From Podarcis bocagei (lineage: Eukaryota), in the NCBI GenBank assembly GCA_964188305.1, contig OZ076900.1: a DNA stretch of 64,000 nt, one strand, 5' to 3'. The number at the start of each line of letters is the position of its first letter. The first letter of the stretch is position 1. Positions 1 through 64,000 of this stretch are shown here, piece by piece. The position numbers were made by a program, and so were the translations under genes. Below the pieces are notes generated by a model that worked only from the letters and a program-made list of their open reading frames with translations, was not told where the DNA came from and ran no database searches.

Positions 1-1667
1 TCTGGTCAAGTTGTATGGAATCAATTTCAATCCGTTACCCCCGAGGATGTGGACAGGCTGCTTGGGCGTGTGAAACCAACCACCTGTCTCCTTGATCCTT
101 GCCCATCCTGGCTAATAAAAGCAAGCCGGAAAGGGCTGGGCAATGGGCTCTGGGGTGGTGAATGCTTCCCTCTGTGAGGGAACATTCCCAGATCCGCTGA
201 AAGAGGCAGTCATTAAACCGCTTCTTAAAAAAACATCTTTAGACCCGGCCAGTATGGCCAACTATCGCCCAATCTCAAATCTTCCATTCTTGGGCAAGGT
301 GATTGAGCGCGTGGTTGCTGAACAACTCCAGGCACGCCTGGAGGATGCGGACCATTAGGATCCCTTCCAATCAGGATTCAGGCCTCATCATGGGACTGAA
401 ACTGCCTTGGTCGCGGTGGTTGATGATCTCCGGTGAGCTAGGGACAAAGGTGAGAGTTGTTTCCTAGTTCTGCTGGATCTCTCAGCAGCCTTTGATACAA
501 TCGACCATAACATCCTTCTGGACCGTCTAGAGGGGCTGGGGGCACTGTTATACAGTGGTTTCGCTCCTTCCTCCTGGGATGTGTTCAGAAAGTGGTGGGG
601 GGGATGAGTGTTCAGACCCCTGGGCTCTCACTTGTGGGGTGCCTCAGGGTTCTGTCCTGTCCCCCATGCTTTTTAACATTTACATGAAGCCGCTGGGAGA
701 GATAATCAGGAGGTTTGGACTGGGTGTCCATCAATATGCAGATGATACCCAGCTCTACCTCTCTTGCAAATCAGAACCAGTAAAGGCGGTGAAGGTCCTG
801 TGTGAGTGCCTGGAGGCGGTTGGAGGATGGATGGCGGCTAATGGATTGAAGTTGAATCTTGACAAGACAGAAGTACTGTTTTTGGGGGACAGGGGGCGGG
901 CTGGTGTGGAGGACTCCCTGGTCCTGAATAGGGTAACTGTGCCCCTGAAGGACCAGGTGCGTAGCCTGGGAGTCATTTTGGACTCACAACTGTCCATGGA
1001 GGTGCAGGTCAATTCTGTATCCGGGGCAGCTGTCTACCAACTCTACCTGGTACGCAGGCTGAGACCCTACCTGCCCGTGGACTGTCTCGCCAGAGTGGTG
1101 CATGCTCTAGTTATCTCCCGCTTGGACTACTGCAATGCGCTCTACGTGGGGCTACCTTTGAAGGTGACTCGGAAACTACAACTAATCCAGAATGCGGCAG
1201 CTAGACTGGTAACTGGGGGCGGCCGCCGAGACCACATAACACCGGTCTCGAAAGACCTACACTGGCTCCCAGTACTTTTCCGAGCACAATTCAAAGTGTT
1301 GGTGTTGACCTTTAAAGCCCTAAATGACCTCAGCCCAGTATACCTGAAGGAGCATCTCCACCCCCATCGTTCTGCCCGGACGCTGAGGTCCAGCGCCAAG
1401 GGCCTTCTGGCCGTTCCCTCATTGCGAGAAGCAAAGCTACAGGGAACCAGGCAGAGGGCCTTCTTGGTAGTGGCGCCTGCCCTGTGGAACGCCCTCCCAT
1501 CAGATGTCAAAGCGATAAATAACTACCTGACATTCATAAGACATCTTAAGGCAGCCCTGTTCAGGGAAGTTTTTAATGTGTGATATTTTAGTGTATTTTT
1601 GGTTTCTATGGAAGCCGCCCAGAGTGCCTTTGGAAGCCCGGCCAGATGGGCGGGGTACAAATAATAA

Positions 1668-1712
<45 letters not shown>

Positions 1713-1720
1713 TATTATTA
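1..1720 (+). mobile_element. L2-clade LINE, 3' part (disrupted reverse transcriptase, 3' UTR, (TAT)n tail)
   Basis: RT motifs NYRPISNLPFLGKVIER, GVPQGSVLSPMLFNIYM and YADDTQLY, and an L2-type C-terminus (WLPV.FRAQFK...LWNALP). In-frame stops at about 356 and 434 plus frameshifts. Tail at 1668-1720. Confidence 0.92.
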
Positions 1721-1728
1721 TCATAGAT

Positions 1729-2054
1729 CAGTGGTCAGCAACCTTTTTCAACTGTGGGCTGGTCCACCGTCTCTCAGACCATGTGGTGGGCCAGACTATA
1801 TTTTGAGGGAAAAATAAAAATGAATGAATTCCTATGCCCCACAAATAACCCAGAGATGCATTTTAAATAATAGCACACATTCTACTCATGTAAAAACACC
1901 AGGCAGGCCCCACAAATAACCCAGAGATGCATTTTAAATAAAAGGACACATTCTACTCATGTAAAAATACGCTGATTCCCGGACCGTCCGTGGGCCGGAT
2001 TGAGAAGGCAATTGGGCCGCATCCAGCCCACGGGCCTTAGGTTGCCTACTGCTG
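1729..2054. mobile_element. hAT (Charlie-like) MITE with an internal 71-bp tandem duplication
   Basis: Imperfect TIRs CAGTGGTCAGCAACCT / AGGTTGCCTACTGCTG. Duplicated unit starts at 1836 and 1907. TSD is degenerate. Confidence 0.75.
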
Positions 2055-3308
2055 ACCTACATGGACCCAAGTAAGTATAAAGTCACAGATATGAGGGATT
2101 GGAAGAGAGTGGTGGGGTTTTTTTCTGATAAAGTTTCCAGGCAGATCATTTCGGCATCTCTCCTTCTGGAAATTAAAAGCTGCATAGATGAACCAACAAC
2201 AACATGGCTAGACATTCATGAAACAGAGGTTGGAAACAGAAAAGGTATTCATTAAAACAATAAATTATCCCACACTTCAGACAGGAAACGTTCCCAGAGC
2301 AGATCCCAAATCACTAAAGAGAGAGAGTGAGAGGGCGTGTGTGAGAGAGCACTTACAATTTCAAAAATACATGACACAAAAAGGAGATGCTTTGGGTGGG
2401 AGGTAAGGGAGGAAATGAGCAAACTCAGGTTCAAACTGTTAGTTTCAAGTTGTTCTAATGACCAGCTGGACTCTTTGGTCACTCTTTGCTAATTGGTTGG
2501 TCATTCTGAAAGTGAGAAGCTGCATTTTCTTGAACTCATACCATGACAACAAGCGATTCCCTGCCAGTTCAAGACAGGTCACAGGCAGAACTCCTCAATA
2601 TATTTTAATTGTCTGTAGAGTCATGCCTGGATTTTTAATACTCTGGCCCACACCTTTGAACATCACACATGCATCAATGCAGAGCATTTCCTTGCATGTT
2701 TAGTCAGAGATAAGTATCACTGTGCTCAATCAAGTTTCACAAACAGGAACCATGGGGCTTACTCCCATATATGTGGGGATAGGACCACTGCCTTAGATCA
2801 TTCATAGCAACTGAAAAACGAGCATGAAAGCAGCAATCCTCTATAGGACACTGCCAGGCAAGTTTTTATTGGGGAAGCTTTTTTGATGATAGTTGGTGGG
2901 GGTTTTTTTGCAGCATCCATACAACTTCATTGGAATCAGAATGCCTGCCCATATTGCTTTCTCTGTTTAGTCTGGATTTATCTTTCCTCTGGAGAATGTA
3001 AGTACACAAACAAACAAACCTCTGTGGTCAACAATGTACCTGCAATATCTCAATGACTTATTTGCAATTACCTGTTCAAGGAGGCTATTAGCTTCAGTAG
3101 CCATGTTTTACCTCCAGCTGCGAGAATCACAAGTGGGGAGAGTGTTCTTGCACTCACATCCTACTTGTTTGCTTCTCATAAGCATCAGGTTAGCCATGGT
3201 GAGAACAAGAGATTTTTTTTATTGTGTTCTTAAACTAAACCTCATATGGAAGCACCAATACATTTATGTGAAAGCAAGTCCACTGAACACAAAGGGGCTT
3301 ACTTCTTC

Positions 3309-3410
3309 TATTCCATTTACTGGTTAATATGTCAAGTTTATAGCCCAGACCAAGGTGAGGTACCTACCATATGTCTGATTATTTCCCCATATTAACCAGT
3401 AAATGGAATA
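3309..3410. repeat. Perfect 23-bp inverted repeat with a 56-bp spacer
   Basis: TATTCCATTTACTGGTTAATATG (3309-3331) is the exact reverse complement of CATATTAACCAGTAAATGGAATA (3388-3410). Confidence 0.95.
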
Positions 3411-3989
3411 TGGACATGCTGAGGGGGGTGGGGCTGGAGAGAGAATCCTTTTCCTTAACTTGCTAAGTTTTCTATTTGCAGAGTGTTATTTTCAATATGT
3501 GAAAACATGCAGAAAATCACCTTTGCTCTAGCTTACTGTCAGATTTAATATAAAAATAAGGGAAGCATCATTTTTGCCTTGAGCTCACAAACCTATTCTC
3601 TTTGGTTTTTTCAAAAAACAAAACAAAAGCAACAGCCCACATTACTTATTCTATTCTTAAAAAAAACAACCATGCAGAGTTCAGCATTTTAGCAGGACAT
3701 TCCTTGTCAAAGGAATATTTAACAATTTGTCTTCACTGGATATGAGGGCAATTTGTGTCTAGCAGCGGCTAGTGCCCATTGGGTGAAAGGCAAAGACGCC
3801 ACCAGTAGGTGGTACCAGAAGCCATGACAGGTAGGGTCAACTCATTCTACATTTGTCTCCATCCTTCTCCATGGTGAATTTTACAAGGCTGACACTGAGA
3901 CTGAGAAAGAGGAAGCTGACAGGCAATGTGACCCTCTTGACTGTCTGTAAGTAAAAAAGCAGAGCAGGTGAGGTTGTGTTAGAACAAAA

Positions 3990-4140
3990 GATGCTGTCTT
4001 ATCCTGAATCAGACCATTGCTCCATCTAGCTCAGTGTTGTCTACAGTGATTGGCAGTGTCTCTCCAGAATTTCAGAGGAGGGGCATTCCCAGCCCTACCT
4101 GGAGATGATGGGGCTTGAACCTGGACCTTGAGCTACAGCC
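3990..4140 (-). mobile_element. tRNA-derived ~190-bp SINE (Squam2-like), degenerate
   Basis: Reverse complement resembles ...CCAGGTTCAAGCCCC..CATCTCCAGGTAGGGCTGGG...GAGCTAGATGGA..AATGGTCTGA. Related copies at about 4788-4880(+), 30040-30200(-), 34460-34610(-), 35366-35490(+), 37010-37160(-), 44225-44420(+), 48520-48630(-), 51240-51440(-) and 60060-60550(-). Confidence 0.65.
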
Positions 4141-6849
4141 TAATAAACTGGCCTCCACTGCCCGTGGGAGTTTTGCCAAAATCTAAAATGGAGGTTTAAG
4201 GATCACGGTGGATTAAAAAGCAACAGAAGATACAAGAACCCACCATGCTATTAATAGTAGTTTTTTGTGGGATGTTGCAACACGAACTAAAGTTTTTATT
4301 TCAGGAATTTATGCTTAAATGCTAACCACTGAGAGTTATCCTTGTTATTTTGCTGGGTATTGTGGTAATTAGAAGGGCTTGCAATTAGGAACTCGGCCAA
4401 ATTTCAGGTAAGCAGGCAAGCTGATTAGGGTTTTAATAGCTCCGTTGCAGCTAGGCCAGATTGTGGCAGAAAGCTGGAGCCAGGGGTTGCACAGCTACAC
4501 CTAATTTTCCATTCCGTTCAAGTAAAACTTCCTTGCTGTCAAGCCAGCAAGCAGGTTTCATTAATTCCCAAGGTCTTAAAAAGGAGGACAACCGGGCAAT
4601 TGGTGTGTGTTTTTAAATTTTGTTTTGTTTTTTAAGGAGAGAGGACAGTATGCAGGTTAATGTCTTCCCTAACACACAAAGCTAGCTCAATATGTTGAAG
4701 ACGAGTGTCAGCCCAAACTGGAGCCTGGCAGCAGCAGATTTCAGTGTCTGGTCACCATTGGGTGGATATTGTGGTGGGTTTGGGGGAAGGGCCATAGCCC
4801 AATGGCAGAGAATCTGCCTTGCAAGCAGAGGGTCCAAGGTTCAATCCCCAACATCTTCAAGTAGAGCTGGGAAACATTTAACTGTTTTAAATGTATATTT
4901 AAGAAAAGGCCTCAGGGACAGTTGTACAAAGCGCCTTTCTTTTTCTGGGTGTGTGTGTGGGTATGAGTGCGTAAAAGGGAAGTCACAGAAATTATCTCAG
5001 AAAAAAAAGTGTTCTGAGAGTTTTATACTATTCATTCGTTCGTTTGTTTTTCTCAAATGGAAAGGGGGGGGGGGAGCTGAAATTCTCCTAGTTTTGTTCC
5101 ACTAGGCCAGACAAAATTTCTGACAGGTCAAATGCTGCCTATTGCTTGTTTCCCTCCCTCTTGGATGTTTTATTATTTTTGTTGTTGCCCCAACTGCATT
5201 GTACACCATATGCTGGATCAATACTTTAAATAATAAGCAAACAGTTAAACAAGAATTTTATAGCATAAGGGAAGGAAAAAATGAGAAAGAAAATAAAATC
5301 AATTGGCAGTGTAAGGCACCTGCTAGACTAATATACAACTGTAGGCTTATATCCATTAAAAGAATACTTAGAAGAATGCTGTGTGTCGCATTCATGGATC
5401 AATTCTGGAATATCTATTGCAAGGGGCCATTTCCAGAGGGAGCTATCATTTAACTTCACAGCTCCAAAGCAGCTGTTGGGCTCTAGTTTATGAAATGCAA
5501 CCTTGCTTAATGGCTTCTTTGCTGATGAACAGAAATTAAGACCTCTTTATGAAAGAAAAAAAGTGTGTTATTTCATCATGAAGTCATTGAACAAGGAGAA
5601 GGACCAGTAATCTAGGAGTTGTAGTCAAAGCTAGTCCTACCCAGAGTAGACCCACTGAAATCAATTGACATGGTTAACTTAGGGCAATTAATTTCTGTTG
5701 GTCAGCTGACCAGCTCTTACAATCCATGGTTATTTTTCCAACAGATACTGCCAGCTATAATAATTTTGTAATATTGTTCTTCCACACTAAGCATCTATGA
5801 GAGCAGGGTGGGAGGAGAGAACCTGTGGCTTTTCTGATGCTGTTGGGTCCGCAAAGAATCCTGGGATGTTATGGATGCTGATAATTATATGGATGCACCG
5901 GGCGCAACATCTGGGGGTTAGGGTTAGGGGGCGCAAATCCATGGGTTAGGGGGCACAAATTACTTGCCTTGCCCCGGGTGCTGACAACCCACGCTACGCC
6001 ACTGGGCTAAACTACAGTCCTCAGGATTCTTTGAGGGAAAACAATAACTGTGGTATAAATGTGCACATGTATGGTGTTTGATGTAACCTTGGACTCTCAG
6101 CTCCCATCGCCCACAGCCGGCATGACTAACAATCAGGGGTGAAGGGACCTGTAGTCCAGCAACATCAAGAGGGCAACGGGTTCCCCAGCTCTGCACTAGA
6201 ATCGGAAGAAATCTGTCAAATCTGCAGGCTCTAACAATGTATATCAAAAATAACCCCCTCACACATTTAGTCCAGAAAAGACCAGAAAGCAAAAAAAAAA
6301 GAAAAAAGAAAAAAAGGGGGTGGAGGGAAAAAAGACACAAGAAGCAATATTTGTGATTGCATGTCTATCCCTAGTGGAGGACAAAGGTTCAGTCTTTTGT
6401 GGGAATTGACCCATGAGTCTTTCCAAAGGTGCAGGGGGGATGATCCAGATGCTGTATCAATTTTAGCCCTCAAAAGGGCCCTTCTTCTTCTTCAACATAA
6501 TAACACAGGACAATTCAAAACCAAAAAACCAAAAACCAAACACATTCACAGGAAAAGAAAAAGATTTCTCAATGTAAATTATGCATAATCAGTATTTATC
6601 GAGCTCAGTTAATTGACACATAACAAAAGAGATGTCTGGTGCACTGCTGAGTAATGCGCACACCAGAAACAGGGAGGGAAACTGAACAATGAGTATTTGA
6701 TTGCACAGAGAAGGAGTCATTGCTGCTTTCAAAATGCATTTTGCATTTTCAGAAGAGGCAGAGGTCAAAATCTGATGGCTTGGGCGGACATGCGCAGAGC
6801 AGGATTCAAATCCCAGTTCAGACAAGATGTTCAGTGGTTGGCCTTAGGA

Positions 6850-6852
<3 letters not shown>

Positions 6853-6907
<55 letters not shown>
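6853..6907. repeat. (CT)n microsatellite
   Basis: Seen directly. Confidence 0.98.
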
Positions 6908-6911
<4 letters not shown>

Positions 6912-9900
6912 CACTGAACCCAAATTGCTACTGTGATCAGAGAGGTATGCAAGCAACTATAATGTAGTCAGTAGATAGTTGGTCTTGGACTACAGTTCAT
7001 ATCTCTGTTCATTCAGTCATTCTCTATCACCCTATGTTACTTCACAGGACATTGGGAAAAATCTAAGTACACCAACTTGAGTTACAGGATGGAAGGATAG
7101 AGCTTAGCTTGGTGTGGCAACACCCTTGGGGAATTTCTGGAAAGATTAACTGGAAAGAGTTTTCTGGGCCTTTTGCTTTCAAGTCGGCTTCACGATCTAG
7201 GGCACAGGAGGGGAACACGTGGTGCAAGGATTAGGATTGATTTAAATTCAGCACAGATTTCAAAACCCACTTGCATCACATCCACTTGGGAGTTCCTGAT
7301 CAGAGCTCCCAGAAAGGGTGGAGCCAAGGCTTGCAATCAGAGCTGAATTTGCTGAAAGCAAGATCTGCTTTCAGCAGGAATATTGTCAGCTGTAGCCTGA
7401 ATTCAGTCCAGGGCAGCAAAGGCGGAATCAGGAATGTGTTGCGTATACTCCCAATTCTTCTTTTGAATTCTGACACCTGACATCATAGGATGTCTTGTGA
7501 TTGATAGGTGAGAGGCTCTGCCCTGCATAGAGTCAGTTCTGTATCTGTTCCCCACCCCTGCAAAAACAAAAACAAAACATATTTATGCTGTTTTTATGCT
7601 GATATTTCCTCTTTGTTTTTGGGTGGCTCCACTTTGCATGTAATTTTATTGGCACTTCACAATGGACTTTGCTACTAAAGGGAGTGACCTTGTATTTGGG
7701 ATAGGTGGATGTCTTACTTTTCAGAGCAGAAGTGTTGATAAGTACATGAAAAATAATACTGCAATAAAACCAGTCTTCCTTTTAGTGCAAAAAGGTATTC
7801 CATGCAGATGGCCCAAATGACAAATTCGAGCTTACCTTTTCCTCTTTGAACTTGGCAAATATATAGAGGTTATTTTGCCCCAAACAGAATTACAAGCTGG
7901 TTGGACAGTTTTATTATTGATGCATCCTTGGCATCCTTCAAGTACCCATGCTTGGCAAAGTGGGATAATACAGTTTCACAGGCGGATTCAACAGATTAAG
8001 TAAAGTGACTCTTCAAAAATGAGGAGTGATAAGAGACCTCATTTTCCAAGGAGTAGCAGTTCAAAGAACAGAAAGAGAGTGGGTTTTGTTACAGCTATTG
8101 TCAACTTTTTCATCTCCATGAACAAATCCATGCTTCCACAGTCAGTGTTGTTATCACTCAGTACAAACCTTACCTTGGACAACAATGGCATTGGAAACAA
8201 TGAACACAACTGAGCATCATTTTTAAAAAGCGATTGTGAAAGAGACTGAATTGAATTCATTCTGATTGTAAGGAATGATAGATTCAGTTATATTCTAGCC
8301 TCCTTAGGTCCCATCAACAGCAAGGAAGAGACACTGGATACTGCAAAACTTATATTTGGACATTGTTGGACTGGTATTGCACAGTAAGTACTGGCCGGTA
8401 GGATCAGACCCGGGAAAACTGGAGCAGACAGATAGAACTTGAGCAGGATTTAAGACTACAGCTCCCACAACGTAAGAGCCCTCCCAAAATTATGTTTGCT
8501 GAGACAGCAAGTGGGTGGGCAGTATAGGGTGTGGGGATGGGGGTGGAGAATAGATGAAGGACTGAATACTTCACATACATAGACACGACTTCTGCAAATA
8601 TCCCCAAGCCATTTCCTTCCACACTTGCTCCACAATAAGTAGCCAGCCTCAGTTGGGGGAGGTGAGTTAAACACAGCCTGAATAACTTCTATACAGTACT
8701 GATGAGGGACAAGTGAAATATAATCTCTAATTATATACTGGTTGTTCCAGAAGTAGCCTTTTCCCAGGACTGGACTGGAATTTCCAGGACTGGAATTCAG
8801 AGGAGGAGGGCAAGATAAATGTTTATAATATTCATTTTATTTTATTTTAAAAGATTGTGCTGCCTACATCATTGAACAAAAGGCTCCAGAACAAGACTGG
8901 CACTCTGGCATAGGTCTGCTAGGGCCATGCATGCTGCATGGCATCCACAGCCCCGGACACCCAGAATTGCAAGGCAAAGTAGGCACTCCCTGTGGCACCT
9001 TAGATGCTGCTGGATTTCAGCTCCCAGCATTTCCAGTAGTCAGTGAAGTTGGGAGGAGTAAAGAAAATCTGCACGGTCACAGGTTTCCCACTGTTTCCTT
9101 TGAATAGGAGGTGAAAGGATGTCCCTGATTATTAACAGCAAGGAAAGCAATCAGGAAGAATGCAATCAGAAGGCAATCAGTTCTCTCAAGAATGTAATCA
9201 AGCCAATATTGCAAGAAGCCTTTGTAGCTCTATAATGCAGTTCATCCAGTGTGTGTGCGCGCACACACATGCATACACTGCCACCAAGCTATGACATTAG
9301 CCCAGGCCTTGTTTTGCTTAGATGTGGCAAGATCATTTTGCCCTTCTAAACTTTCTGTTTAGTTAGCAACATGTTTAAGGTGACATAATTGAAGTGAAGA
9401 GAATCACAATCTGTACAGAGCACAGATCACAAACAGAAGTTTGGTGCAGTTAGCATGCTGCTGCTAATACTACCTTCTAAACCAGGGTAATATTATATTT
9501 TTCAGTCCAAGGAACACATTTCCATCTGGGCAACCCTCCAGGGGCCACATGCCAGTGGTGGGTGGGGCCAGAGTCAAATGTGGGCAGAACAAATGTTATT
9601 GTTACTCCTGTACAGTAGGCTAGTTTCCTCCCTGCCTCCTTATTCTCCATATAGGCCTTCAAGAGACATTATTAGAGGATACATTCCAGCAAAGCAAAAA
9701 GCACTCACAGGAGTTGAGAAGCAAGTCTGGGGAGGACTGTGGCCTGGAAAGGGCTGGGAAGGTTCCCACCCTTGTGTTAAACATTTATGCAGGGCACTTT
9801 CAGTGGTGGCACCCCAGCCCTCGAATCTCCACCTTTCTGAGATATGGGTTGCACCAATTCCTATGAGCTTTCTGTGCCAGCTGAAGTTATTTGTCCAGCT

Positions 9901-11557
9901 TTTTTTCTAGCTATTAGTGCCTGGACAGCTATTAGTGCCTGGACCTGATTTGATTGCTTGATGGAAGATGATGGCAAATGTGTATATTTTAGCTTTCCTT
10001 GCCAGATGCCCGAAGCTGTTGTTTCACTTTAAATGTACCCTGACCTGGGATTGTCTCCTTGACAATGAAGGGCACATTAACATTATTTAAAATGTTTGAA
10101 AGTTCACTGGAGTTTGCTGTTTTTCCAGCCTTAAATCCCGTTCTCAACATTTCCACACAAGTATGTCCACACGACAATTCATCCGCATTTCAACAGAAAT
10201 TTCTTCTAATGTACCCATTTTGTACGTAATTTTGCTCGATACACACATTTCTGCAAAGCAGTGTACCCTAATGTAATGGACTTTTGCATGCTTTTCTCAC
10301 TAACGTATGCATTTTCATCCACATTTTACTGTAGTGTGCTGATTCCTGTACACATTACTTGCCTGAAGAACAGCATTGCAAAATTGAGAGGACAGCAAAT
10401 TTCAGAGGGTGGTTGTGTGTTGGCTTGTGTACTGTTTCAGAAAGTGCAGGTCAGACAGATTTGCCTTAAAATGTGCCATGACTTGAATTTCTCCCACATA
10501 TTAGATTTCTGTTATCTTAAATAATATATTGTGGGTGTGGTAGTATAGCATGGAGGACACTTCCACCCATACGACATGATAAGATTAGCAAAATTTGCGC
10601 AAAACTCAAAGAGAAAGAGACCAAAGAGAAAAATGCTTTTATGGGTCCATGGCAAACATCTGCTCTTCCTCCCTTGCATTCCTAGTGACATCTGTCTCTT
10701 TACTTAGAAATGCTAAAAGGTACTGAATGTGCTCACATGCACAGCAGCGTATTATTTATTTAGGCCAAATTCTGTCTCTCGCCCACCTTCACGACATCTG
10801 CCTCATCCTAGATTTTTTTCCCCCCACTAGCACTTTGCACGTGTCTGGAAATGTGATTTTATTTTTATTTTTTTTAGGAAAAACAAATTAGGTCACCGTC
10901 TCTGCCCCATGAACTTTCACTTTTTCAACTCTACTGCTGTCAACTGTCCCAAAGTTGTGCTTCATCCCTGGGGTGGGTGCATTCTTTCAATGACTCTCTC
11001 CTTAAAATGCTTTAGATGGCAATGCATATTACTTCGGTTGTTTAAAATTGCCGGAAGCCAGCATGGCTGTATTTGACAGCCCTCCTACCCGTTCTAGAGG
11101 GTGAAACCTTGGATCTCTGTCCCAAAGTGTTGGTCTGATGGCACCACTGCACCTTCAACATGTTACAGACTAAAATAATGAGATGTTCTAGGCCAATATT
11201 TGAGGATCTAGGCCAACCAGAGATACCTGAGCACCCCCTTTGCTCAGATTCTTCTGCTTTACTGAAGGTTCTGCTCACATCTTTTATATGTGGTGCTCAT
11301 CTTCCATTGGGTCTAAACTCCAAGCTATTTCAAAAGCCCACTGGGCCAGTAATGCAGTGTGTGTGTGTGTGTGCGCACGCGCGCACGAGCGCACGCACGC
11401 ACACATGGAATGAAACACTAACATCATTATGTCCTACACGGGTATGGACATCGAAGGTAGATTCGCACCTGACAAAGTGATATGCAAAGGCTGTATACAA
11501 CTGAGTCATACTCACAGAAGACCCACTGAGATTAAAGAATCAGAGTTAGCCATGCCC

Positions 11558-11829
11558 CAGTGGCAGAGGAACCCTCTCCAGCACCCGGGGCGGGGCAGCC
11601 CGTACAGAGTGCGCATGTGCGACATCCCGTACGAAGTGCGCATGCGCTGCAGCCCGTATGGTTGCTGTGCGAGAGGCAGCCCATACGGACGCCACATGAG
11701 TGGCACCCATATGGACTGCACATGCCCTCGGTTGCTCTACAGCTGGGGGGAGGCAGGTGCCATCTTGTCACCCCCTAAGTGGCACACGGGGCAGACCACC
11801 CCCTCCGCCCCCCACTTGGTACACCCCTG
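11558..11829. mobile_element. hAT (Tip100-like) MITE, 272 bp
   Basis: 8-bp TSD CCATGCCC at 11550-11557 and 11830-11837. Termini CAGTGGC.../...ACACCCCTG. Confidence 0.8.
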
Positions 11830-12518
11830 CCATGCCCTACTCTGAGTAGGACTAGCATCAACTGCAAACCATATAAAACTATTGAGAGTTCACTAGGAAT
11901 AGATTCACCAATAGAAATATTCACAATCACTGCTACACCTGTCTCCTAAAGGGTGCCTATGAAACTCATATTTCTACCATGGTGGAATTCCTGAGTAGCA
12001 ATTTTAGCTAGCTTCATATCAGCTTCATGTTGCTTCTAGAGGAATGGAAGCCTTTAAAAAAGAATCTGCAATGAGGCTGTGTTTGGTGGGGGGTTAAAAA
12101 TAACCTTTGGACCAGGCACAGCACATGATCCCATTGTTGTTGGGCAGCTGCCAATGCCAAAGCATCAGCAGGGTGCCCACAGCTCACCAGAATGGACCTC
12201 TGCTCCTGCTGCTACCTCACCTATTGGTAGAGGGAGAGCACCTGTGAAAAGGGGAAGCAGCAGTTTCAGCCTGTTCCAATCTCTTGCCTTGTCTCCTCTA
12301 AGTGGCAATAGAAATTGGGCTCAGCAAGTGGGTGATGGGACCCAAATATAGTACGCTGCCCAATGTCCTCCTACCTCAGCCTAAAGGTGGCACTTCTTTG
12401 GAGCAAATTCACTAATCAGCAACTAATTGGTGCGAAAGAACCTACCCTGGCCTGTACCCAAATGTGTAAAATATCTGCACCAAAGTTTGATGGTCTGAAA
12501 GCAGCCTTTGACTGCATC

Positions 12519-13100
12519 CAGGGACGCGGACTTATAAAAAATATTGGGGGGGCCCGGGAAAGCTCATGAATAATAAATAAGCTCATGAATATGCAAATAA
12601 AGTGGCACCGCCTCCTCATGAGTGAATAGGGGAGAGCGTGCTGCGCCTATTAATCAGCTCCGGAACAGCTGATATGCGGGAAACGAGGGGCTAGCCGGAG
12701 AAGAGAGGGCGAGCCCCCTCTGCTCCGGCCCTAAATAGGGCAAGCCACACACCCCCAGCCAGCCGATTGGTACCCGGTCGTTCTCGCGGGGGCTGAAACC
12801 GCCAGGAGGAAGGAAATTCCCCCCGGCAGTGCCTTGGCAGTGGCGGTGGTGCTGCGAAGCAGCGAGGCAGGAGCCCCCGCCCCCGGGGATTCCCTAATCT
12901 CGCGGGGGACGGCCGGGGCTCTCCGACTAGGGCGCGCGGCTGGCTGGCTGGCTGGCGAGGGAGCAGGTGGGGAGGAGGCGGGGGACGGCGGTGGCGCTCT
13001 GCTGGAAGGGCGCCCGAGATTATTGGGGGGGCTGAGCCCCCCCAAAAATTTTTTTGAGGGGGCTCGAGCCCCCTCAGGCCCCATGGAGTCGGCGCCTATG
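12519..13100. mobile_element. Young CpG-rich hAT (Tip100-like) MITE, 582 bp
   Basis: Perfect 8-bp TSD ACTGCATC (12511-12518, 13101-13108). Imperfect TIRs CAGGGACGCGGACT vs CATAGGCGCCGACT (reverse complement of the right end). Confidence 0.85.
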
Positions 13101-13139
13101 ACTGCATCCCAGCTTCATGTTTGAGCATGGCCACCACCA

Positions 13140-13390
13140 ACCTGAGCAGATTTTAAAGAGAGTTAGACAAACTCATGGAGCAGAAGGCTACCAGTGTCTA
13201 GTAGCCACAATGCCTATGCTGGTCCTCCACTGTCCAAGCTTGTACACCTCTTAAGACCAGCTGCTGGAAATCACAAATAGGGAGACTGCTCTTGCATTCT
13301 GTCCTGCTTTGGGACTTGTTGTGACTAGCATCTGGTTGGCTACAGTGAACACAGACTGCTGATAGGGCTGCATTCCATCTTCCTGATATT
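13140..13390 (+). mobile_element. Old CR1 3'-end fragment
   Basis: ...TTTTAAAGAGAGTTAGACAAACTCATGGAG... followed by a CR1-type 3' UTR; homologous to the reverse complement of 25680-25950. Confidence 0.6.
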
Positions 13391-16300
13391 TCCTTACCTG
13401 AATAGTCATGTAATCTTTCCTACGATGTAAAAAGACAAGACAAAACAAAACACCTTCTGAAAATCTAGGAGAATCTTGTGGAATTTAGCACTCATTTCCA
13501 TGTTAATTGCTCCCAGGAAAAAAAAAATCATTTGCAATCCCATTATCCCAGATAATCATATATAATTATTTCCCAGCACCTTTATCAAGGTGGGGGGGAG
13601 GAGGGGAGAGAAGCATATATGAGCATACGTAATGTGTTGGGGGGTTTGACATGTTTTGTGATGTCTGCTGTTGTATCACACCACACCCATTGGTTTGAAC
13701 AAAATGTAGCTTGACATGTTGGCATATTAATCAAAAAGCCATGGTTCCATAACATGGCAGCTAATGCAGAGTGAAATGTATGTTATAAGCCAGGGCAGCA
13801 GTGCCAGCAATATAACCAGGAAAACTAGTGCATTGGTCTGTACATCTGAATGCACCCAAATGGGCCCAATGCCTGATCCAGAAGGGCTCTCCTTATACCT
13901 TCTCCATCCCTTTTTATTATACTGTAGTGCCATGTTTCTTATCTCTCAGCTTCATTTCTTGTTATTGCATCAAAATGAGTTTGATGGGGGAGGAAAGTTA
14001 TAAATCTTTTCTGAAGTTTTTTTCTATGTTTATGGCTTAGGAAAATTGAGAATGAAGTCAATCTGCCACTCTGCGTAGTTTTGACTAGCAGAAATGAAAT
14101 TGCATCAGGAAAAGTTACCACTAAGGATGAATCAAAAGCGTTTAAGGGGGGAATGGGGGGGCGAACCTGACATTTTCTTGCACAGTAGGGAATCCTGTGA
14201 AAAAGGTAAATAAGAACAGTGCCTAATGTTTTTGTAAGTTCAAATAAGAGGGCAAATCTATCTCACTATCCATCTTTGCCCTGTCTTTTTCCTGTGATCA
14301 AGTCACGGAAATATGACTGCTAAGCAATAGCTGGCAGCTGTCGCTATCTTTGGGCTGTGAAAGTCTCGTGAGGCTCAAAAAGAGAGATAAAGGAGTAACA
14401 AAGGGGTAATTTATAGAGAAAATACAGTTCCAGATAACTCCAAGAAGCTACAGAGAAATTAATTGTTACTTCACCCCCACCATAGTTAATCCCATTCATG
14501 GAGGAAAAATAGGTTTGGTTGTAGTCAACTAAATCCTATTCAGAGTAGACTCATTGGAATTAATATGCTTAAGTTTGTCATGTCTTTCAATTTCAATAAT
14601 TAAACTCCAAGTATAGTTAACATCAGAAGCAACTCAACCAGAGCCAAGGAACAATGCATATTTATGGTGACAGCATCAATCAAGTTATCAGGATGTGAAT
14701 GGTACCCTGCAGATCTAATGCCACAACTCAGACTTTTCATTTTGCCATATAAAAGACAATGCTTTTCAACAGAGTCAGTTAACAGATTCAGCTTCCTCCC
14801 AGCAAGGACTGGTTCAGAGACACAAGTGGTGCACAAGATGACAGCACCAACAAGTGGTGCCTTGGCATGTGTAAATAAACTTCCATAGATGCGAGCACCA
14901 GGCACAGAACTTCACTATAACCTTGCATAGAATATTTTGAGTGGAGTCAGTTTACATAACCTTTCTAGCTGACATTTGCTGTGGAGGATACAAGGATCTC
15001 TCATGTTATTGCATCAAATCGTTTTTTTTATGTAAGCCACCTTGAAAATCTTTCTGGATCAAAAGGCAGGAGAAGAAATCAAATAGACTGTAGTGGTGAA
15101 CATGTAGAAAACCATTCTTGGTTTCTGTAACCCAGCCTCTAAACATGTTTACTAGAAATTAGGGGTGTCGGGGAATTCTTTCAGAAACAGGAATAGGAGT
15201 GGAAATTGCTTCAATTTGCAAGCTCGTCATACAGAAACAGAAATCATGGAAGTTAATAGGAGCAGTATTAGTTATCGTTATTTTAGCCTGCAAATGTTAT
15301 GTAAATAATTACATTATTATCTGCATAATTTTAAATGCTTCCCTTCTATTAAAATTGATTACACAATTCATTATGTTAGTTTTGGCCATAGCAGTTAATT
15401 AAAAGGGACTTTAGCATGTCAGACTGTATGGAACTGTATAGAACTGGAATGGAAGAATGGAAATAGAGCCTATTGCAGCAAAGACAGGATGGGTTGGAAA
15501 TTGCTGCCTCCTTATATCCCTATTCAGCATTCATTTCCCGGGTGGAAAATTTGCCATAAAGGCACAAACTCTGAAAGAGTAATTTCACTTCCTAGGTTGC
15601 CAGGGAATTCCTAAAAAATCATTTTCTAATTAAACAAACAAACAATTCCAGTAGCCACGCTTTTTAAAGTTTGTAGTCCCTTGATGTGATCTGCCTTTCT
15701 AGCTTCCTTTGCAGCAAACATAAATAATAACAATGAAATGAGTCATTGGTATTTACTATGACAAAATAATATCTGTTGCTATATAGTGTAGGTTAGCTTC
15801 TGGAATAATATGACAGTATAGTGGAACAGGAAAAATTGCATGTTGTTTTAATTCAAGAGAGGCTGAACACCTACTGTTTTGCGTTCTAAAGCCATCCATT
15901 TCATGAACAGTCGGAGTTCATATCTCTCACAGATACGTATTTCGTTTGTGTATTAATGTGTATGTTAATGTTTGTGTACTAATGTGTGTAGATATTCTAA
16001 TTGTGTATTAATACTGCGTAAGTCTGGTCAGAGAAAACCCTGGCAATGATTAAGCAGAGACAATCACAAGATTCACTGACATTTGGCAATTATTATAGCG
16101 CCCGGTCGATCTTTCCCATCCTGCTGTGTATTAGAACACATTTTCTTTCTTGCAGGATTCATAGGCAAGGGTGGTTGTTGTTAATGAAATGGAAGCCTTG
16201 GTCTCCTGCAGAAATGATAAGAGATTAGTGTAGCTCTGAAAATTATGATTGCTGCAGTAAATACAGGTGTTTTATACTGGTAGTGTTTCATGTGCATGCA

Positions 16301-18139
16301 TTTAGAAATCACAGCCTGATCAGGTACATGGAAAAAGCACTGGCATAAAACAGCTCCTTCCTGCAAAATGTGTGGAATTGACCAATGTATCGGTTTTCTT
16401 TATTTCAGTTTTCTCTCTTCCTCTCATTATTGTATTTGGAAGGTACAGTTACCAATAGACACAAACACATAAATCCCAGGTGTATTTACTAAAGTAAACC
16501 TTTGGGTAGGGATGGGCAAATCTGCTGATTTTAGTTTCTGACTTTTCTGGTTTAATGTTCTCCACATTCCCACATTAGTTTGGATTTTATTTTTTTTACA
16601 AAAAGTTCTCCTGGAAATCAATCAGCATTTTAGTGTGATTTTTTTTCCTAGCATGCACTTTTGCCTAATATACATATTTTTGTAAAGCAATTTCCTCAAA
16701 TATAGCACATTTTTTTTGCTGCTTTCACTAATAATTGCATTTTTGTACAGATTACTTGGCTGGAGTATTGAGATGTAAAATCTGAAGAAGTGTGAATTCA
16801 GTTAGCATATTGTTGCAGAAAATGTAAGTTTGCCTATCAGACAAAGCGAACTGAATTCCCCATCCCCAGCTCTATTTCTGAACCGGTTGACAGAACTTTA
16901 TGAAGACTAAAGGAGCAACATGTATAATAGTAGTAGTAGTGATGTTGGCAATACTACCCACAGTAGAGAGGTGCATGGACCCATTAGGCTTTTTCACTGG
17001 TGGTGCCAGAATTATGGAATTCATTCCCTGCTTAATTAAGACAGCCCCCTATTTTTCATTGGTATTCCACTTGTTTTAGAAGATGCATCTATATACACAG
17101 GCATTCCCTTGATCTCTTGACCCAAGTATGCAGTTTTAATTACATCATTGTTTTGATGGGATCACTCCATTGCATATTTTAATTATGGATGTTTATATTT
17201 TAATGGGATTATTTTTTGTGTATTTTAATTATAGATGCTTATTTTAATGTGTATGTCATCCATTGTGATACTTGTAAACCATTTAGAAGCCAATCCTGGC
17301 ATTAAGCAGTGCTTAGAAAAATATTAATAGAACATTAGGAAGAAGAATGCACAGACATGGCCAATGCTCAAATTAATTCCCCCATTTCTCGTCAGAAACA
17401 AAAGGATGACCTGGCCTCCAGGAGCAGAGGCATACGAATGGACCTTTCATCCATAGATTGCTCTGCAATCATTTCCTAATGCACAAGACTGCAGGCGAGA
17501 ATATTTGAATCCTGTTTAGATCAAGCAGTTCTATAATTATCCAATCATTCCTACAATTGTGTTTTTGACTAACAATTCCACCTCTTTCAAAGCCTCTGTG
17601 CAGGGTGGAGGTCCAAGTCTGGTCCCTGCCTTGCTGTGATCTATTTCATAATTCTGGATCCAGCTTTAGCCAGGGCAATTAAGAATTGGAACACGAGAAC
17701 CCATTTTCGGCCACTTCCTCAAGTTACTTCTAACATGGCAGGAAAGGAACAAATGAGAAAATGCTGCAGCTTATCCTCACCCTGGGGTGCAAACTTGGGG
17801 GTGGCCAAGTAAGCCCTGCCCTGCCCTGAATAATTAATCACATGATGTGGCACATGGACACCATTTGAATGGCAATGCCCATCAACTTGTGGGTGGCATC
17901 CCCTCAAATAGTTTATTGGGGGGCGAAGATCCCTCGGCCCCTAGGAGCTGGCTCCCATGTCCTCACCTGCTATCAGGAGGGTTAGCCCACCTGTGAGGTG
18001 ATTGTCTCTGGTGGCAGAATCCACAGGGGCAGCAGATCTGGCTTCCAAGGAATGCATTGCCCACTGATACTGCTGCTGCAATAACAGCAATGGCTGTGGT
18101 GTGCTCCTTGGAGGTTGGATCTGCTGCCTGCACCCCAAG

Positions 18140-18573
18140 CAGTGCCAGATTTACATATAAGCTAAACAAGCTATAGCTTAGGGCCCCACTCTCTTGGGGG
18201 GCCTCCAAAAAATTTAAAGAGAGAGAGTGTTGTGTAGTGGTTAAGAGGAGTGGACTCGTAATCTGGTGAACCGGGTTCGCTTCCCCGCTTCTCCACATGC
18301 AGCTGCTTGGTGACCTTGGGCTAGTCACACTTCTCTGTTATAAAGTGGGATATCAAATCCAAACTCCTCTTCTTCTTCTACTTAAAGGACAAAAAAGTGG
18401 ATGTACATTTCCAAAATATAAGATAAAAAACAAATAAAATGGCCTATTAAGTCGATAAATTACCATACACAAAAAACAGCGACAATTTGTTGTTAACAAA
18501 GGTCAGCTGGACATATAAAGGGCCCCGTTACCTTCAGTAGCTTAGGGCCTCATCAAACCTAAATCCGGCCCTG
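18140..18573. mobile_element. hAT MITE nested in the older element
   Basis: 8-bp TSD ACCCCAAG (18132-18139, 18574-18581). TIRs CAGTGCCAGATTTA / CAGGGCCGGATTTA. Confidence 0.87.
18223..18381 (+). mobile_element. Squam3-like SINE, internally deleted, nested in the MITE
   Basis: tRNA-like head GTGTAGTGGTTAAGAG...GGGTTCG and (CTT)n tail. Matches 47713-47975 without the middle part. Confidence 0.8.
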
Positions 18574-19519
18574 ACCCCAAGCTACCTCTACAGCAGCCTC
18601 TTGGTGAATAGGAAATGCTGCTGGTTTCCTTCTCCCACCCCATCCCATTCCTCTTTATTTCTCCTTTGTTCCTGATGAAGATATTCACTCACCCCTTCCT
18701 CCCTGATGCAAGGGCGCCATTTTGTGGTTCGCTTCAGGTGCTAAGATGTCTTGGGCTGGCCCTGCCTATCATGAGTAAGTTCTGAAAGCTAGCTGCGACC
18801 TGCTTCAAGATACAACAGGGAGCTGAAGCAGAAGATACCTCCCCCTCATTCAGTTTTTCATTTTCCCCAAATGACACCCAGCATTTGATGATTGCTAATC
18901 ATGCACATTCCTAATTATGCTGTGGGGGTTTTGGGGTGACTCCTTAGGCATTTTTAAAAAATAAAGTTTGCACTTTTTCATATTTCAGGGTTCCCTCAAG
19001 CATGCCTTTACTTCCCTCTTTTTATTCCGTGGCCCCATTTCCCCTCAATTTCTATTGGCACTCACCACCCTGGTTTGCTATTGGGGGGAGTGACACATAT
19101 ATTTTGCTTGAAGATTCTGATTGAGAGCAACAGATTGCAGATGATAAGAACAGAGAAACAGCAGCCCAACAGCCATCTGCTGAGCATCTCTCTGGAGAAT
19201 TCAACACTAAGAGAAGTAGGTGACTGAAGAGCATTGGAAGCGAATATACACACCATTAGCTAAGTGACAGCATGAGGAATAGCAACCTTTTTAGGGTTAG
19301 CTTTAACAAAATAAAAAATAAAAAGATTGCCAGAGTTGTTCTCCCCCCCCCCCCCTCCCCATCAGATTTCAGAAAGGCAACAATACTGAGCATGCTGAAG
19401 TATAGCAGATTCTCAAGGAAAGGCATCACTGTCTTTTTCACTTCTTATCTTAGAACCAGAAAGGGAAACCAGGATTATGCCATGTCTGGAGCACTTTTGA
19501 AGCCCTAAATCTAAGGCAA

Positions 19520-19685
19520 AGGCCATAACTCAGTGGTAAGACATTTGCTCTGCATGCAGAATGTACATCCCCTGGCAACTCCAGGCAGGACTGTGCGTGT
19601 TCTCTGGAGAGCCACTGCCAATGCATTGGCCAAACTGAGTTTAATGGAATGTTGGCCTGACCCCATGTAAGGCAGCTCCCTATAT
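19520..19685 (+). mobile_element. tRNA-derived SINE (Squam2-like)
   Basis: A-box-like GGCCATAACTCAGTGGTA head, body GAGAGCCACTGCCA, and tail AAGGCAGCTCCCTAT. Confidence 0.65.
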
Positions 19686-19969
19686 TCTTTACTTTTGCTG
19701 TTGGGGCCCTTGATCTATTAGAAAAGGCCAAAGCATTTGTTGGCTTTTTCATATATGAAAAAGGTGGTGGTGGGGAAACACAACAGAGACTTACAAAGAT
19801 TATTAGAGGGATTTCATAAAACTCAAGTGTACTAGAACCAGAGTCGCCTAATATAGCTGAAGAGGTTTGGAGGAAATGAAAAAAAGAAAAAAATCCATAA
19901 TGCATTACTTACACAATCTTCTGTCTCAACTTCTGCAATGGCTGCTAATCTAAACCTGCCATCTGCCAT

Positions 19970-20210
19970 CTGTCCCAGCTCCTGCCAACCTAGCAGTTCG
20001 GAAGCACAGCAGTGTAAGTAGATAAATAGGTACCGCTGCAGTGGGAAGGTAAATCGTTACGGTGTCCCATTGCACCAGAAGTGGTTTAGTCATGTTGGCT
20101 GGAAAACTGTCTGTGGACAAACTCCGGCTCCCTCATCCTGAAAGCGGAGATGAGTGCTGTACCCCATATTCAAATTCAGTTGGACTTAACTGTCCAAGGA
20201 TCCTTTACTA
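19970..20210 (+). mobile_element. Sauria SINE, older 5'-truncated copy
   Basis: CTCCTGCCAACCTAGCAGTTCG...AGTAGATAAATAGGTACCGC...CCTTTAC. Confidence 0.8.
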
Positions 20211-20508
20211 TATCTTTCTTTATTAATGTAGGTTTTTTTCACTCCCCCCTTTCCTTCTCTTTCATCACCATAACTGAAATTCTTTTAATAAAATATTGAT
20301 AATAAAAAAGACAGAGAAAACAAACAATGAACAAGATGGTAACATATGATTTGGGGGGGGGGGAAGTAGCACTGTGTTGTAGTTTAGGGTTAAGGGTGGC
20401 CCTAAGATTGGCAGGCTATAACAGAAGACCATTGAATACTGCTGGAACCTAATAAATGATGTCTAAGACATAGAAGGAAAGCACAGCAGAAACTGATCTA
20501 TAGAGCTC

Positions 20509-20539
<31 letters not shown>

Positions 20540-20560
20540 GCTGCTGCTGCTGCTGCTGCT
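20509..20560. repeat. Compound (GTT)n(GCT)n microsatellite
   Basis: Seen directly. Confidence 0.95.
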
Positions 20561-22299
20561 GTTTTTCCTGAACCCTAAGTTCCAAAGAAAGAGCACAGCA
20601 GCCCTGTAACTCATAGAACCATATTTATAAATTCCCCATGGTCCTGGTGTCTTTTCTTTTCATCTCTCTTATTATAACAAGAACTTGGGGTGGGTGTGGG
20701 AAACACAAGCATATCTAGGTATCTGATGACAACTCCTGGAGCTGTAAAAATTCTAGAGTGTCCAACGTTTCTCTTCAGTAGCTGTGTCTGATGCTTGTGT
20801 CTGAGAATAACTTAGCTGTCCATTGCATTTTTGCAAGGGAAAAGGGTGGGGGGTGGATGGGTAATCAGAGTCAGATGACTGGCTCTGCCCCCCATTAGCT
20901 GCTCTGCCTACGGTCCCACCAGTTGTGTTAGTTTTTAGCCACCCCTGGAGAAAGACTATGGGTACTTAATTTTTAATAAAGTAGATTTTTTTTGCCCCTT
21001 GGTCTATGCAGCAGATGTTTGTCCATGCCAGCAAGCCACTGCTTTTTGAGTTTGTTCTTTATCAGTGCAAAATTACTCCTTTTCTTAACTCTGCCTGTTT
21101 TTGAAAGCATAATAGTAATCTTTTGATTCTTAAAGCAGAAATACCCTATTATCCTTTCCTTTTAAGCATCCTAAAGTACTCTCGAGTCATGAATGGCTCT
21201 CAAATTCATCCGCCACTAAAAAGAGTCATAAGAAGAAAGCTTGTTATTTTCGGCATGCAAGGAAGGTATAACTCAGGGCATCATTTCATATCCTCATAAT
21301 AGCTGCATTGTGTAACTGCCAGGGCAAAATGAATAGCTCTGTAAATATAAATCAGTGCAAAGTTCTTTCAAAGAAGTGGCAAAGTTGTCAAAACAATCAG
21401 CAGTTTCGCTGCATTTTGTTGGCCTGTCCAAAACTCAAATCCCGAATGGCTGAGCTTAATTGCAAGATTAGTGCACCGTAGTCATCATTTTTGTATATTT
21501 ATATTATTATCCATTGTTGTCATCAATGTTGCTTTGGAGGTCAAAATAAGCTGGGAGGGGGGATTGCTGCCCCAAGGAGCTTTATGATCTAGATTGTTGA
21601 AAGCAGGGGGACACAGGTGATGGTATATATATGTGTAAATGTGAATTTACTAAGCTTCATGTGAGCTGGAACTAAAAGATCAGCATATTCTGAATGTACA
21701 ATGAGTACAAGGGGTGTATTTTGATCACTAGAGCTTCCACTGGATGAAACCAAACAGACCAAGCACTGACTCAACAACTGGCAAATCTTAAAGATCATCC
21801 AAGCAGTGCTGGAAACACTGCACAGGTACAAGTGTGCATCAATAATACTTAATGGGTGGTACTCAGGCACCATTAAGTTTTCAACACCCATTTTTGGCAG
21901 TTTTTTCTTCATAATAGTGCACACATCCAACACTCACTGGGTCATAGGAGACCCAGTCCATAGCCCTAGATAGATGTGGCCACAGGATCGAGACTTCAGA
22001 TAATTAATAAATCACCAACTCAAGATAGAGAGATAGCTAGCATGGGGAAAGTTCAATGTGTTGAATCCCCAATGAATGGAGATTCAGTCACTGGGATTTG
22101 CCTGAAGCTGGCAAGAAATGGTGGCAAGGGAGAGCGGAAAGGGTTGGCTGAAGATCTGCCCTAGGGCAAGGGTAGTAAGGAGCAGGACACAGCCAAAGGG
22201 ACTAAGGTAGGTTGAGGTTGCAAGGAGGCAAGGAACAGCTAGGATGGAAAATAGGCTCAGGGTTTAGAAGAACATGGTTGGAAGTCTTAAGAAGCATAC

Positions 22300-22610
22300 C
22301 ATAAGAACATAAGTAAAGCTCTGCTAGATCAGGCCAATGGACCATCTAGTCCAGCATCTTGTTCTCACAGTGGCCAACCAGATGGCCATGAGAAACTCAC
22401 AAGCAAGACCTGAATGCAACAGCACTCTCTCTATTTGTGATTCCCAATGACTGGTATGCAAAGACACCTCTTCATGACTTGTGCCCACTAATAGCCTTTT
22501 TCATGAATTCATCTGAGGTTGGTACCTCTTATGGGAATGCACTGCTTGAAGAAGTAGTTTCTTTAATTCACCTGAATTTTCCAGCATTCAGCTTCCTTGG
22601 AAATGACATG
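22300..22610 (-). mobile_element. CR1 3'-end fragment
   Basis: CATAAGAACATAAG terminal octamer repeats and a 3' UTR homologous to 25675-25900. Confidence 0.7.
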
Positions 22611-23299
22611 TTCCTCAGGCAAAGAGGGCTGGTGACAACTTGAGAAGCATTTCTACCCAGCAAAAAGGAAAGAAAGAGTGCAGGAAGGAGAAATTTGTTC
22701 TCAGAAGATTTATTACAGTTCAGTGTGCTTCGGAACACAAGGTTCCTTCTTCAGGAGCAGTCTGTAGAATAACTGAAGCAGCTTACACAATATATTTCTG
22801 CCTGTCTGGCATCATGGCTTATGCATGCCCTATAAGAATCAGATGTCCGAAATCAGCACAAGCCAGAATCCCAAGGAGATTTCCAGGCAACCGGTGCCCT
22901 CACACTGCAGAATCATCACATGAGCACTGCTGCCCTTGATCACAGCTTCCAGTCGTGCCAGCTTGCATTCTGTGCCAATGCTAATCAATAGTGAAAGGGA
23001 TAAAAAGAACGTTAGCTCTTAAACTGTTCATAATTAGGCCTTGGAGTATAAAATAGGCCCTTCTTTTCAGTGTGAATGTTAGAGGCTCACCCATTTCTTT
23101 GTGGTTCTGCCCCCTGTGGCTCCAGGGACACAGATAGATCACAGCTTGCACTGTAAAGCTTTTCTTACCAGCCGACAAGGCTGAATCTGTTCTAAAAAGA
23201 AAGCTTTTTTATTTTATTTTTAAAAGATATATATGTAAAGCAGCTACATTTGCAGGAAACCATTAAATCTTTCGGAATCTCCCGAGTTGTCAGACTTTG

Positions 23300-25443
23300 T
23301 TTTTTTTTATAAGATATTTATTGAGATTTTCAAAATGTTACAAAATAAAATAAAAGCAGAAGAAAATACAAAATAAAAATAGTTAACAAAGTAGAAAAAG
23401 AAAAAAATAACAAACGCCTTCCAACCATACGAATACAAATTCAAAAATAAGAAAAAGATACAGAAAAAAATTACAAAAATACACCACAAACAATTAAGAA
23501 CATTTAAAAACAAATTCATTATTCTCCAATCCTCAACTGTCATTACCTTCTTTCTTTGACCTCCTCCTCCTCCCTTTCTTTGTATCCTAGTTATTAATTA
23601 TCCCAGCAAATCCTTTCCATATTTCATAATATTCTGTCATTACATTACTTTAAACTGTTTTAATCTTATCTTTCTATAGAAAAATAAACCTTAAAGCTTA
23701 AAACTTAAATCTTATCCTTACCAACTTCTCATAACCATAATATTCTTTCATAATTCTTTAAACATCTTTACTAAAGCCGAGTAATTTCATTCCAACATTT
23801 TTCTGACATTCATCAATTTTATAAAACAGTTCTAATGGTAAAAAAAAGAAATACAAACAGATCCAATCTTCATCCAACGTCCCTTCCTCCTGGTTTCGGG
23901 TTTTGCCAGTCCTTATTATCCCATTGATCTAGCCCATTAACTTGGCAACCTTATATCCAAGGCCCTCAAGTCTCTTCCATGTCCCTTCCGCAGCTCTTCT
24001 TCATATTTATAACTGTATTTTCCCTTGTCTCCTGCTCGTGGTAACTCCAGCTTGGCAATATTTTTAACCCTTCTCGACAGATCAGCCCCTTTTCCATATT
24101 CAACACTGAATTCCATATGGTATTTAAAAGCATGTTTCAAAGACCCTCCAAAATTAAGAGCCCCCACAATCCCAAACATCTCACGGCCCATTGCCAGATT
24201 TGAAAAGTCCAAACATCCCAGCATAGGGGGGTCAATCCAGCCCCCCATTTCCAAGCCAAACCAAACTTTTTCTTTCCAAATCTGGCTTTTTCCAAGTTCA
24301 TTTGTCAAATCCGAAAACTCATATTCCTGTTGGGCCTGTTCTGTCAGGACACACTCCTGATTTAATTCCTGGGTGGGCTCCACATATTTTCCCACTGTCT
24401 GTTCAAAATTTCCCACTGCCTGTTCAAAATTTCTAGTTGAAGTCACCATCAAATTCACCTTCTCATGTAACTGTTCCAGTAGGGCATCTGTTTTATAGAA
24501 AGCACACAACAAAGCTTCTGAATACATTGTCCTGCAAGGTCAAATGCCTATTCCCACGATTGTAATCTGTAACAGCTGCTGGCTCCCTGGAGTTGGCTAC
24601 AGTTTCACAGTCTCCCTCTAGGGGGGAAACTTCTATTTGTTCTTGCAACAAAGTTTCCCTTTTTGAGATACTTTGTCAATATTTATTCCTTTAAAGTGCG
24701 AAGGGAAGCAGTGGAATCACTATGTTTCTCTTCTTTTAGCTATCTGTCAAAAACGTTTGTCTCTGGTCAATGAACTTCAAACGTCAGTCCTGACACCCTG
24801 CTCCAGGATCAGGACAGAGGAAAGTTGCTTTACTTTAAACTCACTTTAAACAGTCCGAAAAAGATCCCCCTTCTTCTCCTGCTGTCGAAGTGGGGTTCCA
24901 CAATTTTAAATGATGAAATCCAATCCTTTAAAGGCGATTTTCTGAGCTCTAGTTTACGTTGTCTTTGCTTTATTCTGTCTACAAAAGAACGGAAGGCTGA
25001 CTTCCTGTTTAGACCTTCCTGTTCCGTACCAAATTAAAATAGATTTTTAAGATCCAATTCCTTTCTGCTCACAAGTCCCCATTTAATTTCCAGTTGTTCA
25101 AAGTCTAAGTACTCACGGGTGCTTATTTTAGAGTCCAAATTGTCCCAGGAAAAAGGCAGCGCTTTCCGGCAACGGCTATGCGGCTTTGCTCCGCGGAAAT
25201 AGCAGTTGACTCACAGCACCGCGCCACTTCCCCCTCTTCACTTTGGAGCCCGTTAGTGGGTTCCTTAGCGAGTTGGGGGGCGCTAAAGGTGCCCGCCGAG
25301 TCCCATGGTTACAGCCTTCACCCGCCTGTGATTTTTAAAAGGGTCCCCGCTTCGCCGTAGCGGAGAAGACCCATTTCCCGCGGAGCTAGTCCCTCCAGTT
25401 CAGAGGGAGTCCGCCATTGCCGATGGTGCCACCCCAGAAGTCC
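23300..25443 (-). mobile_element. Non-autonomous L1-derived retroelement, about 2.14 kb, with intact 5' end and polyA
   Basis: 19-bp TSD CCCGAG(T/C)TGTCAGACTTTG (23281-23299, 25444-25462). CpG-rich 5' end, AATAAA plus polyA at the 3' end, and an ORF2 C-terminal remnant (RNQEEGTLDEDW...IDEC) resembling the L1 at 50213. No RT domain. Confidence 0.82.
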
Positions 25444-25674
25444 CCCGAGCTGTCAGACTTTGATTCCTGGCACAAGCATATCAGGGTCTTGCTTTGGTTT
25501 GGTTTGCTTAATTCCTAGACTGTACCAACCCTCATAGACTTTTGCATACCCTTTGCATACACAACAGTCAGTGTATACAAAATGAATTCATGCACCACAC
25601 AGCACACATTGCTTATCATGATGTTCCATCACTGTGAGGTTGATTAAAAGTTAACCAGTCACAAACCACAAATT

Positions 25675-26143
25675 AAGAACATAAGATGAGCCTGATCAGT
25701 CAGGCCAATGACCCATCTAGTCCAGCATTCTTGTCTCACAGTGGCTGACCAGATGCCTGTAGGAAGCCTGCAAACTGGACACGAGTGCAATGGCATGCAC
25801 CCCAACTGTGATTCCCAGCAATTGGTATTCAGAGGCATTATGCCTCAACAGTGGAGGCAGAACATAGCGATCCCAGCTAGTAATTGTTGATAGCCTTCAT
25901 GAATTTGTCTAATCCTCTTTTAAAACCATGCTAGTTGATGGCCACCATTGCCTCTTGTGGGAGTGAGTTCCATAGTTTAATTATGTGTTGCATGAAGAAG
26001 TACTTTCTTTTGTCTGTCCTGAATCTTCCAGCATTCAGCTTCATTGAGTGCCCATGAATTCTAGCATTATGAGAGGGGGAGAAAACCATTTCTCTATGCA
26101 CTGTCTCCATGCCATGCATAATTTTATAAACTTCTCTCATAGG
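25675..26143 (-). mobile_element. CR1 LINE 3' end
   Basis: EVYKIMHG...GHSMKLNAGRFRTDKRKYFFMQHIIKLWNSLPQE is the CR1 ORF2 C-terminus, followed by 3' UTR and terminal repeats. Confidence 0.88.
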
Positions 26144-26147
26144 AAAC

Positions 26148-26504
26148 CTAAATGGCCTCGGTCCAGTATATCTGAAGGAGCATCTCTTCCCCCCCCCCCC
26201 GGCCACTCTACCTGGCCACTGAGATCCAGTGCCAAGGGCCTTCTGGCGGTTCCCTCCCTGCGAGAAGCCAAGTTACAGGCAACTAGGCAGAGGGCCTTCT
26301 CGGTAGTGGCACCCTCCCTGTGGAACGCCCTCCCACCAGATGTCAAAGAGAACAGCTACTACCAGACTTTTAGAAGACATCTGAAGGCAGCCCTCTTTAG
26401 GGAAGCTTTTAATGTTTGATGCATTATTGTATTTTAATATTTTGTTGAAAGCCGCCCAGAGTGGCTGGGGAGGCCCAGCCAGATGGGCGGGGTATAAATA
26501 ATAA

Positions 26505-26559
<55 letters not shown>
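26148..26559 (+). mobile_element. L2 LINE 3' fragment with (TAT)n tail, same family as 1-1720
   Basis: LRSSAKGLLAVPSLREAKLQ.TRQRAF...ALFRE.FNV is nearly identical to the C-terminus of the ORF at 555-1583. Confidence 0.92.
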
Positions 26560-26659
26560 GGGACTCCATATGTCATTGGATTCTAACTCCCAACAGCCCT
26601 AGCCAAAATGCCCACTGACCAAGGATAATGGAATTTATTTGTTGTTTATTTATTGTGTC

Positions 26660-28845
26660 AAGCAGTGGGCCAGGAAGAATCTCACTGGCAAACGATACCT
26701 AGCTGATTTGCATTGAGATCATCATCATAATTACGATTTTCAAGACCCTCACCAGTACGGCAAAGAGTAAAGTACATTTTGTATTGCGACCATATGCATC
26801 TTTCTCAGTAGTCAATCTCAACAAGTTCTAGAAGCAAGTTCTCAGTGTGTTGAAGAATTAAGAAACATAAAAGAAGATGCAGAGGCATCTCTGTAGAAAA
26901 TGCCACAGCAGCTGGAAATCTGTTGTCACCATCGACACCAGTAATTCACCAACAAAAGAATGCAAACTAGCTTTCACTATCAGCTGGAACTATACAACCA
27001 GCCAGTATAAACATGCCTTTTATGACTGCAGCCTTGGTCGGGGAACTGAGCTCTATTCCAATCTCCTGTGAAAACATCAGAAAACCAAACAAAACTAGAA
27101 TATTTGGGAGAAAGTATCTAAGAATGTAGGTTCTGAATGCGGGTTGGCATGTTGGATCTTGCCATTGTAGTGAATCTGGATGGATGGCATTCAGATGTTC
27201 ATAGTCTTTTTGACACCTGGAAAGAAGCATAGTTAATGTTGGTCCACCAGTGATGTCCACAGCTGACCCTCAGCTACCTTTGGGAGGAACAAGGTGGCAC
27301 TGCATATACATTTTGTTTAATTTCATTGTTCCACAGTAGTACCTTTGAGTGAAGGGCAGATTATAAAGAGTTCCTGATAAATAAGCAAATAATTTGTGGG
27401 GTCTTGGCTCACTTCCTCTGATTTAGGACTCCAGCTATAGGATACAGTCATCTCAAAGGGCCAACTTCTCCCATGGAAAAGCAACAAAAAAGGGTCAAAG
27501 CCATCCTGATGCAAGACAAAGAGTTAAGGTATCAAATTCGAGGTAAGTTTCAAATGTCTGCATTGTCTCTCAGGAGACCATGGTACAGCAGATATAAAAG
27601 CAGCTCCTTCCACTCTTTTTCTCTTTGTTAACATCTGGTAGATCTTAAAAACTAATTTCATAAGGAGCACTTGTCCTGCACCAATTGGCTTTGCCCTTTA
27701 GTAAATTTTGGGGTGTGTGGTCTGGACTTCATTTTAGTTGTTACTGATGCCATAGACACCAGCATATTTCAACAAGAGGCCTCATTCTTGGATTTAAATA
27801 GCTTAAAAGTTGCTCATCATACAATAGTGGGTCTGGGGACTCACTAACAAAAGCGAGTCCTTGCGGTTAGAAATAGACTTCTACTTCAAGGTTTGAAGGC
27901 TAAACACCCACCATACTTTACTCAATGGTCTGAAGATTTTACTCCATTTTTTAAAAAAATATTTGGAGGTATCTATCTCATTTGTATATCTATTTGGACA
28001 TATAGACAGCATTTATATATATCAGGGTTGATTCTTATTGATGTCAGCTGACATCCCTTCTTTCTTTTTGCTATATCTGCAAACAATGAAATTAAAAGTG
28101 GTGGGGACCGCCACCATGCAATGCTGATCCTGAGAGCCATCTGTAGGCTATTTCATTCATACTGCTGGAGTGAATTGGGGGCATTGTGTGTATTTACAAT
28201 GGTAGGTGGGTTACACACGCCAGTGTAGAATACAGCACTACTGCTGGTGGCTGTCTGTAGATAAGCCTGCATATTGCTTTGCCAGTCTCCGCCAAAACTG
28301 GTGCCAGGGCTGTCCAAGGCAATGTCATGCCACATTCCATACCACCTGCAGGATGCCATTCTAGATGGATACTGCTTCTACTAATGTTTGAGGAAAGGAG
28401 ACAGATTTCTTTAAATAGTTTAATGATGACCTTCCAAAAATGACCCTTCAACTTGCCTTATCTTGTACTAGATATACAAATCCATAATATGAATTACTGT
28501 CACCCTCTAACTGTACTCAGCACAGAGGAGGATGCCAATTGTGGACGACATGCCATTTGCCGGGTTGCTATCACACTCTCCATCCTTCCAAGCCAGTGGA
28601 TATTGTTTTAGAAAACTCACTCCCAAGGCAGCCCCCAACATTCCAATGAATGTAAAATAAGGTAGTAGCCCCTGAAGGACACACACAGTTCCTTTGAAGG
28701 CATGTACATCCATTTTGCTGAATCAGGAGCTCGTCGCCTTGGATAAGAACATTTCAGCAAGCTATCACACAGTGATCTGTCCAAGGTTCTGACTGCACAT
28801 GGCTTGTCTAAGCCAGCCCTTATTTACCAAATCGCTAAAGCCTTA
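26660..28845 (+). mobile_element. Possible highly degraded DIRS/Ngaro-type retroelement
   Basis: Broken-frame remnants in Ngaro order: CLHCLSGDHGTADI (CCHC spacing, last Cys lost) at about 27555-27596, a recombinase-like AIC...WSEL at about 28136-28177, and SGNH-like VDIVLENSLPR (about 28596) and GMYIHFAESGARRLG (about 28700). Confidence 0.3.
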
Positions 28846-30369
28846 TCTGCACTGCACATTTAAAGCAGCATTATATCACTTTAAACAGTCATGGTTTCCC
28901 TCAAAAAATCATGAAGACTAGTTCGTTAAGGGTACTGAGAGTTGCCAGGAGACCCCTTTCCCTCACTGAGAGCTACAGTTGGTTGAACAATCAATCCCTC
29001 TTTTCAATAAGCTCTCTGAGGAGAATCAGGGTCTCCTAACAATAATTCTCAGCACCTTTAACAAAATGAGGTTCCCAGCATGGGGACTAAGCTGCCCTGC
29101 CAATATATGGCAACAGTGTTCCAGTCCAGCTACTCTGTGAACCCTGATACCAGCTGCACAGGACATCCACTGTATTTTTTTCATGCATTTGGCACAGTGT
29201 TTAAAAAGGAAATCTACTGCTCAGGACCTATATTTTAGCAGGTAGTAGGAGAGCTAATGTATCTGCATTCCAACAAGTAACAGGAAGAATGGAAGTATGC
29301 TGACTTGTGATGTGACATTTTTGGCGTTTTCCCTCTCCCCTTTTGGTAAGCATTAAATTATATGCATGCTGAGAAAAGCAAATATCCCATGGTGGCTCGA
29401 TGCAGGAGACTTCCTCAATCTGCTAATTATATTCATCTAAAGTTTCTCCAAGGGTGACCTAATCTGAATTGCAATGAAAATGTCAACCTTGAAGCCAGAG
29501 TTAGCATTGCCTGATATTTCAGATGTGTGAAAGAGGTTGATGACAGGGCTGCTCTTTTGACATTAAGCAGAGTTAATTAGACAATGAGAAGTTTGGCAGC
29601 TTCAAAACAAATGCAATCAATATAGCAAAACTGAGAAGCAGCAGAGGAGATGCTGTGGTCACCTACCTGGTCCCTCTGCCCATGTGACTGCAATTCCCTT
29701 TTGTTCCAGTTTTCTAGCCTTTTGTTTATTTCAAAAACCACTCAATTTGGGAGTATTCAGGTGAAGGTCATATTACACAGTGACCCAATAGGCAAAACAT
29801 GTGAAGTGCATTAGTGTTGGTGTTTTAAGAAGAAGAAAAATTAATGGTAATGTCATCTTCAAAAAGTTTAGTAATTATTTGGTACTATATTCACTGGATC
29901 CAAATCAAGCCAATACATCTACTTGTCGTAACTAATGGATCCTACCTAGGGCAATCTTATTTTCCTGTGTGGTCCCAACCGAAGCGGGGGATTTGTAACA
30001 GTCAAAAGGTTAGTTGTTGACAAACACTTGATGCTGAATTATATAACTGGTTCATCCAGTTCAATATTTTCTGCACAGACTGGCAAAGGCTCTTCGGAGT
30101 TTCAGAGAGGAATCTCTACCAGCCCTAGCTGGAGAAGCTAGGGATTCAACCTTCAGCCTTTTGCATGCAAAGCATAAGCTCTACCATTGAATCATGACCC
30201 ATCCCTTAACTCAGGGTAGATAAACATGTTTCATGCCAACTATTTCAGCACCAGGCAGCACTGCCAGTGGTCATCCCAGATATTGTTAGACAACAAGTTC
30301 CCTATCATTGTCCTAATTGGAGCGTGTCCAGCAGAGGGCAACCAGAATAGTGAGGACGTCTGGAAACTA

Positions 30370-30765
30370 AGTCCTATGGTGTTGGGTTGGTGGAGCTGGG
30401 TAGGTTTAGGCAGGAGAAGGGAAGATTAAGAGGAAATATTACAGCTGTGTTTAAATATAGGGCTGTCATACAGGGTTGTCATAAAGTAGATGGAGCAGGC
30501 TTGCAAGGAAAGATTTCAGATAAGCTTTAGGAGAAATTTATAGCAGTAAGATTTGTTGAACATTAGTCTCAGGACATGGTGGGCTGTCCTTCGCTGGAGA
30601 TATATAAGTAAAGTCTGGGCAGTCATCTTTCTGGGATGCTGTGGCTGCACTGTGCAGTTTTGATCCTACATTGTGTAGGGGTCGTTGTTTATATTATTTA
30701 TACCATTATGTGCCAAAATGTGTTAGACTAGATGACTTCCAAGGTCCCTCAAAACTCTTTAATTT
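30370..30765 (+). mobile_element. Old CR1 3' fragment
   Basis: Degenerate AGGAGAAGG.AAGATTAAGAGG...TAGACTAGATGAC...GGTCCC; CR1 ORF2 end and 3' UTR. Confidence 0.55.
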
Positions 30766-31685
30766 CAAATTGCAAGCTTAGTTTGATCAGTCATTGTGCA
30801 TGCATTAAAAAATACAAAAAATTTAAACACTTTGCGACAGATGTGGGGAACAGTTGTCTCTCCATGTATTTCTGAGCAGTAACTCCCATCATGCCATACC
30901 TGCTGGGATATTTTAGCAATATCAAGAAAGCCAAATGTTCTCCAGACCAGCTTTACATACCATTGCAAAAGGAAAGTCACAATGCAGGTTCCTGCTATTT
31001 ATTCAAATGGGAGATTCTCTCTCCCTACTCTAAACCTTCAGTTTAAAATAGCCATTTATGTTGAGCACTCTGTTTCTCCCTTGCTTGCCATGCATCTCTA
31101 TGCTCCCTTGGATCTGAACTGCTGTCTTCTGTAGCAAATTTGTCAAAGATTTGGCTTGCTGTTGCAGCCCTCTCATGTGAATATTCCCAGTGGGCTTGGG
31201 TCTTGTTGCTCCTGAAGTCAATGGGAAATAAAACTCTCAAAGACCTCAGAGGATGAAAGTCCCCTGGCTTCTTATTTAAGTAAGAACTCAGGCTCTTTCT
31301 GCTCCAGTGAAGAATACTCCAAACATAAGAAGTAAAGCTACAATCACTACTGGCCATACTCATCTTAGAGAAATGCAGTTCACATTTTGCATCAAACATA
31401 GTGAAAAGGTTCTCAGAAGCAGATGGTCAATAATAAGACAAGCAGATGCCCAGGTCTCTGCAAAACACTGGGGGCACATCTTCAGAATTTATTTAAGGTA
31501 CTTTTACACCACTTTAACTGTCATGGCTTCCCCAAAAGAATCATGGAAACTGTAGCTTGTTAAGGGTGCTGGTAATTTTAGCTGTGTAAGCTGTACAAGT
31601 CCTAACAATTTGCAGCACTCTTAACAGACTACAGCTCCCAGGAATTTTTTAGGGTGGGGAATGCCCTGGCTGTTAAAGTGGCATA

Positions 31686-32226
31686 AGGTAAAGGTAAAGG
31701 GACCGCTGACCATTCGGTCCAGTCGTGGCCGACTCTGGGGTTGCGGTGCTCATCTCACTTTATTGGCCAAGGGAGCCAGTGTCACCATCAGTCAGCTGGG
31801 CATCTTCTGCATCCTAAGCTTCTCATCCTGGTGGATCTTGTCCCCTTAGCTGGTTCCTCCCCCTGCCCCCCCGTACACCTCTACCTAGTGAAGGTAAAGG
31901 GACCGCTGACCATTAGGTCCAGTTGTGACCGACTCTGGGGTTGCGGCGTTCATCTCGCTTTATTGGACGAGGGAGCCAGCATACAGCTTCCGGGTCATGT
32001 GGCCAGCATGACTAAGCCACTTCTGGCAAACCAGAGCAGTGCACAGAAACGCCATTTACCTTCCCGCCGGAGCAGTACCTATTTATCTACTTGCACTTTG
32101 ATGTGCTTTCAAACTGCTAGGTTGGCAGGAGCAGGGACCGAGCAACGGGAGCTCATCCTGTTTCGGGGATTCAAACCGGCAAGTCCTAGGCTCTGTGGTT
32201 TAACCCACAGCGCCACCTGCATCCCC
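31686..32226 (-). mobile_element. Composite Sauria SINE: 3' fragment (31686-31778) + 102-bp captured segment (31787-31888) + full SINE (31891-32226)
   Basis: Both SINE parts have (ACCTTT) tails. A single 14-bp TSD GTTAAAGTGGCATA lies at 31672-31685 and 32227-32240. Confidence 0.88.
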
Positions 32227-32642
32227 GTTAAAGTGGCATAGCACTGCTTTAATTTATGATGTGAGTGTAACCTGGGAGAATTTAGTCTTGGGGACCACAT
32301 ACAGTATATAAATGCTGAAAATATGTCTCTAGTCATTCACAGGTCATCAACACACCAGGAGTCCTTGTTTGTATTTTACAGGTGGGTAGCTACAGTCAAG
32401 TGTGTCCATGGACAGAGAGATTTATGAACCACTGACTTTAAGGGTGGCTTCATCTGTATCAAAGCCTTTGCACCTGTCACCACTTCTTCTTGTTGCTATG
32501 AATTCATCTTTAGCGAGGCCAGAGATTGGTCAGAAACTTAATGAGATCCAGATAGCAGGAGGAGAAGTAATCATGGAGCATCATGCTAATTGTAACTGCA
32601 GCAGTACAGAAGGGTAAGGGAGGAGAAGGGCACTAACTAAAA

Positions 32643-32778
32643 CAGGTGTAGGGAACCTTTGGTCCTCCAGATGCTTATGGACAACTTCCATCAGCTCCAG
32701 CAAGCATAGCCAATGGCCAAGGATGCTGGGAGGCATAGCTCAGCAACAGCTGGAGGACCACATGTTCACCACACCTGC
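32643..32778. mobile_element. Short palindromic hAT-derived MITE
   Basis: CAGGTGTAGGGAACCT...GTTCACCACACCTG with an internal palindrome. Relatives at about 36160-36315, 38224-38360, 41575-41680, 47281-47395, 55160-55240 and 63603-63722. Confidence 0.6.
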
Positions 32779-33093
32779 ACTAACGTAAAGGCTGGGTTAA
32801 TTGATGCCATTATCATTTAAAGCTAAGCAGAAGCCCCCAATCTGGCTGGTGTCTGGATGTCTGGAACAACACAGGAGCCCTATATAAACTGAGCTTCTCA
32901 AAACATAACCCACATTTAGAGTGTCTCAGTGGGGAGGGCCATCCTTTGAGGTACCTAAGAGTGATTTGCACTTTCAACTGCTAGCCCTGTCCTCTCTCTC
33001 TACTCCCCTTCCTCTGTTAATTCCCTTAAAACAGAGGCATCTTGGGCAGCAGTGAAATGACCAGTTTGCACCATCATTGCTTTACCAGCTGGC

Positions 33094-33098
<5 letters not shown>

Positions 33099-33141
<43 letters not shown>
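33099..33141. repeat. (GA)n microsatellite
   Basis: Seen directly. Confidence 0.97.
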
Positions 33142-33144
<3 letters not shown>

Positions 33145-34184
33145 CCCAGAGGCAAGGAAAGCAAGTTGTTTGTCCAGTGGAAACAGAAAATGAGGAACAG
33201 CAACAGACAAGAAAAGTGGTGCACATAGCAGGGAGTAAAGGCATTTTTTTCTTATTTAAATGATCTCTCCAAATTGTGGGTCATATCATGTCCTGTAATA
33301 CTATTCACCACATCAAAACATGCCAAGTTTTTGTTTTGTAAAACCCCATCCCTCTGAATGCTTGAAAACGAATCAAAGAGGGGAGAAAACACACCACACC
33401 ACTGAGGAGAAATAGTGAAGAAAAGCTACAAAACCCCCCATTTGATGAGAAGCACCCAAACAAACATCTAAATGGATCTCGGCAAACAAGGATAATTAGG
33501 TAATTATGCTCTTTTTCCCTTTGGTTGGCAAAGGAGGAAATGCCATGGCATCTGCATCTAGGATGCAGACAGATCAACATTTGTTATCTCTCTTTGTGGG
33601 CTAGCTGAAGATTTTGAACAGATACCTACAAGGAAATTTAATAAGAGGAATGAGAATAGAGGGTGGCCTGTAGATTGGTCAAGGTGGCTAGCTGTTGATG
33701 AGAGATCATCTGCATCGAACAACTACAGCTTTTAAAAATAGGCCCCACCTTCACTAAGATCAACCAATTTTCTTGCAGGGTTTTAAGTATTAAAGCTAAC
33801 CCTTTTCCCTTGGAAAATTCCAGAGCGGGGTGGGTGAAATAACCCAAGGCTTGGGTTTCTAAAAATCCCCTGCAAATGGTGCGTAATCCAAGACCACATT
33901 TGTTGACCATAAAGGTGTACAACAGCCCTCTTTTTTTTTTTTTTGCGATGACAGTGCAGAGAGAGAGAGAGAGAGAGAATATGCGATCTGAGTGCTAATG
34001 AGCTGACACTGCAGTGGCTGGAGCAATGTAGTGTAGTGCACTACAAGAGCAGAACAGAAAAAGACACCAGCAGTGCTTTATTTTGAGGGAATAGGAGCAA
34101 CAGAACGTTAAACATAATTGAAAACCTAACAGTAAAAGACACCGTTGGAGGTTTTGAATTAAACTCAGAGAGAGGGAATTTATT

Positions 34185-34187
<3 letters not shown>

Positions 34188-34226
<39 letters not shown>
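34188..34226. repeat. (CA)n microsatellite
   Basis: Seen directly. Confidence 0.97.
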
Positions 34227-34229
<3 letters not shown>

Positions 34230-37200
34230 AGTCATGCTAGGGATGGAATTATGCATTTAAGCTGCTCGGTCTCAATATACTCCAACAAAGATGTCTCACT
34301 TCAAATGTGAGCTGAACCCTGCAATGCCTCTGTATCCACCTGCTTACATTGACTTATGCACTCGTCAGACTTGCAAAGCAAGTTAGCAGCTTCATTTGGC
34401 ATTTCCTGCTCCCCAAGGAAGAGAGAGAACCCAAAGCTGTAGAATGGTCACACTATAGCTAACGGAGCATTTGCCCATCTGATTGCTGTTGCCTACACAG
34501 ACTGGCAGTGGCTCTCCAAGGTTTCAGATAAGGAGCCTTTCCCAGCCCTACCTGGAGATTCTGGGGGTTGGATCTGGGCAAAGCAGATGCTCCACCACTG
34601 AGCTACAGCTCAGTACAGCATCTCTCCTCTGTATCCCCAGATAGGTGTTAACACCAAGATAAGAAACATGGTATGCCAAGACAAAATACTACAGGTTTAT
34701 GTAGCAAGTTAACTGGAAAAGGGGGGAGTGCTCCGAGTACACACACACACACACAATCTCATGAGATCAGAGTAGTTCTGCCTCTGAAAATAGATGATAC
34801 CTTTTAGCGAATAGCCCATTTTCCCTTCCCTGTTTCCCCAGGTAAGTCTATGCTACCTCAAATGTGACCAGGTTGCAGTAAACTGGATACAGCATAAGAA
34901 ACGAGTTTTCTTCCTCCTTGATCAAATTAGAAAATGGTTTCAAGAGATCATAATTTCAAACCTTAGGACAATGTTTCCTTATCATTCTGCCTCCACACTC
35001 GCAAATCTAGATTAGATCTCCATTTATAGTTTTATGACACTACAAGCTGACCAGCCCTTAAGACACGCCCTGTTAAGTGCCAGAGCTCTGGGTACCCTGA
35101 AAGTACCCTTGGTTACACCAGAAGGCAGAGTGAAGGTTGTACGGAAGGAAATATCAGTCAAACAAGAAACTTTCTAACACTAACAACTGGTCAATAGCAG
35201 ACCAGACTGCCTTGTGGGGCAGGGTGGGGGAGCTATCATTTGCTGGAGGTATTTAAGCAGGAGGCTAGACATCTGCCAGGGTTGCTGTGGATGAAACATA
35301 TGACCATTGCATCCCTGACTGATCCTTCACTGAGCAGAGCACTGCACCTGGATTCCTCGGGGAGGAAGGGCCATAGCTCAGTGACAGAGCATCTGCCTTG
35401 AAGATCCCCAGTTCAATCCCTGGCATCTCCAGATACGGCTAGGAATGACTCCTGGTTTGACACCCTGGAGAGCCACTTCTGGGTGGCTAATAATAATAAT
35501 AATAAATTTATTTACTTAATTTATATATTGCTCACTCCATAGGGAAAAATACATGTCATTTAAATATCCATTTAAAAATACTGATAGAAGCAAACATTGA
35601 AAACAAGGTGGCATTATTTTTAAAAAGCAAAATAACAAATAAAAACAGCAATAATTATCCGGCTATCTTTGGAATGCAAAATACTTTTATAGGCATTTTA
35701 ACAACCCCGTGGGAATCAAATTTACACACACACACAACACAACAACCTGGGATGATTTTACCCTAGGATCAAATAGTGAAACTATTAGGGTGAAAACACC
35801 TTCAAATGTCTTTAGGAAGAACAATATACCACTTGATACCTTTACAAGTGCCCCAGCTGAAAAAGAAAGGGGTGGTTAAAACAAAATAGGAACCAAGGAC
35901 CTGAACATTTAGCACCATCCCAATTTAAAACATATTATAGAATTCAGCGATAAAAGAATAATAGTAATCCGACCACCTTGTCCCTTGCAGTATTCATTAT
36001 GATGGGGCTCTATTTATAGTATAAACTTATATTGGTTTTATACCTATCACTCTAATTGCACCCAAGGAAGGTAATTTGGTAAAGCACTGAGTTTGTCCCC
36101 CAACCACTCTTCGCAGAATTATATTTCCCAGAGTCCCTGAAGGAAGGGAATGCAACTACCAACCTTCCCTAACCTGGTGGTCTCCAGATCTTTGAGAGTA
36201 CAACCCCCATGGGCATGGGCTGCATGAAGCTGGTGCTGAAGGGAACATGGCTATACTAGCTAAAGCTGATGGGATTTGTCCGAAACACCTGAATGGCACA
36301 AGGTTGGGAAAGGATGGACTAAACAGTCTGTTGAATCTGCAGTGCAGATAAACCCCAAATCACGGTAGAGTCACTGCAACTTTTTCATTTTCAGTTGCAA
36401 ATATCAAAGGCAAATATCACATGGTAGCTCTTGAGGGTAGGTGACTATCCAAGAGAAGCCACACAATTGTAGGAAAATGTATCCAAAACATAAAAAAGCA
36501 TTAGCTCATTAATAAGGATAAGGGATTGGCAGTGGCTAATTTGTATACACTTTGGGGAACTAGGGCATATTTGTATGCATGAGCATTATGACTTTACAGA
36601 GACAAATTACTTTCAGATCTGAGAATAGTAGTGGCCTTTCTGGATATTTATTTGTAGCTGCAAAGACTTCAGTGTTCAGTGGGCAGGACTGCAAATAATG
36701 TATTTCCACCCACTGTAATACATCGTCAACTGAGCTTTTTATTCCAGACAAGGTCACTTTTCCCTACCCTTTCTTCTGCGTACTTAGCCACAGATGCTCC
36801 AGGAGAATAGGATGTGTGTGGGGGGGGGGGGAGAAAATGTTTACCTTCACATATCATATCAGATACAAATTTACCGGGCCACTTGCATTGAATAGTCTGT
36901 TGCAAGTCTACTGCCAAATAAAGAAATGTAACTTCTTTTCAAAAAGCATATATGGAATTCCATTGACAGAAGATATGGCAATGGCTTAGACAGTTTCCTT
37001 ATACCATGTCAAACCATTGATCCATCTAGCTCAGCATGGCCTCCACTGCTTAGCAGTGATTTTCCAAGGTTTGTGATCTTCCCCAGCTCTATCTGAAGGT
37101 GCCATGAATTATACTTGGGATATTCTGCATGCAAAGTGCATGCTCTTCCACCAAGTCACAGTCATTCCTCCTGAATTCAAGAGACAAGTTAAAGTATCCA

Positions 37201-37364
37201 ACAGCAACTTTAAGCTGTGGAGACACCCATGATCTGAGGGAGTTTGCCACTGAATATCAGATGCTTGAAACAAACAGGGACAGGCTACTTTGTGTTTTGC
37301 TCTTAAGCTTCCCAGATGGATGCCGCTGGCCACTCTTTAAAGCAGGACATTGGACTAGGATTAG

Positions 37365-38210
37365 GTAAAGGTAAAGGGACTCCTGACCATTAGGTCCAGT
37401 CATGACCGACTCTGGGGTTGCGACGCTCATCTCGCTTTATTGGCCAAGGGAGCCGGCATACAGCTTCCGGGCCATGTGGCCAGCATGACAAAGCCGCTTC
37501 TGGCAAACCAGAGCAGCGCACGGAAACGCCGTTTACCTTCCCGCTGGAGCGGTACCTATTTATCTACTTGCACTTTGACGTGCTTTCAAACTGCTAGGTT
37601 GGCAGGAGCAGGGACCGAGCAACGGAAGCTCACCCCGTCATGGGCATTCAAACCGCCGACCTTCTGATCGGTCCTAGGCACTGTGGTTTAACCCACAGCG
37701 CCACCCACGTCCCACCTGCTATTTGTTAGGAGGCCCCTATTTCCCTTACAGAGCTAAATTCCCAGCGTTCCTTGGGTAGAGGGATTGATTGTTAAACCAC
37801 TATGGAAACTGCACCTCTGAGAGTGGAATAGGAGTCTTTTCTGAACTCTCAGCACTCTTAACAAACTACAGTTCCCAGGATCCTTTGGAAGAATCCATGA
37901 TTAGCAAAGTAGGACCACACTTTCTGCTCAGTGGCTTATAGCTTCTGGGCATACAGCTTCTGGGTCATGTGGCCAGCATGACTAAGCCACTTCTGGTGAA
38001 CCAGAGCAGTGCACGGAAATGCCGTTTACCTTCCCGCCGGAGCGGTACCTATTTATCTACTTGTACTCTGACATGCTTTCGAACTGCTAGGTTGGCAGGA
38101 GCAGGGACCGAACAACAGGAGCTCACCCCGTCGCGGGGATTCGAACCGCCGACCTTCTGATCGGCAAGTCCTAGGCTCTTTGGTTTAACCCACAGCACCA
38201 CCCACATCCC
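37365..38210 (-). mobile_element. Composite Sauria SINE: full SINE (37365-37713) + about 220-bp foreign segment + 3'-less SINE (about 37935-38210)
   Basis: Single 14-bp TSD TGGACTAG(G/A)ATTAG at 37351-37364 and 38211-38224. Confidence 0.82.
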
Positions 38211-39884
38211 TGGACTAGAATTAGTGATGGGGAATTTGTGGCACTACATGCTTTTGCTAGACCACAACTCCCATCAGCCCTGACCATTGGCTATGCTGGC
38301 TGGGGCTATGGGAATTGGAATTCAGCTGTATTTGGAAGTCTGTAGCTTCTCATCTCTGGCCTGGATAGAACTCATGGTCCAATATAGGGTGCAACTTGAG
38401 GAAAAATAAGCATGCTTTGGTTTCCTTTCCAAATGCTTAATTGCTAAATCAGACTAGATTGCCATAAGCAAGCATCAAATGTACCCTATAATCACACTAA
38501 CCACATGTATGGGCAAATAAGGGCAGCAGCAACAAGCAACCAACAGTGCAACTCTATGTTTACTCAAAATTAAATGCACCTAGTGGGGCTTAGTCCTAGT
38601 GAAAAGAATTGCAGCTCCAGTGATGTTAAAATGCGCAGTTGTGGAGGAGAAATACACCTTGGCATTACCATGTTATTTTTTAATTGGATTAGGGATGCAT
38701 TCAGGAAGATCAAGCGCTGCTGCAACAAGTAATATAATGCATGATATATGCTCCTGAGCATTTAATAAACTGTTCAATTCCAGTCTGATTGGTAGTATTC
38801 AGAAGAGTGAAGATAAAGAACTGCTTCTCTCCAGGCACAATTAATGCATGGAGTTCCATGGCAAATATCGAGAATAGCTTTAAAGGGGGTGAGACAAATG
38901 AGGATTGTGCACTGAGATAGATATATAAAACCTCCAGGTTCAGAGGCAGCATGCCACTGAATAGCAGTGAGGGTGGGCTATTGCTTTTATGCTCAGGAGC
39001 ACATGACTGGTACCCTCTTTTCTGAAGCTTCTAAAGTGGGATCTGCAATAAGATATTGCTAAGTTGAGAGCTCCTGCACTTGTGGTCTGCTCCGTTCCAG
39101 CCAGCCATGCCGCCTCTCAAGATTGCCCATTCCATTTGCCATCTCTCCCCAGTTTTCTATTCCTCTGTCAACTGATGCTTAACATCCTGTGGCCATGGAG
39201 CATTCTCAGCCCTTACTGAGCTGATGAGAAAGGGCACTGCACTGTCTTAAAGTCTCCCCTCCTAAACATGGCAGTACCATGCTCCTTGGATGGTGCCTTG
39301 CAGCCTCCTTCCAGCAGCTCTTCCAGCCCTGCTGGTGCCAAGCGCATTGCTCTGCTTTCCTTTGGACCACATCAGCAAGGTCGAGGGAGGGTGTTGTGTT
39401 GTCTGGGCAGTGCAATACCTCTATATGCACTGCCCAGGCTTGCTCCCCAGGGATGTCACTTCAGTACTTCTACTGCAGTAGTTTGACTTCACTCCCAGAG
39501 CTACACTCTATTGTCTCTTGAGAAAGATGCCAATGTGGCAGTACCTCTTCCTATTTTTTTCAGTAACCTCATTTTGCCTACATACCCATTGTAACCAGAT
39601 ATCACTATTAGTTTATATAATGCTGCTGCACTGGATGACTTTGGGGTTTGGCTGAAAGGGCTCTTATATTCTTAAAATGAGGGTAATTATAAGGGAGAAT
39701 GACGACTTTGGATGCCACAGAAGAGCAGCAAGGGGCCAATTATTTCATCATTAGGGGTGTGTGTTTGTTTAACTGAAAGAAGAAGGAATGGTGTTTATTT
39801 TCCATCTCAGATCGACAAGTGTTTTAAACCAGCCTTGCAAGTGACTCTGGACTTTTATTGAAGGTTTATTCTGCAACATGTTTT

Positions 39885-40222
39885 CAGTGCTGGCTCACCC
39901 ATAAGGCAAGCTGAGGTGACTGCTTCAGGTGGTAGCATACACAGGGGCAGTAGATCCAGCCTCCAATGAATACATCACTCGCTGCTGTGGTAGCAGCAAT
40001 GACTGTGGTGTGCTCCTCCTTAGTTGCCCCAACCCCAAGTCACCTGTACAGCAGTCTCGGCTAATAGGAAGTGCTGCTGGTCCGTCCCCCCCATGTTCCT
40101 CTTGTAGATCTTTATTTTCCCCTTTTTCCTGATGACGATCTTCACTCACCCCTTCTTCCCTGAGAGGGGTGGGCACCATTTTGTGGTTTGCTTCAGGTGC
40201 CAAAATACATTGGGCTGGCATG
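39885..40222. mobile_element. Old hAT-like MITE (uninterrupted relative of 17965-18765)
   Basis: Termini CAGTGCTGGCT.../...GGGCTGGCATG and internal homology to the 18-kb copy. Confidence 0.6.
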
Positions 40223-41325
40223 CTTTTGCCACAATATAAATGCACCAGTGGTGTATTTATTCTGCTCTATTGGTTTTTCTGTGATGCTTCCCAAATGCTG
40301 CCACATTACTGCTGACCTGAGGGCTTAGAGAGCAACAAGGTGGACAGAAACAAACATTTGGTGTATAGAATGTTACAGGTTTCAGCAGGAAGTTACAGAA
40401 CATGTGCTGGTTGTAAATGAAGCAGTGAGACTGCTCCAAAATGTTTGTAGGTACAAACAGTATTGGATGTGGGATCACTCAGGACTGTTCCAATAGCACC
40501 ATGAACACAAATAATAATAATCTGTGCCATTAAAAGGACACCTTGAGGCACCCTTCATAGAATCCAAGCAGCAGTCTTATGGTGTTTTTTAAAAAAAAGA
40601 AAGTAGTTAATAGCCAATTATCATAAAAGTACAGTGCCTTTAGTTTAAATCCATATAATTGATATTTTAAAGGAAACTATGTTTGAGATAGGGCCTCTTG
40701 AAGGGATTACATTCATTAAGGATTACTACTCAGATATGTGTTAAGAGAGCTGTTCGGGAAGGACAGGATTATTAAAATAAAACTCCAAATCTAGACATAG
40801 GGTTTTATTGGGGGCGGGGGTACTTGCCAACTGACCAGAGAAACAAATGTGTCCCACTCTTGTACCTTTAACATTGCAGGAACCAGCAGATGTAGCTTTT
40901 CATAGCATTAAAAAAAATCCTGCTAAGGTTCACACATATGTTGCTGTTATTGTCACAGTTTCAATGGCTGGTTTAAAAAACTGGGAACCTTCATTATAAA
41001 CATGACTATTGGAATTTTCATTTAAACTTCCAAAGAGCTTGAACTGTAAATCCTACACAAAACAAAACATAAACCAATAGGATAGAATTGCACAACTAGG
41101 AGCCTCCCTTCTGTCTGTGCAACAGAAAAAGGCTTTCTTAAAACTAAGCTCACACATTCTCAAAGCTCCTTGCCCAATAATTTTCATGTCCCTGGGACAT
41201 CTTGCAAAAGGATCATGTTATTCTCCCACACACCACCATCACCAGTTCAACTGGAAGGTCCAGGGGAAACATTTTACACAAATGTTACCATGATAACAAA
41301 TTGAATTATTTGCTGAAGAGTAAGG

Positions 41326-41328
41326 ATT

Positions 41329-41408
<80 letters not shown>
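41326..41408. repeat. (TTTC)n microsatellite
   Basis: Seen directly. Confidence 0.98.
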
Positions 41409-42826
41409 GAAAATGCCTTAAGGTAGGGAACAGCAACTGGTAGATGCAAGACCAAATCCAGCCTCCTTGCTGTCCACCAAAGCTTTTATAAAAAGAGGTG
41501 AAGCACCATCATACAAAGTGGTTTTTGGCAGCAGGGCATGAGAGCTGTCATGGTGTAGTGGTGGCTTCCAGGTGTTCTTGAACTCAGACTCCTATCATCC
41601 CTAACCATTGGCCATGCTGTCTTGCGCTGTTGGGAGCTGACAGTGTAAAAACACCTGGAAGATACCACGTTGGCTCACCCCCGGGTTGTAAGGTCCCTAG
41701 ACTAGAACCAGGGAGACCCAGGTTTGTGTCAACCTGAACCTCTGGGAGGAAGGGGCAGGATATGAATCCCTTACATTTTAAAACCAACACCACACAATTG
41801 GAATTGTGCGGTCCACCATCCAGTCTGCGAAATGTACCCTTGACCCAAGTGTCTGGTGTTCAAATAATCCAAGTCTGAAATCAGACACCAACTAAGCTTT
41901 CAGTGTGGAAGGTCACTGGAACTAAAAAGCCCTCCTTTTGTCTGCTCCCTAAACAGCTTCCTTGGATTTAAGATTAGAGGCTGGCATACAGCCAGAGATG
42001 CTCTTGTTGCTGTAAACGTCATCCCTCTTCCAAACAAAAACAGATGCCCAAATATTAAGATAGGCCTTCTAACAGGCTGCAATGTAACAGAATGCAGAAC
42101 TCACTTGCTTTCCTTGACCACACTACATTCATTCCTTGTCTGATTGCCTCAGTCTCTCCCTCTCTAGTCACTCTTTTTCTCTTGTGAAACATCAAGAGCT
42201 ATGAAAAACACACATGCATTTGCAGTGCTAATTTTTCCAGACTGTCAAGCTTTCTCCACCAATTCTCCTCCCACCCTTCGGTTCCTAGGGCATCCATCAG
42301 TTTGCACAGTCACACTGGTTTTTATCAAGGCATTCTCAGCAAGAAGAAATGCTATTTTTAAGGCAGAAGGAGGCCAGTAAGCCTATTTCCCTCTGCCACC
42401 CTCAAGGTCACTTCAAAAAGCTTCCTCCACATTTTGTTCCTGAGAGACATTATTTGTGAAATAATCCCCACCTACTTGCTCACACTCCTATCCATGCTGT
42501 TGCTAAATGCTGCTTATAATCTCCGCATCAAAGCAACAGAGGCACATGAAAATGTGTCTTACTTGGAATTGCTTCCATCAGATTTATTGGGGGGGGTGCT
42601 TGTGAAGGGGGGGGGCAAACCATATTCATGATCCCAACAGTAGCATGCATTAAAAATGCTGCAAGAGCAATTAATGATGTCTTGCTGCAATCTAGTTTTA
42701 CCAAACATGAAATGCAGTTCTAGATAGCTTTTCAGGTCAAGAGGGAGATAATGTGTTTGGACGGTGGAGTTGGGGCATCGGTCTATAAACAGGCAGTGGC
42801 TATAATATGAAAAATCCAGCTAGCTA

Positions 42827-43069
<243 letters not shown>

Positions 43070-43212
43070 CTATGCAGCTGATGCTTATCACCAAACATCA
43101 CACAGCAAAAATACTATATTCCAGATCTTAAGCAATGTATTCAAACATATAATGCAGCTTACAACTAGGGTTTATGTGAAACATGTACACACAATCTCTA
43201 TCTCACTTGCAA

Positions 43213-43915
43213 GGTTGGAATCTTGTGCATGTTTACCTAGAAGTAAGCCCCACTGACTTCCAAGAAAACAGGGATAGGATTGGGCTTCTGTAGCCCAATA
43301 CCATCTATGCTTACTCCAGAGCAAATCTCACTGAGTGTAGCGGGGCTTATTCCTAACCCACAGGTATGCATACAATTGCTGCCTGCAGTCTATATGCCTC
43401 ATATATGTTGGTGTCTCACAACAGAACCTTAAGGTATCATTTTAGGGCTTTTCGTTCAGAGCAAACAAATACTTTAAACAAGCAAGCTGAAACAAATCCT
43501 ACCAATATCACTATGGCTCCCTCCCCCCCCCCAAAAAAAAAACAACCCTAAACATGCGCAGCCCATTCCTACGTATGCTTACTTAAATGCACGTATCACT
43601 ACATTCAGTGGGGCTTGTTCCCTGGTAATGATGCAGAAACCGGACTGCAGCCTTACCTGGAAGGAGTTCCAACTGGTTCTTACTTCCAAGCAGGCATGCA
43701 TAGGAAAGGACCTTTAACCCTGCCATCCTGTGCATGCCTACTTAGAAGTAAATCATCCTGAGTTCAATGGAGCTTATTCCCAGATAAGAGGGCACAGGAC
43801 TGCAGTGTGATTACGGGCTTAAACTATGGTGTAGATATACCCAAGAACACACACACACATGCACCGAATTTAGTGGGACTTACTTCTGAGTAAACACAGA
43901 TAAAGATCAGATATG
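43213..43915. repeat. Cluster of about 6 degenerate copies of an ~90-bp palindromic repeat in GRIA3 intron 1
   Basis: Recurrent ATCCT.TGCATG..TAC.TAGAAGTAA...CAC TGA..TCAATGGGGCTTA.TCC....GCATAGGA.TGCAG units. Dispersed single copies at about 2720, 3250, 47195, 48160, 54520 and 59265. Confidence 0.7.
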
Positions 43916-45568
43916 CATAGCATAAGGCTCCATGGACCTTGGGGACTGGCGGGCTTCTGCAAGGGTTTTATGTCTTGGCTCCAGGTAAGGGTTCAAAAGC
44001 GTTCTGTTTTGGTCCCGGAGCAACACATAGCAGACACACGTTATGCACGGACAAAGTTTTGAACAGCAATGCGCACAGAGGTCTCCCCAACAAAGACTGG
44101 CACGGATTTCGCCTTGGAAGCAGTGAAGGAGAAGGCATTGGGCTGGACCCTTCAAACCGAACTTATTCTTGTAATTTTTATTGTGCGGGGGGGGGGGAGG
44201 AAGTCAATCCCCCTTCCCCCAGAGATGAAGAAACAAAAAGACCATCTGCTTCAGTCGCAAGATGGTCCAAGGTTTAATCCCCAGCCCCATCTCCGGGTAG
44301 GGCTGGAATAAGGACCCTCGAGAGCCACTGCCAGCCAGTGTAGACGGCAGTGAGTCAGATGGACCAATGGCCTGACTTCCAGCGCATCCATGGGATGCAT
44401 TCCAAAGGAGCTTCCTATGTATCGCTACCACCCTTGCCGGTTCCTTCTGCAGCCGTGTAGGAAAGGCTACAGCCGCAAACGGAAGGGGGGCGGGAGGAAC
44501 CCTAACCGAGGTAAAACGGCGCCTTACGCTAAATGAATACAACGCTATTTTTAAACACGGCTTGGCATTTCTCAATGCCCCAGAACCCCAGTGGGAGGGA
44601 ACTTTGCACTCCCACTCGCGGAACAGCCCCCCCCCAAATACATTGGATGCAACGCTCGTTTGATGACATATGCAGGCAGACAAGGAATTGATTATTTTAG
44701 CCATCTGCCTGCACGCTCCCCTCCGTTTGTCCGCTCCAACCGCCCCCACTCTCCCCCCCACCTCGCTTCATGCCAGCCCAACACACACACGAGACACCCG
44801 ATGGATGGTTGTGCCATTTCCGATAGCTTGGTCCTATTAGTCTTGGCACATTTGAGTCCATCAGCTAGACTAACACACCGTCCCGTCCCCCCTCCCCCAC
44901 GTCCAACGAGTCTGCAAACAAGACAATGTTTAGAGGTTTTAGAAGAGCTGCGAGTCACAAAAGCGTACTCCATTAAACGGCAGAGTTACGTGCCTCGCGA
45001 ATCTTGTTGAGTGGGGAGGGAAAGAGAGGGGGAGAGGAAGTTTTGGATTCAGGTGGATTACGGGGGGAAATAGAGTGATGACACGGAGCCTCTCTAGCCC
45101 CCTTTTTGGGGGAAGGGGGGAGATGAGTGAAAGTTTTGCTTTTCCATTGGGTGAGGGCTTACAGATAATTCTTTAACGAGAATAGCACCCCAATCGACGA
45201 TCAAATCAAGAGGTGGGGTCTTTAACATAAATAAATCACGATTTCAAATGAGACTGCAAGTCTCATAGTACTGTTAATAATGGTACCGCAATCCAGACTT
45301 CCGTCCCAGCGCTGCCCACCCTCGACCCATTATTAATCTGTCCAAAGGTATGCAGCGCTGCATTTTAATTTTAAAGCAAATGACAATTTCTTTTAGCGAG
45401 TGCCTGTCTTGGGGGATCCTTGCGGGAGTGGCGGCGGGGTGGGGGAGTGGAAAGAGGAAAGGCAGTGGGGTATACGAGTTTGAGATGAAAAGGTCGACCC
45501 CCCCCCACACACATCGCCACTACTAACATCGACTTCTTTCAATCTTCTTTCAGTATAACCTTGAAGCG

Positions 45569-45620
<52 letters not shown>
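45569..45620. repeat. (AAT)n microsatellite, 35 nt into GRIA3 intron 1
   Basis: Seen directly. Confidence 0.98.
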
Positions 45621-45622
<2 letters not shown>

Positions 45623-45655
45623 TAGGCGCTTTGGAAAGTGATACGAGCTTCTTAC

Positions 45656-45746
45656 CTATACTGATGGTGTTTGGAAAACCTCCGAGCGACTCCCCCAGAA
45701 GCCCCACCAGCATGAGGAAAATAGTTGGAGGCACCGGCTGACCCAT
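45656..45746 (-). CDS. GRIA3: GRIA3 coding exon 1 (signal peptide and start of the amino-terminal domain)
   Basis: Translates to [30 protein letters not shown] plus the first base of Gly, matching the GluA3 N-terminus as recalled ([31 protein letters not shown]). Ends at donor ATAG|GTAAG (phase 1). An in-frame TAG lies upstream of the ATG. Confidence 0.96.
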
Positions 45747-45827
45747 ATTAATATGATTTTTTTCCCTTCTTCTGTTCGTCTAGTTTTCGTTTCGCTCGGT
45801 TCTTCTTCGGCCCCTGCAGTTCAGTCC

Positions 45828-45854
45828 CTACGACGAAACTGACCAGATGGGCAT
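45828..45854 (-). promoter_or_regulatory. Upstream ORF in the GRIA3 leader (MPIWSVSS*)
   Basis: ATG CCC ATC TGG TCA GTT TCG TCG TAG on the minus strand, ending 81 nt before the main ATG. Being transcribed depends on the TSS lying upstream of it. Confidence 0.6.
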
Positions 45855-45872
45855 CGGCACAAATGTGGGGAG

Positions 45873-46000
45873 NNNNNNNNNNNNNNNNNNNNNNNNNNNN
45901 NNNNNNNNNNNNNNNNNNNNNNNNNNNNNNNNNNNNNNNNNNNNNNNNNNNNNNNNNNNNNNNNNNNNNNNNNNNNNNNNNNNNNNNNNNNNNNNNNNNN
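45873..46000. other. Assembly gap (128 N) in the GRIA3 5' region
   Basis: Run of N. Confidence 0.99.
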
Positions 46001-46679
46001 CGTTTTCTCCCTCGTTCCTCCCTTCTTCACTCCAGCCTGCAAAGGCTCATTGGCTTGGAGGAGCTCGCAGCGCAGCCGAGCTGGGACTACGCTTGCCTCT
46101 CCCCCTCTTCCCCTACGCAAAGATGGTGGGGCGAGCCAAGCAAACGATCGCCCCCACCTCGCTAGCCTGCCTGCCTTTCCCCTACCCAAAGAGCGAGCCG
46201 CCCCCGATCGGGCCACGCGGGGGCTCACAGCTCAAACTTCATCTGCTGCCTCTTGAGCGCGGGTCGTCCCCTTTTCAGGCTCCCCGCACGAACTGCCGCA
46301 AGAGCCCCGCAAAACGCGGCGTCTCGATGTGTGTCAGTTTCACCGGCAAGTGAGTGAGTGAGAGAGAGAGGCAGGCGGGCTGCTGCTGCAACGCCGGGAG
46401 ATGCGATCAATGGCAACACACCGAGGCTCACGTGGACCTTCCTTTAAAGCTGGCCCCTTTAAAGCTGCATTGACTCTTTCTCGCATTCCATCTCTGGGAG
46501 GAGGAGGGGGAGAAAGAAAGGAAGGAAGGAAGGAAGGAAGAGAGGGAGAGAAAGAAAAGAGGGAGGTATAGCCAAGAGACAGGGCGATGAGAAAGGTGGG
46601 GGGAAGAGAGGGATTGCGGGAGAGGAAGGCAAGCACACGGAAAGGTGGGGGTGAGGAGTGTTAGGAAACATATTCATTT

Positions 46680-46835
46680 AGTCCATCTAGCTCAGCATTG
46701 TCTGCACTGAGTGGCAGCGGCTCTCCAAGGTTTCAGGCAGAGGACATTTCCCCTGCCCTCCCTGGAGATGCCAGGGATTGAACCTCTGGGCCTTCTGCAT
46801 GCAAAGCAGGTGATCTATCACCAAGCTAAGGCTCT
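46680..46835 (-). mobile_element. tRNA-derived SINE (Squam2-like) next to the GRIA3 promoter
   Basis: Reverse complement has a B box (GGTTCAATCCC) and the same body as the other copies. Confidence 0.7.
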
Positions 46836-47712
46836 TCCTGCTCTCCCCAGGAGCAAGGCACCTATGCCTCAAGGCTGTTCCCCTGTTCATACACCTGGAC
46901 TAAGGAGTACAGCCTAAGGAACACCAAAGTCACCAGGGCAGCCAACAGGGTGCCATCCAGCTAGTCCAGCTCTCCTACAGCCAGCCTAGCCAATGACCAG
47001 GGAGATGGGAGATGGAGTCCAGTACCTGCGACCAAGTGGGAGGAAGAGTGTTCTTAGGCTTCAGTCTTCCCTGTCACCTTCCTACAGGTATCTGGTTGGC
47101 CACTGTGATAATAGGAAGCTGGACTATATGGGCCATTGGCCTGATCTAGACAGGCTCTTCTTAGGTTTTTATCTTTCTGATGGAAGCTGCATAGGATGAA
47201 CTGCAATCTCTGTACACATGTTTCCTTGGGAGTAATCCCTATTAATCAACAATGGACTCCTCCCTTCTTATCCTGCATAGCAAGGGTGGGGAACCTTTGG
47301 CTTCTAGGTATTACATCTCTCATTAGTCTCAGCAAGCATAGACAATGGCCAGGGATGATGGGAGTTGAAGTTCAGCAGCATCTGGAGGGCCCCATCTGCT
47401 GCATAGGATCAGGTCGCCACTCTGCAACTATGCTTATATCAAAATAAGCTCCTCTTAGATACAGTGGAGCTTCTTTCTGGTAGACATGCATAGGCTCTCA
47501 GGCTGTAGTCCGCCATGGAGAGAGTTGAGTGCAGGTAGTGAGATGTACTTCTAGGCTTGGGCAGGGAATGCTCTGCCAAAGAGAGGATTTCAATAGGGAT
47601 GTTAGTATTTTCCCAGCCCTGCAAAACAAACTGATGTCTGTGCTGGACAGCTAACCTTTCTTCTGCACAATCTCAGAAAGGCACAAGAAGGAGTTAAGAT
47701 CTACAAAGTTGG

Positions 47713-47975
47713 ATCAGTGTGGTGTAGTGGTTAAGAGCAGTAGACTCGTAATCTGGTGAACCGGGTTCATGTCTCCACTCCTCCACATGCAGCTGCTGGG
47801 TGACCTTGGGCTAGTCACACTTCTTTGAAGTCTCTCAGCCCCACTCACCTCACAGAATGTTTGTTGTGGGGGAGGAAGGGAAAGGGGAATGTTAGCCGCT
47901 TTGAGACTCCTTCGGGTTGATAAAGCGGGATATCAAATCCAAACTACTCCTCCTCCTCCTCTTCTTCTTCTTCTC
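47713..47975 (+). mobile_element. Squam3-like tRNA-derived SINE, full length
   Basis: A-box GTGGTGTAGTGGTTAAG, B-box-like GGGTTCATGTC, MIR/CORE-like GGGTGACCTTGGGCTAGTCAC, L2-like 3' end and (CCT/CTT)n tail. Confidence 0.85.
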
Positions 47976-48723
47976 CCTCCCCCACCCTCTGCCTAAATGG
48001 TGAAAGGACATAAATACGCACAGGAACAGCTAGAGACATATCCAATGGAGCTTCTGGAAACAGAATAATAAAAAAGGGAGACTTTAGGGCAAGGAATGTA
48101 AAGACTTTGAAGAAAATGAAGCATAAAAGCTCTTTGCAGAGCTGGCTTGACAGTGTTCTCCTATGCATGTTTATTCAGAATAAGCTGCACTGCTTCTAAT
48201 GGGGTTTATTCCTCAGTGAAGTTTGGTTAGCATTACAGCTTAAACCATTGTGCAACCACCAGTGGTGCTGCATCATGTTATCTGAAAGATGTAAGTTATT
48301 TTATTTTAGGTTATTCACTACCTTTCTATCCCACTTGTTCTCCAAGGTGGCTTTACATACTTAATCCCTTTATTTATTCGCAAAACAACTCTGTGCGGTA
48401 GGTTAGACTGAAAGATGCTGACTGGGCAAGATCACCAGCTGAGCTTCATGGCTGAATCGAGGTGTGAAGCTTGGTCTCCCGGGTCCTAGTTGAATACTCT
48501 AGTAGCATTTGTTTGCAAGAGGAAACTGCCTAATACTGAGTCAGACCAGTTGCCTACTATTGCTATCTATGATGCTGACCGCCAGCAGCTCCCCAGAGTT
48601 TCTTGCCTGGAGATGCCAGGGATTGCCACCTTTCTCATTGAAAAGATCTATCAGTAAATCCTTATCTATACTTTCCAACCACCCCTGGTATATATCATGA
48701 CTAGCAGGCATTGAAAACCTTAG

Positions 48724-49632
48724 TAAAGGTAAAGGGACCCCTGACCATTAGGTCCAGTCGTGACCAACTCTGGGGTTGCGGTGCTCATCTCATTTTATTG
48801 GCCGAGGGAGCCGGCCTACAGCTTCCGGGTCATGTGGCCAGCATGACTAAGCCACTTCTGGCGAACCAGAGCAGAACACGGAAATGCCGTTTACCTTCCC
48901 GCCGGAGCGGTACCTATTTATCTACTTGCTCAGCTGATTCCAACACCTGCAGGACCAATAACCTCCTGAGTAAAATTATAGCTAGAAACCCTGTTTACGT
49001 CCTCCATTAGGTCCAATTGCAGGTTCCCATGCCTCTTGCTCTCAGATACATGAATCAAGTCTGACTCCTGCTCAGTTTCATTTGGAGCTCTCCCTGGCCA
49101 TGTTAATTTGCCTGTACTCTTATCTCCCTTTCCCAATCTATCTATCATTTCTGCCTGGGGGGGGGGACACCATAGGCCTCTCTCTTCCTCAACATTGTTT
49201 TCAGAGGCTGTAGTAGCTATCCACAGATCTCCACTCTCACTTTAATTGGATTATATTGGATTATCTCCCAATTTTGAGGTCCTTGGACCAGCAGCATCAG
49301 AAACACTCTCATGAACATGTTCCATGTTCCTTCTTTTCCTTCTTTTCTGTGTCCTCCAATGCACAGAGGAGGTGCCAGTGTGGCAGATCTTCTTTCTAAC
49401 CTCTTACAGCTACACCTCCACCACCCACCAAGCCATTAGCACTCAAAGCTCTAATTGAGATAACTTTTTTCTCAAGGTCATCATTACATGTTCAGTCATG
49501 TTGAGTAAAAAGCTGTAAAAAGAAGGGACTGAGCAACGGGAACTCACCCCGTTGCGGGGATTTGAACTGCCGGCCTTCTGATTGGCAAGTCCTAGGCTCT
49601 GTGGGTTAACCCACAGCGCTACCTGCGTCCCC
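48724..49632 (-). mobile_element. Composite Sauria SINE split by about 595 bp of foreign sequence (48930-49524)
   Basis: Perfect 13-bp TSD TTGAAAACCTTAG (48711-48723, 49633-49645). The flanks rejoin into a continuous CR1 3' fragment. About 38 bp of SINE is missing at the break. Confidence 0.85.
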
Positions 49633-50212
49633 TTGAAAACCTTAGCCTCCATGAATTTGTCTAATCCCATTTGAAAGCCATCCAAATTGATGACCTCTTC
49701 CATATCTAAGTTGTGTACAGTTTGAGAGTGGTACCCACAGAGTTCCTTCCTGGGTACCATCTTCCAGGCTTCATGCCATGTTGTTATTGCCCTGAATAAT
49801 ATCGTGTCATCCCAAGAACGTGTACTTGGGCTAACTCTGGAAATGCAGGATGGGATAACTGAAGATAAGAGTGCATGAGAGTGGAGGCATCAGAAAATAA
49901 GAAGAGCTGAAAATGGCAATCAGGGAGTGAAGGATCTGGCAGAACTGTAGCTACGGGGGAGGGGGGAGCTAGCTGGGTCCCCCTCCCCCGGGTGAAGCCT
50001 CCAGAGGGATGCCATTGAGGCTCCCAGCCTGTGTGTGTACGCAAATGTATGTGGAGGATGCCAAACTGGATCTGGGAATGAAAAGGGAATGAGAAGACTG
50101 ACCTAGCACCATGCAATGGGCTTTGTGGAAGAACAGCACTTCAGGCTCAGATCACCCTGGTCTAAGACTATTCGCTGCAGCATTCTGGACTCCAGTGAGA
50201 ATGAGCTGTGCA

Positions 50213-50661
50213 AGACCTACCCACCTTGGAAGAATGGCAGATGAAGGTGATAGACTACATGGGACTGGCTGAAATGACTGGCAGAATCCGAGACCAGAGG
50301 AAAGAGACGGCGGAAGAAGATTGGATGAAATTTAAAATTTATCTTAAGAAATATTGTAAAATTAATGAGTGCTAAAATGTTGTGGTTATAAAAAATAGGG
50401 GATTATAGCAGTAAAAGATTAAGTAAAAGAAAACAATAAGGAAAAATTAGATAAAATTAAGGGGGAGGATTTGCTGAAACAAATTTGGAAATTGGAATGC
50501 AGAAAGGGGAGGTATGGGGAAGTCGATGAAGCAAGTTTCAAGAAAAAAAGGACTTGAAATTATACATGTTTGTTTTTGTGTGTGTATGTTTGTATTGTGT
50601 AGTGTATTGTGTCTGTTTTTATAATTTGTGAAAATCCAATAAATATTTTATAAAAAAAAGA
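50213..50661 (+). mobile_element. 5'-truncated L1 (ORF2 C-terminus, 3' UTR, polyA)
   Basis: DLPTLEEWQMKVIDYMGLAEMTGRIRDQRKETAEEDWMKFKIYLKKYCKINEC*, AATAAA plus polyA, and a 16-bp TSD GAGAATGAGCTGTGCA (50197-50212, 50662-50677). Confidence 0.9.
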
Positions 50662-51765
50662 GAGAATGAGCTGTGCAGGTACATTTCCCAATGAAAAGTA
50701 GGGTTGCCAACTTTTTTTTTAGTGAGTTCTGCTTGCATGCATTTTAACAGGAGCTTGATCCACCATCATTTATTTATGTATTTTGCCAATTTGTTTCTCA
50801 CTTAACCAAAGTTGTCTCTAAACACTGTGCAGAAGACTTAATACAATGAAACTAAAAATGAGTTAAAGCCATAAAATCAAGTATTAGCAGGCAATCAGAC
50901 TTACCTTATGCATGTTGCAATGCTTCACCTGCTGATTTCTGCAAAGTGAACTGTAGCTCAAGGCAGAAAAGCAGGACTAGGCAACCCTATTATAATACAG
51001 GATTCTGGCCTTCCTGAAAGCCCTCACTTCTTATTTCTCCATAACTACGGCCAAGCACAGTCCTGCAGGGTTAAAGATGCTACATTTGTTTCATGTTTAT
51101 CTGTCTATAGATTTTGCTGTTCTCTTCTTTTCTCGGCTCTGCATGAGATTCCTTAAAAAAAGGGGGACGGACGAACAGACCTCTCAAGTAATCTCTTTCG
51201 TTCCTGAACAAATGCAAAATGAAAATAAATTCTTATAGAAATGTAGGAAGCTGCCTTTCATACCCTGTTAGGTCATTCAGTTATCTTGCACAATATTGCC
51301 TACTATGACTGGCAATGGCTCTCCGGAGCCTCAAGCAGGTCTGTCCTTCTCATCATCCACTACCTGATTTTTTTATTTGGAAATGCAAAGACTGGACCCG
51401 GGATCTTCTGCATGCAAAGTGTGTGTTCTGCCACTGCTCTTTCCTAAATGCAGCTGTTCCCATTTTAGTGCCCTGCAAGTATGTTCTATTACTAGCAGCA
51501 AATATTCCTTCCAGCTTTCTCTGCTGCTGGGTCTATGTATGCATCCAAACGAAGTGTGAAAAATGTAGTAGAATAGATTATACCAGTCCAGATTTTTGGC
51601 TTTGGACACTGTATGTGGTTAAAGCATATATAAAGCACACAACTTTCCCAAAATAATTCAGAGAACTCTATTTTACCCTTCACAGAGCTGCAATTCCCAG
51701 CCAGCTTAATGAACTACAGAACCTAGGATTATTTTTATGGGGGGGGGAGACAGGATGTGCTTTTA

Positions 51766-52077
51766 AGAAGAAGAAGAAGAAGAGGAGGAGGAGGAGGAGG
51801 AGGAGGAGGAGGAGGAGGAGGAGGAGGAGGAGGAGGAGGAGTTTGGATTTGATATTCCACTTTATCACTCCCCTTCAGGAGTCTCAAAGCGGCTAACATT
51901 CTCCTTTCCCTTCCTCCCCCCACAACAAAAACTCTGTGAGGTGAGTGGGGCTGAGAGACTTCAAAGAAGTGTGACTAGCCCAAGGTCACCCAGCAGCTGC
52001 ATGTGGAGGAGTGGGGAAGCGAATCCGGTTCCTCAGATTACGAGTCCACTGCTCTTAACCACTACACCACACTGGCT
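51766..52077 (-). mobile_element. Squam3-like SINE with an expanded (CCT)n(CTT)n tail
   Basis: Reverse complement matches 47713-47975. The tail appears as the (GAA)(GGA)n run at 51766-51841. Confidence 0.87.
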
Positions 52078-52691
52078 CTTTAATGTATGTCTGTAGTTTC
52101 TCTTTCCCTCCCTCCCTCTCCCTCTCTCTCTGTGGGAGATACCACTTTCAAATTCTCTGCTACATACTCAGTCCATAATACTATTCCTTTTATTTTATAG
52201 TCCTTTTAGGCTGCTGAACATATAAAGATTCAGAATGGTGTCCCACAAAATATTAACCCAATGAAGATAATCAATCCATAAACTGAAGTTTGAGACAGAC
52301 TAAAACAACAGTGACAGATAAAATGTGGCTGAGAGGCTAACCAAGGACAGTTTGGTGGTGCTGGGGAAAAGTGTTTTTAACATGCATCAAATATGGGATA
52401 GCTGAGTTGGTAGAGCATGTTATGTACTGAAGTTCTCACCCTGGGCCAGCAGGGGGATACTGTAGATAGTTATGCAAATGAAGGATCGAAAGTGACGTTC
52501 AGTGATTGGATAGTTTGTATGCAAATGAAGGATCAAAAGTGATGTTCAGTGATTGGATAGTTTTAGAAAGTCGCTACAGTTACGTTGTTCTGGAGCTCTA
52601 TATAAGCAGGCTGACTGAGCTCTTCAGTTCAGTTCTGTTCTGGCCTCTGAATAAAGAAGAGCTGTTTGAAGAATCGCTGTGTCATCTGATA

Positions 52692-53854
52692 CAGTGGTAC
52701 CTCTCAAGACGAATGCCTCGCAAGACAAAAAACTCACTAGACGAAAGGTTTTTCCGTTTTCGAGTTGCCTCGCAAGACGAATTTCCCTATGGGCTTGCTT
52801 CGCAAGACGAAAACGTCTTGCAAGATTGTTTCCTTTTTCTTAACACTGTTAATACAGTTGCGACTTGACTTCGAGGAGCAACTCATAGAACGCAGTGTAC
52901 ATAGTAGCCTTTTTTGAGGTTTTTAAAGACTTTGGTGATTTTTGAAGCTTTTCCAGAACTTCTTTTGCAGCCATTTGGTAAGTTAAGTTTTTAAAACTTT
53001 TTTGGGGGGGTTTGGATTTTGGGTTGGGGTGTTTGGAATTCAAGGACTTGGTGTTGGGGAGGGGTTTGCAAGAATCTGGAAGCTTGTGTGTTTTTTTCTG
53101 CATTTTTATGATTTTCTGTGACCATTGGGCCACTCTGCTCTTTTTTTAAAAAAATATCTGGATTTGAATTTCTGTGTGCTGGGTGGCTGGGGGAACAGTT
53201 GGGGAGGGGTTTGCAAGAATCTGGAAGCTTGTGTGTTTTTTTCTGCATTTTTATGATTTTCTGTGACCATTGGGCCACTCTGCTCTTTTTTAAAAAAAAA
53301 TCTGGATTTGAATTTCTGTGTGCTGGGTGGCTGGGGGAACAGTTGGGGAGGGGTTTGCAAGAATCTGGAAGCTTGTGTGTTTTTTTCTGCATTTTTATGA
53401 TTTTCTGTGACCATTGGGCCACTCTGCTCTTTTTTTAAAAAAATTCTGGATTTGAATTTCTGTGTGGTGGGTGGCTGGGGGAACAGTTGAGGAGGGGGTT
53501 CTTCAGCAAGAAGCAAAGAGTGGAAGAGGAGCCTTCTTCGAGTGGTCCCCCAGAGTCTTAGAAAATGTACTGTACACTTTGTTGATTTTTAAATGTTTTT
53601 CTGTCATGTTTATAAAGTTAATTTATTTTCCCTTCAATTTTTGAACTGCTCTTTACAGTATGTGTGACTTTAAAGAGCAGTTAATAAACTGTTGTTGTAC
53701 CAAATTTGGCTTTGTTTGGACTTTTTTTGACCATAGGAACACATTAATTGATTTTCAATGCATTCCTATGGGATTTCGTGATTCGCAAGACGAAAAATTC
53801 GCTAGACGACAAAACTTGCGGAACGAATTAATTTCGTCTTGCGGGGCACCACTG
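52692..53854. mobile_element. Tc1/mariner-superfamily (Tigger/pogo-like) non-autonomous element, 1163 bp
   Basis: TA TSD (52690-52691, 53855-53856). TIRs CAGTGGTACCTCTCAAGACGAA / CAGTGGTGCCCCGCAAGACGAA, with repeated subterminal GCAAGACGAA motifs. Confidence 0.9.
53056..53500. repeat. Tandem repeat of about 144-145 bp, 3 near-identical copies, inside the MITE
   Basis: Units begin GGGGAGGGGTTTGCAAGAATCTGG at about 53057, 53201 and 53345. Confidence 0.93.
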
Positions 53855-55336
53855 TATGTTCACCCACAACTTAACAGAGCACGAGACTCTTAATATTAGG
53901 GCCATGGGACCAAGCCCCACATTGGGCAAAGATTCCTACACTCAGGGGGTTGGACTAGAGGATCCTAGCGGTCCCTTCCAACTCTACAATTCTATGCTTT
54001 ACCAACCCATTCTGTTATATATGCAGACCATGCCTAGCTTTTGAGGTGCTTTCCTTTTTCCTTTCTCTCTCTGTTGAGAAGTGAAAGAATCATGTTTACA
54101 AGTTCATTCAACAGAAGTGTGGCTCTAGGAGTTAGAGCAATAGGGCCTCAAGCTTTGCTTGCTCAGAATATTCCCAAAGCAAACCATCCATCTTTTAACT
54201 CCCAATTTTCTTTCCCAACATCTTTTAATCTATGTTGCATGTCAGTATTTTTTCACCAATTATATGATCCATGTTACCTTCTTCAGCACCTAATAGTCTC
54301 TGAGAAGAGGCAGAAGCAGCACCTATGTGTCAGGCCTTTCTTTCAGCCTGCTTATGGGATCTGCTCTATCCTTTTTTCCTCAATCTCTTGATTTTACAGG
54401 TGGGACATGTCACCATGGCAGGTGAGCTACATTTCAACTCTTCAGTGCAGAGCTAGCTTGTAGAATTTGGTTTGCTTCTAACCAGTAGACAGATGCACAT
54501 TGCAAATTTAGTACACCAGCCTATACATACTTGTATGATAGTAAGCCCCAGCGAAAGCAATGGTATTTTCTTCAGGGCAGGCATAGTAAGAATCATGCTA
54601 TGGCATGGTTTTATATCCATTTAAATATCACAACTTCTCAAAGTGAACCCTGTAGGGTGGTGAAAGTAATGCAAGAAGTCCCTGGCCCCCAGATTAGGAG
54701 AGAAGGATAGGCAAATGTAGGCAGAGGGGGATTTTTTTGGTTTTAAAAGGGAGAGAGAGATGCTAGTACACATCTCTTGATAAAAGTGCCATAAGATAGC
54801 TACTGTGGGTAGCAAAAAAAGAGGTGATGGTCTCCTGGACTAGTAAGTACCATTAAAAACAAACTCACTGAACATATATATATCAATAATCTAGTTTAAT
54901 GCATTTCCCCAATATATGCTTTAATTACTTTTTTCCAATGCTCCCATATCTCAGTTATTCTTTTTTGCCTGTTGTGTGCTGGTTCTTTGAGGCATCAGAT
55001 GCCTTACAGTCCATAAACAAACAAGAAAGCTAATAGGAAGTGAAAAAATATTAAAGTGGACCATGGGATCCTTGGGATAACCAATCAACACAATAATTTG
55101 AGTCGTGTAAGCCATGGATGGTACGCCTGTAACTCTCCTGCTGTAGCTGGATTTAAACACCCATCAGCCCCAGCCACCAAGGTCAGGGATGATATTAGTG
55201 GTACAACAATGGCTGGAGGGCCATGAGTTACCCATTCCTAGCATAACCCATGTTTTCTGACAAATCAAACACTTAAACCTGGGGAAATGCTTTAGGAAAC
55301 AAAAGGCCCACAGCTTTGGAATATATATATATATGG

Positions 55337-55338
<2 letters not shown>

Positions 55339-55382
<44 letters not shown>
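55339..55382. repeat. (AC)n microsatellite
   Basis: Seen directly. Confidence 0.97.
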
Positions 55383-55383
<1 letters not shown>

Positions 55384-56589
55384 CCAGATTAGGTATGTGT
55401 AAACTCATTCACCACCTGATTCAGAAATACTGAGCTTTTCTCAACATTTCCTAAGAGGTTTGTCTGAACAGTAACCCCCATATTCACCTAGAAATTTCAT
55501 GTTAGGTGGAATTTGGGTACAAGTTGAAGACTTTATTTATTTATTTTATTTTATTTTGCTGTAGGTGATATGGCAGCTTCTACAGCTAAATGGGGTATGT
55601 TTCTGGACTGCCACAGGGAACCTTTCCCAGAGCTTCATCACACAGCAAAAGTAATTATGTATCAGGGAAGATGTTCAACGGGAGGAATTTTTTGCACATG
55701 GCCTCCCTCTCTTTCCTTGTTTTGTCTCCCTCCCACACATGGCTACTGTTGCCATTGACTATAATTGAAAGCTACTGCTTGCCTGTAGGATAACTCTGCC
55801 TTTGATGACCATATTTCCATACCATCCAGAATTTCACAGATGGAAATAGGTTATCCATGTGTCCTGCTTTGCAGCAGACAGTCCCCCTGTTTGAAGGGCT
55901 GCCAGGGTGGCCATCCTCTGTTTCAAGGTGTCCATTATTTGAAGTGCTATCTGGCCCAAGTTTGGTGTAAAGATGAAGGACCATGAGAATTTAGCATGGC
56001 ATCTAGGGCACAGGGCATCTGTACCCAACTGCATGTTGCTGGTTCCTGCCTGTACTGCTATTGTCTTTGAGAAAGCCAGAACTGTCCAGAGGAAAGCACT
56101 ATGCTGAGAGCACCTTCAGCCCCAGAGCTGTTCTTTAGTTGGAACCCAGCAGTGAATTAGAGGAGCTGGACCAGGTTCTTGGCAGTCTTAGCCTAATGCT
56201 GGTGTTTAGGGCTACACTGAACCTGAGACAGACAGGCAGGATTCCATAGCACCAGGGCTTGTAGAACCAGAGCTGGGATGTTCACAAGCCTTGATGAACC
56301 GAGTGCCTCCCTCCCACACTACTTTGCCATTTCAACAATGCAGGGAGTGCATAGGTGAGAGGCCATGAACAAAGGAGAAAGGCATATTTTTGGGCCAGAG
56401 GGATGGTCCTTTAAGAGGCTGCAGTTTTCCAACAAAGGGGGTGTTGGGAGGGCATATGACAGGCGGAGTGGAGCTTCAGGCTCAAAAGGTTCCAGTTCAC
56501 TTCCAACCCCTTTCAGAGCAAGGTGCTCACTGGGAGCTGCCCTTAGTGCTGCAGCAACTGACTTTACTTGCTCCACCATGCCTGGTGGG

Positions 56590-57007
56590 TAAAGGTAAGT
56601 TACCCCTATCTGTTAGGTCCAGTCATGGAAGACTCTGGGGTTGTGCGCTCATCTCGCTCTATAGGCCAAGGGAGCCAGCGTTTGTCCACAGACAGCTTCT
56701 GGGTCATGTGGCCAGCATGACTAAGCCCCTTCTGGCGAACCAGAGCAGTGCACAGAAACACTGTTTACCTTCCTGCTGGAGCGGTACCTATTTATCTGCT
56801 TGCACTTCATGTGCTTTTCAAACTGCTAGCTGGGACTGAACAATGGGAGCTCACTCCATTGCAGGGATTCGAACCACTGACCTTATGATCGGCAAGCCCT
56901 AGGCTCTGTGGTTTAGACCACAGCGCCACCCGCACCCCCGATTAAAAGGTAAAGGTAAAGGTACCCCTGACTGTTAAGTCCAGTTGCAGATGACTCTGGG
57001 GTTGCAG
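56590..57007 (-). mobile_element. Full Sauria SINE (56590-56938) abutting a second 3'-terminal Sauria fragment (56944-57007)
   Basis: Two (ACCTTT) tails; body as in the other copies. Confidence 0.85.
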
Positions 57008-58393
57008 TTACTCATTGGGATTAGAACAGAATAGGACCAGTCCAGTACCATACTCTGTGTATATAGGAGAATGGAGAAAGGAGGGAGCTTCACAACTGCC
57101 TTAACAACTACCTTCAACTGCAGAAATTATGGGGAGGTGAAGAAATGTTGAATGCATTCTCCCTCGAAAGGCAAAGTGGCTTCAAGTCTGCTAAAACATT
57201 CTTTTGTGATCCTCAAGAATGAAATGGAGTAACACACATGAAGCTTTGTGTGTGAGACAATGAGCAGGAGGGGCAAAGGCTCATAGAAAGCGGGGAGTAG
57301 GGGGCAGAAAATTCTGGTATATATACAGACACATACAGTTTTCCCATTTCTATTTTTTAATTCTATGAGAGGTTTCTGAGTAAGACAATGACCATCCCTT
57401 TCCTTTTGATTCTCTTAAAACTATCTATTGCTAGCAAGGAAGGCTGATTCTATTGCATCTTCCAGCTTATTTTTTCTTTTTCTTTTCTTTTTAAAAAGTA
57501 CTAACCAAAGAGCCTTTCATCTAATCAGAAATATGTCGCTTCTCTATGGTTATTTCCCCATAAAGCAGAGGAGAGACAATTAACTGAACTTTATGCTAAT
57601 GCCTGTGGTTTGATTAGCTACAACCTGATTAATTCCAAAGGAGACCAGGTTATTTTTGCAGATTGTGTGATAGTAGCACTGATAATAACAGAGATGAAAG
57701 GGAATTAAAGAGGGAGCAAATTGTCCAAAGAAGAAGAGAGTGTTAATCTGGCTACGGGTGCAATTGTAGCACTCGGTACTAGGATACTATGTGTCCTGCC
57801 TTACAGAAGACAGTCCTCTATTTGAATAAATCCTCTGTTAGAAGGGCTGCATGGTTCAAGTGCAGCTGAAAGATAAATAACATAAAAAAGGGAGAGCAGG
57901 GATTTCAAATTTGCCCCTCAAGAGTTAGCACATGGACAGCAGACTGAGCAGATGCACATGTCACCTGGTCACAGTCAGACACACTATGGTGAGTTGCAAT
58001 GTGTTTCTGTTAAATTCTAGGGATAACTTGCCAATTTGCATGCATGCACATATATTAGCATATGCAAATTTTATGCTAACCTGTACCCTCTGTTTGTGGT
58101 GGTGCTCTTCCTCTTTTGTGGGAGATGGACAAGTAGACACATTGTTTCATTCACTGAATGTTGTGATGCTGTTCCCAGATGGGAAAACATAGCTAGATAT
58201 GTAAAAATAAGTATATTAATGTGTCTTTTAGCTCAATGTACACACATTTAGAAATGCATACAGTGTGAAAAAATATGTATTTAAAAATACAGTTTGTGAT
58301 AAAATACATATTTGAATAACACTCTCATACTTCTTTTAGAAATGCAGACCAATGCAGAAATGGATTAGAGGAAGCCTATGTATGAACACATGC

Positions 58394-58540
58394 NNNNNNN
58401 NNNNNNNNNNNNNNNNNNNNNNNNNNNNNNNNNNNNNNNNNNNNNNNNNNNNNNNNNNNNNNNNNNNNNNNNNNNNNNNNNNNNNNNNNNNNNNNNNNNN
58501 NNNNNNNNNNNNNNNNNNNNNNNNNNNNNNNNNNNNNNNN
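58394..58540. other. Assembly gap (147 N)
   Basis: Run of N. Confidence 0.99.
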
Positions 58541-60132
58541 TGAAGCCTCTTGAAGTGATTTCATACAACAAGAAAAATATAAAAGCAGTTAAAATGATTG
58601 CAGGCATAAAAACAATTACATATACAAAGACAGTTAAAACAATTACATATATAAACACAATTTTAAAATCCAGTATACATATCAACAGATAGAACAAGAA
58701 CATCTCCAATTGTTGAAAGTGGAAAGTTGTCAGTGGGAGCCACAAAGAGAATAGAGTCAGTACCTGTCTGATGTGTAATATGAGGGACTGATCCATCCAT
58801 TCCTAAGTCTTTGTGGCTTACTAAATGAGTCCAAAGCACATAAATTTGGAGGTTCCTCATTTTAGCCCTGGCAGCTTCTAACAGATACACACAGGTTCCA
58901 CTGTCACCCTTGAAATCCTGTCTGTATGTCCTAATCTGATTGTATCATGATGTTATCCTTTTCCTCATACTGTCCCTGATTGGCCAGGAGAAGGAGAAAT
59001 TAAGCAGTAGAATCATAGAAGGGAAATATCCAGCATACCCTTGGAGGACGCCAAGCTTTCTCCTTGCCTAGACCTACTGCTTAGACTTTTTATCCTCCTT
59101 ACTGGCCACTGACAAACTGTTTCCTTTAAATCTCCCCAACTGATGTGGTCTAGTAGCCACCAGCCATTAAGGCCTTAAGAAAGCATCAACACACAAACCC
59201 AAGAAAATCATTTTCTGTTCAGCTGAAGATTTCCTGATTCTTTGCTAGTACACTATGGAAAATTGTGCAATGTAATCCTATATGTGTTTCCCTGAAAAGA
59301 AATTCCCACTGTGTTCATTGGAGTCTATTCCTTAGTAAGTATGCTTAGAATTGCAGCCTGGGATCTGTTTGATCTCAGAAAACTCACACATGTATATTTG
59401 GCTGCAGGCTTAACAGCTGTGTGACATTGTATCTGGGAAACTACCACATAGTTCATCATTTATAGAGTAGGTTGAATGCAGGTGGGTGGGTTGGAAGTTT
59501 TGGGATTTGGGGTAGTCCAAGCATGAAAAGTGCACCAGTGAAATTAACTAGAAATGTTTGAGTTAAATTGTTTTAAAGTGCCAACAATAGGATAAGTGGT
59601 GAAAAGCCAATTAGGATTTTAATTAGAGCTGCTATAGTCAAATATATTATCTAATTAACTGTGGTATTAATTTTAACCTGTCTCTCATGTAATTGGCATT
59701 TTATGGAGACTAATTTGAAAACCTGTTATATTTATTTTTCTAAAAGAAGATGGTGTCCCTTTCTATCACTTTTAACATGCAAGTCAATAGGAAAACACAA
59801 TCTTTTGAATGAATACATCAGTTGCTTTGTGGAAACAAGGATGTGGACTGAATTTAGAGGTGCTTTCCCCTTCAACACAAGGGCTGTTTAAATTTCTGCA
59901 TCTGAGTGTTATATGAGGAAAGTGAAACTAAATCCCAAGAGGTAGTTCTGCATCTTCAACTTCTTGCACAAGGGCAGGTAAGAACAGGTTATCTCCAGGA
60001 ACATTTTACACTTTACCATCTTATGTCCAGGACCTGACTTTTAGAATGTGCTTCAGATGAACATAGGAGGATAAGAAGGTGTCTAATACTGAGTCAGACC
60101 AATGGTCCATCTTAGCCCACTATTGTCTACAG

Positions 60133-60464
60133 CAGGGGTCTGCAACCTTTAAGACAAAAAGAGCCACCTGGACCCATTTTCGAAGAGAAAAAAAACTGGG
60201 AGCCGCAAAACCATTGCAACATTTAAAACAAATATATCTCCGGAGCCGCGATCTGACAGCAGGTGGGAAGGTGACGTCGGGACGGTGCGTGACTAACGCA
60301 CGCACCACCCCCATGCAACATCACAGCCAGTACAGCGCCCGCCACAGTGGGGAGTGTCGGGGCGCACAATGTGCCTCCTCCCCTCGCTAGTATCCGCCCC
60401 GGAGCCGCAGCAAAGGTGTAAAAGAGCCACATGCGGCTCCGGAGCCGCGGGTTGCAGACCCCTG
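60133..60464. mobile_element. Young hAT (Charlie-like) MITE inserted in a SINE
   Basis: Perfect 15-bp TIR CAGGGGTCTGCAACC and perfect 8-bp TSD GTCTACAG (60125-60132, 60465-60472). CpGs are retained. Confidence 0.92.
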
Positions 60465-60559
60465 GTCTACAGTAATTGACAGTAGCTCTACAAGGTTTCA
60501 GAGAGAGAGCTTTCCTAGACCTACCTGGAGATGTCAAGGATTGAACCTGGCTTACTAGC

Positions 60560-61365
60560 AGTACATGTGAAAAAGATCTAGGGGTCTTGGTGGACCACAA
60601 GCTTAACATGAGTAAACAGAATAGCCAACACTATTCTAGGCTGCATCAACAGAGGTATAGTGTCCCGATCAAGAGAAATAATAGTATTACTCTATTCTGT
60701 CTTGGTCAGACCACACCAATTCTGGGCACCACAAATTAAGAAGGATGTTGACAAGCTGGAATGTGTGCAGAGGAGGGCAACAAAGATGATCAACCATCTA
60801 ACCCAGGGGTCAGCAAACTTACCACATCTCGGGCCGGTGTCTCCAGCACTGATTGCGCGGCGGGCCGGAAGGCAGGGGAGCATGTGCCCATACTTGTGCG
60901 CACACGCTATTTCTGGTGCACTTTGGGTTGGAGGAGCACTGGAAATAGCTTGTGTGCATGTGCACGGGCCTCTTCCAACCCAGATGTGCACCGGAAATAA
61001 TGCTTGCGCATGCACAAATAACGCTTGCACATGCGCAAATAACACTTGCACATGTGCACAAGCTATTATCGGTGCTCCTCCAACCCAGAAGTGGGCAGCC
61101 ACGCAGTGCCGGTAAGAGCTCTGGAGGGTAGGACTCGAACCATTGGCTTCAAGTTACAAGAAAGGAGATTCCAACTAAACATCGGGAGAACTTTCTGACA
61201 GTAAGAGCTGTTCCGCAGTTGAACAGTCTCCCTTGGGAGGTTGCGGGCTCTCATTCGTTGGAGGTTTTTAAGCAGAGGTTGGATGGCCACCTGTCATGGA
61301 TGCTTTAGCTGATGTTCTTGCATTACAGGGGGTTGAACTAGATGACCTTTGGGGTCCCTTTCAAC
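60560..61365 (+). mobile_element. CR1 LINE 3' fragment, interrupted by a one-ended hAT MITE (60804 to about 61115)
   Basis: [43 protein letters not shown] plus a CR1 3' UTR. The insert starts CAGGGGTCAGCAAACTT and has three 21-bp repeats at 60995-61057. Confidence 0.85.
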
Positions 61366-64000
61366 AGACCATTGGTCCATCCAGCTCTGTCCTACACTGA
61401 CTTTTTAATTTTTTTGGAAATGTTGGGAATTGGGAAAGTCAGTGGATAACTATGTTCTGATCAGCCTAATAGTTGAGGAGGTGTTTATTGGATTAATTCA
61501 TATCAAAATTTATAAAGATTGAATTCCTCAAACATCTTTACTTTATTCCAACAATCTGTTTAGGCAAAATCTGGAATGCTATTTAATTCATTTCCAGTGA
61601 GGGACTTTGAACAAATGTCTACATCACTTAACAGGTTATCTCCAGGAAAGCTTTAGCTGACGACTTGCTGTTTATTATATGAACTGATACTTTTCATAAG
61701 CATTATATTTTTGATGTGCCATGGAAGCCCCATAAGTTGTGCTTCATTTATGCTAGATTTTTTTAGACCAGCAACAGGCTTTTTCACATAAATATGTTCA
61801 TTTCCAATAAATTCTTAAAATTAGAATTAATGAATAGCACAATGCATACAAAATCAGGCTGGACAGTTTCAAAGTCATAATTAACCTCTTTCAGCTGACA
61901 ACCCCTATGAAGCATGCATGCTTATGATATACAGCCTTTAAATCTTAAGGGACATGCATGATATTGAACTGTTGTATCTTAAAATATTGGCAAGTATTCC
62001 AATAAAAACAAATTCCAAGCAAAGCTTTGACTCTGAATACAACATTTAAACTACCATACCTTATCTGTTTCTCTAAATCACCTATGGAAAACCTATGCTG
62101 GAGATATATGCATTTACAGTGAATTCTAGCTGGTGACATGAGGGATATTTAGGAAGCAATCCTATACACAATAAGCTGGTGTAGAGCAAGTCAGTGTACG
62201 TTAAGCCCCCATATAGTTACACCAGATGCAAAGCTCGTTCCGCAGCATGCGGCTGCTGCTCTGCCTAAGTCTGCAGAGAGAAAACAAGGCTTTGAAACAC
62301 CGTTCTATGCCGGGTTGCACATGACCAAGCTGAACAGAGTTAGGATCCAGCCTAAGCCCTTCTTCTCTGGTTCAGGCACACCATGCCTCCAGAATGCCCC
62401 TTTTGGGGGATTCACACAAGCCCTGGCTGAGCTGGAATGTGATACAGGGCAATTTTTTTCCAGCTGAGCAGGAGTTAGGGACTTAACACTAGCTGAGCCT
62501 GGCAGATATGGAAATCAGTTGGCTGGGCATCTTCTGCATCCCAAGCTTCTCATCTTGGTGGATCTTGTCCCCTTAGCTGGTTCCTCCCCCTGCCCCCCCC
62601 CCCGTACACCTCTACCTAGCTCTGGCCAAAGTAGGGAATTGCCAGGGGCAGAAATCAGCCACATCAGAACAGGACCACAGAGGCTCAGCTGTTACAGCTT
62701 GACACTTACAAAGGCTACTGCACCAGGCTTGTTTCCTAACTCTTTCTGGATACTAAACACCATCTTACCTGCACCAGAACGGCATTGGACAGTCAGCCAT
62801 TGATGCTGTGTTGGCCATTTAGGTACAATGGGGTAAATTAAGGATACTGCCCAGCTTAACTTTGAAATTCTTTCCTTTTGTGTTGTTCAGGCAGTTCTTC
62901 CCTGCATTACTTTGATGTACTGTAGTTATTTGCTGTTTAATCTTGTATAATAATTAACTCCAATTGATCCACTGCAGTGCTTTAGGAAAGTGCCTGGACC
63001 TATTAAATTGAACAAAGAATACACCAACACTATCTTTGTTCCAAGCATAATCATGCGACTGAAGGAGAGAGCAGATTAATCTAATGGCATCGCTAGATGG
63101 GACTCTTTGGTGCTGTAAATTTAGGAGTGCTGTTGTAAGGTTTTAAAATATTAAAAAAGCACTATTGTAGAATCTCCCGATTAGCAAGTGCACATTTCCA
63201 TTGTTCTCTGGAGCAGGTGGGGGTGGGGAGTCCACTGCTTCTTTGGCAGATGGGAGGAATAAAGGCAAGAACAGTATGGAATTAAACTCTACAGTCCTTA
63301 AACAGGCCTAACTCCTCTATTCCTGGAATGCAGTTTCAGGTAAAAGAAACGAGAAATAATGCTTGTTCTGATACTGCTCTTGTACTTGCCAAGTGTTGAA
63401 AATCCAAAGAGATGCAGAATTAGAAAGTTCTCTGTATTGCCAGATGCAGTGGGAGGGAGACTGCAGGTTTACTGCAGTGTCTGGTGAGCTTCAGAACCAG
63501 ACCAAGTGCGTCCACTAAGCCATTTGCATGTGCTCTTCTCTGGAATTCGAGCACTCCAAGGAAATTGTTTTTAAGCCCTCTGATGCTGAAGCAGCCTTTA
63601 GCAGAGGTGAGGAACCTCTGACCCTACAGATGTTGTTAGACTTCAACCAGCATGGTCAATGGGCAAGAATGACGAGAGTTGTAGTCCAACAACATTTAGA
63701 GGGCCACAGGTTCCTCATCTCTCTCTTAAAAAAATAGTAAGCTAAGCCCTTCAAAGAAAGGAAACGCAGATGACTCCAGTGTAAAGGATGACACATATGA
63801 CCCCAATTTAGTTCAAGGTGTGACCCATTGTGGCTTACAACCCACCTGCTGAGAACTAGTAATTTAAAGAACACTGGCTGGACTGGCAAAGATCCACCAA
63901 TATTCCATTGCCAGAAATGGGCAGTGGGATGCTTTTAGGCCTATGGGTATATCTCCAGATGTTGTTGGATACAACTTCCATCAGCCCTAGTCACCATGTT

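Follow-up and report, generated by a model that had tools for sequence, protein, structure and literature searches.

Intron 2 of GRIA3 carries a three-part chimeric SINE insertion (31672-32240), and the middle 102 bases of this insertion are a copy of DNA located 30.7 kb away in the same window (the whole stretch of 64,000 nucleotides analysed here). GRIA3 is encoded on the minus strand, with the start codon of exon 1 near 45746 and exon 2 near 42.83-43.0 kb, so the composite falls within intron 2. The source of the copied bases lies upstream of the gene, 16.8 kb from its start codon; the preliminary description of this DNA had put the two in intron 2 and about 16 kb upstream of GRIA3. Probably a sister SINE, or a SINE cDNA, once stood at 62618/62619, where none is present now, and the copied segment was its 3' flank.

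The block is enclosed by a perfect 14-bp TSD, GTTAAAGTGGCATA, with exact plus-strand copies on the left (31672-31685) and on the right (32227-32240). This sequence is present in the 64 kb just twice, the chance expectation for such a repeat being about 0.0005 occurrences. The repeat and its left copy had been recognised in the preliminary description, with the right-hand coordinate off by one and with the adjoining SINE 3' end taken to be 93 nt long instead of 94. Its 7-nt linker, 102-bp non-SINE segment and full-length SINE were all confirmed.

Four parts lie inside the TSD. The leftmost (31686-31779, minus strand) is the 3' end of a Sauria/Squam1 SINE, 94 nt consisting of an (ACCTTT)n-type tail and the LINE-derived region. 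It aligns with the 3' end of each SINE copy in the window, is 90% identical to 31888-31979 and stops after ...GGGAGCCAG. It is followed by the 7-nt filler TGTCACC (31780-31786), which matches neither the SINE nor the source, and by the source-matching segment (31787-31888, plus strand), 102 nt without SINE similarity. The last part (31889-32226) is a full-length Sauria/Squam1 SINE of 338 nt, sense on the minus strand, with a tail of one TTT and one TTC and a 15-nt deletion in its tRNA-like head; the deletion is private to this copy and accounts for the read ends at 32155/32177. The SINE is complete at both ends, as thousands to tens of thousands of genomic SINE reads end matching at 31891 and 32225.

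On the plus strand all parts of the chimera have one orientation and are directly joined, forming one continuous first-strand cDNA within one TSD. The segment/SINE junction has an overlap of 0-1 nt and the other inner junction has the 7-nt filler. A search of the window found only chance-level 9-11-mers, i.e., neither microhomology at the two inner junctions nor a template for the filler. The plus-strand 3' end of the left TSD copy, ...GGCATA, would have served as the primer for reverse transcription.

Both SINE parts end, in the sense direction, in ...CCCTTTACCTT(T/C)AC, that is, in the 3' LINE-derived region and the (ACCTTT)n tail, a tail type listed for Sauria SINEs (PMC13295347, table 4). 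The raw read depth of about 59,000 on the SINE body, compared with about 1.3 on unique flanks, is that of a high-copy family with defined ends. Pol III box-like motifs, TGGCGCTGTGGG and GGTT(T/C)GAATCC, are readable in the SINE, this copy having the 15-nt head deletion; ARAGORN detected no tRNA-like gene anywhere in the window and Rfam gave no match.

The two SINE parts share a rare G (31705 and 31905), found in at most about 3% of genomic SINE reads, about 97% of which have C. They are therefore not derived from two random SINE RNAs. Over 92 nt the SINE ends of the chimera have 9 differing positions. The break of the 94-nt part coincides to the nucleotide with the start of the tail-less SINE in another composite, at 37949; the predicted fold of the whole SINE has no clear domain boundary at nucleotide 93. 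The SINE halves of the individual composites are not each other's closest relatives, the single rare G of the intron-2 composite being the only variant shared in this way. The foreign parts of the two other composites occur only once in the window, so a general pattern of local capture across composites is not shown.

The source copy of the segment (62514-62619, plus strand) is unique sequence. It has the same orientation as the copy in the composite and differs from it by 4 substitutions and by the length of the C-run (7 in the composite, 11 at the source); the two are 96% identical. In a BLAST search within the window it was the sole other match of the segment (E = 1e-39). Both of its flanks are unique within the window, and there is no SINE around 62.5 kb, the nearest one lying at 56589-57008; the preliminary description had reported this match, its differences and the lack of a SINE there in the same terms. 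In each of three species the segment is carried by just one long contig (2.4-2.6 kb, non-SINE context), and no SINE adjoins it in these orthologous contigs.

Over 31787-31872 (86 nt), the composite's copy does not differ from the source in the X13 contig, which comes from the most distant of the sampled species. This puts all four changes on the source lineage, and dating of the capture from the 4 substitutions was dropped for this reason. Rfam searches with the source and the composite gave chance-level matches only (E > 1), the minus-sense RNA fold of the segment was not better than that of shuffled sequences (z = 0.05), and no Pfam domain was found in ten open frames, one of which covers the source.

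Both outer junctions of the composite are spanned by contigs from a different individual of this species (run X1), with 0-1 differences, and also in two related species (runs X13 and X17); at the right TSD copy, contigs of all three runs cross from the SINE head into the unique flank. Both outer junctions, confirmed in three species, speak against the misassembly that the preliminary description had named as a refuting result. Over the two inner junctions there is no contig among the matches listed, and the internal structure is corroborated only indirectly. In X1, the depth of 22.9 at 31865 is made up of 12.1 from the source contig, which has two extra C, and 10.8 from a contig with the C-run length of the composite. 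Contig depth in this run sums to two copies of the segment, with no further piece of at least 87 nt, and this is consistent with a low-copy segment present twice. Runs X13 and X17 have the same depth pattern over the segment as X1.

Raw reads of species D have a mean depth of about 10 over 31798-31854, compared with about 1.3 on unique flanks. This mean is probably inflated by spill-over from the neighbouring ~4000-fold SINE depth: single positions off the SINE edges have depths of 5 (31841) and 3 (31865), corresponding to about 2-4 copies.

Neither an empty intron-2 site nor a plain-SINE intermediate was found in the three species examined, and the insertion is common to all three. The expectation that relatives would have the source segment together with an empty intron-2 site was borne out in its first half only. 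No record was found of a gene with the product of the unique-flank ORF, so no orthologous loci were obtained by that route. As it stands, the insertion is old, fixed and intronic, with no sign of function.

The nick signature of Bov-B and Sauria SINEs is Tn-TA: the TSD starts with TA and a T stretch lies about 10 nt upstream (PMC13295347). The TSD in intron 2 conforms to it, as do those of the two other composites in the window. Its sense context is ...AAATTAAAGCAGTGC|TATGCC, which begins with TA, has C before it and TT (not TTT) at -12/-11. The same signature is present at the right edge of the source, 62618^62619, which reads in the sense direction CTACTTTGGCCAGAGC|TAGGTAGA, with TTT at -12..-10 and then C|TA. 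The motif of TTT at -12..-10 followed by TA occurs at 0.45% of window positions. The copied segment does not include the part upstream of the source nick, so that the signature is explained only by an event that took place on the source DNA itself.

In form, the inner junction CCTA|GTGAAGGTAAAGGG matches a real junction, the one at 48723 (CCTTA|GTAAAGGTAAAGGG), and the family-wide letter at 31890 is A in genomic SINE reads. Judged by this form, segment and SINE seem to meet at a true insertion junction. A sister SINE at 62618/62619 would have had a TSD beginning with TAGGTAGAGG.

Read in the minus sense, the left edge of the source coincides with the opening T of the nearest downstream TTT. 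We considered this T-run as a Pol III stop and downgraded it, since the SINE itself holds five TTT runs, which makes TTT a poor stop, and a TTTT is not reached until 334 nt downstream. The end of the copy at the first TTT is weakly consistent with a Pol III stop. Both the nick-signature match and the T-run match were noticed post hoc, and the mechanism suggested below is built on such coincidences of sequence.

Together, the nick signature at the source and the insertion-like junction suggest that the segment and the full SINE moved as one unit. If so, one template switch is enough instead of two, and neither a Pol II transcript from upstream of GRIA3 nor a chromatin loop is required. The most plausible reading, still a tentative one, is a chimeric Sauria/Squam1 retrocopy made in one TPRT by the Bov-B (RTE-clade) machinery, which acquired the flank via a read-through transcript and an RT jump. 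The endonuclease would nick the plus strand after ...GGCATA (31685), and the RT would copy the tail and the LINE-derived region of a SINE RNA (94 nt). Where the LINE-derived region meets the SINE body it would quit this template, add 7 untemplated nt and jump to the free 3' end of a read-through transcript, made by Pol III from a SINE of the same rare subfamily that was situated at that time in minus orientation at 62618^62619, 30.7 kb away. The RT would then copy 102-105 nt of the flank of this sister SINE and the whole SINE to its 5' end, and the 14-bp TSD would result from a normal second nick. In the genomes sampled, the allele with the sister SINE at 62.5 kb would no longer be present.

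The break of the donor at the same nucleotide as in the 37949 composite supports site-specific RT switching. Several considerations weigh on the other side, among them the poor quality of TTT as a stop, the post hoc character of the matches and the lack of inner-junction contigs among the matches listed. As no SINE stands at 62618/62619 in the window or in the contigs of three species, the sister copy is hypothetical. The SINE ends differ at 9 of 92 positions, yet the segment is identical over 86 nt, which is awkward if the SINE ends began identical. An RNA route also gives no ready reason for the proximity of 30.7 kb, which counts against the origin of the segment as a read-through flank: by chance it would be expected at about 4e-5 for a genome of 1.5 Gb (size assumed), and such proximity seems unlikely unless daughters land near the mother copy or local RNA is favoured. 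That Sauria SINEs generally carry 3' flank through a Bov-B RT jump, with daughters landing within tens of kb and with the other composites produced by the same process, appears doubtful.

The main rival to a read-through origin is a two-step history of DNA repair, which we regard as rather unlikely. A plain SINE would have inserted into intron 2, and a later break inside it, at nucleotide 93/94 from the tail, would have been repaired from the sister SINE at 62618/62619 by strand invasion into this nearly identical copy, synthesis via its 3' part, an overshoot of ~102 nt into its flank and end joining with 7 filler nt. The observed order of parts and the single TSD would follow, and the nick signature at the source and the genuine-looking junction are covered; the same orientation and the shared rare G also fit, as repair needs near-identical partners. 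Repair gives the best account of the 30.7-kb distance, ectopic repair favouring nearby donors, and a 7-nt filler is typical of end joining. However, the now-absent sister SINE is needed here too, and the break at the LINE-derived boundary, at the same nucleotide as in the 37949 composite, becomes a coincidence at about 1-3%. The lack of a plain-SINE intermediate and the X1-like depth pattern over the segment in X13 and X17 also speak against repair, and its scars would presumably be rarer than RT chimeras in a family of >40,000 copies. In the preliminary description the RT had instead passed from one SINE RNA to a second by way of unrelated DNA or nascent RNA from nearby, with no SINE at the source. 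This accommodates the single TSD, the cDNA order, the filler and the beginning of the second SINE at its tail; the template strand required is the minus strand, which is GRIA3 sense, and double template jumps are documented (PMC2104539). It is nevertheless improbable: two switches and two independent SINE RNAs with a shared 3% variant are required, and the nick signature in the uncopied flank would be fortuitous, at 0.45% of positions or, with tail pairing accounting for the TA alone, about 8%. Neither an RNA family nor an RNA structure was found at the source. One TPRT event with template switching stays the best class of explanation. Two switches via unrelated DNA or RNA are less favoured; the source nick signature and the insertion-like junction suggest that the segment probably was not a free piece of upstream DNA or RNA. 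A germline contact or a minus-strand transcript from upstream of GRIA3 is not needed and becomes a less likely candidate reading.

Events that followed an ordinary insertion and did not involve a sister SINE are less probable still. In one variant, a FoSTeS/MMBIR switch at a plain SINE could have doubled its first 93 nt and brought in 102 nt from a template 30.7 kb distant; in the other, a 5'-truncated chimera could have arrived as a second insertion at a regenerated nick site, directly adjacent to an older SINE. Replication switching typically uses local templates, the SINE tail recreates a T-run and TA target at its own 3' junction, and tandem duplications inside squamate SINEs are known (PMC10702118). 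Against both variants, the start of the duplicated block falls no more than 2 nt from the SINE/TSD boundary, which has a chance probability of about 1%, and the source nick signature is left unexplained; neither junction has the microhomology expected of FoSTeS/MMBIR, and a second insertion would lack a TSD of its own and have the rare G in common only fortuitously. Had two nick-primed reactions run concurrently in one cell at sites 30.7 kb apart, with a full SINE cDNA primed at 62618, the source nick signature and the junction would be explained without any lost allele, and so would the local origin and the filler. The second strand at intron 2 would copy this cDNA and then the source plus strand before switching to the aborted 94-nt cDNA, and the intermediate at the source would be removed. 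We consider this very improbable, as two simultaneous nicks within 31 kb and an unwound source strand of at least 100 nt are required and neither the left boundary of the segment nor the break at the LINE-derived boundary is accounted for; we know of no precedent for chimera formation in this way. The least probable reading is that the segment belongs to a repeat family, that the composite was retrocopied from a master locus and its nearby match is coincidental, or that the assembly is in error. The mean depth of about 10 over 31798-31854 in species D and the lack of inner-junction contigs among the matches listed point in this direction. They are countered by depths of 5 (31841) and 3 (31865) off the SINE edges, by a single non-composite piece of at least 87 nt per contig run, by the presence of both outer junctions in three species and by the 96% identity of two copies within one 64-kb window (E = 1e-39).

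Tripartite chimeras within one 14-bp TSD have been documented and site-specific switching is known for LINE RT chimeras (PMC2104539); U6/L1 and other L1-RNA chimeras have likewise been attributed to template switching by the LINE RT (10.1101/2025.02.02.635956). The intron-2 insertion resembles the Buzdin/Gogvadze-type chimeras (PMC2104539) in having several retrocopied parts, joined head to tail in one orientation and enclosed by one short TSD, which in the Magnaporthe tripartite element is likewise 14 bp long. Further likenesses are a 3'-most part that is the cognate template of the RT, a specific donor switch site and a SINE as a possible partner. In contrast to those chimeras, the RT here is of the RTE clade (Bov-B) and works with a SINE of stringent tail specificity instead of L1 or MGL, the middle part derives not from an abundant cellular RNA but from low-copy, non-genic DNA at a distance of 30.7 kb, and the first and last parts belong to the same element.

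In 3' transduction by L1 and SVA, unique DNA immediately 3' of the source element moves along with it and can reveal the position of the source. If the segment was the flank of a sister SINE, the insertion is similar in that a unique 3' flank was carried together with the element. It differs in that the carrier would be a Pol III SINE and that what comes after the flank is filler and a second SINE 3' end rather than a new poly(A) tail. The source locus has no element next to the flank, either in the window or in the source contigs of three species, and since no SINE is present from 62619 onward, we do not class the chimera as a 3' transduction.

Ectopic DNA insertions are also known at breaks made by L1 ORF2p (10.1101/2024.12.14.628481). 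Templated break insertions (SDSA overshoot, FoSTeS/MMBIR) similarly consist of a short same-orientation copy of nearby DNA with an adjoining duplicated stretch and filler at one junction, whereas the intron-2 insertion has no microhomology, its duplicated block starts at the very 3' end of the element and its TSD is that of a canonical retrotransposon. SINE-derived satellites (PMC10702118) involve the same SINE family (Squam1 = Sauria) and the doubling of a part at one locus; here, in contrast, 109 nt of non-SINE sequence separate the 3' parts, of which there are two copies and no array.

Overall, the insertion is an RT chimera of a known kind in an unusual local form, seen at a single locus. 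L1-type and fungal LINEs are known to give rise to chimeric retrocopies when their RT switches templates; for the Bov-B/Sauria SINE pair, we found no such report among the searched papers mentioning Sauria SINE. If the segment indeed was the flank of a sister SINE, composites of this kind would mark vanished active source copies, as 3' transductions do for L1, and the long-standing question of which SINE copies are active would become directly testable in squamates. Such flank carriage would also constitute a route of small-scale DNA shuffling in lizard genomes. Should the 30.7-kb distance prove recurrent, it would point to local re-insertion or to repair-driven exchange between neighbouring SINE copies.

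The chimeric SINE insertion at 31672-32240 (the composite) is enclosed by one perfect 14-bp target-site duplication (TSD), GTTAAAGTGGCATA, found at 31672-31685 and 32227-32240. The 14-mer does not occur a third time in the window (about 0.0005 expected by chance). Between the TSD copies lie the 3' end of a Sauria/Squam1 SINE (31686-31779, 94 nt, antisense on the + strand), an unmatched filler TGTCACC (31780-31786, 7 nt), a 102-nt segment (31787-31888) and a full SINE (31889-32226), again antisense on the + strand. The segment matches 62514-62619, the source, 30.7 kb away and in the same orientation (E = 1e-39), and has no other match within the window. Both the single TSD around the block and the copying of the source, with four substitutions and a different poly-C (a C-run of 7 versus 11 at the source), had been claimed in the preliminary description and hold. 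Given the antisense orientation of the SINE, the + strand of 31686-32226 is the first-strand cDNA in the order of synthesis, primed from ...GGCATA-3'. A frame of 166 codons (184 stop to stop), open on the + strand at 31741-32241, spans the whole composite; consisting of antisense SINE sequence, it is most likely a chance frame.

The region 31000-32700 was compared with contigs from a second individual of the same species (flanks diverging by about 0.3% from the window) and from two relatives (about 1.4% and, for the most distant species sampled, about 2.8%), as well as with raw reads from a third relative. Both outer junctions of the composite are crossed by contigs in all three contig runs, therefore the insertion is real and predates the splits of the three species sampled. 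No contig across the inner junctions is found among the matches listed for these runs. An empty site with one TSD copy had been expected in relatives; the insertion is instead present in every contig run examined.

Each contig run has one long contig (2.4-2.6 kb) that carries the segment in the non-SINE context of the source locus, and no further piece of at least 87 nt matching the segment in any of them. In the other individual of the species, depth at 31865 is 22.9, made up of 12.1 from the source contig (two extra C) and 10.8 from a contig whose C-run is as long as the composite's, which adds up to two segment copies. The low copy number expected for local capture agrees with this depth, but is less sharply bounded in the raw reads of the third relative: single-position depths of 5 (31841) and 3 (31865), at about 1.3 per copy, give about 2-4 copies, and the mean in the bin 31798-31854 is about 10, above the single-position values. 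We attribute the excess in this bin to spill-over from the 4000-fold depth of the adjoining SINE; a few more copies may exist in that species. The four substitutions cluster within 37 nt (31793-31829). Over 31787-31872 the most distant species has a source contig without a single difference from the composite's copy, so all four arose at the source, in the lineage of the window's species and one relative, and they are therefore uninformative on reverse transcriptase (RT) errors or the age of capture. The C-run of the source varies: the window has 11 C, and other samples exceed the composite's 7 by two or three.

GRIA3 lies on the minus strand of the window. Its exon 1 (frame 45396-45779) matches glutamate receptor 3 residues 1-32, including the signal peptide, with the start codon near 45746, and exon 2 (frame 42827-43069) matches residues 30-83 (E about 1e-29); both were confirmed through matches to solved GluA3 chains. 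The composite is therefore located in intron 2, sense to the gene, an orientation common to six of the window's seven SINE pieces. Its insertion site falls within the right arm of a ~190-bp palindromic repeat (31480-31690) with 30-nt inverted arms, 77% complementary, and a raw-read depth about 40-250x that of unique flanks; related pieces occur at 28858-29081 and in the foreign part of the composite at 37.7 kb. The source is 16.8 kb upstream of the GRIA3 start codon. Its flanks are single-copy within the window and a window search found no SINE within 5 kb, so its description as free of a surrounding SINE and kept in orientation was correct. Sequence is masked as N over 45873-46000, a short way upstream of exon 1, and over 58394-58540.

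The element is a Sauria/Squam1 SINE. This type has an (ACCTTT)n tail and a 3' part formed by a LINE-derived region in common with Bov-B (PMC13295347, PMC10702118). In raw reads of the related species the SINE body reaches about 59,000-fold depth against about 1.3 on unique flanks. The family-wide ends, 31891 and 32225, show the long copy to be complete; its tRNA-like head was recognised by neither ARAGORN nor Rfam. About 97% of the aligned genomic SINE reads have C where both SINE parts of the composite have G (31705 and 31905), which places the two parts in a single rare subfamily and perhaps derives them from the same gene. At 31988, about the break point of the composite's 3' part, some 6,700 raw reads diverge family-wide into ...GGCGTTTGTCCACAGACAGCT; they mark a SINE subfamily that carries ~10 additional nt there, as does the copy at 56589.

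Two other composites are found in the window. The one at 37351-38224 has one TSD, TGGACTAG[G/A]ATTAG (13/14 positions matching), and consists of a full SINE, foreign DNA of about 222 nt with a palindromic repeat, a SINE-like stutter of 12-14 nt (ATAGCTTCTGGG | CATACAGCTTCTGGG) and a SINE from which the 3' 93 nt are missing; nowhere else in the window does the foreign part recur in full. The 94-nt part of our composite breaks at the exact nucleotide where the tail-less SINE of this composite at 37949 starts, which we take to be the putative boundary of the LINE-derived region. In the composite at 48711-49645, with a perfect 13-bp TSD TTGAAAACCTTAG (13/13), 209 nt of SINE 3' end and 112 nt of 5' end are split by 591 nt that have no second copy in the window, and the SINE body lacks about 40 nt. 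At 56589-57018, a full SINE (56589-56946) is followed by a few bases and a separate 5'-truncated SINE tail with LINE-derived region of about 70 nt.

In sense (the SINE reading direction), the insertion site of the composite reads ...AAATTAAAGCAGTGC|TATGCC, the TSD beginning with TA and T's lying 11-12 nt upstream. TSDs of Sauria SINEs start with TA and have upstream T's (PMC13295347), and the same pattern is seen at both other composites, so the TSD is a genuine Bov-B/Sauria target. The right boundary of the source, CTACTTTGGCCAGAGC|TAGGTAGA, has TTT at -12..-10 and C at -1, then TA; "TA with TTT at -13..-9" holds for 0.45% of window positions. The T-run and the C are not explained by a cDNA end pairing with the tail of the SINE, because both are in flank that was not copied; only an event on the source DNA would account for them. 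The junction between segment and full SINE, CCTA|GTGAAGGTAAAGGG, resembles in form a true insertion junction (such as CCTTA|GTAAAGGTAAAGGG at 48723); the family-wide letter at 31890 is A. Together, the nick signature and this junction, spotted after the fact at a single locus, indicate that a SINE, or at least nick-primed SINE cDNA, once stood in minus orientation at 62618^62619. On this reading, segment and full SINE would form a single unit, this sister SINE with its 3' flank.

We favour, tentatively, a template switch onto a read-through transcript of the sister SINE. The RT would start on a SINE tail, copy the LINE-derived region and quit the template at its boundary, append 7 nt, jump onto the free 3' end of the transcript and copy the flank and then the whole SINE, with a normal TSD on integration. 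Only one switch is required, and other LINE RTs are known for site-specific switching and single-TSD chimeras (PMC2104539), with which this route would fit. Read in minus sense, the last base of the copy is the initial T of the first TTT downstream of the segment/SINE junction. As a Pol III stop this is weak: a TTT begins at 3% of positions and five lie within the SINE itself, making it a poor stop, and the first TTTT is 334 nt away. Two further weak points are that three species lack the sister copy today and that the distance of 30.7 kb is unaccounted for (chance about 4e-5 at an assumed 1.5-Gb genome).

Source locality is best accounted for by the main rival, in which a break in a plain intron-2 SINE was repaired from the neighbouring sister SINE, synthesis overshooting into the flank before end joining; this leaves the position of the break unexplained, and we regard it as unlikely. 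The preliminary description had the RT pass from SINE RNA to local DNA or nascent RNA and on to a second SINE RNA. RT switching itself is retained here, but a local piece serving as free DNA or RNA is rather more doubtful than repair, given that it leaves the source nick signature to chance and requires two SINE RNAs with the same 3% variant. Replication switching, or a second insertion at a regenerated nick, does not explain that signature either and is improbable. Two concurrent nicks would leave the left end of the segment and the break position unaccounted for; we know of no precedent and give this little credence. Least probable of all is a repeat family, master locus or assembly artefact, which is at odds with the depth and contig evidence.

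The composite is of a known kind, a template-switch chimeric retrocopy with a flavour of 3' transduction. As 3' transduction proper it was rejected, the defining contiguity at a source locus not being found. Judging by titles and abstracts, none of the 21 papers mentioning the Sauria SINE in the library searched deals with such composites. Compared with known template-switch chimeras, what is new is the machinery, an RTE-clade RT with its stringent SINE partner, the use of the same element twice around a low-copy piece, and a local origin, pointing to a sister copy that would have since vanished from the region upstream of GRIA3.
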